Source: Spizellomyces punctatus DAOM BR117 (taxonomy: Eukaryota). Taken from it: 64,000 nucleotides of DNA. Position numbers and translations under genes: made by a program. The notes below the pieces were generated by a model. That model saw nothing but the letters and a program-made list of their open reading frames with translations. It was not told the origin of the DNA and made no database searches. Shown in pieces: positions 1-64,000 of this stretch; positions within the stretch are counted from its first letter, which is position 1, and each line of letters starts with the position of its first letter. The stretch is taken from the NCBI GenBank assembly GCA_000182565.2, contig KQ257452.1; one strand, given 5' to 3'.

Positions 1-1042
1 GCAAAGGATGAGATCTTTGGACAGGTACTTTGACAAGTCGTTTGAGACTGGCAAGTTTCTCTTAATGATTTATTCAATTGTCATTCCAGCCTGTAGTAGG
101 AAACTTTGATCACCGCATATTATTGGCCCCACCTGTTTCGCACCATGGTAGGTTGATAGCTTTTTCTAGTCGAAATTACCACCTGCGTAACCATGCTATT
201 CATCCAGTTGATTTTCAAACCATATCCGTGCCGGAGCTGCAAGACATAGTGATACCTTTTACTTGGAAAGTTCCTTTCACCGGTAAATGTCATCGAGCTT
301 GATAAATCACCGAGTCATTACTAATATCGGCTTTACAGGTCTCATCCATGGAATTGCTGGATGGTTTGACATTAATCTTGGTGGACTGATCTTGACAACT
401 GCACCACATGCGGAGCGAACACATTGGCAGCAGGTCCGGTTTCTTCTGAAAGGTAACCCACACTATGCTAGGGATGGCGAAACTGGACTGTACTGACCAC
501 ATATAATGTCCTATTCAGAACCTGTCGCTGTAAATGCATACCAAACCATAAAAGGTTGGATGCGACTAACGGTGAACACATCTAGATCATATGATGTTAT
601 TGCTGAGCTAGCATTGGGTGAAGATGCCCAGCTGTCCGATCCACGAACATCATCTGCCGAGAGAGTTGCAGACCTACGACTCACGCCAGCTGGGGCTGGA
701 GCGCGGCGAGGACAGTGGGCTTTGCACGAGCAGACATATATGTATGATCAAGGATTAGACTACTCCAAGGTATGTGTGCATGACGTTGAAGAGTTTGGAA
801 ATTTAATTCATTTTCTGTTATCTTTGCAGCCAGAGTTCTTGGCCATGTATTCACCAGAAAACGCGAGTACCGAAGCAGGAAACGTGCTAGGTTTGACTAC
901 AGACCCATTAAGCGGTCTGAATGCCGGTGGTGTAGCGACTCCTGGTCTTGGATGGGCAGATAGTGGACTAGAGAGCTTACTTGATCCAGCTATGGAAATC
1001 GAGACTGGAGAGGGGGCGGGGGCCGATATGGCTGATCTTTGA
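1..1042 (+). CDS. CARM1: Protein arginine methyltransferase CARM1/PRMT4-like, 3' part (5' end outside window), multi-exon
   Basis: Spliced exons give QPVVGNFDHRIL..., GLIHGIAGWFD...LTTAPHAERTHWQQVRFLL and SRSYDV, matching the PRMT beta-barrel and THW loop in CARM1-like form; GT-AG introns; stop at 1042. Confidence 0.8.
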
Positions 1043-1255
1043 GAATAGGGGAGGCTAGTCGAATGGCAAAGCGACTGAAGGGACTCGTGAAAGTGCGTGG
1101 TCGCATCGTATAAATAGGATCTCTGAGGATATTGACAAACTTGACACAAAGAACAGTGCATAATATTTACGTTTTTGACTATTAAGTTAAAGACCCCATC
1201 TACAGAATTACAGCTTTGGTTTATGATATACTACATTTAAACAGATACTGCTCGG

Positions 1256-2811
1256 TTACACTTGACGGCCAATGACTTCCACTTGAAAACCAATGTTTTG
1301 CAGTTTCTTGGTATCAAGGAACAAGCGTCCGTCGAAGATGAAGGCGGGTTTGTGCATGTTATTGTAAACTCTTTGGTAATCCAGAGTCTTGAACTCGTCC
1401 CATTCGGTCAGGACGACAATAGCATCTGCATTTTTAGCGGCTTCGTAGGGATCGTGGAAGATGGTCACGCTTTTCTTGTCTGAGGGGAAAAATACCACAG
1501 ATTGTAGTCAGCACTCTGGTATGCCTGATGCACGGAATACAAAAAGTATCATGTAACTTACATTGCTCGGGGGTAGCGATTCCCGGTTCGCACAGATCCA
1601 TCTCAATCTGCGCGTCCTCTACTTTCGGATCATAAATATGGATATTGGCCTTCTCCTGAATAAAATGCTTGACGAGAGTAATAGCAGCGGACTCCCGTGT
1701 ATCGCCGGTATTCTTTTTGAATGCAAAACCAAACACTGCCAAGTTTTTGTTTGTAAGGGTATTAAAGAGGCGCTTGACGATGCGTTCGAGGAAGCGAGAT
1801 TTCTGGTACTCATTCATGGTGACCACTTGCTTCCAATATTCGGCAACTTCAGGGAGGTGCAAGCTTTCACTGAGGTAGACAAGGTTAAGGATGTCTTTTT
1901 GGAAACAGCTTCCTCCGAAGCCTACAGAGGCTTTGAGGAATTTGGGGCCGATACGAGAATCGAGACCGCATGCGTAAGCAACCTCATCCACGTCTGCCCC
2001 TGTTGCTTCGCAAATGGCTGAAAGGGCATTGATGCTGGAGATGCGTTGAGCGAGGAGGGCGTTTGCCGCGAGCTTGGAGAGTTCCGAGGACCATAAGCCC
2101 ATTGTGATGATTTTCTCCTTGGGAACCCAGTTTGCGTAGACGTCTGCAAGAACATTTTGTGCTTTGATACCTTCTGGTGTTTGTAGCGATCCGATAAGGA
2201 CCCGATCTGGATACATCAAGTCCGGAATAGCTGTCCCCTCTGCCAGGAATTCTGGGTTTGACAGGATATCGAAGCGGATTCCGTCACGAGAATTTGCCTC
2301 GAGAATGGCCCGCATACTTTCAGCTGTGCGACAGGGAACAGTTGATTTTTCAATGACAATTTTGGAGCTGGTAGCTACTTGAGCGATGCGACGTGTAGCT
2401 GATTCGACATAAGCCAGGTCAGCGGCGAAACCAGCGCCGATGCCCGACTTTTTTGTCGGTGTGTTTACAGAGACAAAGATCAAATCCGCCTCTTGGATAG
2501 CCTGGTCAACCTCAGAGGAGAAGAATAGATTCCGTCCGCGGCAGGCGAATACTACATCATCCAGACCAGGCTCGTAGATAGGGAGGTTATCAGAGTTCCA
2601 AGCAGCAATACGGTCTTCGTTTAGGTCTACGATAGTGACTGTGACAGTGGGGCATTTGTATGCAATTACGGCGCAAGTTGGCCCGCCTATGTGAAAGAGT
2701 TTTAGACATTCATCAAGAGAAGCCGGACGGCTGTTGCCAGACACACATTGCCCAACACGTACCAACGTAACCCGCACCGATACAGCAGATCTTGAGGTTT
2801 TCCTTGGTCAT
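1256..2811 (-). CDS. UGDH: UDP-glucose 6-dehydrogenase (3 exons)
   Basis: [20 protein letters not shown] Rossmann start, [15 protein letters not shown], catalytic [29 protein letters not shown]. Confidence 0.97.
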
Positions 2812-3262
2812 TTTTCAAAATTCCAAACAAATGCAGGACAACAGGTCTCGTTTACAAAGCAGGGAAACTCGAGCCAGCGAGTCAAGCTGTACCAAAGACA
2901 ATAAGCAACGCTAAATAACGGAATGAACGCAAACGTACGTCAACACGTATCCGCAGCACCCGACAACTTACCAAATGTCGTAAACAACCGATAGTGCCCT
3001 ATCACTCGCAAACAAACCCGGCAAGTCCGTAGAAGGCTGAAAGGGAGGAGGATGGCAGTGGAAACCGGGAAAAGAAGGAAGGGAAGGAAGGGAAAAAGAA
3101 GATGCCTTCCATAGCCTCCTCCTTCCGTAATCCAAAAAACGTTCTTTTGACCGCTTAAAACAAACACGCGGCAGGCCGCTTGGCTCTCCGTTATCCAAAA
3201 AAGTCTTAATTTTTGTTTGCAGCGGGATTCGAACCCCTGAGTTTATTACATTATGCTAAGCG

Positions 3263-5481
3263 CTATCTACGACCTATCCAGCCCATGTATCTGAACAGGA
3301 CCACCATGACGGCTACCATGCTCGCCGTAATTATCCAGAATCTAACAAAAGAAATGGCCATAATTCAGTAAAGACAAACAATTAGAATGAACGGGAGCTC
3401 GCTTACCCGTAAACACCCAATCTCCAATGGAGTTCTACGGACATCCAATGATTTACTGATGGTCCATCAAGAGAATCACAAAGTTATAAAACATACCTGG
3501 AAAATAATCGAAGTTCATACCAAACACACCAGCCAAGAAGGATATGGGAAGGAACACCAACGAAACAACTGCAAGTGTTTTCATAGCCTAATGTCGCGTC
3601 ATTCAGCTTACGCTGATAGTACTGTGAAGGCAACGACGCCCTACCTCGTTTGTAGAGTGTGACACAATGTTGAAGATCAAGTCAATCAGGTGTCTTGCGT
3701 CCGATTCGTAACTCTCTAGGCCATCCACGACAGTATTTACATGGTCTTTAACGTCTCCCAAATAGGTTTTCGTTAGCTTGGAAATGAAGGGTTGGGGAGG
3801 GGGAGAGACGTCGACAGTTGGGGCAAAGTGCTTGCCGTTCTCACGGAGCGTAACAACAAGATTCTTGGTTGGCATTAGAGTGCGGCGGAGAACGCCCAGC
3901 TCCTTGGCTATGACGTGCAACTCTGAAAGATGGCGCATTGAGGACCGATCTTCTTTTGCAACACGGGCGCATATGTATTACCTTGTGTTGCTTCTGCCTT
4001 TGGATCTTTGAAAACAAGCGTTTCCATAAGGTCCAACAGATGCTTATATGCATTCAAGATTGGGAAAAAATGATCGGTAACCTAATTACAAGAGCTCAAC
4101 AAGTGAGCAAGTATGAACCTTGAAGTCTACATTTCACCTCTACATCCTCACCGTATCCATCAATGAAAAGAGCAAAAAGCTCGCATCCTCCGAGTCTCGC
4201 AAAACAGTTCCCACCTCTCCCAGACGGGTGTAAATTGGCGCCGTCACTTTCTGTCCTTCATGCTGAAAGATGGACAACACGATTCCTTCTCGCAGCAAAA
4301 AAAAGTTTGTTTGCTCGATGGTAATCTCGGGACGAGTTTGCATAGAGGGCCAGCTGTCCACTTTTGGTCGATTTGGGAAGAGGGGAGTCCGATAAATTGA
4401 CTGGGCGGGCCGTGACGAGCTACTCGTCTCGTTGTCTGATTCCATATCATTGTCCTCCAAGGTGGTAAGAATCATGCTCACGTAGATATGATTGTCGTAC
4501 CAGTCGGCTTTGATTCTGGTTGATATACGTCAATGAGATTAATCTGTGTTGAGTCACATCCATCACGACTCGAAACAAGTACGTACGCTTGCGGGAAATG
4601 GAATACATCCTCTACAGCCAATGGATGCAGCTCTAGTACAATGATACCTTAGCTTACGTGTCTCAGTACGTGAAGACAACTTCTTCAAACCGTACTATAT
4701 TTCTCGGCGACCTGCTTGATGACCGTATAGTTGACACCGCGTATGTCTATCCATCTTACTTTACTCCATGAAGGTCGCTGTACAGCCAAATCATAAATCG
4801 TGCGAAAGCAACTCGTCTGACTGGAAACAAGTCACACCTGGTTGCGTAAGAACTCTGCCAAGGAGGCCGGATCGAGATCGTGAATTTCCATTTTAATGGC
4901 AGAATAATCTACTACTCTGACAGTCACGTCTTCCTACATAATAGGTCCGTGTAGAACCTTGTAAGATCCGGCTGTCGTGACAAGCATCCTTGCCGTATTT
5001 CAGCCGTCCTCACCTTGAACAGAGCCTCCAATGTCGGATTAGGAACCTTGACATCAATACCAGGCGGGGCGCCCGGCACTCGCATATTTGCTGCTCTCGA
5101 CAATATTTTAGACTGCAGCACACGGGCAAGCCCATTTTTACGATACCCACCCTGCAAGTCCGATACCATGCTTCTAGCCGTTAAGAGAGACCGTATTTTT
5201 CGTTTTAGACGGCTTCTTCGCGAGCCTAGGTATAGGACATCGGACATGATGATGAGCTAGTAGATCGAGAGATATATTTCATATGGAGGAGTACAGCGTA
5301 TATTGCGATAAAGTCCTAGAGTGAATGCTATTTATAGAACTGGTTTTTGCTCACGTTTTTTCGGGCCCTCTTCCTCCGGGGTGATCTCCACCGCTACGGA
5401 ATCAGGAACTTCCTCTTCCTCATTCTCACGAGCACGGTCGAGCAGGGGTGCTGTTTCCGATGGACTTTGTCCTGGGTCCAT
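3263..5481 (-). CDS. CorA-family Mg2+/divalent cation transporter, multi-exon
   Basis: [37 protein letters not shown], then TM1 ending in FGMNFDYF (GMN motif, about 3505-3525) and TM2 ending [10 protein letters not shown]. Start MDPGQ is tentative. Confidence 0.88.
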
Positions 5482-6574
5482 TGTCTACAGATGGTTGACA
5501 AGCCCAAACTCGAGCTTGCATGATGTAAGTGCTCATTAAACCCAGTTTTGACATGATGCTAAGCCTCGCGATCTGAACTTTTGGTCGCCGATCGCCAGCG
5601 TTTGGTGCGCAGCAATTGCTCTCGCCGTAAGTTTTCCTTTCCAAAGACGGAAGTTTCATTGTAAATAAGGATGCAGAAATAGTCCAGTTAATCAAGATGC
5701 AGACATGCGACTCGACCGACCAGCGCTCGAAACCCGAAAATGCAAAATATTAGGAAAAGACCATGGACAAGCTGGAACGGGATGGAAGCGACCTGCAGGG
5801 ACCCACTGAAGCCTGCGGGTGGAGGTAGGGCAGAGGAACAGATTTAAGCACAAGTTATTCTTTTTGATATGGTCATAAACTACCTTCGATCATCCATTCC
5901 GTCATTTTCTAAAGGACATGCAGCTTTTGAAAGAGATGAACCCTGTAAGGATGTCGAAAAAAATGCATAACACTGCAAAAAATCATTCGTACTTTGAAAA
6001 ATAGAGTCCATTCCCTTCATGACAGAATTGGCAGATCAAATGTCCTAGCCGGCGCTAGCGGGTCCTGGACTTGCATCCCAAAAATCTCATGGTTGTTATG
6101 ATTTTTTGTAAAGAGGGCGCAAACTTGGGACTCGAGCCATGCAAAGGTTGGAGGGGAAAGGCAGTCAGAGACAAAAGGACATGTATTCCGGGATTGGCCG
6201 GATCTCCGTATCGTTCCATGGCCGGATGGTTGTCTTTCCTCCAGTTACAGATTTCTGTAATCATTTGCGCATGACCATTGTAAAAGATATTTCATAATCT
6301 CCCATGAGCGCGCCGACCGTAAGCAGATGATGAAGCTTCCCATAACGGCCAGCCCTGATCATGTCTCGACCACCCACAGTGGCAGCAGGTTTGAATCTCC
6401 AACCACTTTCCTCAAAATTGTATAGTAATTCCATGATGTCTTGATTTGTGAATCACAACATTTCCCAGTTAAGAAAAACGTTAAGATGGTATTCGTCCTT
6501 CCCAGCACCTCAACATAACCTTGGCGTCTATCTATCCGAATCCATTTGCACTGTACAATCCTCCCAATCCCGAC

Positions 6575-7002
6575 TCAAAGCTCGCTGGAGCTTGGCCGGG
6601 TCTCCGCTAGTTGTTTGATGCGGGCCTCAACTTCGCCTTCCGAGAGGTTCTCTAGAGTTACCTTACGTTCCTGTCCCAACGCTACATCGTATCATGGAGT
6701 TAAGGCCCAGCGGTTTAACCATCCTTGGTAGGGTAACAGTAAAACTCACCATAACGGCCAAATGCCCTCGCCTCAATTCCCGAAGCCTCCCGGATAAGGA
6801 TTGGCAAGGTAGGGTTTGCGTCTTTGATTGCAGAGTATTGTTTCAAGATGAAGTCCCTATAACCGATAATGAGCAAACTAGACTTTGAGGTGCGACCGCT
6901 AAGTACTGAGCGCTACCTTGTTCCCTTGCTTCCAGCTGACGTCTGGCAGAGGTGAATACGGAGCTCTTTGAGGTTCTTGGTAAGTGGTGTGCGCCAGGAC
7001 AT
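6575..7002 (-). CDS. NDUFA2: NADH:ubiquinone oxidoreductase subunit B8 (L51/S25/CI-B8 family), 3 exons; absent from the ORF track
   Basis: Manual splice gives MSWRTPLTKNLKELRIHLCQTSAGSKGTRDFILKQYSAIKDANPTLPILIREASGIEARAFGRYALGQERKVTLENLSEGEVEARIKQLAETRPSSSEL*. Confidence 0.93.
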
Positions 7003-7199
7003 TGTGGAAGGTCAATGGATTCGTTCCAATCCCAAAGCCCGTTGGTTGCTCTGAATTGGCAACGCGCGAGGTACTGCGCCATCAATGCTATGACAACAGA
7101 CTTCATTCAATTCACATTCCAACCGATTCGGTGATCGGCTCGCGTCAGCTTCTGAGACAGACCGCTCTATCGGCCTCTGTTTGCGTTCAACTCGCCAAG

Positions 7200-10127
7200 A
7201 TGATGTCGCCAGAGGCAGAGGCGTCCGCCCCGGACTGGCTAATACGGAGAGGATCCAGTGCACGTCCTGCTCTCAAGGAGAAAGTTGTTGCTATTTACGA
7301 GGCATTTCTAAAAGTATGGGTTGCCCAATCATAGTCTGGAGTTGACGCTGAAGGACACAGCTGACTGCATGGTCTTACGTTGATAACAAGGGAGACGACC
7401 CTAGCATTGGAAACCCAAACTTTTGGGACGAGTTTTTCTTGCTCAAAGTCAATGTTGATTACCTTACTGTCGCCTTATCGTCGCTGTCAGAAGCGCAGCT
7501 GTTGGCCATCAAGGCAAGTCAGTGGTTGCAAATGCCTATGAAATTATGGTAATGTTGATGCTCAGAATGTAGGATAGCATAAACAACATTTTTGTCCACG
7601 CCATTGACGCGATGCTGGACGAGTATCCAACCCGTCAGATACATGCGATGGAGGTAAGACGCGCCTGTGTATCTCCTACTGAGCAAAACAATATTTTCCA
7701 AACCCACATTGTCGGTTCGCTATCAGACTCTACACACTTTATTGCGGAACATTTTTGCGAAGAAGTTTCATAATTTCAGCTTTGACGTCATCAATGTGTT
7801 GACGGGCCTTGATCAGGCGGATGCAACCTTCAGAGTGTGTGATAAGTGTGTTCTGGATGCGATCCTCAGCCTTTGATTGACTGTACAACACTGCAGACGC
7901 TTGTGGCAGCCATTGATGATCGACTTCTGACCGGTGAATCAGGTATGGCGCATGAAGATGTTTCTCCTCGGCCAGGACGTAATCATGATGCTGCATTCAG
8001 CTCAGGTTCGCGGGGCGGCCTTGCAGCTCACAATAACAATCGTCACTGGATCCGATAATATCAGTCAAAATTCCGTGTTAAATGACTATTTTATGATCCA
8101 CGATGTTTTCGACAGTCTTACAAAGGTACGCTAGCAGACGGCTTTTGGAGGCATCTGTTTGCCAACTGATTCTTTCCTTTGCACATTCAAGAATAGATCA
8201 TGACGGACTTTACGACACATCAACTGGCCTTCGATGCAGCTGTCCTCCTCACCCTTTTATGCAATTACAACAAGTACGAGTCGAATAATCCGTATTTAAA
8301 TCGTCTGGCAAAGCTCGACGACCAAAACGTAATCACCAGCGCCGCGCATATAGTATCTCGCGCGAGTCAGGACTGTCGCAAGTAGGATTTCATCTAGTCA
8401 AGTCCAATTTAAATATCGACTTGACGATTCTCCTAGGATATATATGGAAACTAGACAGGATGCCGATACTACACCAGGCAGCATACGCGTTCTCTCATAC
8501 CTTACCGGAGCCGTCTGGGGCCAGACATCAAAGCCTCTTGACGAAGCAGGGTATGTTTTCAGCGGATTAAGTCGCTCTCGACTGCATACATGCATGAGCA
8601 CTCATCACTCGAACGGCCAGAAAGACTTCGTCGACAGGTGTTCCTTTTGCTACTCTACGAATTTGCATATGCCAACGAAAAGTTTGTTGATCATCTTGGG
8701 TCATCGCTTGCGAAAGCTGCCACGTCAGGGAATGGACCGAGCCGTCAAGGTCTCGTAACGTCGGCCACGAATCTGTATTCGGCTAGTACCATTCCTCCCG
8801 AATCACAACAAAGTGAAGGGGAGGAAAACAGTCTTACAGGTACCAGCCCCATGGTGCGTCAGTCTACCTTTACAATGAACTAACCTTTGACACCGTTTGT
8901 GGTCCCCAGCCTGTGCTCTCATAGATTTTGTTTCTTTCGCTTCGTATCTCTTCCAAAATAACCATGATACAAAGTCTGCCATATACAGCAAACTATCGTT
9001 GCTGATATTGACTTGCTTAACTGAGAATAGTGGACTCTGTGGGCAAATGTTGGATGATAATCTTGCGGTAAAGGTTAGGCTATGTCGCCAGGTATGTTAA
9101 GAGGATTTTGATTAAGACAGCTTTGGGCATCAGTCTGAACCGAAGCGAGCGTAGAAGCCACCATACCTACCCAATATAATGGACCAACCACGGCCACTAG
9201 CATGCGCCATTCTCGACGTTGTTGTAACATTCATGAGACACAACCTATCCAAAAAGCTGCAAGCAGATTCATATGCATACTCGCTCGGCATTGTCGAACG
9301 GATTATATGTCAGAGCCGCGGCTTGAAAGTTCGGCTTCCGTACCATTGGAACGAACTTTGGCTGGCCGTGATGACAGTGGTTCAGTTTGTGGCAAGGCAA
9401 GAAAGTACTCTTCAGAGTCACACGGGCATCGCTGGACTTATCTTGCAGATATTTGCAATGCTGAATCTCGCAATGTATGTTGCAAAGTGTTTCTGTGCCG
9501 CCTTGGTAGTTCTAACCCAACCCCGACCCTTGTTCTCATACCAGAACATATGGGGACACTTTCCTGCCTGATCCGGCAAGCTACGATAATCTCTACTATG
9601 AGGTGGTGCGAAATGCCGAATACCTGACGACGTTGAATCGCATCGGTAGGTACCCATGCTGTCCTCAGTCTATAAACCGCATCACGCATGATCTGATTCC
9701 TGAAATCGTAGCAACTCGTGAGCTGAACTCTGACACGCCACCACCATCACCATTTCGTAATCCTTCTCTGCGAAACATTACGCGAAGTCCCGCTGGCAGT
9801 CCCCGGAATAGCATGTCCTCGATCTTTGTATCAGCCTTGCAAGCGAAACAAGGCGTCCCAATGTCCGCGAGCGATTTTCGAAATATTGAAGCCATCATCA
9901 ATCATATGCTACCGAAGATTGAGCAGTATGGCGGAAAAGCAGCGAGTCTCACAAGTCAAGATATAGTGACTATCATCCGCGCGAACTATGATACACTGGA
10001 GCTCGTTAGTTTGGATGGAGTGGATTCTTATATGCGATACGATGGTGCGGGCGTGTATGTAGAGCAAGCGTTTTTTCGTGGATTAGTCAGGATCGTGGCT
10101 GCAGACTTTCGGGAGATGGGGCGATAG
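7200..10127 (+). CDS. ARMH3: Armadillo-like helical protein 3 (C10orf76/DUF1741 family), many exons
   Basis: LKEKVVAIYEAFLK/GDDP..NFWDEFFLLKVN, LLCNYNKYESNNPY, RLPYHWNELW, YDNLYYEVVR, IIRANYDTLEL. Confidence 0.88.
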
Positions 10128-10236
10128 TTGAGTTTTAGATATTTGTTTAATTATTGAAAAAATGCTGACTACCGATAGAACTAAAGACTGCAGTCTGGGC
10201 TCATCTATCAGATCAAAGTGCAGAATATAAGTTCCC

Positions 10237-10461
10237 TCAAATGTTGAAGCCTTGTGCCCGCATGCAATCCTGATGCGCTTTGATAAGGTCCCCACATTTC
10301 TCTTCTCCATGCTCAAAAACACACTCGTCTCGTGCTTTCCGTGTGTCTGGGCAAGCACAGCAAGGCTTGCACTTGGGTTTCCCCTCGGTCGACGTTGAGG
10401 TGGCCGAAGGAGTTGCGGGAACCGGGAAGCTTGTGACGGGTTTGGACTCAGAGGCACCCAT
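10237..10461 (-). CDS. COX17: Cytochrome c oxidase copper chaperone
   Basis: [20 protein letters not shown]...[19 protein letters not shown] copper site plus twin CX9C. Confidence 0.97.
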
Positions 10462-10885
10462 GTTTGGAAAGCTATTATATTAAATTTATAAATATTGTCC
10501 TGATGCCGGTCGTAAAGCTTTCTACTCGACCCGAAGCATTCCTTTGTCTTTGGGATTGGGATCTAAACGATATTTGCAATTTGGGTGACAAATTCCGAAC
10601 TTTGATGATGACTCATCCAAGGAACCAGAAGATGCCGGTTCGAGCCTAGAAACTGGACAAGCGCGTGTCCGAACGTCGGTTTTCCCAGCAGGTACGTGTT
10701 GCTTTTGAAAACAAGATTGCCATCTGTCAACCACCCGGCGAGCGGTTTGGACTAGCCGCCCCATCCAGCGTATCAACGCACCAGTCTTCTTGCTGAATTC
10801 CCTTGCGTTATTACGGCAGTCAAGTGCTTGTGCTGCCTCTCCCACGTTCCCAATCAGTGATCTAGGCAGTTGGGAAACGCGAGCC

Positions 10886-12003
10886 ATGCCCCCGATCGAG
10901 CCCTCAACATGGGTGGTCTACGCTGTCAACTTTTCCATGGTGATTGCCTTGGTCCTTTTTGTGAGCGCACTGCGGGACATATTGGTCGTCTTGCGCGACT
11001 GGTGTGGCTTTGGCGATACTAAGACCTACGAAGAAGAGTATGAAGGAGATTCCGTGACTGTAAGTCAGGTATCCAGTCAAGACCCGTCGAAATGCATCCC
11101 ATGAGTCGATCTGATAGAATTCCGGTAGCAGGAAACAGCGGGTATCACTCAGACGGAGAACGCATTCAATATGGTATGCCGAATACCTCTAGGTTTGCCT
11201 TGTCGGGAGCTGTTTCTCACAGTTTCATTAGCATGCCAACAAAAGCCCCATCAGCCCGGAAGAGCGAATACCAATGCTGGAGAGACAAGTTGCGGAGCTG
11301 CAACGGAGATTATTCGAATTGGAACGCAACGCCAACATACCGGCTTGTGCTGCAGCAGGCACCGGTGTTGGCCCCGCCATGCCTGCTGGATTCGCACCTC
11401 CACCGCCACCACCCCCTCCTCCTATTGTGCAGAGTTCAAAGGATCCGGTCCCATTGAAGCAGTCTAATGGCAAACCGAAAGGTACTCATGAGGAAGCGGC
11501 CGCGGCGCCATCCATGCAGGATGTTCTGAGAGAACTATTCCAATCACAGCGCAAAGTGGTTCAGTTGGTCAGGTAAGGCGATACATTTCTTATGAATGCA
11601 TTAGTATGTCTTCTCATATTTCCATGCAGTAGCCCTCGCAAAAATTACCTACACAAGCGGCTGGGTGGCATGAAACCTGTCAACTCTCCTTTGCGAAAGA
11701 GTACGACTGCACAATGGTTGACGGAAAAACCTACCGGTCGCTTGGACGCTCCTTCCCAATCAAAGGCACTCCAGAGTTTGAAGGCCATTGCCTCTCAGGT
11801 CGCGACTGCATATGAAGTGAAGGATTCTGGTATCATCGCAGAGCGTGAGAACGCTGCAGTACACCTCGAAATGGACAGAGCAGGGTAGAGTAGCAATCCA
11901 TATTCTCTATTGCCGTTTCTGATATACTGACAGAGGAAGCTGTCTTAATGTAGTGTTACTACACCACCTCTGATTGCTAATTCGGCGGAGAGCCATTGCC
12001 TAG
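10886..12003 (+). CDS. Hypothetical protein: N-terminal TM helix, coiled coil, polyproline tract
   Basis: Hydrophobic N-terminus, LERQVAELQRRLFELE, PPPPPPPPP, PSMQDVLREL; GT-AG introns join the ORF pieces; 3' end approximate. Confidence 0.55.
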
Positions 12004-12758
12004 TCAATGACAGCTGCAATGTAGATGATCCTCTCGAGGGTTTTACTCAAGTGGACGATAACAGGTACTGTACGTTTAGGAGATCGCCATATCCAGTTTG
12101 CATGCTTACAAGCGACGATAGCAGCGACGATAGTCCACGACCCGACGGTGTATCGAGGCAGGGACTATCTGAACAAAAAATGGGAAGGTGTGCTGAAATT
12201 TAAATGTGGGCATATGTTTGACCTTGTCTCACGGTTGTCCTCTATCTAGTAATAAAGAAAATAGCCTTCCAAGCAAATTGGCTGCTCCCCAGAAGCATCC
12301 TTTGTGAGTACAGGAGGGAGCACGTTCTTAGAGGTTGTATTGACATGCTCGTCTTTCACTCAGCATGGAAGGCGATCTTGCCAAAGATATTGCGTTGGTT
12401 CGACTTCGAAAGACGAACATTCCTAGGTCACCTGGTGGAACGACGCTAATCCCTCAGCGTAGGACCCCACCACGGCCGATTACTAGTTCCACCGAACATG
12501 CATGTACGTGATGTTTTGGGCAGTTTAAGACCTTGATCTGGACTAAGTGGCGCGCATTGCAGTCATATCCTTGAAAGAAAAGTTCAACCAAGCTTACCCG
12601 CGCCGAGACGAGGATGAAGGTCGTACCGTGTCTCATGTCGATGATGGTCAGGTAGAGGATCCGTTTGCGTAACCAAGATGATTTGAGAAATCTTGAATAT
12701 CAAAAGAAAAGCGAAATGTGCTAAGGTCCACCGTCCCTTTCCGTCTTGACGAATTATA

Positions 12759-14216
12759 CTATGGTTCGAACATCAGGATCCTGCAAGTGCAAGCACATAA
12801 CATCGTCAACTGAAAGTTGCAATCTATAATTATGTTGCTTCATCTCTTTACGTGTACAATGAAAGCAAAGCATCTGCTACATATGATTGACGCAGCTGAG
12901 AGGAAAAGTGTAAGAAGTCCTGGTACTGGTATCTTAAACTTACTATGGGACGACTTACATCGTTTATGATATGCTCAAGCTCCTCGGACGTGGAGGAGGG
13001 TGAGGCTTGACTGTCGCGATTTAGGACCCGCACCATCCTTTGTTTGACTTGATCTTTCTATAGGAATAGGTCAATATCTGGATTGTTTATGGCGGACATC
13101 GTTTACAATGCATTACCGTTTCCGTGACCTCCGCTAATGTATACGCGTTGCCGAAAGCTTGCAAAGATGTGAACGTCCTGGCCTGGCGTAGATTGGATCC
13201 GCAAAACTAAATGACTGGGACAAGCAGGATCTTGACATGATGGAAACCTACCAGCTTATCTACAGGTGGGAATGATCCTGACACCTTCGGCTCCTGCACA
13301 TACTTGATCGCACAAACCATATCATGCGCCGCATCCAAAAACTTCAGCCATTGCGCGCTTTTGGCGGAAATGAATTCCTGCACCGTTGTCGAATCATCGA
13401 ACTGTGGCGCGCTGGTCAAACAGACATGGTCGATGATATTGAGGATAGGACCAGGTTTTTGTGCAGAGTCAATTCCATTGAGCCATGAGAACATTTTACG
13501 GATTGCTCTGGAGGGTGGAGTTATCATGACAAGGCCATATAATGCTAGAAGATAGGGATTTCGTTCTTACCCATTTACTAAGGATGCCCCTTCTCGCCAC
13601 GACGGTACGGTTGTGGGGTAAAAGATTAGTTGCACATCAGAGAAGACAAGAAACGCAGACGGTGGTAATCTGGTTTCTTCTGGTTTCGGCGGGATAAGTT
13701 TTATGACGCTGGAGTGGTCTATGATAAAGTACGTAAAAGTGGAGGGGATGGAGTCCTGATCGTCTGCATTATCTGGTCCAAATTCGGCCAGAAGGGCACG
13801 GCTGCCTTTATAGTACCCGGAAAAAAGTCGAAAGCGCTATATTATGTTTGCGATGATTAGGGCTATTATCTGCAGATCCAAACATGCCGTAGTTGTTTCT
13901 CCTAACCTGACGGGTTACGGCCGTCTCTCGTTGTGCTTTAGCATCTCCACTTTCCCTTGGAGCAAAATGTAGTTGTAATGTAGAGCCAGTCTCATCGTCT
14001 GTCCAGGCAGTACTTTCAGATATGGTCTACAAGCCGCTCTTTTGTGCTCACATATGCTTCACCTTTTACGTCTGGTAAACCAAAGCAGGCTAGACCCGCG
14101 AACAACAGCTCACAAGGAAATCGTGATGGCTCGGCACCTGAACTGCTATCGCCTTCAGTAAACACATCCAGGGCTCTTAGCCATGGCTGCGCTCTCAGAA
14201 ACAAGTTAACGTCCAT
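12759..14216 (-). CDS. Hypothetical multi-exon protein, no family recognised
   Basis: A chain of open exons (MDVNLFLRAQPW..., AIRKMFSWLNG..., KDQVKQRMVRVL..., LRQSYVADALLSLY) separated by canonical short introns; divergent from NSF; ends approximate. Confidence 0.5.
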
Positions 14217-14550
14217 GGAAGCAGCGTCTTAAACTGAGCTCCAAGCTGACGTTCATCTCGTATGGCTCCGCTTGGTGGCCGTCCGAAATGTTCGAACTTT
14301 CAAACCGCGTCTGTCATGTGATGTCATGTGCTCAGCCGTGGCGCGGGGTTTGTGGCGGGATCCGATACACCGTAAGCACACGCTTGGTTTCACCTGCTGC
14401 TGTCCATTCGCCATTAGGCTGGTTTCATCTGTGCGGAATTCTTCACGTTTCGGCGACATTGTTCACTAGATACCATTCGCCATTGAGTCTATCAAATACT
14501 GCTGTTGGGATTAGGACTCTTCCTACTTCAAAAGACTACTGACGAACGAC

Positions 14551-17543
<2,993 letters not shown>

Positions 17544-17775
17544 AGCGCAGAACAGGGGCGGGCTCAACAGGACTCGGAAATGTTTTATTCTCTTTTAAAA
17601 TGTTTGAAAATGATATACATAGATTCCATGCAGTGACTATCATGCAGTTGACTATCACGCAGGCAATCTTACAAAGAGTACTTGCAGGCCTATTGTGATC
17701 TACATAACAGAAGTGCTGCTACGACATCTAAGTATGGCTCGTCCCATCTACCTAGCCTTATATACTGGACATCTC

Positions 17776-19762
17776 CTACTGAGTGTTTCTCACGCAGTTG
17801 TACGGGAAATACCCTTCTGCGCGGGTTGTGTGGTTAAACCCTTTGGCCCAACCATCGGCAAACATTTCACTAACACACGTAGCAGAAAAGGATCAGTAAT
17901 AGAACAGCAAGAAACTTTGAGGTTATCAGCAACTCACCGAACATAAACCACGTCGTTGGGTGAGATGGTGATTTCATCACGGGCATTGTGCTCTGGCACA
18001 AACAGCACAGCGCCCACATGAGGAAGTCCTCGACGACGAGGGTCCTCATCGGAAAACGAATTCGGCTGACTTGCCACAGAAAGAGCCGAAAGGGGCCGAC
18101 TTGAATCACGAGCGGGGGCTGCCGCTACAGTCATTGGAGGAGGAGTAGCACTGATTGGAGGAATGTATGATACACGAACAGGAGCGCTACCAGGTCCACT
18201 AGCAGGCACAGGAGGCAAAGCTTTTGCGGTCTGCTGGCCATTCGCGACGCTCACGTTGAGCACGGTATGTTCTGTCTTTTCAGAGGGGATCCAAAAAGAC
18301 TTTCTTCCCGTCCTCTTCCGCTGAATAGCCATTATAGCAACTCCCGCTGCTACCAATCCTACAGCACCTCCAACGGTGCCTCCTACAATCGCACCCACAT
18401 TTGAGCTTGTACTTGATGTACTTGTGTCTTGCTTTCCCGTATTGTTGCTGTTGGGGGCAGTGCCGTTTGACGGTGTTGATACAGGGACAGGTGCCGGTGG
18501 TGGCGCTGTGCCAGATGAAATATCGCCTACAGCCAGGACATCAGTGGTCCATTTTTTCGAGTTTGTGTTGTAGAAATAGATTCTGGTGTCATTTGCATAG
18601 GATCTGCCTTCTGGCGTGCGGATATCGTAGCCTCCGTAGATGATCAGATGTTGACCGGCTCCGTGCATGACTGAATCAAAGCGGCGGGTAGGTTGGTTTA
18701 ATTCCAACATAGTAGCCTCGGTGCTGGCGGAAAGCTGTTCCCAAATCAAGGTATTTGGATCGAGAACCCACAAGTCATTGAGAGGTCCATTGCCATTGTG
18801 GCCTCCAAAAATATAAAAGCGACCATTCAATCCTATGCACGTAGTGCGCGAACGAACGGCCGGTACACCGCTGACGGAGTTGAGATTTACTTGAATCGAC
18901 AAATCGCGGTACTCTCTTGTCTCAATGTTAATTGACCGTACGATCCTGTTGACTTGCCCACTTCGAAGTCCTCCAAAGATGATAAACGTGGTCGAATTGA
19001 TCGCTGCAGCGCAAGGACTGTTGCCAAAGATGGGTAGACTTCCGGCTAGATCAATCCTGCGAGCTTGAAATGGGGATATCGTCAGATCGATGGCGACGAC
19101 TTCATCGCGATAGCCCTCTTGAATTTTAAACGATACGGAATAAGAGAAACGCAAAGAATATCAAGAAATCACCGAAAGCCTACCACTTCCGTTTCCAGCG
19201 TAAAGGTACATTGTGCTCCCCAACAAAACGGAACCAACATCCCAGCGGTCCCTAAGCGGGACTCCTCCAAGGATGATAGGAACCTGTTGAATGCCCTGCG
19301 GATTAGCAGGATCAATGACTGCCATGCTGGCAGAGAGGGCTGTATCATTGTTGCCAAGTCCGCCAACACAGTATGCTTTTTGGGCGTAGAATTGACACGC
19401 TGAGTCGGAGAGCGGGATGGTCAAGGTGGGTGCTATCACTGTAGTGTTTGGCGTGAAACCATTGTCACCGCTAATAGAGACGATTTGCCTCTGTGGACCA
19501 TTAATACGATCCTCGGTAATGTTGGCGTCTGCCACAATCAAATCAAGCTTTTTTCAGCAAGGTGCCCTCCACGAAAACAATGAATCACAGGAAACTCACT
19601 AAAGTCTTGCCAGCCGCCAATGACCATAAAACTGCGCGGTCCGCTCTGCACGATGGAATGCCCACCTCTACCAGGTAGAATGTCCACAGGACCCGCTTGG
19701 ACCAGCGCAGCGAGCACCAAAAGTGCGGCCACAAATTGAAGATACTGCCTCCCTTGGGCCAT
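17776..19762 (-). CDS. Type-I membrane protein: signal peptide, kelch/galactose-oxidase-like propeller, S/T/P stalk, TM helix, cytoplasmic SH3
   Basis: Signal peptide MAQGRQYLQFVAALLVLAALVQA; kelch blades (FYIFGG..LNDLWVLDPNTLIWE, LIIYGG); TM VGAIVGGTVGGAVGLVAAGVAIMAI followed by RKR; spliced SH3 DEITISPNDVVYVSEMFADGWAKGFN..EGYFPYNCV. Confidence 0.8.
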
Positions 19763-21327
19763 AGTCTACACACACGCACTCTCAACCGAAAGGACAAGGG
19801 GAAGCAAAGGTTGGGGGACGACGGAGCGACGGGGGGAGGCAAGATTTAAAATCACTACAAAACGAACTTTCTTTTTCTTTTTTGGTACATCGGCGGATCT
19901 CGCCGGAAACGCCCAAATTTCTTCCATTTTGAGTCAATTTCCTGCCGTTTTGCTTTGCGAATTGCGACGACGTTTTGGGGCTTTCTTGGTAAGATCTTAC
20001 AAAGACAGTTGAAATTGGGCTGAGCGTTTGCACTCCGTCTGCTGACTGGAAAGACCTCCGGAAATCTCCGTTTTCTTTTGTTAATAAGCGATTGGAAACC
20101 TGTTTCATTCCGAAACATTGGGTTTTTTCATTTGCTTTACAAGAGTGTGATTTCTTATTCTGGGGGTTGATGCTTTGGTTGCAGTGTCGGTATACTGCCA
20201 TGCAGCAACTCATGCATGGCTCCTGCATGGCTCATGTATTCACCGTGTGTCGTCGCTCAGAGTTGGGGGAAATGAGGAACTGTAGGAATTCGACGTTGCT
20301 CGTCAGCAACATTGTGGATTCTTTTTACATTGTGCAAATGTGTAAGCACTATCAGGTATACCTAGCTTTCTGTTCCAGACAGCAAGTTGCGTTCCAAATG
20401 AGAATGCAATGTTTTGCAACTTGCCACACCATGTACGGTGCAATTCCGTTCACCACGTCTGGGAGGAACAGCCGACTGGGCCCTCCAAACCCTGACAGCA
20501 TTTCTCACAACCACTCACTAGTCTATGGGCTTCCTATGTATTCTTTACCCGCTTCATAGTATTTCCTCCGCTTTTGCCTGGTCTTTTCCGAAAGATATCT
20601 CTTGTTGCTTGTTCGTGACGGCTCTTGCTCAAGGACGCCAGGGACCGGTCCCTTGCTGACTATTTCACGTCAAACCATGTTCTTTAAGTTGGGCATTTTA
20701 TATCTTGTGCCATCCATACCCATTTGATCGCACAATAGAGTCAATTCCTGTCATTGGCCGAGGGTACGGGATCTGCCATTACTCGTATACCGCTTGGTTG
20801 AAAACTGCACGAGAAAGTACCATACCAGCGCCAATCACATAGTGAACAAGACAACAAAGGCTGCTGAGGTCTACGTCTGCTGAACTTGTAGTCTGCCGAT
20901 GTCAGAAGCCAGAAAGTATGCTTTTTGAAAGTACCACCTATATGACAACATGCTTCCCTTGAATTGTGAAAGGCTTTTCTTTGATTATGCATTCTGGCTA
21001 GGCCGGATCTAACTTGTTGCAATCAGTAGCTTCCTGTTCGCAGGGTTCATAACGTCCTAGCAACTCTTCACCTGCGGATGGGCAATCCCAGCGCCCATCC
21101 TAAAAGATAGAGATGTCGCTGTGTTACGAACCACCTGGTGTCTGGCGGTTCCACTTGGACTTCATACGTAAAAAAGTATGCAACCAAAGGTCACCAGTGG
21201 GTGCAAACGTACGGATGGTCATTCATTCAATTCGTATTCATAGTGTAGGATCACTCACACCTCAGCGTATATACAAAAACTTCTATTTCTCTGCTGGCCG
21301 CGGACAAGACAGCCGGATGCTCCTCTC

Positions 21328-22550
21328 CTATTGATTCCATTGGGACGGATTCATGTTGTGCATACTCCCTCCCATGTTCTGCTGTTGTTGCATTTGCTGT
21401 ACATATTGCTGATGGGCTAGCGCTTGCTGTTGTAACGCCTGTTCGTACGAGAACTGGCCTCCACCATAAGCTACTGGCGCTTGAGTGGTCATCCCGTAGT
21501 AAGCCTGCTGTTGAGGTTGTTGTTGGAAACCTGCGAGCTGATTCTGCTCGAGGAGTTGTTGCTGATATTGCAGTTGCTGTTGTTGCTGTAGGTACATTTG
21601 CTGTTGGGCTAGCTGCTGCTGTTGAAGGAGCTGTTGTTGCTGTTGCTGCATGTATGCATTGTTCATCAAGTTGGGATTTGAATAGCCGCTGCTTTGTAAT
21701 CCTCCGACATTAGCGCTGGCTGCGGGGTTTTGGGTTTGCTGTGCGTTCGACCGCGTATTCGTGATTGAAGGGGCGATGCCAGTCAACGAGTCCACGTTGG
21801 CGAAGTTCTTTCTTTTAAGATCCACTGCTCCAGTACTTCCAGCAGCCAGATTCAGAACAACGTAAAGAGCATTTCCAACAGAGCTCCGATCTACAGTAAT
21901 TTTGTTCGTCAAGACCTGTGAATGTGGTTTAGATTAAAGTTCTCTTGAACGCTGCCAAGAAAAGTATGACTATAACATACATCAAACCAAGTGACGCTCT
22001 CCCCATGCCATCGTCCGTGTCGCGGAGGATCCTCTCGAACGAACCAAGCTACCATATTACTCGCAATAAGCTCTGGAGGCGTAAATCCTCCATTAAAACG
22101 GACCCATCCATACACGTCTACCGAGGCGTCAATGGGTTGGTTCCCACGAAGTGGGCCCGGCCGAAAGTTGTCTGTGATTCCCAAGCGCAAAAGAGCGCGC
22201 GACACAAGCTTGAGGACCGCATTCTCCGTCATGAAAAGAAGAACTGTCTCTTGACCCGGCTGTATTGTTCCACCTTGATTTTCCAGTTCAATAGCACACG
22301 GCGCAGACCATTCTACAAGAAGAAACAGAAATGAATAACCCGAACATGATAACAAAACAAGGCGAAACCTACCTCCGTTTTTTAGTCTCAATACAGCAAC
22401 GCCTTTATTTCCTCGAATGATCGCGACGCCCATAGCGCTCATGACATATGTAGGCGGAATAGCCGACTCTTGTCTTTGGTCTGTAAATGCACTCAAGGTC
22501 TTTGCTGCTTGCTGACATTCTTCCCCAGCCGTAAGCTCTCGCGATGCCAT
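21328..22550 (-). CDS. Divergent SYLF/Ysc84 actin-binding-domain protein with Q-rich tail
   Basis: EECQQAAKTLSAF..IPP..GVAII..EWSAPCAI..VLLFMTENAV resembles the Ysc84/SH3YL1 N-terminal domain; polyQ C-terminus. Confidence 0.65.
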
Positions 22551-22703
22551 TGTTGGAATGTTTGAAAGTGCATGGAAAATGTCAAGCGGAACGGGGTTAA
22601 CCCCAGCTGTAGCTGGTATTGCCAGTCATGTGATCGCACATCGAAAGCCGCCAAGCTCAGCGTTTTGGTGAAGGATCCGTTCAAAACGATTTGAAGAAAA
22701 CAA

Positions 22704-24032
22704 ATGGTTTCCGTTATACCCAACAGTAGAAGAGCGTTGAAATGGACAAGTATGTTTACTTTATCAAGAGGTTGACATGTTTTGTTTGCCGTGCTAACAT
22801 TGGAAATGTCTCGACAGACGTGTTCAAGGGAGGGCAGCAGCGTATTGCAACGTTACGGGCTCTGCCGACGTGTCATCCCGCACACTGTAGACGAAAACAT
22901 GGCCTTACCGGACCAGCACCCACGGAAGCTCCTTCTCGGCAAACTGTGCTCCACCTCCGCCGTCCCCTTGTAGCGAATGGATCTGATGTTCAACCAGAGT
23001 TTCATGCACCTACTCGCTCTGCCATGTCAGACTATATTCGTTCCGCATCTCTCATGCTGGAGACCAGCCAACAGCAACGACGTGGTATAACCTCCAAGTT
23101 CAATTTTGATACGTACAAGCTGGTCCGACAGTTGGAGCGGCAAGGCTTCACCCGAGGACAAGCTGTCGCGATAATGCGAACTATCAACGCTTTATTGGTA
23201 GATAGGTAGGTACCGACGTGCCATGGTGCGAGAGACAGCGAGTGAGAGTCATGGAGTATCTGGGAACTTATCATATTTTGTTCTCAGTACTCTCTCTATA
23301 CGATCAGATATATTGTCAAAGACGGATTTAGAGAACGTACGTGTAGTTTGCCCTGGCCTTTATTGGGAACACGAAGCTCATTCCTACCTTTCTCCAGCAA
23401 ACCTATTTATACAAGGCTCACCTTCAAGAACTTCGTAATGAGCTGCAGCTACTACGGCAAAATGACTCTGCCCAGCTTAAAGCGGATACTGAACAAATAC
23501 TGCGAGATATCGAGTCCATGAATGCAAAATTCTCGGAATTTGTAGGAAGTTTGAAAACCGATGTGTCTATGGACTTGAATAACCATAAAACGGATGGGAG
23601 GGAAGTCGGTACAGATACCGATTTGAGAATACAAGAAATTCATCACAAATTGATTGTGCGGATTAGCGATCTCAAAACCAAAATTGAGACCATGAAAGTC
23701 GAGACAACGAGGATTATAGTTTGTAAGTGGATAACTGGACACTATCTCTGCCTGTGGGCTCATTTAAAATCTCCGCTTCAACAATAGGGATGGCACTCGG
23801 CACATTTGCGGTTCTAATGTCGATTGATTGGATTTCACCTGCAGTCTTTGGTTCGGCACCAAAAGGTGGGCAGTCGTCCGATCAGCCACCTCCCCCCATT
23901 ATATCGGCCTTTCCGCACCCGCTTCGCAGCTCCCAGTCGGTACAGCAACCACCGCAACACCCTCAACCCCAGCAACCACAGCAGTCTCAACCAGGATCAA
24001 TAGATAGCTCGGGCAAAGTGTTGTCATTTTGA
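22704..24032 (+). CDS. Mitochondrial DUF1640 coiled-coil protein (CCDC90/MCUR1/Fmp32-like)
   Basis: Spliced Arg-rich presequence MVSVIPNSRRALKWTNVF; FDTYKLVRQLERQGFTRGQAVAIM; coiled coil; DLKTKIETMK followed by a C-terminal TM helix. Confidence 0.85.
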
Positions 24033-24415
24033 TTTTCTTGTACACTATGCCCAATCTTGGGTTTATAGTTTAATGATTTCATAGACATGATCCTGAAAAA
24101 CATCAACCTGCTCAAATTTCGTTGGGACGAGAGATCATTTAATCGCATCTATTGTCATTTAATGCATATAATCGCACTCGAATGCATGCTGCATCCTCAT
24201 TTGACCTCAAAGTCTCAACTCGAGTTCTTTAAAGCATTTTGGATGAGCCGTCTTGGCTGTGGTTTTTCCTTGGCAAGCCATTGGTACACCTGTTGTTGGC
24301 ACAGCGATTTTGAATAAAGTACTCCGCGACATTGCGCCTTTGGTGCGGCCCTTGTACGAGCAGTCAGTGTGTCATTGGAATCCTCCGTGCCACCACCTGA
24401 AGAACGCACGGCAAA

Positions 24416-27400
24416 ATGAGTAGCGACGACGAGAGACCGGTATTGTCGGATGAGGAAAAGGAGGGTGATCTGGATGATGAGAGAGACGCTGAGGGAGAGG
24501 ATGAGGAGCAATTGGAGAGGGACGTTTTTGGTGAAGACGACGATGAAGATGAACAGCGGGAGCCGCCGGAGGATGAAGATGAGGAGGACGAAGAAGACGA
24601 AGAAGATGATGTAGGTGTCCTACTCTTACATTCTTCCGCACGATCGAAGGGTTATCAAGATTCCTGACTTCTTGGTATAGCTTCCAAGAGCAAAAAAGCG
24701 CCGACGAAAGGCAAACCCGTTCATCGAAGAGGAGGCTGCTGTTGAGGAAGAAGATGAGGAGGAGGAAGAGGAAGAGGAGGATGGGTTTGTGGAGGCTGGA
24801 GGTACATAGACCCATGTCTGCTTGACGTTCCGGTCATGTAAGCTGATATGATGGCTCCCATTCACAGAAGAAGACCTGGATGCAATCCAAAAAGAGATGA
24901 TCGACATGCGGGCTCATCGAGAACTGGACCGTCGAAGGGAAGAAGAGGAAATGGATGCTGAAGAAATTGCAGAGCGTATGAAGGAGCGCTACGGTCGGTC
25001 AGAGTTAGGTCGGGGCAGCTACAGAGGAGATCTGGAGCATATTCCTCAAAGCATGTTAATGCCTTCCGTTGAGGATCCAAAACTTTGGCTGTGTCAATGC
25101 AGGGTATGGATTGCACGAGTCTATCACCCTCGCTTAAATGTTAACAAGTTGATGTTCCGCAGGAGGGTAAAGAGCGCGATGTGGTTTTCACCATCATGCG
25201 AAGAGCTGTCGAACGAGAAATGACCGGGAATGCCTTGCAAGTCCTTTCCGTATTTTGCCGTGACTCTCTTAAAGGATACATTTACTTGGAAGCAAGGCAA
25301 CAGGCGGCTGTACAGCAGGCATTGGAGGGTATCAACAACATATTTATAAGCAAGCTGCGACTGGTACCAGTTGACGAGATGGTGGATTGCTTAACAATCA
25401 AAAAATCCAAAGAGGTGGAATTGCGGATTGGAGGCTGGATTAGACCCAAGAAAGGAAAATATGCGGGAGATCTCGGGCAGGTCTGTCATCATAGTAAACT
25501 ATGAAAGAATGGCACACGGATACTAAACTTTCCATTACATTAGATTTTGGATATTAGAGATAACGGCGAAATGATCATCTGCAAACTTGTTCCTCGATTG
25601 GACCCAGTGAGAGATAATGCAAAGCTACCGTTCGGTCAAAAACGTAAAAAGGCAGAGCCGCGGCCCCCACCCAAGTTATTCAATCCAGCGGACTTCAAGT
25701 ATGTGATCAGAGGAGGGAGAGAATCTACATTGCTTTTCTTACAATTTTGCAACTGCTTAGGGGTGAAGTGCGCAAAGAAAAGAATTATTTTGTCTACAAT
25801 AATGAATGGTTCGACCGAAGTGGATACCTGGAGAAGAATCTCAAACTAAGCTCCCTCGTGGTTGAGAATGTTCAGCCAAAATTGGAAGAGATCAGTCAAT
25901 TTTCTGGAGGAACGATTACTGAACAGCCTGATGACTTGGAGGCGCTCGCTGCTTTAAATATCTCGAGAAAGGAGGATTTGCAAATTGGACAATCCGTGGA
26001 ACTGAAGGCGGGCGCCATGGCTGGCATTTGGGGTACCGTAGTCTCTATCCAGAAGAACAATGTTGGCGTCCAGCCTGATCCGAAGGAATTTCCAACCGTT
26101 AGTCAATAATGATTTATAGTTGCCCACTAGTCGTCACGTTAGTGCTAACTCTGATCGCTTTGACTAGTTGCCGTTGATTAGCGTTACTGCCGAAGAACTT
26201 AGAAAGCGGTTTGCGGCTGGTGACCACGTCAAGGTTATGAAGGGAATGCATAAAGACCAAACAGGCTTGATCATTACAGTCAAGGGCAATATCGCCACAT
26301 TACTTTCAGATAGTACTTTAAAGCCGGTAAGTCAACCCAGATGCGATTAGTCTCGATAGCAGTATAAGAGACGAATCTCACATATGTGTCTGGTAGATCG
26401 ATGTCTTCACCGAAGATTTGCGTACAGCAAAGGACATTGCAGGCGGAGGCGCTCGCACCAGTCCTTACGATGTTGGCGATCTTGTTTTCCTCTCGTACGT
26501 ACTTTTAGTCTTTCTCTTTTTAACATGCATGATGGAGTAACAATGTCCTTCTCAGGAATGATGCGGGTGTTGTGACTAAAGCAGAGAGGGACACCATTAC
26601 TGTCCTTACTCAATTCAATCAGATTGTCAGAGTGCAGCCTCAGCAAATTCGGAATAAGCGTGATTCGAATCGCGCTATCACAAGCGATGCTAATGGACAA
26701 TCCATATCCGCTGGTTCATCAGTGGACATCATCGATCCGGATCGTCCTGATATCAAAAAGCGTGCCACCGTGGTACATATATATCGCTCTTTCGTATTTG
26801 TCAAAGCGCGCGAGACGGTGGAGAACGAGGGATATATGGTCGTTAAATCGCATAACGTAGCGTTAGTGGGAGGAAAGCAGGGACCGGTAAGTAGTTTGCG
26901 CTTGACTGATTATCGCATCCACCGTTCCATGCTGAATACATTGTCCTCACCAAAAGAACGGGATGTATCAGAGTCCGTACCAAAACTCTTTTCCGAATCG
27001 AGGTGGCTTCGGCGGTGGTTTCCATGGCCGCGGTGGCGGCAGAGGTGGCCGTGGTCGTGGTGGACGAGACCCTCTTGTGTCGAAGACGGTGACAATAAGT
27101 GGCGGTGAATACAAAGGGTACCTCGGCATTGTCAAAGATGTGATGGATAACATGGCTCGTGTGGAGTTGCACACATCATCAAGAGTGATAAATGTCCCCA
27201 GAGGGCAGCTCTTGGTGCAAGGAGAAGCAGCGGGACGCTTTGGAAACGACTACAACAACAATAATTTCAACGGGTCATACAGTCGCTACGACAGCATCGC
27301 TACTCCCATGCATGGCTCCAAGACACCAATGTATCGCGGAGATGGTGGCTATACCCCTAGTCGCTTCCAAGATGGTGGCCGAACTCCTGCTTGGGATGCG

Positions 27401-28131
27401 GGAAGTAAGACACCCGCATATGAAGGAGGCGGTCGAACACCAGCATGGAATGCTGGAAGCAGAACTCCTGCATGGGATGCCGGAAGCAAGACGCCCGCTT
27501 ATGATGCTGGTAGCCGAACACCGGCATGGGATGCTGGTAGTAGGACACCCGCTCCTTTACGGAATAGCTCGTACGTTGTTGGCTTTTCACATTGAGAGAA
27601 CCCACTTGGCGCTAAGCATTGATATCTGTTTCTGCAGGCCTGATTATCCAACAAGTCGCATGTCATCCAACGGACAAAATGGTGGTTGGACACCAGCCGG
27701 AGCAAGTTATAATGATAGATACGATGGTGAGTGATCCGTAAGGCGGATAACAAGGAAGGCGGCGTGCTGACAAATCTTTCACTTTAGATCACCCTGCACC
27801 TGCACGTGTCGAGTGGCCAATAGCTAAAGTCGAAGTCAAACTCAAAAAGGGTGACAAGATTGGTACTATCACGGCTATCCAGAAAGCTGGTCGTTCTGCT
27901 ACCATCAAGCTCAAGGGAGGTGACACCCTCTCCAACATTTCCTTTGATGACATTGATCCCGTACGGCCGAGGAGCAAGGATGACAAGGTTATGGTGTTGG
28001 ATGGAGAGTACAAGGGTAGAACAGGAACGTTGATCAGCGCTGAGGAGGCAGATGCGATTGTCAAGTTGGCGGGAAGCCAGGATATCAGAATCTTTAACAT
28101 GGATATGATAGGCAAGTACGTGGAGGGATAA
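24416..28131 (+). CDS. SPT5: Transcription elongation factor Spt5
   Basis: Acidic N-terminus, NGN domain (PSVEDPKLW..LKGYIYLEA), KOW motifs (KGKYAGDLGQ, GEYKGYLGIVKD..ARVELH), CTR repeats. Confidence 0.97.
27374..27555 (+). repeat. Spt5 CTR: about 7 tandem 27-nt coding repeats (G(S/G)(R/K)TPA(W/Y)DA)
   Basis: GGRTPAWDAGSKTPAYEGGGRTPAWNAGSRTPAWDAGSKTPAYDAGSRTPAWDAGSRTPA is seen directly. Confidence 0.9.
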
Positions 28132-28391
28132 ACCATTCGGCTGGAAAGCGTGAAGGGAGGGATGTTGCGCGAGGCCATAGATAGCCGGTCTTCCTTTTGG
28201 AGCTGTACATAGTGAAAAAATCAATGACCCACCAAAATGGCATATCTTTCTTCCCTCGTTTGATGATAAAAGTTGGTTGCAGTAAGCGCTCGTTGAAGGC
28301 TTTCAATTCGATCAGAAAACAAACAAACATGTCATCCAGCCGATCGCAATTCTCAACAGTAAAATCTTATTACAAATCCAACATTCACCAT

Positions 28392-29512
28392 CTAACTGAT
28401 CTCCATCGCATCCCCTTCTACTACATCAACAAACTGCCTAATGTCGCTCGAGAGAGTTGCTAAGGAAAGAGAAAACACATGGATAAGCCAGCCAGTCATA
28501 ATTTAAATGACAAAGATCAAGGTACCTGTTGTCCCCCGAGGGAATTTGTAACTCTGCTCCTTGACACCACGTTCGTTGGGTTTGGAGTATCCCCGACGGT
28601 AGTCCACCGCACCCTTTGTGATGACGCAAACATCGACATTACTACCGGAACCCAGATCATTGAAAATACCAGCTGAGATGGCATCCTTGACGAGTTCCAT
28701 GGCCTCTTCACGCTGCATGAAAGAAACAATACCATTAGTGGCACGCTAGGGGCTGTGCAAGCTTTCGGGGCCTTGATTACCTCCATATCCTTCCTCCACC
28801 TCGATTCAAACACGGCCATAGCTGCTAAAGATCCACTTCCCATCGTCACAAACGGTAGCTTATCCGTACTTCCATGTGGATAGATGGTATACAGTTGGGG
28901 TCCCGTCACGTCAAAGCCGCCCAAGACCAACGCACATCCAATGTGCCCCTGGTACCTAAACAGCATTTGTTTCAACATGGTCATGGCGGTCACGACACGG
29001 GACTCGCGGCCGGTATGAAGGCGGTGGAGTTCGAGTTTAGACGATATGAGAGCGGTTGTGGCGTCACAGTCGGCAGCGGTACCAGCACCGCAGCAGTACA
29101 TGTTGGGAGCAAGGTAGTGGATCTTTTCGCAATTTTTATCAGCGACGATAGGACCTTCGGTGGCACGAGTGTCGGCCCCAAGAACGAGACCGTCCTTTTT
29201 TGCCATTGACGCGGTAAGCATTGTTCTCTCCGGGGCAAAAACATTCCTTCATAGTACAGGCGTACCTTGAACAAGCACCCACAAATTGTTGTTCCCGTTT
29301 TTGTAAACTTTGGCGCCTTGTATCCCTTGTCTTCCATCATTAGGTTACTGCAACATTGGGCACAAGATGTGTTAGTGCGAAAGCATACAACGCGCAAAAC
29401 AGTCATTCTCCTTCAGAGAAGAGACGACCGTCAACAACTATCTCAAACCTCACCGGTGGTAGTTTTCAAAATTGAACCCGCCCTTTTGGGGCTCGACCTT
29501 GTTGATTGGCAT
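28392..29512 (-). CDS. PUP1: 20S proteasome subunit beta-2 (trypsin-like)
   Basis: Propeptide [63 protein letters not shown]. Confidence 0.97.
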
Positions 29513-29838
29513 TTTGGTTTACGGGGATTGGTGTTGCGATCCCGTAACGATGGGGGAAAATGAAACTAACGATGCTCAAACTGTACGCGTAGATAAGCTC
29601 GTTTAGTATGGATAGCCAGCGCCCCAAAAACAAATGCGCTTGGTTGAAATGGCAGTAACTCACCTAAATGTTTAAACGATCAGCGTGGTGAAATTGCTTG
29701 TCGTCGCCAAATAGATGACACGTCGACTGGAGGGATGTTACATTTATCGCCTAAATATCATCACGAGGGGCTTGGCTGCTTTCATAAGCAGCTTTCTGGC
29801 TGGCTTTTTTCGTTTTGTTTATATTTTACAGTTTCATA

Positions 29839-31595
29839 CTAGGCTACTTTACGTTCCTTTGTAAGTACTAAATGGTCCAATTGTCCCTTGGTTGCTTCCG
29901 CCTTTTGCAACGCCAATCCTGCCTCAGTTGCCATTTTCATAACCCTGTTGTTATATTCCTTTGCTTGGTCAGGTCGGAGGTCCAGGATGTATCTGTGGGC
30001 AATAAAAGATGATCTTTATGAGCACAGACATCAAGGTTGAGTGATGAGGCTCATCGACATTACTTTGCAGTCTCCACAATCAGTGTTCCATTTTCTTGTG
30101 ACACGCTTTCAGTGGTTAGGAGCTCACCCAATTCATTTATTCGGTGAGCCATGGTGGAGGAGACGTATATGCGGTTGAAAAATCCTTGTCTACGTTGTAG
30201 CTTTGATAGTGCAGATACAGTTAACAAATGCACCGTTGCTGCTGTTGATACGTAATTTGATGCCTCATTTGCAGAATCTGGCGGCAATTCTTGAATCTTT
30301 CCTTCTGCGTCGCTTAACCGCCCATTCTTCCATTCTTGAATCATTCCACCCAGATTCCATTCCGCAATTGCCCTTGCATCATATTTCCGTTGCCCGTTTT
30401 CGGTCTTCAGGAGCTTTTTGGCCTCTGCATCTAATCCAAACCCAAGAAAAGGTCCAACTGCAATATCACTAAAGTATCCCCACTTTGGCAGGCTGGTTCC
30501 CGTCTGTGTATCTGGTAGTGCGGAGATGGTTGCCAGTGTTCGATTAGGATGCGTGGGAGTGGATTGGCGGATTGGGAAGGAAAGGCCGTGCAGGCGAAAA
30601 GATAGAAATTCATGAGATGAGATGGTGGGAGCATGATCTTTGAGCTTCATGTTCCAGTCCCAGTCGATGACTCCTTCTCGAGCATCAAATCGTACTCCAT
30701 AGTATCGTCGTAACCTGGCGTCCCACATTTTGTCTAGCTCAAACGATTTCCCTTTGTGGTTCCGCCAGAACTGAAAGACCGATTCCAAATCATCTCGTTC
30801 TCGGTATTTAAGAAGTGAGAGGTCGAGCTGGATATGCGGTGTTAACTTTGGGGTTGCAGAGTCTGTGATTAAACTGAAAGTGACATGAATGTTAAGCACA
30901 CATGGAACGGGCACATAGTACATGGCGTCCTACTTTACCGAATGTATCGCGTAGCAGTTTCTGTTATCTGCGCCGACGTCTGATCGCGAAGGAGAATGTT
31001 GCCGTAGAGCTCAAGAAAGGTATCTATCCGATCTGTTACAATGCAAGAAGTTAAGAAACATTCCTCGACACAAAGAACAATCACCGTTAGAGCAGACCTT
31101 GCAATCCAGCCTCATTTTCCCCAAAAATCACATCCAACAATAACATACATCTCGCTAGTGCCGTGATCTCAGCTTCAACGACCCAAAACTACTTGCAAAA
31201 GTCCGCCGCTCATCAGCTTCCTCCGTTCAATACATCGCAAACTGATAGCCACCTACATGTATTTCCCGTCTTCCATACCGCCATGCTCTCGCCATTGTCT
31301 TTATGATATGCCGAGCATCACTAGCGCCAAGGATCAAGACATTGAGAGGGGGTACTATGTTCTGTTAGGACAAATCTCAGGTTGATCCTTGGTTTGACAA
31401 AAAGTACATACGATCGGTTGATGGAGTCAACTTGACGTCTTTAGCATCCCGCTCCCCATTCGCAGTATCTAAAAAACGATATATCATGAAATTTCTCCAA
31501 GTTCTGTAGCTTTGTTACCGAACGATCTTACACAAGTCTTGAAAATCAACAGCTCGAGAGAATCCCCAGACGGATGTTGTCCCAATGCCGTCCAT
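29839..31595 (-). CDS. DNAAF3: Dynein axonemal assembly factor 3 (PF22)
   Basis: MDGIGTTSVWGFSRAVD, LILGASDARHIIKT, LKYRERDDLESVFQFW, WDARLRRYYGVRFDAR..DWDW, PNRTLA, GYFSDIAVGPF, LIVETAK. Confidence 0.9.
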
Positions 31596-31742
31596 GGCGT
31601 GTTGGTCAAGACGCTATTCCCAAACGGTTTTCTCAACGTTTGTCAGTCGCAAAACGAACGTTGCGACAAAGTCGCGTGCAAGTGGACGCGTCCAGAGCAT
31701 GTAAGCGGCCGCGTCTTTCAACGGAAACGCTCTCGGACCCAA

Positions 31743-32123
31743 ATGTCCTCCCCATCGACAACCCCACCAGTCCTCCTAACACCAACCCTCCTTCCCCTCC
31801 TCACCCACCTGGACATCCAAACCCTTGCCCTCCGAACAACCCAATCCGAACTTTACACTGAAATAGAGCACCTCTCAGCAGGTAAAAACAACATGCAGCA
31901 AACAATTTGACCGCCAGGTTCCCAATAACATGACTTATCGACAGAGCTCCAACTCCTCCATGCAACGACAACCCCTCCCATAGATCCTCAGACGCTCGCT
32001 GCATCACAGAACCGGTTAGCGCTGTTAAAGAAGCGGATTACAAACATGCAGGGTGTCCTCAAGGGTATTAGTGACAGAGTGGGGCGGTGCGAGAATATGT
32101 TGGCGGGACAGACGCCCAGATGA
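31743..32123 (+). CDS. SNAPIN/pallidin-like BLOC-1 coiled-coil subunit (2 exons)
   Basis: Splice gives LLPLLTHLDIQTLALRTTQSELYTEIEHLSAELQ...RLALLKKRITNMQGVLKGISDRVGR, the Snapin pattern. Confidence 0.72.
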
Positions 32124-32565
32124 TGGTCGTGGCAGAGGACGACGGTGATACGTAGGATTTTATCAGGAATGGATTTGCATACAGGGCAGGCAATCGTTTC
32201 AAAAGATTTTGGAAACGCCCGATGGGAATTGCACCTTTCATATTACGTCGTCGTCCCATATCAAAGAGCAACAGATTCTAGCAAAGCGCAAATGTATTGA
32301 CAAAATTACAGAAAAGCCCATCCTTTTGGCCAAACCTCGCAGATGGGGTCGGTATATGTACATGCCCCCCATTTCCCTCTAAATCTATCTACTGTTTTAC
32401 AGTTCTTCCCCTGTTCAATATTCCTCCCAAGAGCCAGGCCCTGTATCTTTTGCCTTTCCGATGATGATATGAATTCCCTCCAGGGCTCTTTTGGATTTTT
32501 CAGTGTTTTTTTCCCCCATTTTTTTCAGAGTTTTCTTTTTTTCTTCCGTGGCTCGTCCGTCCGTC

Positions 32566-35053
32566 TCATGCTTCTATCGCCCTCTCCTCCATCCCTTCCA
32601 ACAACTCTTTTCCTACAGGTTGCGGAATCCCCACCCCTCCCTCCGCCGCATGCGCGATTCCTGTTCCACTGGCCCGCCGCGAACCGACTACTGCTTCATC
32701 TTCTGGGGTATAGCCCCGTATCGCTGCTTTCATGAATTTGAGGAAGCGATGTCCGTAAAGGACGGGGTTGACCGCCGATATGGCCGTCTATGAGAGAGAC
32801 GCAGAATAGGATGAGAACCATAAAGTACACCATACCCGGATCGTAGAAACAATACATACGCGGTCATGACTGAAGCTTTTCCAAAAATGTTCTACTTTCT
32901 TTGTCATATCATATTTTGTGAATATATCAATGACGCCAATATAGTAGAGCTACAATGATAATAAGGCTCAGTTACATATCACTGAAAAAGACGTTTGGGG
33001 ACCACAAAAACCTTTACACACCTCTTTCATCGGCTCATTATTTTCGTCCGAGGCTGCAAAACCGCCATCATCTTGATAGAATACACAATTTGTGCGTCTA
33101 TATAGAAGGAGAGGACGCATCAGTGGCGAGAGGCGCCGAATGCACGGGCAGTGTCCTGCACTTACTCTGACGGTGGCAGATCCGGGAGCCTGGCGTTGGA
33201 CGGCCCCAGTTGAAGGGGTTCCGTTTCACTAAGCATGCGTCGTAGCTCGCGTTTATTGGGTTTCGTGGAGGCAACACTAGCCCCTCCAGTAGAAATGTGG
33301 GATTGGCGGAATAGGGACGTAGATGTGGGTTGGCGGCTTACAGAGTCCGGATTGGGTTCGTAGACAGCAAGTGTCTTGTCCCGTATCTTCTCTTTATTGC
33401 CGCGCTTGAGATCATGGATTCCGACGAGTAATGAATAGTCCATAATCTTGTGTTTAATCAAAAACTAGGAGACAGAGCAAGTCAGAAATTGGACCGTCAT
33501 GTCGAGACAGAGAATCAAGCATTACCTCCACGTCCCTCTCCAGTTGCTCCACTAATAGTTGCCTCTTCTGCGGGCCTAAATCCAGCTTTTTCTTCCGATG
33601 CATCCAGTTCAGGTCTTTTAGCACCGCCCGTGGGTCGTCCTTGGCCAGCTCTTCAGGGTATTCTCGGCCGACGGTTGACCCCTTCAAGTCGTACATCTCA
33701 TGTATATCCTTGTTTGGAGGGAAGACATTGCCCATGACTACGAAATGTATCTTGCGGTTCCCAGGCAGTTTGACACGGTGCAGACCAAAAATCCGTGAGA
33801 GTAAAGTGTGCTGATTGACCCGTACGTGCTGTTGGATAAGGCGAGAAAACGTTAGCACACCGTACACACAAAGTGTGAGAGATGAGAACGCTACCAACCT
33901 CGTAATAAAATCTCAGAATCTTTCGCATATACTTGTGCTCGGAATGGTGCACAGTTTTGATGATAAATCGGTAATCCGAGGAGTAGTAGAAAAAGCTTCC
34001 ACTCTTGCCGGCGCTGACCAGCTCCGATAGCACATACTTTCCTGTAAGCGACAACTGTAATGCAAAATCATTGATGAGAAATCAGCAGTAAGACGGTGCG
34101 TCAGTAGGATTACTCACCAGGTACTCTGCAGGATCAACATGAAATGCATCCCGAATACACCGGAAAACCCACGGTGCATAGTCCTTAAACTTGAAGTCAT
34201 ATCTGGAAGACGGTGTAAGTTCGTTACCAGTTACATCAAAGGTCATTTTATGCGCCGCTGTAAAGTCTTCCAACTGAAGCACCCGAGGAGGTTTGGCCTG
34301 ACACCGCGAAACCGACACCCGAATCCCGGTTAACATGTCGTACATCAGGACATAATTGTCATGTCCTTCTTTGACAGGAGTCCCAACAAGCACTTCCTTC
34401 TCTGATCGCTGACGTGTAAGACGCCGCCCAATCTTTTCTGGTTCGAGCATCTCAGACCCAGATAGGTGCTTTTTGACCACAGATGAGCCACGCTTCCTCG
34501 GTGAAGAAGACGACGACGCTTCAATCTCGCTTAGCGGAATCAAGTGCTTGGCTGACCCAATCTGTTCACCCTGGCGGGGTGTTCCAACAGAGTGGGAACC
34601 AGTGCCTTTAATGATGGAGCGTGGCTGTGTTGGGATGGGGCCTGAGAAGGAATTGGGACGTTTACGGGGATCTGCAGGAAGTTTGCGAAGGTCTTGGCGT
34701 TGCTGTTGCAGTGCTTGCAAAGCAGCCTGTGCGGTAGTTGCAGACGGTGATGTTGCGGCTCTTACATGAGAGCGTTCATCGGTGGAAACGGTGCTTGAGG
34801 GGATGTCGGCTGCCGGGAGTGTAGGGGCGGATGTTGCCATGGGACGGTCATTGGTAGTGCAGTCTGACACCTCGGTTGTGTTGAGGCCATCAATGGGAAG
34901 TTCTTTGAATGACACTCTCAGAGCGGCTGAGGTGGATGCCAGAGGAGTCGGAGTCGCGGGAGTGTTAGGATCCGAAGCTTGATTCGGAAGCGCTGCTGTA
35001 GCTACAGCAGCGACAATTGTTTCTGTTGCTTGCGAGGCTAACGCTGTGGTCAT
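32566..35053 (-). CDS. MSS4: Phosphatidylinositol-4-phosphate 5-kinase (Mss4/Its3 type)
   Basis: [70 protein letters not shown]. Start tentative. Confidence 0.94.
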
Positions 35054-36404
35054 TCTGGTGGCAGTCGTTCGGGACAGCCCAGAAGTAGGCACTGAGGAGG
35101 TATAGCGTTCAAATGAATGAACGAAGCCAAGCGAGATTGATTACTCAAATATATAGTGATATATAAGAGCTGCGTCGTCAAAAAAAAAGTGAATTACGCG
35201 GGTGAATATGATGAATCACCAAACGGCCGTAAGCGAGGAGCAGAAGGCGGGGGAGGGAACACGGGCGTTCTTATAAGACGACTTTTGCGGGGGAGGTCTC
35301 GCCCGGGGGTTTTTCAATGCGATTTTCTAACCGAAATGTCCCGAGTAAGGGTCAGTTGAACAGAGACCCTCAAAACGCGTGCTGGTAGGCTTAAATAGCA
35401 ACAGAACGCGGTTCTGCCAACCTTTGAGTTTAACGATTTTGACCAATAATTGGCCCGACGTGTCGGTTGACCCAGGGTAAGGTGTGGGAAGCAAGCGGCA
35501 TTGTTATGTTGATGTATTTATGAGGAGACAAAAGATGCCAAATGACCAAATGACGAAAGAATGCGGGTCAGAGGACGGAAGGCGAGCGGTGGCCAGGGAA
35601 TCATGAGAAAATTCCAAGTAACAAGATCCAAGGGATATTCGGATATCGCGGCATATGAGGTATAGGCGGTGTCCAGAGAGTCCAGATGTGTTTGTAAAAA
35701 GATAAAGTCAAACGACGAGTAGGAAAGCAATGTAAAGAGATTCGTAGGATGTTGGCAAAAGTAGGCGTGAGCAGCAGGATATATAGTAAAAAGAGACAGT
35801 TAGGCTATGAACCGATATCAAAAGCAGGCAATAACATTTGCCTTGCCGTCATCACTTGAACAAATCGTACCAAGATATAAGCTCAAAGTTGGTCAAACGT
35901 CCAAAGCAACGCAGTAATGCAATTGGTCGAGTTTAAGAGTTTTTGTGTTTGCAACCGTAAGGATATCGCGCAAAAAAACAGTTTTCCGATAGCGGGGGCG
36001 TATAAGAGGTCTTTGTTGAAAAAGGAAGAAACAGCAGCCTATGAGGTCCTTGATGCCAAGTAAAAGCGAACAAAAAAAGAGAAACGAAAGATGGTAGAGG
36101 ACAATGGTGGTCGAAGAACTGTACAAGTGTTGACTACGCCCGGGCGGCGGAAATGACAGCTGTGCTGTTTGGTATGCTCAAGAACTGCTCGAGTGCGCTT
36201 GAGAAGGGAAGGAAATCCGGATGAGCCCGTAATGGTAATGTGTGTTTTTTGGGGGCAACGAAGAACAGAAATGTTGGAGACTTGAAGCCGGGGGACCTGC
36301 CGCGCTTTTTGATCTGCGCCTCGCAGACTCGTCCCGCACTGGAAGATGATTTTTTCCCTTCCGCTTTTTTTTTTATTTTTTATTGTAGTCTTTCTTGGCA
36401 AATG

Positions 36405-36452
36405 GACAATGACGACGACGACGACGACGACAAGGACAAGGACAAGGACAAC
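36405..36452. repeat. Compound microsatellite (GAC)n-(GACAAG)n
   Basis: gacgacgacgacgacgacgacaaggacaaggacaaggacaac in intergenic DNA. Confidence 0.85.
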
Positions 36453-36838
36453 GGGTAAACAGAACAAGTTGGATTCACAAGACCGGCGTTACATTGGAGC
36501 AAACAAGCCCAAGACATGTACTAAGGGGGCAGTATTGCCCGCTCTTTGACCGATCAAGGCCCATCCACAATAATGCAATGAACATGGCTTCCAGTTGAGG
36601 CCGATTGGGAAGACAAGACGGGCTTGTGAGGAACGGCAGGCAGTCCAAGGCTTCATGGAGGGAAGGCCAATGCCGACGATCTAGAGCACGGATTCGCTAC
36701 ACTCTCACATACAGTAATGCTAGGCAACAGCTAGATTCACCACCAGCAACCAAGTGCATACAGACATGGATCAAAACGTCAAAGACAATTTGCTGCGACA
36801 GTTTACACAAATGAATTTATTATTCTACAAGACAACAT

Positions 36839-37439
36839 CTATTCGTAAATGAGCTTGTCCAAAGAGCGCTCGTAGTTGAGGACACCCTCAGGGAACCACT
36901 ACAACAAGAGAAACACATTAACAGACTGCCATTTACATGTTTCCTACCAAAGGACCCAACACTCACCAAAGCAATCTCCTTCTCAGCGCTCTCAACAGCG
37001 TCAGAACCGTGGCAAATGTTCTTTCCAACATCAATGGCGTAGTCGCCACGAATGGTACCGGGGGCAGACGCCAGTGGGTTGGTGGCACCCAACATGACAC
37101 GGCCAGTCTTCACAACCTCCTTACCGGCCCAGACCATACCGACAACAGGGCCAGAAAGCATGTAGTCGACAAGCTAGTAAGGACGAGATAATATGGGAAC
37201 CTCGTTCAATTTCAAAAATATCCAGTCACAGTCAAATGAAGCCTACCACATACCTTGGGGAAGAAGGGCTTGCTGCTCAAGTCAGCGTAGTGCTTCTCGA
37301 GGAGATCGCGAGAAGGCTGGAGAGCCTTCAAGGCCAAAAGCTTGAAGCCGCGGTTCTCGAAGCGCTTGATAATCTCACCAACGAGACCCCGCTCAACACC
37401 GTCGGGCTTGACCATGATGTAAGTACGTTCTTGGGCCAT
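36839..37439 (-). CDS. NDK1: Nucleoside diphosphate kinase
   Basis: [28 protein letters not shown], catalytic NICHGSD, ends LIYE*. Confidence 0.97.
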
Positions 37440-37661
37440 TTTGAAAGTTTTTGTGATCGTGTTGCAAGATGGAAGAACGTGCAGGAAGGTCAAAGCAGAA
37501 ATTGTGGCCTTCACTGTTGACATGGAAACAGTATGACTCATAATTACCAAGGAGAGGCACGTGACAAAGTGCTTATTCGAGTTCAACGCTAAACGATCTC
37601 CATTGCGTTTATCAGAGATTTGTTGGCTGAAAGTTAATACCATCTAGCCGCTAAACAAAGG

Positions 37662-38959
37662 ATGACGCTTGAAAGCCTGCTAGCAAGTCTGACCGCAAAA
37701 GAGGAACAACCTATTTCAAAAAGTTCTGCGAAATCTGGAGACGATGTCTCCGCGTTCCTCGCCGAGAATGACGCGGAATTGAAGAAGCTCATGGAAGAAT
37801 TTAATCGTAGAGTAGCGGCGGCGGAAGGGGGTAGCTCTGCATATCAACCTGAAGTACCCAGTACGGAGATTGTGCCAGAACCAGGGTTTGTCATAAAGAC
37901 GCATAACCAAACACAAGTGGGCGACTGGCCGGCTGGACTGAAGGTAGATACGCAAGCCTCTAGCGAATTTATGAACGCCATCGATCATCATGATGGGTTG
38001 ATCTAGCGACTGATGGTCAAATTCATTGGCACCACAGGTGTTTATCAACATCTGTCATAGTCCACATGTCCCCGCCCCCCCGCTTGCTTCCGACGAAGAG
38101 ATCCGCCGGGCAATCAATGCTGAAGACAACGCTGCATACAAAGTTCCACTGAGTTTAAGCTCCCCAAAGGCAGATCGTGACAAAAGTACGTCGAGCATAC
38201 CTAGTGAATGATATCACATGGTGCTCACCGAAAATTTCCTTAGCCGGCAAAACGTGCTTGGTGTTTGATGCGTGTGTCAACACTGATCCCCTCAACAAAG
38301 CGTTGATGGATATGGATTTTAAGCTATTTTTGATCGAACTGTCCTTGGAGTGGGTGGAAGAGAAACACAAATTGGATCTCAGTAGAGGCACGTCGCATCA
38401 GCTTACATCCGTGCCCGACCCTGAATACAATATTAACATTCCAATCGCGTCACTCACCTCCAGAATTCACCATCCCGAAACTAAGAAGCAAAGGCCCACT
38501 CTCCAAGCACATCATCCGGCGCACCAAACGCCCTGTCATCGCCGAAGTGGATCCAAATCAGAAATCGACCCCAAAGCCCAAAGCCACCCCATCTGCATCC
38601 ATAACCCCTATCTCGACGACAATTAAATCCAACAAGTTGCAAAAACTACCACAACCCGTATATACTATTGTTAAAGAACCACCTGAAGGTGAAACGGAGT
38701 ACTTGGTGGTGGAAGTGTCTTTACCGGACATTGTAAGTCTCAGTACTGCAGACATCAGAATCCTCGTCCGTCGGCTAACATCCAAATACAGAAAACGACC
38801 AAAACCGCCTCCCTTGACATTGAAGAGCGTCAACTCATCTTGTCGATTCCTGATCGGTATTATCTGGAAGCCCCTTTACCCTCCGCGATAGATACGCGAG
38901 AAGGTGGGGCTCAGTTTGATCGTGGAAGACAGGTGTTGACGGTCACCCTAAAGTGCTGA
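37662..38959 (+). CDS. PIH1-domain protein (R2TP/dynein pre-assembly family) with C-terminal CS-like domain
   Basis: IVPEPGFVIKT, KVFINICHS, YKVPLSLS, DK.GKTCLVFDACVN, AQFDRGRQVLTVTL. Confidence 0.88.
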
Positions 38960-39287
38960 TTAGGCGAGGAGTCACAGGTAGTTCTGTACATAAGATTGGG
39001 TTGGGTTTGTGCATAATAAGATGGTGCAGCGAGTTTGCTTCGTAAATTAAAACATGTGCAAACGTGGGCGGCTCGACAACACGCAGTCTGAGCTATGCAA
39101 GAAAGAAAGTTTGAAAAATGTCAGAATGTAAATGGAGATATAATATTCAAAACTATAGGAATACAAAATGGCTGCGTTCGAAACGCAAGCTATGAAATGA
39201 GGTCTTCCCGCTCAGACCAGCCAAACGGACCAAACTAAGAAACATATGAAGCAACTTGCACGCACAAAATGAAGCTTGAAAGTCCCG

Positions 39288-41304
39288 TCACGCTCTACCT
39301 CTTCCAAAGTACCCAATAACAACACCAACAGCCACACATGCCAACCACCATACGAGGTTCCAAGGTAACTTTTTCAAAAAGGACACAACAGTCTGTGCAG
39401 CTGGACCCCGGAGTTTCTTCTCAAGGAGCATTCCGACTATTTTGCGTCCTGTGGCACTGTAGGCCAGAGGAGGGTATCGTATCGATACAAGTTTCTCCAA
39501 CCCAGCTGGACGAATCATGGTTGAACGGGGATGAGTGTAGGCGAGGAACCCATGATGTCCGTGGTATTTTCCCATCCCAGAAGGACCAACACCTCCGAAA
39601 GGCAGTTCACCCACTGAAAAAGGATGACGACAGATTAGAAAACTTGGCACAAGAACAGAAGGTTTTCGGAATTGACAACTCACCCGCCATGTTCATGAAC
39701 AAATCGTTTACGACGGTGTTTCCAGAGTCCGTTTTGGAAAGAACCGTAGAGATTGTCTTGTCAGATTTAGAAAACACGTACAACGCAAGAGGCTTGTCCC
39801 TTAATGGACGCAGTTGGCGTAAGCAACCTGTGTGATCTCAACGACTGCCCTTGTGATTCCAACCATACCTAGACCTAACATATTCAATGGCCTCATCTAT
39901 ATTCTTGATCTCAATGACCGGCAAAATGGGACCAAAGATCTCATCCTTCATAAGAGGGTTGGCAGAGTCATCTTTGCCAACACCGGTGACGACCGTCGGC
40001 TCAATGAATAACTCATTCCGATCGCAGAATCCTCCCACGGCGACTTTGCTCCCGGGAACTTTGAGCTGTTCGCTAAGCAAGCCGGCGAGTCTGTCAAAGT
40101 GGCGTTCGGCAATGATACGAGGGTAATCTTTACTTGAACGGATCTTCTCGCCATAGAGTTCGTTGAGGGCCGCCGAGCAAGCGGAGACAAATTTGGGGAG
40201 GACGTCCGGGGTAGCAAGGACGTAATCTGGTGCAATGCAAGTCTGAAAGACGGTGAGCTTCGGTCCAACCGGCTGTGCAATTTTCATCTCGTCGCTAAAC
40301 ACACCTGTCCACAGTTGACTGATTTGGCCCACATGAGTCTCTTTGCAACAACTTGGGCATCAGCGGTATCATCGATAATGACTGGGCTCTTTCCACCGAG
40401 TTCCAAGACAACGGGAGTAAGATGCTTGCTAGCGGCAGCCATGACAATCTTGCCAACCATTCCGTTGCCAGTGTAAAAGATGTGATCAAACTGCAATTCA
40501 AGGAGGCGCGTGGTCTCTGGAACGCCACCGTTGACGACGCGGATACAGTTGGGATCAAGGTACTTTTCAACGAGGAGAGTCATGACAGCTGCCGAAAAGG
40601 GGGCGACCTCTGATGGCTGCGAGGAAACGTGAGAATGACGGTCTCTAGGCCAAGATGTATGCAGTACAAGCTCGTACCTTGATCACCGCAGCGTTTCCAG
40701 CCGCAATAGCAGCCATAAAAGGTCCCAAGGTGAGTTGATACGCACTGATCAAGGTAGGGTTAGCTGCGAGCGACATGTTGTTTGCCAATTTCTTTGAAAA
40801 CATACTAGTTCCAAGCACCAATGATCAACGCCACACCAAATGGTTCCCGTCTGATCTCACAGCGGTCCAAGGCATGCACGAGACCAGCGTTCACACGCTC
40901 CGGCTTTATCCATTCGTCAAGATTCTCCAACGCATCCACGACTTCATTCTTCAAGACCATCAAGTCAACAAGAAAGGCTTCGCCGGCAGACTGTTGAAAC
41001 CAGGGTCATGTCCGGGCTACAATTTTGCTTCACGGTCTTCATCAAGAACCAACCTGCTTCTTGTCCAGGTATGCCGCTTGACACAAAATGTCCTCATTCT
41101 CGTCTAGCATTTTGTAGAGCTGCCGGAGCTGTTGTTTTCGCCATTTGATACTTTTGGTGACATCTGTGTTGTATCCTTGACGAACGGTTTCGACAATCTA
41201 CACATGCGTGTCAGAAAGGAACCCAGCGACAACTATCTGCCCAATTTTCAACAAACCTTTTCAATCTTGTCCACCGGAGTGTACTCGAGCGTTGGGATAG
41301 TCAT
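39288..41304 (-). CDS. ALDH3-family fatty aldehyde dehydrogenase with C-terminal TM anchor
   Basis: IGAWNY, IKPSE, FYTGNG, LELGGKSP, catalytic NCGQTCIAPDY, DEIFGPILP, LPFGGVGPSGMGKYHG, hydrophobic tail. Confidence 0.94.
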
Positions 41305-41909
41305 TGTGGTGTCAGGTGTGTTGGCAGCAATCATATTATGTCAAACTCTATTCAGTGACGAGGGGGAGATGCGTTGGAGACGGGCAGAACAGAGCAAAAA
41401 AACAAAATCTCTTCGAATGACCCCAAAACCAAAATGACGATGACAACCACGACAACGACGAGGAATTTTAAAAGCGACCGGCAGACGGGCGAAACTTTCA
41501 TCAGCAGTGTGGCTTGGATGCGTGTTGTTGTAGCTATATTCGGATATGGTAAATGACGCTGCGCCACGCCGGAGTTTCTTGGCGCTGAGTCTCCGCGAAG
41601 GTTTTTTGAAGGGTTGAAGGGTGTTTGGATGGGGGATGTTGGGGGTTTGGTGAATGCCGAACGGGGAAGGATATTGGGGGTGTGCTTGGATCGTTGGGAG
41701 ATGGGCGGGACGGAGGGGGGTTGGAGGACAAAGTCTACCGTGGATTTCCTGATGACGATGAAGATGGGGGGGGGGGCAGATCGGAACTCCTCAAGTACAA
41801 CAACCACGGCGGGAGTCAAGGGTGACAACATTATAATATTTCCATAAGATACAAATATACTAGTAACACGCTCTTTGAGAGTACAAGCTATCAAGAAAAT
41901 ACACCACTT

Positions 41910-42761
41910 TCACGAAAACCTTTGCAACTTTCCAGCCTTCTTGAACAGTGTCACCCCAGCCCGGATCGACACGGCTCGTTGGGCCAAAATCTGCTGGTCA
42001 GCAGGTACGCCATCGACCCGGTAGGTTTTATCCTCTTGTAGTTCCGCGCAATCGGTCACTTGCCATTGCACACTCCACAATTTACCGACAGCAACTGCTT
42101 GTGCCCAGTGGACAGGATCCCATGGTGATGTGGAGTAATCTACTAATCCCTGTTTTCCGCCAAGGAGTGCAGACATGGCTTGATGGGAGATGTCAATGCC
42201 GTTGAGGGGACAGCCAGGGCAGCTGTCGACGATTTGCAGCACGACTCGGGTGCCGAGAAGAGTGTTTGTGACGGCGATGCATGTCCCGCAGACGTTCTTG
42301 GGCGACAGTGCTTGGAACTGTTGACTGTTCTGTTGGGGTCATTCCGTGTTGGCCACGTATTGCATGTCAGTGTAGATTTAGTTGCTATCGACAAAACGTT
42401 TACAAACATACCAATGCCGCAAACATGTTAAAGTTCTTTGGCACGAGGGGAGGTCGATCAGGAAACGTGCTATAACAAGCCCCGTACCATCCCCCATTCT
42501 CTGGTCCTATCGGTGGTGGGTCTAGTCCGCCCTGAATGGTCTTGTCTAGAAGACAGCGCACGTCAATATGTTACTATCCAAGCATTCATATAAAAATAGC
42601 GTGCTCCGAGATCACTGACATCCATCACCGTAGTAACTAGCGCTTCCCTGATACTGGATATCATACCACCGACGTTCAATCGAGGCATGGGTGGCAACAA
42701 CGCAAGCTATGAGGAAGCGAAGGAGCACGACAAGAGCAGTTGTGTAAAACTTGGCTGACAT
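41910..42761 (-). CDS. Secreted RlpA/expansin-like double-psi beta-barrel protein
   Basis: Signal peptide MSAKFYTTALVVLLRFLIACVVA, YQGSASYYGDG, QIVDSCPGCPLNGIDIS..M (D..P.C....D motif), VQWQVTDC. Confidence 0.75.
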
Positions 42762-43416
42762 CTTTACTTGGAGACGAGATGGGCGAATGGAGAGGTGTTT
42801 AGCTGCACACTATCTCAAAGTATCAGGCAAAAACAGAGAATGGAGAATCCAATATTCGTGTCCGAGCAGTACGGCACACGGAGCAAAAGTGGAAGAGGCA
42901 CGCACTTTGAAGGAGGGGGGGAAAACATTGTGCTCTTTTAACAGTCTTTCGAGTCCACCTGCAGAACCCACAGAACCAATTTAAGAAACACAGATGACAC
43001 TAGTCTGCTGCATCTACGCTGACCAAAGCACCTCCACCCATAAATATTCTACAGATTTTCTTTCGCCACTGTATGCCATGTCCAAAACAAAACACTCGTC
43101 CAGCTTCTGTCTTCTACGATCCCCAAGAGGGTGAAATCCCTATGCCGTAATCAATCCTGACGCTTAGGCAACGCGTTTCTGTTCGAGTCCCGCTGTGAGT
43201 TGAAAGAGTCCACTGCTTACTCAACGCGGGATGACGGCATACATCTGGTGGAAGAAGAAGCGAGCGGAAAAGGAGGTGTGCTGATGGTGTCATGGGGTGG
43301 GTGTTGGATAGGCGTTTGTAGAGGGGGTGTTAAAAAACCTAGTGTTTGTCTGTACTCTGTCGCCTGCAAAGCATCACTCGCAGCGGCAACTGCATCCCAT
43401 TACACGTTTACATACC

Positions 43417-44209
43417 ATGTATTCCATAAATTTGATTGCACTCTTCTTGCTCTTGTCACAATCTGTTTCCTGTACGTGCATTCAAGACGGAACAATCTCC
43501 GATGTACCGGCTTTTTGCGCGGATTGGGAGTCCATGTGCGCGGTCTTGTGCCAACGAGGGCAGTCGGCAATGGAGGTATAGACTTTTACTATGATTTTAG
43601 TATGCGCATGGCTCATGACAAAGTCGATACAGTGCACCCCCAACGACTCCAATCCCTTTGGTCTCACACTCAATTGCACATGTTCAAGTCACGATCTCAC
43701 CAACACAACACTCGCCGCGCTGATTCCCGGAACCTGCTACACCCCCACAGCCACTAACCTAATTTCCAAGCTCCCAAAATCCAACGGTCCAACATGGGGG
43801 GATGTGGGATTGACGCGCAAGACGGGATGTGATCCCATCGTTGAAGATGGAACAGAGTGCCACCCTGCTCAGGATCGGCCGAAATGTTCGGGCCGGAGTT
43901 TTGTCCAGTGCATTCGTGAGTATGAATAGTTTTGCGCACAGCGTAGCATGCTGTATAATGAAAAATATCTGGCTCGGAATAGCGTCAACACCAACAACGG
44001 GCCGCTGGCTCAACATGGAGTGTCCGGCCGACAAGGCCTGTATCTCCACTCCGGGAGGGTTCACATGCGACCAGGCATCCAAAAGCGCCTGTCCGGTACA
44101 GGAGGACCTGTCACAAGAGATGGTTCACGCAAGAGAGAAGAGAAAGCTGCCATTGTTGTTGGCGATGAGAGGGGATGCTAGACCAGGTCCGGCCAGACTT
44201 TACGAATAA
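43417..44209 (+). CDS. Small secreted Cys-rich protein, C-terminal CBM19-like module possible (3 exons)
   Basis: Signal peptide MYSINLIALFLLLSQSVSC; many Cys; KCSGRSFVQC...GRWLNMECPADKAC. Confidence 0.65.
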
Positions 44210-44302
44210 ACAAAAATAGTTTACATATGTACAAAAGTCGTGCTTAGTTGTAAACAAATGATAAATAGCCGAAAGAACCACCACTTTCTGTCATCACGCT
44301 CT

Positions 44303-45870
44303 TTAATTCCTGTTATCCTCCACCTCGTTATACACAAACTTGACCAGCCGATATCTAATCAAAAACGCAAGACACGAACACAGTGCCTGGACAATCATTA
44401 CAAAGGTAGCCAACCGCGGTTCGGACATAGGTCCGAACTTTACCAATAAGAGGTTCATGAGCGTGAGGTTGTTGGCTTGCACGGCTTCACCTGTTTTAGG
44501 GTCGCGTCGAATGTGAACGAGACGGAAGGTTCGCAGAATGCGGATCATGAGGCGGCCGAGTTTGCCAGTTTTGGATAGCGAGCACCATGTGGGTTCCAAG
44601 AGCTTGGTGGAGGAGTTGTAACTAAAAAACTTGGTGAGGGACGCACTACGAATGCAAAGCTTTATGAAGCACTTACCTAGGCATCCGATGCCTCGGGCAC
44701 TCCACAAAATGAAACAATTGAGGGCACGAATAAATAAAGTTGAAAATCTGAGGCACCATAAAAAGCAAGACGGTTTTGCTAAAGTTGCCTAATATCCCGA
44801 CCACGGCAAAGATCATTCCTGCAAAGTAGCAGAGTGTATCCCCCCCGAATGCACGTGCGGGGTACCTGCATCCTACTGTCAGCTCCAAATCACAAAATCC
44901 ACGGTATCAACACGATACGTACCAGTTGTGCTTTAAAAACCCCAATGTCACTCCAATAAAGGGAAGAACAAAATACAGTGACGTCAAATGCGCTTCGGCA
45001 CGCGCGGGATTGCGATGTAGTTGGAGGAAATCGTTTGCAGCGATCGACAGCGCAATGACGAGGGACTGCCCGGCTTCCACGCCATTGACACCTGCTAGGA
45101 TGTTGATTGCGTTCGTCGAAAAGATGGCCAGAGCGGCCATAAACGCATAGTAAAAGATGCCTAAAGAAACGAGTCAATACTTGATTACAATGTATACAAT
45201 TGCTGCACGTACCAAGATGTAACATTTTTTGCCCAAATAGGGATCGGAGCGGGATAGGCACAACAACATCTGTTCCACCATATGTAACGCAGTAGACCAT
45301 GAGAAGCGGCATAGACGCAATCAAGGGTAGCCAGATCTTGACCCGCCATCGAATATCGAGCACATCATCCGCAAATCCCAGAAAGAGCATACTCATGAGT
45401 GACAAGAGTCCACCCAGAAATTGTGCAAACTAGAAAGAAATCAGACGACGCGGATAGATGAAAGGCATGCGAATGCATGTACCTTATTATGCGGGAAATC
45501 CGCCAACGCGTACTCTGAATCCCGGAACCATCCAATAAAAGGTACTGGAATAAAAACAAACATGACGATAAAGTATACGACGCCAGCGATCGCGCCCATG
45601 CTCTCTGGTCTACAACTACAAGTCAATACCCATCACATACGATTTCCAAGAACATAAAACATACATGACCGGTCTCCCCTCCTTCAACAAATCCTTCCCG
45701 GACCGTCCATGAGCTATAAAAACGTCGCTGACGAGGGGAATCGCTTTGTAGGTACCCAGGCCGGCAAGAACCGAAAGACAAAGGGAGACGACCAGGGGGT
45801 TATGTATCCCCGCAACCATGACCGCCATCAAAAGACTGGGTGGGCCAAACGCCCATATACCCTGGTTCAT
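44303..45870 (-). CDS. ALG7: UDP-GlcNAc:dolichyl-phosphate GlcNAc-1-P transferase
   Basis: [64 protein letters not shown]. Confidence 0.96.
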
Positions 45871-45938
45871 CTTGCCCGTCGAGAATTCACAACGGAAGGA
45901 CGACGCCCGTTGCTTACCTGAGGAGGTCCGCATCTGAT

Positions 45939-45952
45939 GTTGCTATAGCAAC
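45939..45952. promoter_or_regulatory. Perfect palindromic RFX X-box GTTGCTATAGCAAC
   Basis: 14-bp perfect palindrome matching the X-box consensus, between divergent ALG7 and SEC13. Confidence 0.5.
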
Positions 45953-46206
45953 AAGACGACCGTCCTACTAAGCCACACTGGGCAAGTTGGAACGTGGCCG
46001 ACGACGACGGGCTGCCCAGTAGATTCCATTTGTTCCATCAGTGCTTTTGAGAAGCCAGAGTTTATTGGATTGTTGGTGTCGTTTTCCTTTGAGTTTGCCA
46101 GGCTGCTTTGTGGGATATTGACACGTTCACGGTTCTTTGCAGGTTGCGTTTGGGGTTGTTTCCTGTGATATTTTGGGTAAACGGTGCACTTACGGTACGC
46201 ACCAAG

Positions 46207-47554
46207 ATGGTGAGTTTTGTTTCTCATTTGCAAAAAGTGTTGACATCAGAACTCACGACTTGACATTCAGGCAGCAGGCACTGCACTCACATTTGACACG
46301 CAACACGAGGACCTGATAGTAAGTTGAACACTGTGTTCGTAACTCAAACATACCACAGACACTGACACCCCGACCAGCACGATGCGCAGGTTGATTACTA
46401 TGGCAAGCGACTAGCGACCTGTTCTTCCGACCGTACGGTAAAGATCTACGAAATAGAGGGGGATGCCCATCGGTTGGTGGACACCTTGCGAGGGTACGTT
46501 CGGCTCAAAGCAACGATAAGACAGCAGAATAAGATGCTAATAGAAAAACAGACACGACGGTCCCGTCTGGCAAATCTCGTGGGCACATCCTAAATTCGGG
46601 AACGTCCTCGCGTCTTGCTCGTATGATTCCAAAGTGTGTGTTTGGAAGGAGACGAATGGACAGTGGTCACGGGTATGGGAACATAAGAAGCATGGAGCTT
46701 CGGGTACGTTTGAGCTGGCAGGTTGAGTGTGTGCGCAAGAGCTCATTGTGGATTTTGCGACTAGTGAACTCGATTGCATGGGCGCCGCATGAGTTTGGGT
46801 TGACACTGGCGGCTGCATCATCAGATGGAAAGGTGTCAATTGCATCCTGCAAGGGTACGTTCCTTCTTTTACATGTTGTTGTACAAACCCATCATAACAA
46901 AATACTATAGATGACGGTACATGGGACGTGAATGCCTTCCCTGCCCACTCAATCGGGTGTAACTCTGTGACGTGGGCTCCGGCCACCACACCGGGCACAT
47001 TGATCCAAGTCACCGGCGCCGCCCCGCCAACTCTCGTAAAACGGTTTGCAACAGCCGGATGCGATAATTTGATCAAGATTTGGCGGTGCGTATATTTTAT
47101 GGTCATCTTGGGTACAGTACAAGGTTTTAATGTCGATACGCAGAGAAGAGAATGGACAGTGGAAGGAGGACGCGACTTTGGAAGGTCACACGGATTGGGT
47201 TAGAGATATTGCATGGGCTCCCAACATTGGATTACCTACCAGCTACCTCGCCAGTTGTTCTCAGGTACGCCTGTACGCGTATCCCTCCTCATCTTTCCTC
47301 AACCGCATTTCCTAACACATTAAAAACAGGACAAGACCGTTCTCATTTGGACACAAGAAGATCCCAAAGCCCACTGGTCCAAGCGTCCTTTAAAAGCCGA
47401 CCCCTTCTCTGATGTCGTCTGGCGCGTCAGTTGGTCGACCAGTGGAAATATTTTGGCAGTGTCGTGCGGGGATAATAAGGTATCGCTTTGGAAAGAGAAT
47501 TTGGATGGGGAATGGGGGGTTGTCGGGTCTGAAGTCGAAGGCATTGCGCAGTAA
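46207..47554 (+). CDS. SEC13: COPII/nuclear pore WD40 protein Sec13
   Basis: [68 protein letters not shown]. First coding exon is ATG only. Confidence 0.97.
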
Positions 47555-47713
47555 AATTGTGTATTCGGACCGTCAACAGTGGTTTCGCTTCCCATTCCTT
47601 TCTGTTTTTGTTTTGCATTACTTGAATCCGTACAGAAAATTTATTGAAAATATAAAAAATGTCCTAGAAATTGCTATCCAATCTATGTAACCTAATCAAA
47701 TCTATGCACACAT

Positions 47714-49711
47714 CTAAACTGCTCCACTGGTTCTGACTTTATTCAACCCAACATAATCACCCTTGATACCTCCTCTTTCAAGCATTTGCGCAAAAGTTGA
47801 GCGAACCCACTGGCGAGTGGTCACTTTCCAACTCAACCTCCACAAACTCCTCACCCATCCGTTTTCGGTTCTTCCCCACCCTCCTTCGGCTCTTGCGTCC
47901 GTCATGACACGCGAACAGGGGCCGATACGGAGGTTATCAAATTCGCGAGCGAGATTGCCGAGTGCCGTTTCGGTGGAGGTGTGATCGTTGCTTAGGTGCT
48001 TTGCGATAAGTTTAGCCAAAAGAGCTGCGTCTGTAATGGCAAGACCTCCACCGACGGAACCATTGGCGTTGGTGGCGACGGGGTGAGCAGCGTCACCAAT
48101 GAGGATAACGCGTCCGGGATGAAAGTTGGGTGAGGTGGTGCTTTCCGGGTACTCTTGTGCCAAGTCCAGAATATCTTGTGCGTAGATAGAACCTGCGTCG
48201 GAATGCGCAATCAGAGATAGAACAGTGGTAGGAAGTGAAGGGTGACGGGAAACAAGGGACAGAGCGAGTCCTTGGGCTCGAATGTGAGAGAGGCGGGTGA
48301 CTGGGTCATTCGGGGAGGGTGGGGCGAGTTTGGAAGCCAAGAGCTCTTCACGCTGGAGACGGAGTTGGCGCTCAAACGCCGTTTCCATCCTCTTGCGGGT
48401 GCGGGGGGTTGTGGGAGGGGAGGTGGGTGCAGAGGTAGGCGGGGTGTCCAGCGACGTGGCCTGGAGGCTGGTTGTGATCGAGTCGACGGCGGTCTTATCG
48501 CTCGAGACGCTAGGCACGGGGGAAGCGCTCCGGGAAGAATGGCCACTGGAAGGGCCGCTTGAGGGCACATCTGTGGAGATTTGCTCCAGTCGAAATGGGT
48601 CTGTACCAGACGAAGACGCCTGCCCCATTTGTCTCCGCTCTTGTTCTTCCGCAGCAAATTGGGTAGTGTGAAAGTGAGGCTCAGGCTGCGCAACAACAAG
48701 ATTCCAGCCCAACATGCCGTTCCCGAGATTGTTCACCCCAAAAGCGACGCCGCGCCCAACAATCCCTACCGCGTTTCCATCTGGGCAAAATGCTGTCAAT
48801 TCACTCATCTTGGATTGTGGGAGAGGGTTCCCGTCCGCGTATTCTGTGGGCATGTCCAAGGGAGGATGGGAAAGATTGGCGATACCGTAAACAACGGCCG
48901 CACCAGCATGCTGGGCAGGGTACCGATTAGAACCGAGAAGCTCTCTCACTTTAGAATGAAGACCATCTGCACCAATGAGCATAAATCCTTGTTCCACCAC
49001 GCCGTTTGTAAATTTCACCGTGACCTTTCCGGTTGATGCAGAGATGAGAAACGAGTCCAGTTCGTATCCAAGATGGAGATCGGGGACGAGGTCCGCGTAG
49101 CCTTCATCATGGAACCATGTGTTTCCCCACGCCAGATCGGCGTCAATGCCTTCTGGTATGCCTTCAGGTGTGCTACCTTGAGAATTGTTGGCGGCGGTTG
49201 GCACAAAAGAGCCATCGAGTAAGTCGTCTCGGATATCCGACAGGGCCAACAAAAGGGTGCGGATCACATCAACCTTGCGAATACCAATCATGGCTGGGAT
49301 ACCACCGGCCGTGTTGCCAGCTTCTGGGTCCTGTATCTGCTCCTTTTCTGGCAGGCCAGTGAGAGGATCGATGGGGGGATAGTGGACCAACAGCTCATTA
49401 GTATCTGCGTCTACTGCCTTTAAGTTATCAATGGGCATGGAAATCCGTGAGAGGCGCTTTCCGAGCCCAAGTTCCAGAAGCACATCAATGGCCCAGCGCC
49501 AGAGAATCCAGTGTGAGGACGTATTTTCGCCCGGGTAAGGTGAATTGGATGCTTCGTAAATGATTGGCCGCAAACTGAGACCTGTGAGCGCGGCCACTCG
49601 CCTGATGGCAAGTGCGGCCGTGAGACCAGCAATGCCTCCTCCCATGATGAGGACCTTGTTCTCCTCCCCCTTTAGAGGGTGAAGCGATACGTCCGTTTGC
49701 TCTCCCATCAT
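47714..49711 (-). CDS. Flavin-dependent monooxygenase (salicylate hydroxylase/zeaxanthin epoxidase-like), intronless
   Basis: GGGIAG (GxGxxG), LIGADGLHSKVR (DG motif), RVILIGDAAHP (GD motif). Confidence 0.85.
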   Translation of the reverse strand: MMGEQTDVSLHPLKGEENKVLIMGGGIAGLTAALAIRRVAALTGLSLRPIIYEASNSPYPGENTSSHWILWRWAIDVLLELGLGKRLSRISMPIDNLKAVDADTNELLVHYPPIDPLTGLPEKEQIQDPEAGNTAGGIPAMIGIRKVDVIRTLLLALSDIRDDLLDGSFVPTAANNSQGSTPEGIPEGIDADLAWGNTWFHDEGYADLVPDLHLGYELDSFLISASTGKVTVKFTNGVVEQGFMLIGADGLHSKVRELLGSNRYPAQHAGAAVVYGIANLSHPPLDMPTEYADGNPLPQSKMSELTAFCPDGNAVGIVGRGVAFGVNNLGNGMLGWNLVVAQPEPHFHTTQFAAEEQERRQMGQASSSGTDPFRLEQISTDVPSSGPSSGHSSRSASPVPSVSSDKTAVDSITTSLQATSLDTPPTSAPTSPPTTPRTRKRMETAFERQLRLQREELLASKLAPPSPNDPVTRLSHIRAQGLALSLVSRHPSLPTTVLSLIAHSDAGSIYAQDILDLAQEYPESTTSPNFHPGRVILIGDAAHPVATNANGSVGGGLAITDAALLAKLIAKHLSNDHTSTETALGNLAREFDNLRIGPCSRVMTDARAEGGWGRTENGWVRSLWRLSWKVTTRQWVRSTFAQMLERGGIKGDYVGLNKVRTSGAV

Positions 49712-51638
49712 TCTTTCCGCCGTCGTCGTTGTGCCCAAATGGAAAAAGATAAGTTGCGAAAAGGAGCCCCAAAAACGCTGAGCGGAGATCTTGCCGCATA
49801 TCATGTGCTATCACGTGGGTGTGGCGCATGAAAGCTGAGTTTTCGTAAAGTCGACTGCAGCACCCACTGCAAAGGAAATACCAATATCCAATACAAACAT
49901 ATACAGAAGAGCATATGAAATATATCCAGGTATGAACCCGGCGATGGGGATGGACGCTGTTGGTTTTCATTCGTCGTTGTTGTCGCCTGTGTGAGCTGAT
50001 GACTGGTCTGCTCACTATGGCCAGTTGAAAGTCTGCACTGTTACTTGGATTGGCATGTGCAGCAGAATCTAGGTGGTAAAATCAGTGCCAGGTTGATGTG
50101 ACTCTTGTTAAGCTTCATTTTCCTGTGAATAAAAATTACCAATTCGTGCCACGCTGTAAAGTTATGGGTTTGCAGATCAAAGACTTGGTCGTGAGAGGTT
50201 TATCCTTGCCACGCATCCACCTATTCTGGATTCCACTCGTCATGATAAGGAAGATAGACCATAGTGGCAACTAAGGAAGCAAATGGCCTTTAAAAAAGCA
50301 AGTGGACGATATGAAAGGTATCGGTTTTGGTTCAGGATGCAATGCGACAGGGATTGAAGATATGGATAGGACATTGAAATACATACAATAGAGAATCGTG
50401 TTTCTTCTACTTTATTAGTATAGCAATGCGACGTTTTATATACAATGGCCTTTGATGCATCTGCAGGACAAACTCAGTAGCTACAAAGGACCATCATATA
50501 CCTCATCGTGGGCGGCTGTCCGACTGTACATGTCGTGATATGGAAGCACACATTGCCACTAATCTTCATGTTCATCGCTTGGCTCCAGAAGGCAGGTGCT
50601 TTACTACCAGCCAAGCCAAGTTAATCTTGAGTCTTCAGGCGACATTGCATCCTTGATGGTGCTCCCAAATTCGAGCATGGTTACTATTTACTGTATAAAG
50701 CAAAATCGTTCCGAAGCCAGCTATGGATGTGTATGTGCTTGGAATGAAGGATACCTGTTTCTGCTCGGTGATCTGATCTTGTGAGTGCCGTAGCTCACGA
50801 GGAATCCAGAGTGCGTCTTTCAGGTTCTGTCCAATGTAATCGTTGCAATGGTCTCTGCAACCCCAGCCATCGTGACCGGCTGTTTGTAAATCAGCAACGG
50901 AAACGTGAGGCTCGTTTGTACGTTGATCAACTCATTCGCCAATATAGATTCAAATGTTATCGACAGTGAGATTCATCTTTTTCAGCAACCGGGCAGTAGC
51001 AATCTTCACCACGACCCACAATCTTTGCGAAGCCAATGGAAACTGCCCACCAGCGCAACGCTGTTGCGCACTCTGGCATCAACAGACAGCAGCAAGTAGT
51101 GGAAAAGCAAGATTAGCCCTCTTGCTAAGTGTAATATTGCGCATTGATCACTCTGCAGGTAATCCCGATTATACAGCGGGAACGCAGGGAGCCATCATAG
51201 ATCCATGCCTTTAGTACTGCTATGCCAAATCTTTGACTACCAGAACATACAACTTGGGGGGTACAGTAGCAGAGGATATTGGAGTGCGCCTACCAGCTCG
51301 CTGAGGGAGAATTTCTTGGTTGTCACCACCATGGAGGACACTAAGATACCCCCAATACTCAACTTGTAGCCCCAGAAGCGGCTCAGAACTGTTTCTCCAC
51401 CATGGCAGTCATCCATTATGTAACGCATCGTCCCAACATGAAAAGCCACGTCAAGCCTCTCGATCGGGGCTTACGCACGCGCCAGCTGTCAAAGTCAGAC
51501 GGTCGCAAGCTTCAAAGGACGCCCCCCACGCGGTTTCCTCCTTTCTTTTCTTCACCATTTACCGGCCTGCTCTTCGAGGCACCACTGCTCCTTCTCTTCT
51601 CGTTACCGCACCAATTTGCCGTCTCCGCAACAACCAAG

Positions 51639-52406
51639 ATGGCCCCCACAATGCAGCAGCCCTCTCGTCACGACGACGGCTACCCTTGGATGTATTCGAG
51701 CAACAGCTTTGCAGGTCCGGGATCAATCGACCGGCTCGGCCTCCAGATGGCCTCCTGGGTCTATGGGTGGATCCAAGCGCTTCAGAGAGACCCAAACACA
51801 CCGCTGGGAACTCCAGGTTACCAGTACTGGCTGTGCGATACGACCACGAGACCATACGCGGTGGGCCAGCCCCTCGCAGCGCACATTGCGGAACCCTACA
51901 ATAGAGCCACCGATGGCGGAGAAGCGGCGGCGGGGATAGTTGCCGATGCAAAAAAAGCTGGAAACAGGGGACGTGACGTCCCCTGCGCGGCCTGGCTCAA
52001 CGCCGGCTTCCCGCAATATGCCGACGGAGCACCCAATACGGCTTCCTTCATCCCATGGCCGTGTCGTGCAGCCCACCACTTTGCGTCCATCGCCATCGAA
52101 TCCACTCGAGACTTGCTGCTTGCCCAAGCGGACGTGCCCGATTGTTGCGTGAAACCCCTCAACCCCTCATATTTCGAGTACGCCTACTACAGTTTCCGTG
52201 CGTCATGGCTGAAAAGGGCCGCGGAATCCTTTACCGCCCTTTACGTAACCAGAATGTCCGATGCGGTGAACCCAGGAACGTTAGCGCCGGACGCTTCAGA
52301 CCAAATCTGGTTCTGCACCAACGTTGGCGGCAGAGCCTACGTCATTTGGGTCGTCGACGACTACGGCCACGAAGCTCTCCCCACCGATCGCCTTCAGCTG
52401 TGGTAG
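51639..52406 (+). CDS. Intronless GC-rich orphan ORF, 255 aa, unknown function
   Basis: Stop-free frame from 51402; CAAGATGG start context after a pyrimidine-rich leader; C/G-ending codons dominate; no family recognised. Confidence 0.5.
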   Translation: MAPTMQQPSRHDDGYPWMYSSNSFAGPGSIDRLGLQMASWVYGWIQALQRDPNTPLGTPGYQYWLCDTTTRPYAVGQPLAAHIAEPYNRATDGGEAAAGIVADAKKAGNRGRDVPCAAWLNAGFPQYADGAPNTASFIPWPCRAAHHFASIAIESTRDLLLAQADVPDCCVKPLNPSYFEYAYYSFRASWLKRAAESFTALYVTRMSDAVNPGTLAPDASDQIWFCTNVGGRAYVIWVVDDYGHEALPTDRLQLW

Positions 52407-53598
52407 AGCAACGCTTCAGGCACGTTTTCTTCCAAAGGGAGATGTAGCGACGGAGAGGACCATAAAAGTCGCTTGAGGCTTTAGGCAACCAAGAGCACCT
52501 GATCGCGCTTCTAAGCAGTTGGGCAAAGTTATCGGGCGTCATTGAGGGGATACCGTGCCATAATTCCGTAACGGTGGTTTCATTAAAGGGATATGAACAT
52601 CTGTTTAATTAGGAAAGAGATCTATCAGATACCGCTGGATACATTTAGCGAACCACATCAGGCATTCATAGCATAATTCTTTAGGTAGAAGAGCGTATAA
52701 AAGAAACACATTGATGGAGAAAGTCTCGGCAGGAAAATATAACCGCAAGCAACATCGCAAGCCAAGGCTAGCGCTCACAAACTCGAACTTTTGGTTAACA
52801 GGAACCCGGCTGCACGCTAATAAAACCTGCAAAGGACCTACCTTGAATCCGTTACATGGTGGGAATCGGGCAGAGAAAGAGGGGCTTCCTCCATATCTGG
52901 ATTACCTGATTGAATAGTGGACGTTGAGTATATTTATGCAAACCCGGAAGAACGATGTGGAGAATTAAGCTCTGAAAAGGTGGACACCAGCGAACTCATG
53001 CGAAACTTTTGAGGGCAACATACATGCGATCATACATGCGATACTTGGGACGAAACTTTACATGGTATCGCTGATAGTCTTGCTGACGGAAGCTTTTCAA
53101 AATGAAGATTCCTGGAGGTATCAAAGGGAAACTTCTACCCAGCATTATCACATCTTCAAGCGCATAACCCTTTGTTTTCAGGGCCACTTACAGAAAGATA
53201 TGTGCACTCTTCCCCTGAGATATACTTTATGACATTTCTCCGCAGATGCACATCTTTACATTGTTTGTTGATATGGCTCATTCATTCCAGCTTGAACAGG
53301 GTCTTTTATGCTGTCCGCCATTTTCAAAGGAAACTTTCTCTGGTAGAGGCTCTCACAAAGAAGGTCCCTAACTTGCCCATTGATTACGGTCACATCTGCA
53401 ACCCAGTGCGAGCCTGAATAAGGTGTAAAGGCGCAAGACGGAGAAAGAAAAGAGAATAGTACCACTTGCTTGGTTCTTTTGGCACTTGCCCATGAAGTTA
53501 CTTCTGAAATGAATAGCATTCATATATTTAACGCATCAAAGATTGCTTTTGAATTCAGAGAGTTTGCATAGTAGCGATATTTGTCGTGACAATGGTCG

Positions 53599-53982
53599 TT
53601 AAACTCGATACATCGGCACTTGCTTGAGGATGTTTTGGCTCCCGCAGACAAGCACCTTGGCAAGGTCTACCAACCAACCGGCATTTACGAGATCTGCGTT
53701 TCGGGATCGCACGCCAGCATTCTCAATGTTGCGGATTGCACTCGTCGCCCTTCTCTCGAAAGCTTTACCGGGAAAGTCTCCGTTTACCTCATGGCCGGCG
53801 TAATAGCCTCGTCCCAAAGGACAATGAGTTTTGCTGAAAGCGTCTGGATGCAGACAGATGTGCCCGGGTTGACAATCGTTTATCTCTTTATGCCAATCCG
53901 AATTGTACTCGTTTAGTGAGGTGCCCTCCCTTCTTACAATAGAAAGCGTTTCCCAGCCCGTGAACTCAGGTTCCATACTCAT
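53599..53982 (-). pseudogene. Possible decayed protein-kinase-like remnant
   Basis: ATSAIRNIENAGVRSRNADLVNAGWLVDLAK loosely echoes the kinase IH..GV.H.D..N...W.IDF segment, but the catalytic residues are missing. Confidence 0.2.
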
Positions 53983-55086
53983 TAGAGTATTAAGCGTAGC
54001 AGGATGATCCTAAATCAGCTGCTGCTGGAACATCGGACAGCTGGTGATCTGTTGCCGGTGCGTTTCCTTGGTCTTGTATGAAAGGTATGAAATTCTGGAT
54101 ACTGGGGGTGGTACCATTCTCGACCTGTATCTCTATCTGGTATATGCTCATCCCGCGCGGTCCTCTTTGCAAGCCGCAGACTACTGGAGGAACCGAGCTC
54201 AGTAAAAATGGTAGAAGTATAATCGCAAACTAGTTTCTACAGATATATTACAGTTAGGTCCAGCTGAGCGATTGGTCTTGACACTGTTTGGGCAGGTACA
54301 TATCGTTGCTCACCGACAGTCAATTTGGTAATATTGCCAGGGCCCAATACCCAATAAGGGCAAGCAAGATCTGCATTATCCGAAGCTTTGCATGTTGGTT
54401 GCACATACTGTCGTTTATAGAAACCTTTTCAGAAAGATGTATCAAGAGCAGCCAAACAGTAGTTAATGGGTAACTTCTGCTGCGAATCTGATTAAATCTG
54501 TGTGCAATAGCAGTATTCCTCCCTTGGGTTCCGTGACATGTTCAACGAGAACAACAGGACCGACAAGCTGTCATACAGCTATACAGATTCACTTTACTTG
54601 TAACCATATGGCAAGTTACCTGACTCGATGGATTAAAAACTGCTACGAAAAAAGTCAAAAACTTGAGCCTCCTGGATGGGTGGTTTTTACACTGCACACC
54701 CTCAGCTTTAGCGAGCATCGATGGGCTACAACCAATGTCATTCACCCTAATCCCTGCGTCCCTGCGATAACACTGCAGAATTCCACCGCCTTAATGCAGC
54801 CCGATCAAGGGACCATCAGGTACGATGGCATGCATAAAAGCTTATTTTCCCTGAACATGAATGTTGCTTCCCAACCCTTCTCCATCATCACATGGCACGT
54901 CTGAAGACCTCCGCAATGCTGACTAATATTACATAAGCAAAGGCACAGCCATGCACTCAGCCCAAACGAATTTTGCAACTCAGCCGCTTTGGTTTTTATC
55001 CTACGGGTTGAAGGTGTGTGTGAGATTTTCCCCATTTTTTTAAAACGGCTTGGGGGAATCAACGCAAACGGAACTTGCATCTCGAC

Positions 55087-58000
55087 ATGACAGCGACAAT
55101 GGCAATGCCGACGATGCGCTGGTGTTTCTGGCTCCTGAGTGCGTGCTTGCTATGGACGGTGCGAGCAGACATTGAGGTCCCCCTCGGTATCCCAAACCCA
55201 ACCTCGCTCCAAAACCACAAGACCTTTTACGAGGGCTCTGGTTACAAGCACGCCTTTCACTGGAGCATTGAAAATGCAGGAACTCCCAACCAGACGCTGC
55301 ATGGGATTCTCGAACTGAATGGGAACAATATGAAATGGGCTTGGATAGGGTTGGGTTGGGGACGCACTATGCTCGACGCTCAGTTTATCGTATGTCACCA
55401 ACTCGCGGGTCAGAGCATTGAAATGCATGAACACGAGTCGACCGGCGCTTACAAACCCCCGGTAAGATTCCACACCAAACGGTGGCCAACATTAGCTAGT
55501 GACGAGTTGTGCTCTCCATATAATGTATTGCAACTGAGCAAGAAAAAGAAAGGCAAACTATGGCATGCAAAAAGAGACATGCCATTGGTGAAGGGTGGGA
55601 CACCCCATCGGGCGACCGTGGAAAGTTGCAGCTTTATTCAATTCCGCATATGACTTTTGGTTGCAGTTGAAGAATGCTAGAGCCCATGATGTTCACAATT
55701 GAATGCTGGCTGTCGCCTCATTTTCTCACAACATCTCGACATGGTGACCGATTCTATGATAATCCGGTTCAATTTTGGCGGCGATCTCATGTCTCTTCTC
55801 CTATTTCGATCTAGCAGTATCACTACTACGGTGCGCAAGTCACCATTCCTATCCGTGGTGCCTTCAACAACAACACATTGCTATGCGAATTTAACCGAAA
55901 GACCGACCCAAACGACGGCATTCATATCAACCTGAACCTGAACAGTTTCACCGATGTCATCTGGGCATTCAATCCAAATTCCGCCAAAAACTATGAAGAA
56001 AAATGGTTCTCGTACCATGAAAAGGACCATCGTGGGGCGGCTCAGGCGGATTTGGTCGGTGGAAGCATTGTTTCCATCCCTGCAAAATCCATTGAACGCA
56101 AACAACTTCACGGATTCGGCATGATGGCCGTCTGGTTGGGGCTCTTTCCCTTTTCGGTTTACTATGCTCGTTACTTGCGCTCCACGGTCGGATGGCTTTT
56201 TGTCCATCTCACCCTCCAAGTCCTCGGCATCATAGGCATCATTGCCTTCTTTGTCATCATTCTGACCGAATACATCGCTCTGAGCCGGCCGCACGCCATC
56301 CTTGGATTGATCCTGATCAGCTTTATTGCCGTCCAGCTCGTGCTCGGCATATGCAATATTTTAGGTCTGTCCAACGAAAGCTTGTCACGAGTTCGCAAAT
56401 GGGTCCGCCGGTCGCATAATCTCCTTGGTGCTGCTCTCATCCTCACCGCCGTCGCGCAGGTCGCTCTCGGCTTGGAGACCTTGTTCCCCTGGGTGGAGCC
56501 CCGCGGAAAAGGCGCATGGGCAGTCTTCTTTGCTCTCGTGGCGTTTTGGGTAACTGCTTTCATAGGCACCGAAGCCTTTTTCTGGATCAGTGTCCGTCGC
56601 ACAGATATCGGAATGCCGCAAAAACAAATGGTGCAGAAATCAGACAAACCCTTTGCGACCAAGGTGGAGCGCGGAGGAACTTCTGTGACCCTTACTGAAA
56701 CGACGGTTCCGTTGGATCACACCCAAATTCGCCCGGATATGCCTAGGTTTACGTGGGCGACTTTGAACCAGGCTGTCATGAATGGCGAGCTCTTGGTCGT
56801 CGCCAATGGACGCTATGTCTACTCTATTGCACAGTGGATGACAAGTCACCCTGGTGGTCAGCTCATTCTTCATGCTGTGAACGGAACAGACATTACCAAT
56901 GACTACGTAAGTACCCGATCTATGCACCGTCTGCACTGGTATTGTTAACTCACATCCTTCCAGTTCCACGAAGCTGGCTTCGATGCTGAAGAATTTGTGC
57001 CCAAACCTGAGGCACCTGCCCAACGTGCTGAACGCACTCAGGCGACTCTTCACCGCCAAGCTGCCTCTATTGCCAGCAGCGAAGTTACCGCCGGTTACAG
57101 ACAATCCAGTATTGTCCAGGAAATGAAACTATCTCCCCTGATGGCGGAGCGAGACTGGCGATTGGTCGTCCGCTCCCGTCGGACCCATGTACATACGCGT
57201 CTCGCGATTCAAAAACTGAGCAAAATGCTTGTAGGAGAGCTTGTCCCGGACCTGGACCAACCTTACGCGAACATTGACGCAGATGCCGCCAGTACGGGCC
57301 GCACGTTTGATCCAAACGAGTATCGTCGGTACGCTCTCGTCGAAAACAGTCCTATTACCCAAGGTGCCTCCATTTACAAGTTCCGATTCTGTCTGTTGTA
57401 CCCGTACGACGTCCGCGACGGCGAGCCACTTGGCTTCTTACCCGGACAAGCCATTGAAATCCAAGCCCGCATCAACGGCCGACTGATCACGCGCTTCTAT
57501 TCTCCGCAGACAGACGGCAATCTCTCTGTATTTGAAATTGATGTCAAGATTTACCCTCACGGCACGATGACGCAGTATCTCGTTAAACAGAAACCTGGAG
57601 ACCGCCAGTTCAAGATCCGTGGTCCGTTTGGGACACCCCTCGTGAACCCGGAGCGACCCCTCCATCTTGGATCATCGGACTGGGTACCCCGTCGCTTGAT
57701 CTTCATTGCGGGTGGAACGGGCATCACACCATTTTTACAATTGATAAAGTACCTCCTCCTCCCTGTTTTGGAACCCCTCCGCGTCACTACCGACTATGCA
57801 GCGACACTCGAGGATGAACTGACTCTTACCAGAGGTGACAGAGTCCTTGTCAAACATCACTACTTTGATGGATGGGCAATTGGCGTCAACGTCCGCACCG
57901 GCATGGAAGGCGCCTTCCCGCTCACTGTCACTTCTCCCCGCTGCTCATCCCACGTTTCCATCACGTTGATTCACGGTGTGCAAACAGCGTCAGAAACGAT

Positions 58001-58319
58001 CCTTGGAAACGAGTTCATCGAGGGTGCCTTGTTGGCTTATGCGGATTGCATCCAGGTCCATCGTTTCATTGCCGATGGAACTCTACCTGCCGATGGAGCC
58101 GCCACGGGTATCATCTATCCAGCACGATTGGGTGCACCAGACTTGGAAAGCATTTTGAGACAACGGTGGCCTCTGGATGATGAGCAAGAAGAGGTGGAGA
58201 GGAAACGGATGTTTGTGTGTGGACCCACTGGATTTGATTCGTGGGTAGTCGACGTCGTCTCGGAAATCGGTGTGGATACGCGCTGCCTGACTGTATTGCC
58301 CAGTGATCGGGTCATTTAG
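55087..58319 (+). CDS. Multidomain membrane oxidoreductase: signal peptide, DOMON, cytochrome b561, cytochrome b5, FAD/NAD(P)H reductase with SH3 insert (about 940 aa)
   Basis: Exons 55087-55461, 55815-56906, 56964-58319 join in frame. WIGLGWGRTMLDA and FSYH (DOMON); four TM His (b561); HPGG (b5); RFYSP, GTMTQYL, IRGPFG, AGGTGITP, VCGP (reductase); DYAATLEDELTL..DGW..GAFP (SH3). Confidence 0.9.
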
Positions 58320-58466
58320 AAAATTCGTCGTATTTTCTTTTTTTATTTGTTTGAATCTTGTTGTTTGGACAGTTCATGTACTGGATATTTCTATTTTCGT
58401 AAAAACTCTGCTGCAATTTTATAGTATATATATTATACAAAAACGTTTTCCCCAGCTGGGTATAAA

Positions 58467-60313
58467 TTACATCATATTTCCAAACATGCCTGCATATTGC
58501 ATGGCACGTACTGGTGGATGCTACACAAAAGGAAAAGCACAACACAAGGTTAATACACTTGACCACTACAAGCGATTTCCTCACATGTGCTTCCATACCT
58601 CTACAGCCGCAAACTGGTGATAGGTGAGCTTGCGATCTGGCGTTACATGGATATATGCCCCCTTGTTCCCTACACTATCGCAGTAATTCGGCGCACTGAA
58701 AATTGTGATACCTAACAACCAAACGTTAAACGAGAGTGCCACAATACATTACAACACCCTCCAAGTAACTCACATTTCCCATCATGATCCACTTGATATC
58801 CTTCCTGCTTAACTTCATGACTCCGAATCAAGACTTCCAATCCATTCCTTTCTAGGAATGATTTCGTGACATCTGGTCCAAATTGGATGCCTACACCACG
58901 TTTGGAGGGAGATCGGCCTGGAAGGGGTTGCGGGTCAGACCACAAAAGCTCGCACATCAGACCTTCGGAGCCAGGTTGCTTGAAGCGATCGATTTGACGG
59001 AGCTGTGCTTTGGGCGTCAAAAGTAGGAAACGGAACAAAAAGCAAAAAAGAACAACGCACCTCATCCAACGTCACATCATCCCGACTAAATAACCCTCCG
59101 TGTACCACCAAAATCTTCTCATTCACCACATTTCCAATCGGCACCGCATTGAAAATCTCACTGAACAACTTGAACGCTGCCTCAGAGTATTTTGCCTTAA
59201 CCTCCCCTTCGAACCCGTACACCTTATTCATATCATCCGTCTCATGGTTCCCGCGACTTAGGAATATGGAGTTGGGGTAGAGGAGCTTGAATGCAAAGAG
59301 CGTCGTAACGCACTCCACGCTAAACGAGCCACGGTCGACGAAATCGCCGTTCCATAGGTACGCGTTCGTAGGTGATGGTAGACCGTTCAGATCAAACACG
59401 TGGAGGAGATCGTAGAATTGGCCGTGAATGTCTCCGCAGATGGTGAGTTTACCACCAGAGGGCACCGTGACATCCACAATGGGTGGTTCAGCCTCAAAGA
59501 GCTTTTTGGCTTTCAGGAGGATGGTATAAAGGTACTTTTTGTGCAACTTTTTTTGTTGGCGTAAATGTTCCAGCAGTTGTGTCACGAATTCGAGCGTTAC
59601 TCCTTCGTCACCCAATCTTGGCCCATCATAGCTCGCCTCAACGACCATACTCTCCACATCCCCAATCAATTCCTCTGCAGATCGCTTCCGATCTTCGAAC
59701 GCGATGGCTGCTTCAAACGTCCGGCGCTTGAGCTCTTTTTCGCATTCACTGAGCTTCTTGCGTGCGTCTGTGTCATTTGGCGCTACGCGACAAACGGCTC
59801 GAAAGTCCTTGACGGCTTCCTTTACTTTGCCTAATGCCATGTTCCCTACGGCTCGGCGGTAGTAGCCCTTGATGTAGGATGGGTCCAGTGAGATCGCCCG
59901 ATCGGCATCCTGAATCGCTGCGCCGTAGAACTCGGATCGAATGTATGCTATAACAACGTTCACTACCTGCTCTCATGAACATGATAGCCAAATCATGTAT
60001 TACCCACCAAACGCTCGATTCGCATAATAAGCAGCTACATTCGGGTTATGCGATATCGCCTCTGTATATCGCTCCACAGCCTCGTCGTACTTTTTAGCCG
60101 CAAAGCACTTGTTGGCGGCTTCTTTTGCCTACCATGCAGAAAGAAATTAACCTCCAAACACTGGAAAGACATACAAACGGAGCATACAGTTTCCGCTTTT
60201 TGCTTGTCACTATCAGAAACGGGGAGTGGGAGGACCTCATCTGTAGAGCTGCTGGCTCTTGTTGCGGTGCGGTTTTGGCTGTCGGTGGGATCGTCTAGCA
60301 CGTGGGCAGTCAT
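58467..60313 (-). CDS. PPT1: Ser/Thr protein phosphatase 5 (TPR plus PPP domain)
   Basis: TPR (YIKGYYRRA), GDIHGQ, GDFVDRG, RGNHE, HGG, LLWSDP, IRSHE, FSAPNY. Confidence 0.97.
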
Positions 60314-60593
60314 GATGGCAAATCTTGTTTAAATAAAACAAAACGAATATAAGGAAACAATCTAACAACGATCCGTGAAATGTCCAACAAGAATCTTGCA
60401 GTCGGCCAAGGGTTGAAGGTGAGCTTGCATATGGTTGTTGCTACGTAACCCGTGGCACAGCACAGTCCTCCATACAGAAGTGGATGGGCAACCATACGGC
60501 AACGAATTATAATATACAATACATCGTCTACGACAAAAACCACATCGTCATTACTATACAAATTGGAATGGTCCAGCGCCTATGAACCTTGAA

Positions 60594-63500
60594 CTACTTC
60601 TGCTTGTCCCGGTTCACAAGCTTCATCCCCAAGATAGCCAAAAGGGCCCAGCCCAGTCCAATATACACAATACTCACTAACGCAGTCGCGTAATTACCGC
60701 TGTCGTATGCACCCTGCCGGAGAGGCATCGTGTGGAGCTCTATCCATGGTCGTGCGCCCGCCTCCTTGATGTACCACGCTTCAATGGCCCAGCGGGGTGC
60801 GGAGACAGACCAGAGCCATCGGATGGGAGCGTAGAAGCCTGTTTGCATGACATTTTGCAATTGGGGGTTGACTCCTCCAAACACTACGTATAAACCACAC
60901 TAATGAGTACGCAGAGTAGATAAGAGACAGTGAGAACGTCAAACACTTACACATGGACCAGAGAAGAACAAAACCAGTTGCTGCGAGAGCAACAGATTGT
61001 GGTTTGATGACAGACGACAAAAAGTAACCTAGATAGATCGTGTCAGGATGCCCTGTCTCTTGCGCGACCAGCACAACATGAGCGACCTACCCATGGAGAA
61101 AGCAGCAAAGTACAAAACGAGAACCAGATCGAAAATCTCAAATAGCCTTTGGCGGAATGGGAGGAACAAAATCAATGCAAGCGTGTACATGATCGCTGCA
61201 ATGATAATTCGGGGAATATCCGCTATCCATTTCGCCATAAAGTACGGCAAGGTCGCCATGCCGCTACTGGCATCACGCCAATACACGACGCGTTCCCGAC
61301 CAAAGGTCCCTGCGCCCACAGCCACGCCCCCGAACAGTAGGCCAAGACATATAAACATGCCGCTTCCAGGAAGTTGATCGACTGCTTTCTGACATCCGGG
61401 GCCCTGGCTCAAAGCAGGCGGTGCTTGCCGGCAAACAGCCTGTGGGTATAGACCGAGATAGTCGTTGGCTTGTGTGCCGACCTATCACCATGTTAATCGT
61501 GAGCAATGCTGCACGTACACCAAACTCTCATGCGCCAATTCTCCTACCGAGATGAATATGCCGCAGAGCAGATGTACCACTTGGTCAAACCAAAAGGCTC
61601 CCGGATTCCTGTACAACTGCAAAACACAAGATATTAGAATTGCAGACTTTGTCTCCGCAACAACGCAGTAGGATGGCCCACCTGAGTACAGGCCCTTAGG
61701 TAACAGAGATAAAAGACGGTAAAAGGATTGGGCGTTCTTCTAACGGGATCTTTCGTGAACAATCCTCGCACTGTATCACGCATTTCGCCGCCAACATCAG
61801 CAAAGTAGGCGCCGATGGACCGTCCCATAGCACCAGCAGCTACAAAAAACTTCGCTTTGCTACCCGTACTCTTGACGGTTTTTCGCTTAAGGGTTCCCCG
61901 AGTGTCTTTCAACGGGAGGGTTGGATCCAAGCCAGCTTTATAATTTTCCCAACAAGTAAACAACTGCGTTGGTCTAAAGGCACTTGTGAGACGACATGGC
62001 ACCCGACCAGTCGCCACCTCCATGAAAAAATCTGCGGCACTCTCTCCTGCAATATAATATATGTTAGCGCTTTTGTCTAAAATACCGATCTTTAATAGAC
62101 CCACCTTCCCGCATAGTGAAGCCTATTCTCTCAAAATACTTGATGGCTTCGGCTCTATGACCAAAATAGATGATCCGTCCGCCCTTCCCGAGCAGTAGCA
62201 GATCATCAAACTGGTTGAATGCGGCAGGTGACGGAGAGTGTACCACTGCAGCGATGGTCATGAACTGTTCGCGCGCAATAGTATGCAACAAACTGCAGAC
62301 TTCGAATGATGTTGCAGAGTCCAATCCGCTGGTGGGTTCATCCAAGAATAAGACACTTGGAGCAGCCACAAGCTCCATCCCAATATTGACCCGCTTTCGT
62401 TGACCACCACTAAAAGTGTGAACTGCTGCATAAGAGTCCACATCAAAGTAATCACTGCCACAGATGCTGAACGAACCTGATACCGCGTTCTTCTTCATTT
62501 CCAATAACGTTATCCATAATGTGATCCAGTCCTAAAAACGATATCGTCTCCAAAACCAGATCCTTCTTTCTCTTGTTAGACCATTCAACCGGAAGTCGCA
62601 TGAGAGCGGAATGCTACAAGGATGCAAATCCGAGTAAGATAATTTGCATCAGGTGATGGAGTACCTCGTCACACGAGCTCACCATCAGGATATCACGGAC
62701 AGTCAGCTCTCGTAACATCACATCCTCCTGCGGAACAAATCCAATCAACTTGCGGTACTTTGAGAGTTCTTCCTCAATTCCATTGATGCGTATCGTCCCC
62801 GAAGTACGTTTGGCTTTATTGGTAAGCAGAGAAACAAAAGTGGTTTTTCCTGCTCCACTGGGACCCATAACAGCGCAAAGACGGCCAGGTTTCAAGTCGC
62901 CAGTGACTCCCTGTACGTGTGATCAGAGTTAGCAATGGCCTGCGGACGTCCTCAGCTCTTTAACATCCATTACCCTCATGATCTCGACGCCGGTGGGGAG
63001 GGTGAACCCCAGGTTCTCGAACTCAATTTCAAATCTCTTGTGTTCATCCGATTTTGCGGGTGGGGAGGACGCGTCACCAACAAAGTCTGGCACATCATGC
63101 TCATCTTCCGAGTCTGACTCCGCGTCGCCAACCAGCAATCCTGTCTTATTTGTTCCAGCCTCCATGATAGCCGCTTTTTGCTCCTCCTTCCCTGCCGCAC
63201 TTGCCATACTTGCATCCAGCCGTTTGCGATACTTTATATTGCGTTTCCTCACCATATACTTGCGGATTTGAAAAAAATGTCGACATTACCACAAAGACTG
63301 CGGCAAGCAAAATTAGGATCCCAATCCGCGAGACCGATTTTGTGCCCTCAGGGCAGTATGCTAAAAACGAGCAGCTGATGGGCTCCACCGAGCCGACTGG
63401 ACACCAGCTGCCGGATGGGCACACATGAACTTCGGCAGGGGTTGGACAGTAGAAGCCTGGACAGCAGTAGGCCGGCTGGTATGTATCTGGCGGACAAAGG

Positions 63501-64000
63501 AAACCTGGCGTGCACAAGTTCCGAGTGTTCTCAGTGCCATTGATATTGTCACCAGGCGTTTGGCAAAAGTGCCTAATAACAAAGAAGCGCGCGAGTTAGA
63601 AGCACGAATATTATGGTATCTAGAGCGTATCGACGTACCCAGCTGCACATGTCCAATTAGCTCGCAAATACGTGCAATTCAAGCCAGCTTGCTGTTAATG
63701 AAGCCTGTTAGCTGAAGATAATCTATTGGCATGCTACATAGGGGCGCACCTCCAGTGCAGAAGCCTGAGTCACATCTGCTGCCAGCACGCCTGCGGCCAA
63801 TAAAAGGGAAGACGTCTTCTTGTCGGAATCCATGCCTTTTACCAAATTATCCACCGCGGTTTGGTTACTGGAGAACTGATTAAGGGCATCTGAAACTGTC
63901 TGGTTCTGCGACTGCAAAGGCGTTAGCTAATGCAGTGTTTTTGGGGATCACTCAATATCGCAGACCAACCTGTCTCGAGGTTGTATTGTTGTTATTGTTG
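60594..64000 (-). CDS. Half-size ABCG transporter with N-terminal Cys-rich ectodomain (5' end outside window)
   Basis: Cys repeats CTPGFLCP..CCPGFYCP..CPSGSWCP, TM helix, Walker A GPSGAGKTT, ISGGQRKRVNIG, LFLDEPTSGLD, TMD with RERVVYWRD. Confidence 0.93.

What the first reader, a model, noticed from the sequence alone, without database searches (positions are those of the whole stretch)
55087..58319. One-polypeptide trans-membrane electron chain: DOMON, b561, b5 and NAD(P)H flavoreductase
Seen: three in-frame exons encode a signal peptide, a DOMON domain with Met (GRTMLDA) and His (FSYHEKDH) at heme-ligand positions, a b561 core with all four His (QLHG, FVHL, RPHA, RSHN) plus a fifth TM helix, a b5 domain (HPGG) and a full FNR-family reductase. 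Established: DOMON-b561 (CYBDOM) proteins normally take electrons from cytosolic ascorbate, and b5/b5-reductase is a separate NADH-fed pair. Inference: this fusion wires cytosolic NAD(P)H through FAD, b5 and b561 hemes to an extracellular or lumenal DOMON heme. That would be a NOX/FRE-independent reductase for iron reduction, ROS output or feeding extracellular redox enzymes. I know no characterised fungal protein like this, but uncharacterised database relatives may exist.
Basis: partly seen in the sequence, partly recalled or inferred. Interest (0 to 1): 0.9.

Follow-up and report, generated by a model that had tools for sequence, protein, structure and literature searches.

The report
NAD(P)H-fed DOMON-b561 membrane electron wire
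A chytrid fungus gene encodes a single membrane protein that joins an outward-facing haem domain, a two-haem membrane core and an inward-facing flavin reductase, so it probably carries electrons from cellular NAD(P)H to something outside the cell; the family is common in zoosporic fungi and I found no study of it.

Summary
Window 55087-58319 (+) holds a three-exon gene. Its spliced product is identical to a 940-aa database protein named [quoted passage not shown].

The domain order is: signal peptide, DOMON (Met95/His193), five-helix cytochrome b561 core with four His, b5-like domain, then a cytochrome-b5-reductase-type FAD/NAD module.

- An SH3 domain is inserted inside the NAD-binding domain. 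It is conserved across the family.
- The b5-like domain keeps HPGG His470 but has Phe, never His, at the canonical second axial position (0 of 88 relatives). An invariant linker His566 (88 of 88) is a candidate replacement.

The family has at least 150 representatives. All named members are Chytridiomycota or Blastocladiomycota. S. punctatus has four paralogues, one with an N-terminal animal-type peroxidase domain, a DUOX-like layout.

Most likely function: NAD(P)H to FAD to haems to an external acceptor (Fe3+/Cu2+ or a redox enzyme). Oxygen is less likely as acceptor. Ten literature searches found no description. RNA reads show only a polyadenylated 3' end. The biochemistry is untested.

The parts
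55087..55167 (+). Start codon and signal-peptide-like N-terminus (residues 1-27; hydrophobic core WCFWLLSACLLWTV, then VRA|D)
   Evidence: Sequence. Helix 10-22 in the models. Relatives also start with a hydrophobic stretch. The cleavage site is inferred, since no signal-peptide predictor was available.
55174..55461 (+). DOMON domain, first part (residues 30-125), with putative haem ligand Met95 (codon 55369-55371)
   Evidence: Pfam DOMON 1.6e-7 and CDH-cyt 2.1e-4. Met95 is kept in 23 of 23 filled rows of A1 and 54 of 57 filled rows of A3. pLDDT 84-97.
55462..55814 (+). Intron 1 (353 nt, GTAAGA..TAG, phase 0), inside the DOMON domain
   Evidence: Relatives align across the junction without missing residues. 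No spliced read was seen, because the RNA library is 3'-biased.
55815..56084 (+). DOMON domain, second part (residues 126-215), with putative haem ligand His193 (codon 56016-56018)
   Evidence: His193 is kept in 27 of 27 filled rows of A1 and 58 of 58 of A3. Structural match to the DBH DOMON domain, Z 15.1, model 40-207.
56091..56591 (+). Cytochrome b561 core with five TM helices (218-245, 252-275, 284-311, 319-348, 357-384). His224+His285 sit on the outer side and His256+His326 on the cytosolic side.
   Evidence: Pfam Cytochrom_B561 3.5e-8. Helices with pLDDT 84-98. In the 88-row core alignment: His224 83 of 84 filled, His285 86 of 87, His326 84 of 85, His256 70 His / 16 Lys / 1 Ser. Loop K+R counts fit a cytosolic C-terminus.
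56592..56744 (+). Cytosolic linker (residues 385-435), predicted disordered
   Evidence: pLDDT under 50 for 389-422.
56745..56906 (+). b5-like domain, first part (residues 436-489), with HPGG His470
   Evidence: Pfam Cyt-b5 9.1e-6. His470 is kept in 86 of 86 filled rows. pLDDT 78-95 with the 64-row alignment.
56907..56963 (+). Intron 2 (57 nt, GTAAGT..CAG, phase 0), inside the b5-like domain
56964..57011 (+). b5-like domain, last part (residues 490-505). Phe495 stands where canonical b5 has its second axial His.
   Evidence: HMMER alignments to b5 chains 1icc, 1lj0, 1eue, 3mus and 1b5m put the query's '..agf' opposite '..vgh'. Position 495 is F60/Y24/V3/C1, never His, in 88 rows. pLDDT under 50 at 493-495.
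57147..57236 (+). Conserved linker helix RRTHVHTRLAIQKLS (residues about 551-580), with invariant His566 (codon 57192-57194)
   Evidence: His566 is kept in 88 of 88 rows and 64 of 64 rows. W554, R561, R562, A570 and L574 are nearly invariant. Its role is unknown. That it is the replacement haem ligand is my inference.
57303..57641 (+). FAD-binding barrel of the b5-reductase/FNR type (residues about 603-715), with RFYSP and GTMTQYL motifs
   Evidence: Pfam FAD_binding_6 9.7e-12. Best solved relatives are Physarum b5 reductase 2eix (2.9e-16) and yeast Cbr1 7rom (Z 21.5, rmsd 2.9, 241 aligned). Arg666 is kept in 82 of 87 filled rows.
57684..57764 (+). NAD(P)H-binding domain, first strand-helix with GGTGITP (residues about 730-756)
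   Evidence: Pfam NAD_binding_1 profile positions 1-19 only. Gly740 is kept in 87 of 88 rows and Gly742 in 82 of 88.
57765..57941 (+). SH3 domain inserted in the NAD(P)H-binding domain (residues about 757-815)
   Evidence: Pfam SH3_9 4.5e-9 and SH3_1 1.3e-7. Solved SH3 domains match: vinexin 2ct3 at 1.6e-5 and 3.6e-12 with the family profile. Trp793 is kept in 86 of 87 filled rows, including blastoclad members. pLDDT above 90.
57942..58319 (+). Rest of the NAD(P)H-binding domain (residues 816-940, CGP motif at 908-910) and the stop codon
   Evidence: Foldseek match to 2eix: TM 0.82 normalised to the target, over 334 alignment columns that bridge the SH3 insertion. Cys908 is kept in 58 of 63 filled rows.
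58320..58443 (+). 3' UTR up to a poly(A) addition site
   Evidence: RNA run X9: + strand depth 29-72 over 58125-58398, and 12 reads with a loose A12 tail after 58443.

Best explanation
The gene encodes a type-I-like polytopic membrane oxidoreductase that works as a self-contained transmembrane electron exporter.

Proposed path: cytosolic NAD(P)H reduces FAD in a cytochrome-b5-reductase-type module. Electrons then pass one at a time, probably through a non-canonical b5-like haem, to the cytosolic b561 haem (His256/His326). From there they go to the outer b561 haem (His224/His285) and to a Met95/His193 haem b in the extracytoplasmic DOMON domain. The DOMON haem reduces an external acceptor.

I consider a ferric or cupric chelate, or an extracellular redox protein, the most likely acceptor. 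In effect this is a CYBDOM protein whose ascorbate donor is replaced or supplemented by a fused NAD(P)H/b5 feed. The SH3 domain inserted in the NAD-binding domain is a likely site of regulation or docking.

Shown here: gene structure, domain order, predicted topology, conservation of ligand and cofactor motifs, fold matches, family range, and a polyadenylated transcript 3' end.

Inferred: cofactor occupancy, direction and path of electron flow, the acceptor, and the role of SH3 and of His566.
For: 1. One polypeptide. The spliced CDS equals P0001. The b561/b5 and b5/FNR junctions lie inside single exons. All 30 hits share long colinear matches (68-100% of the exon-2 query covered). In the local probe count, 46 of 170 stored proteins matched all of DOMON, b561, b5, FNR and SH3 without a peroxidase, and many of the rest are fragments.

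2. Topology. An N-terminal hydrophobic segment plus five TM helices. K+R counts: 2, 3 and 5 in the segments predicted cytosolic, 1 and 1 in those predicted outside. This gives DOMON outside and b5/FNR inside.

3. Ligands and motifs.
- The spacing of DOMON Met/His and of the two b561 His pairs matches Arabidopsis HYP1 (M90/H174; H211-H278 outer; H245-H314 cytoplasmic; passages of PMC10784544).
- Conservation: Met95 54 of 57, His193 58 of 58; His224 83 of 84, His285 86 of 87, His326 84 of 85, His470 86 of 86.
- FNR motifs are conserved.

4. Folds. Reductase against yeast Cbr1: Z 21.5. DOMON against the DBH DOMON domain: Z 15.1. Physarum b5 reductase: Foldseek E 1.5e-14, TMt 0.82.

5. Model confidence. 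With 64 sequences the whole-protein model reaches mean pLDDT 86.9 and pTM 0.67, and the b5-like domain is confident.

6. Known function of the closest relatives. HYP1 carries ascorbate-driven trans-membrane currents and reduces ferric and cupric substrates (abstract and passages of PMC10784544).

7. Expression. A polyadenylated 3' end lies 124 nt after the stop. There is almost no read depth from 55933 to 57987 in a 3'-biased library (the highest bin mean is 0.41). A separate upstream gene would be expected to show its own 3' end there.
Against: - The b5-like domain has no His at the canonical second axial position (0 of 88 rows). His491 nearby is kept in only 36 of 88 rows. The domain may therefore bind haem differently or not at all, and FAD could feed the b561 haem directly.
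- The cytosolic b561 ligand His256 is Lys in 16 of 88 relatives.
- The DOMON Pfam score is just below the curated cut-off.
- The SH3 insertion might impair or gate NAD(P)H binding.
- Basic residues stand at spacings like HYP1's ascorbate-binding residues (Arg244 twelve residues before His256, Arg319 seven before His326; my count, compared). An ascorbate-like donor is therefore not excluded.
- No read crosses either intron and no full-length transcript was seen.
- No biochemical data exist.
Confidence: 0.6

Rival explanations
1. It is a NOX/DUOX analogue. The terminal reaction is reduction of O2 to superoxide or H2O2 outside the cell, for signalling, defence or wall cross-linking. The peroxidase-fused paralogues would use that H2O2.
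For: - Paralogues carry an N-terminal animal haem peroxidase domain in front of the same DOMON-b561-b5-FNR(SH3) core. These are 4 of 7 proteins scanned (E 1e-101 to 1e-107) and 11 of 19 long relatives.
- One of them, SPPG_06812, is in the same genome.
- Named members come from both Chytridiomycota and Blastocladiomycota.
- The Atlas has a 179-member cluster with An_peroxidase 100%, Cyt-b5 97% and DOMON 88%.
- The peroxidase domain also matches DUOX1 (6wxr, 1.1e-40).
- Naegleria NOX homologues are reported to carry an SH3 domain inside their NADPH-binding domain (passage of PMC3591440).
Against: - From memory, not from a tool: b561 and Met/His DOMON haems have clearly positive midpoint potentials, whereas NOX haems are very negative. 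That makes one-electron reduction of O2 unfavourable.
- The gene in this window has no peroxidase domain.
- In SPPG_06812 the distal His of the peroxidase motif is Thr, and the distal Arg region does not align conserved. It may not be a working peroxidase.
Confidence: 0.2
2. It is an ordinary CYBDOM fed by ascorbate or the fungal analogue erythroascorbate. The fused b5-like/FNR module only regenerates the oxidised donor radical at the cytosolic face, or serves an unrelated cytosolic reaction.
For: - Characterised b561 proteins use ascorbate specifically (passages of PMC10784544).
- Basic residues lie near the cytosolic His pair at HYP1-like spacing.
- The b5-like domain is non-canonical.
Against: - The fusion is kept across the two named phyla (Chytridiomycota and Blastocladiomycota).
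- The b5-like segment is the best-conserved stretch of the protein (consensus lines), which fits a fixed intramolecular partner.
- The net reaction would still be NAD(P)H to outside.
- I could not compare the ascorbate site with solved b561 structures, because that step was stopped.
Confidence: 0.12
3. The long protein is a gene-prediction artefact that joins two neighbouring genes.
For: No RNA read crosses the introns. A small + strand read peak (mean depth 4.55) lies at 55385-55521, next to an A-rich tract in intron 1.
Against: - Open reading frames run uninterrupted across both domain junctions. Exon 2 covers DOMON-b561-b5(N) and exon 3 covers b5(C)-FNR.
- Both introns split single domains at phase 0 with canonical ends.
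- The architecture recurs in dozens of independently annotated genomes.
- There is almost no read depth from 55933 to 57987 in the 3'-biased library: every bin mean is 0.41 or less, against 29 to 72 at the gene's 3' end.
Confidence: 0.02

Closest known systems
CYBDOM proteins (DOMON + cytochrome b561): Arabidopsis HYP1 and CRR, animal SDR2/FRRS1
   Same: Signal peptide, extracytoplasmic DOMON with a Met/His pair, b561 core with two His pairs at matching spacing, and a cytosolic C-terminus. HYP1 is a trans-membrane ferric/cupric reductase.
   Different: CYBDOMs end after the b561 core and take electrons from cytosolic ascorbate. This protein continues for about 555 residues with a b5-like domain, a conserved His-bearing helix and an FNR module with an SH3 insert.
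NOX/FRE/DUOX (ferric reductase domain superfamily)
   Same: Same logic: cytosolic NAD(P)H, then FAD, then two stacked membrane haems, then an outside acceptor, all in one chain. That superfamily has also acquired DOMON, peroxidase and SH3 modules in some lineages (passages of PMC3591440). The dehydrogenase domains share the FNR fold (SpNOX DH 8qq5, Z 18.4; NOX5 DH 5o0x, Z 17.1).
   Different: - The membrane core is b561 (Pfam PF03188), not the ferric reductase domain. No Ferric_reduct or FAD_binding_8 match was found, and NAD_binding_6 reached only 0.027.
- The reductase is closest to b5 reductase.
- An extra b5-like domain and a DOMON haem lengthen the chain.
NADH-cytochrome b5 reductase with cytochrome b5, and natural b5-b5R fusions (Ncb5or; the C-terminal b5-FAD half of nitrate reductase)
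   Same: The order is b5-type domain followed by a b5R-type FAD/NAD module. Best sequence and fold matches are b5 reductases and the nitrate reductase FAD fragment. The RxY[ST], GxGxxP and CGP motifs are kept.
   Different: - It is tethered to a b561 membrane core.
- The NAD domain is split by an SH3 domain.
- The b5-like domain lacks the second axial His.
- There is no CS or molybdenum domain.
Cytochrome domain of cellobiose dehydrogenase (CAZy AA8; DOMON-type haem b)
   Same: Weak Pfam CDH-cyt match (2.1e-4; 2 of 19 long relatives). The Met/His haem ligation pattern is cited as the template for HYP1's DOMON.
   Different: The CDH cytochrome is secreted and is fed by a fused extracellular flavodehydrogenase. 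Here the feed would come through the membrane from the cytosol.

Membership tests
CYBDOM (DOMON + cytochrome b561) | Extracytoplasmic DOMON fold with a Met/His pair for haem b | tested here: met
   DBH DOMON 4zel_B matches with Z 15.1. Pfam DOMON is 1.6e-7 but 0.7 bit under the cut-off. Met95 is kept in 54 of 57 filled rows and His193 in 58 of 58.
CYBDOM (DOMON + cytochrome b561) | b561 core with four conserved His on four consecutive TM helices | tested here: met
   Pfam 3.5e-8. His224, His256, His285 and His326 lie on helices 1-4. Conservation is given. His256 is Lys in 16 of 88 relatives, but it is His in this gene.
CYBDOM (DOMON + cytochrome b561) | Cytosolic ascorbate as electron donor | not testable with these tools
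   This needs an assay. The sequence comparison of the ascorbate site with solved b561 chains was not done.
CYBDOM (DOMON + cytochrome b561) | Two-module architecture ending after the b561 core | tested here: not met
   About 555 further residues carry b5-like, FAD, NAD and SH3 domains.
Cytochrome b5 (PF00173, haem-binding members) | First axial His in the HPGG motif | tested here: met
   His470 is kept in 86 of 86 filled rows. Pfam Cyt-b5 is 9.1e-6, above the cut-off.
Cytochrome b5 (PF00173, haem-binding members) | Second axial His about 24 residues downstream | tested here: not met
   Phe495 aligns with that His in five solved b5 chains. Position 495 is F/Y/V/C, never His, in 88 rows.
NADH-cytochrome b5 reductase / FNR superfamily | FAD-binding barrel plus NAD(P)H-binding Rossmann-type domain, with RxY[ST], GxGxxP and CGP motifs | tested here: met
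   7rom matches with Z 21.5. 2eix has E 2.9e-16 and TMt 0.82.
NADH-cytochrome b5 reductase / FNR superfamily | Contiguous NAD(P)H-binding domain | tested here: not met
   An SH3 domain is inserted at about residues 757-815. Pfam NAD_binding_1 matches only profile positions 1-19 before it.
NOX/FRE (ferric reductase domain superfamily) | Six-helix ferric reductase domain (PF01794) with FAD_binding_8 / NAD_binding_6 | tested here: not met
   No Ferric_reduct or FAD_binding_8 match at E up to 0.1 on the exon translations or 0.01 on the whole protein. NAD_binding_6 reached only 0.027, below its cut-off.
DUOX-type (peroxidase domain + oxidase) | N-terminal extracellular animal-haem-peroxidase domain | tested here: not met
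   It is absent from this gene. It is present in the paralogue SPPG_06812 and in relatives.

The most novel reading that the evidence does not exclude
This is a third, independently assembled class of NAD(P)H-driven transmembrane electron exporters, beside NOX/FRE and STEAP. It is built on a b561 core. It would hold five redox centres in one chain: FAD, a b5-like haem ligated by His470 and the invariant linker His566 in place of the canonical His pair, two b561 haems, and a DOMON haem. It is regulated through a built-in SH3 domain. Its peroxidase-fused paralogues would be a convergent counterpart of animal DUOX. Among named records it is confined to zoosporic fungi, where it might serve iron or copper acquisition or wall chemistry at encystment.
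Probability: 0.4. Interest if true: 0.8.

Novelty: new variant of a known kind. Interest (0 to 1): 0.7.

Why it matters
The cytochrome b561 and CYBDOM proteins whose donor has been tested use ascorbate (passage of PMC10784544). NAD(P)H-driven electron export is the province of NOX/FRE.

A natural chain that plugs a b5-reductase feed into a DOMON-b561 conduit would show that the b561 scaffold can be driven by pyridine nucleotides. It would also offer a self-sufficient single-gene electron exporter for studying long-range haem-to-haem transfer, or for engineering.

It would give zoosporic fungi a distinct redox system at the cell surface. Relatives occur in Batrachochytrium salamandrivorans.

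The peroxidase-fused and SH3-bearing forms parallel modules that NOX enzymes acquired separately. That is a striking case of convergent domain recruitment.

The b5-like domain with one canonical ligand plus an invariant distant His is a specific and testable question in haem coordination.

Tried and rejected
- **Literature.** Ten full-text searches found no paper describing this architecture or these locus tags. They were: CYBDOM; DOMON/b561/cytochrome b5/FAD/fusion; b561 + Spizellomyces; DOMON + chytrid; cytochrome b561 + b5 reductase + SH3; DOMON + b561 + cryo-EM + heme; peroxidase-cyclooxygenase superfamily + DOMON; NADPH oxidase + chytrid + b561; the four SPPG locus tags; DOMON + b5 reductase. 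I saw listings and abstracts only, except for passages of PMC3591440 and PMC10784544. Subscription journals and supplements were not searchable.\n- **Whole genome.** None is held for this window, so I could not check whether the organism also has NOX/FRE genes.\n- **RNA.** The only raw RNA run is 3'-biased. It gave no splice joints for this gene. X3 and X4 contigs run through intron 1, so they are genomic. X1 (root metatranscriptome) gave one 270-nt contig over 55028-55297, which is not proof of transcription.\n- **Structure searches.** Foldseek and VIA lists on the full-length model are filled by FNR-fold chains. No b561 or b5 chain appeared among the rows shown. This says nothing about those folds. 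Full-length NOX2, SpNOX and DUOX1 rows have rmsd 21-24 Å, so they show no shared arrangement. pdb_via_wide was busy at the first try.\n- **Family profile against PDB.** The 60 rows shown held no b561 or DOMON chain.\n- **His491** as the second b5 ligand: rejected, because it is kept in only 36 of 88 rows.\n- **Conserved F-x-P-[KR]-x3-P-x-Q stretch after the b5-like domain** as an SH3 ligand: it fits neither the class I nor the class II PxxP pattern by eye. Not pursued.\n- **Rfam** on 54700-58800: no match.\n- **Earlier scan notes:** none on this genome. None for the eight-word query. The tree is FastTree on a trimmed core with an uncertain root, so I draw no order of events from it.\n- **complex prediction:** not used.\n- **b561 core against solved b561 chains:** this sequence comparison was stopped and not done, so the state of the ascorbate site is left open.


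Full report
**What is in the sequence**

Window 55087-58319 on the + strand reads as three exons: 55087-55461, 55815-56906, and 56964-58319 including the stop. The introns are 353 nt (GTAAGA..TAG) and 57 nt (GTAAGT..CAG), both phase 0. The spliced translation is 940 residues. It is identical to database protein P0001, which its source names [quoted passage not shown].

Both introns fall inside domains. Intron 1 lies in DOMON and intron 2 in the b5-like domain. The junctions b561/b5 and b5/reductase lie inside uninterrupted exons. The fusion therefore does not depend on a doubtful splice.

**Domains**

Pfam on the whole protein:

| Family | E-value | Residues / note |
|---|---|---|
| FAD_binding_6 | 9.7e-12 | 643-713 |
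| SH3_9 | 4.5e-9 | 764-808 |
| SH3_1 | 1.3e-7 | |
| Cytochrom_B561 | 3.5e-8 | 248-347 |
| DOMON | 1.6e-7 | 78-177; 32.0 bits against a cut-off of 32.7 |
| Cyt-b5 | 9.1e-6 | 438-493 |
| CDH-cyt | 2.1e-4 | |
| NAD_binding_1 | 0.0094 | first 19 profile positions only |

- AlphaFold2 with 28 relatives gave mean pLDDT 74.7 and pTM 0.46, with a poorly predicted b5-like region.
- With 64 relatives it gave mean pLDDT 86.9 and pTM 0.67. DOMON (about 30-215), five TM helices (218-245, 252-275, 284-311, 319-348, 357-385), the b5-like domain (431-490, block means 78-95) and the FAD/NAD/SH3 module (600-940) were all confident. Linkers 389-422 and 523-532 stayed below 50.
- The reductase matches yeast Cbr1 (7rom: Z 21.5, rmsd 2.9, 241 aligned) and human CYB5R3 (Z 21.2). 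It also matches Physarum b5 reductase (Foldseek E 1.5e-14, target-normalised TM 0.82; phmmer 2.9e-16).
- Model residues 40-207 match the DOMON domain of human dopamine beta-hydroxylase (4zel_B: Z 15.1, rmsd 2.8, 145 aligned).

**Topology**

The N-terminus has a signal-type hydrophobic core followed by VRA|D. This is inferred, as I had no predictor. After DOMON come five TM helices. An odd number of helices puts the C-terminal 555 residues on the side opposite to DOMON. K+R counts are 2, 3 and 5 in the three segments predicted cytosolic and 1 and 1 in the two predicted outside, which fits the positive-inside rule.

On this topology His224 and His285 lie near the outer ends of helices 1 and 3, and His256 and His326 near the cytosolic ends of helices 2 and 4. 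This is the arrangement described for Arabidopsis HYP1: H211-H278 outer, H245-H314 cytoplasmic, DOMON M90/H174 (passages of PMC10784544).

*An SH3 domain in the NAD-binding domain.* It sits after the first strand-helix (GGTGITP...) of the NAD(P)H-binding domain, at about residues 757-815. The rest of that domain follows it and still superposes on b5 reductase. The insert is ancestral to the family. The SH3 Trp793 is kept in 86 of 87 filled rows of an 88-sequence core alignment, including the blastoclad members.

*No canonical second axial His in the b5-like domain.*
- It keeps the HPGG histidine (His470, 86 of 86 filled rows).
- HMMER alignments to five solved b5 chains place Phe495 opposite the second axial His.
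- That position is F60/Y24/V3/C1, never His, in 88 relatives.
- The nearby His491 is kept in only 36 of 88 rows.
- In the better model, residues 493-495 are the only low-confidence spot inside the domain.
- A helix further on, RRTHVHTRLAIQKLS, is strongly conserved. Its His566 is invariant: 88 of 88 rows and 64 of 64 rows.
- I propose His566 as a candidate replacement ligand. This is inference only, because I could not read distances from the models.

**Family and range**

- A word-indexed search with the exon-2 product among longer proteins gave 30 hits. Twenty-nine carry a source name, and all of those are chytrid genera: Powellomyces, Phlyctochytrium, Gaertneriomyces, Geranomyces, Rhizophlyctis, Globomyces, Synchytrium, Cladochytrium, Batrachochytrium salamandrivorans and others.
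- An exhaustive HMMER search of 1.84 billion representatives gave 1507 hits at E up to 1e-3 and 191 at E up to 1e-30. The best 150 listed all have E below 1e-48.
- Twenty of these were looked up by name. Nineteen carry a name, and all of those are Chytridiomycota or Blastocladiomycota (Catenaria, Allomyces, Blastocladiella, Sorochytrium).
- Some blastoclad members lack DOMON. Catenaria P0097 begins with the b561 core.
- The near-length search with the exon-3 product gave 40 hits. All named ones are again chytrids, and many lie on short contigs.
- S. punctatus itself has four paralogues: SPPG_02277 (this gene), SPPG_04966, SPPG_07915 and SPPG_06812.
- A FastTree of 88 core sequences was built. 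Rows were kept if their match covered most of residues 216-940, and four near-duplicates were left out. This gene falls in an 8-row clade of Spizellomycetales orthologues (support 100). Its paralogues fall in other clades. The root is uncertain, so I infer no order of events.
- The Atlas lists 'Ciliophora' as the commonest phylum of the nearest cluster. This was not checked and I give it no weight.

**Peroxidase-fused relatives**

- SPPG_06812 (1480 aa) and relatives carry an N-terminal animal haem peroxidase domain in front of the same core. These are 4 of 7 proteins scanned (E 1e-101 to 1e-107) and 11 of 19 long relatives scanned.
- They occur in Spizellomyces, Borealophlyctis, Thoreauomyces, Geranomyces, Cladochytrium, Nowakowskiella, Quaeritorhiza, Blastocladiella britannica and Sorochytrium.
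- The Atlas holds a 179-member cluster of this kind.
- The layout resembles DUOX, and the domain matches DUOX1 at 1.1e-40.
- In SPPG_06812 the distal-His motif reads A-T-D where a lactoperoxidase-like chain has D-H-D. The proximal FRYGH is kept. It may therefore be a 'peroxidase homology' domain.
- The ferric-reductase-domain superfamily also acquired DOMON (Naegleria, oomycetes), peroxidase (DUOX) and an SH3 inside the NADPH-binding domain (Naegleria NOX) (passages of PMC3591440). The same accessory modules appear on two different membrane cores.

**Expression**

One raw RNA run of the same species label (X9, 60-nt reads, 3'-biased) shows the following:
- + strand depth of 29-72 over 58125-58398.
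- Twelve reads with an A12 tail after 58443, which marks a poly(A) site 124 nt after the stop.
- Almost no depth from 55933 to 57987: every bin mean there is 0.41 or less. A separate upstream gene would be expected to leave its own 3' peak there.
- A small peak (mean depth 4.55) at 55385-55521, next to an A-rich tract in intron 1. I read this as internal priming on unspliced RNA, but intronic polyadenylation is not excluded.
- No read crosses either intron, so a full-length transcript is not shown.

**Mechanism**

The best-supported reading is a one-chain electron exporter. The path is NAD(P)H to FAD (b5-reductase-type module), then a b5-like haem, the inner b561 haem, the outer b561 haem, the DOMON haem and finally an external acceptor.

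- The order of domains, the topology and the conserved ligands are shown here.
- Cofactor binding and electron flow are inferred from the families: b5 reductase with b5, b561, and CYBDOM (the last documented for HYP1 in PMC10784544).
- From memory, the midpoint potentials rise along this order, from the flavin near the NAD(P)H couple, to b5 near zero, to positive values for b561 and DOMON haems. Outward flow is therefore downhill.
- For the same reason, reduction of O2 to superoxide by the DOMON haem is unfavourable. I therefore rank Fe3+/Cu2+ chelates or an extracellular redox protein above O2 as the acceptor.
- The weakest link is the b5-like domain. If it binds no haem, FAD would have to feed the inner b561 haem directly, as in NOX.
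- His256 is Lys in 16 of 88 relatives. I cannot explain this.
- An ascorbate-type donor is not excluded. Arg244 and Arg319 stand at spacings like HYP1's ascorbate-binding residues. The planned comparison with solved b561 chains was not carried out.

**Novelty**

Ten full-text searches found nothing on this architecture or on the four locus tags. The library lacks most subscription journals, and supplements were closed.

All parts are known domains, and the logic is that of NOX/FRE and CYBDOM. I therefore rate it a new variant of a known kind, not a new category. The following make it worth an experiment:
- the NAD(P)H feed on a b561 scaffold,
- the non-canonical b5-like domain with an invariant distant His,
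- the SH3 insert,
- the DUOX-like paralogues,
- the restriction of named members to zoosporic fungi.

Noticed in passing
window 58399-59972 (- strand): The convergent neighbour is a PP5-type Ser/Thr phosphatase (Pfam PPP5 5e-29, Metallophos 1.4e-23). RNA reads confirm a 78-nt intron at 58521-58598 (23 reads, CT..AC on the + strand). Its 3' end abuts or overlaps the 3' UTR of the studied gene around 58400-58443.
   Followed up: partly
window 55385-55560 (+ strand, end of exon 1 and start of intron 1): A small + strand RNA read peak (mean depth 4.55) lies just upstream of an A-rich tract in the 353-nt intron 1. It is either internal priming on unspliced RNA or a minor intronic poly(A) site. There is no Rfam match in the intron.
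   Followed up: partly
P0054 (SPPG_06812, same genome, outside the window) and relatives P0030, P0050, P0068, P0085, P0101, P0102, P0127: These paralogues have an N-terminal animal haem peroxidase domain in front of DOMON-b561-b5-FNR(SH3), a DUOX-like layout. They occur in both Chytridiomycota and Blastocladiomycota. In P0054 the distal His of the peroxidase motif is Thr, while the proximal FRYGH is kept.
   Followed up: partly
family alignment, column of His256 (window codon 56205-56207): The cytosolic-side b561 ligand on helix 2 is Lys in 16 of 88 relatives (7 of 28 in A1, for example Globomyces, Gorgonomyces, Entophlyctis, Homolaphlyctis). The other three His are almost invariant. This is unexplained.
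   Followed up: no
P0079 and P0172 (Kappamyces, one 7441-nt contig); P0070 (Synchytrium, 691 aa): These are b5-like + FAD + SH3 proteins with no b561 in their listed Pfam domains. They are either soluble or split forms of the cytosolic module, or incomplete gene models.
   Followed up: no
P0020 (SPPG_07915, paralogue in the same genome): The GGTGITP nucleotide-binding motif reads AGSALVQ in this paralogue, and its N-terminus has a long Ser/Thr/Pro-rich extension before DOMON. It may have lost NAD(P)H binding.
   Followed up: no
window 58337 (+ strand, 3' UTR): RNA reads show C>A in 9 of 46 reads and C>G in 5 of 46 at a C inside a T-rich run. This is probably sequencing or priming noise near the poly(A) site.
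   Followed up: no
window 61029-62531 (- strand): Open frames here have ABC transporter and ABC-2 membrane domain matches, that is, pieces of an ABCG-type transporter gene. No link to the finding is evident.
   Followed up: no
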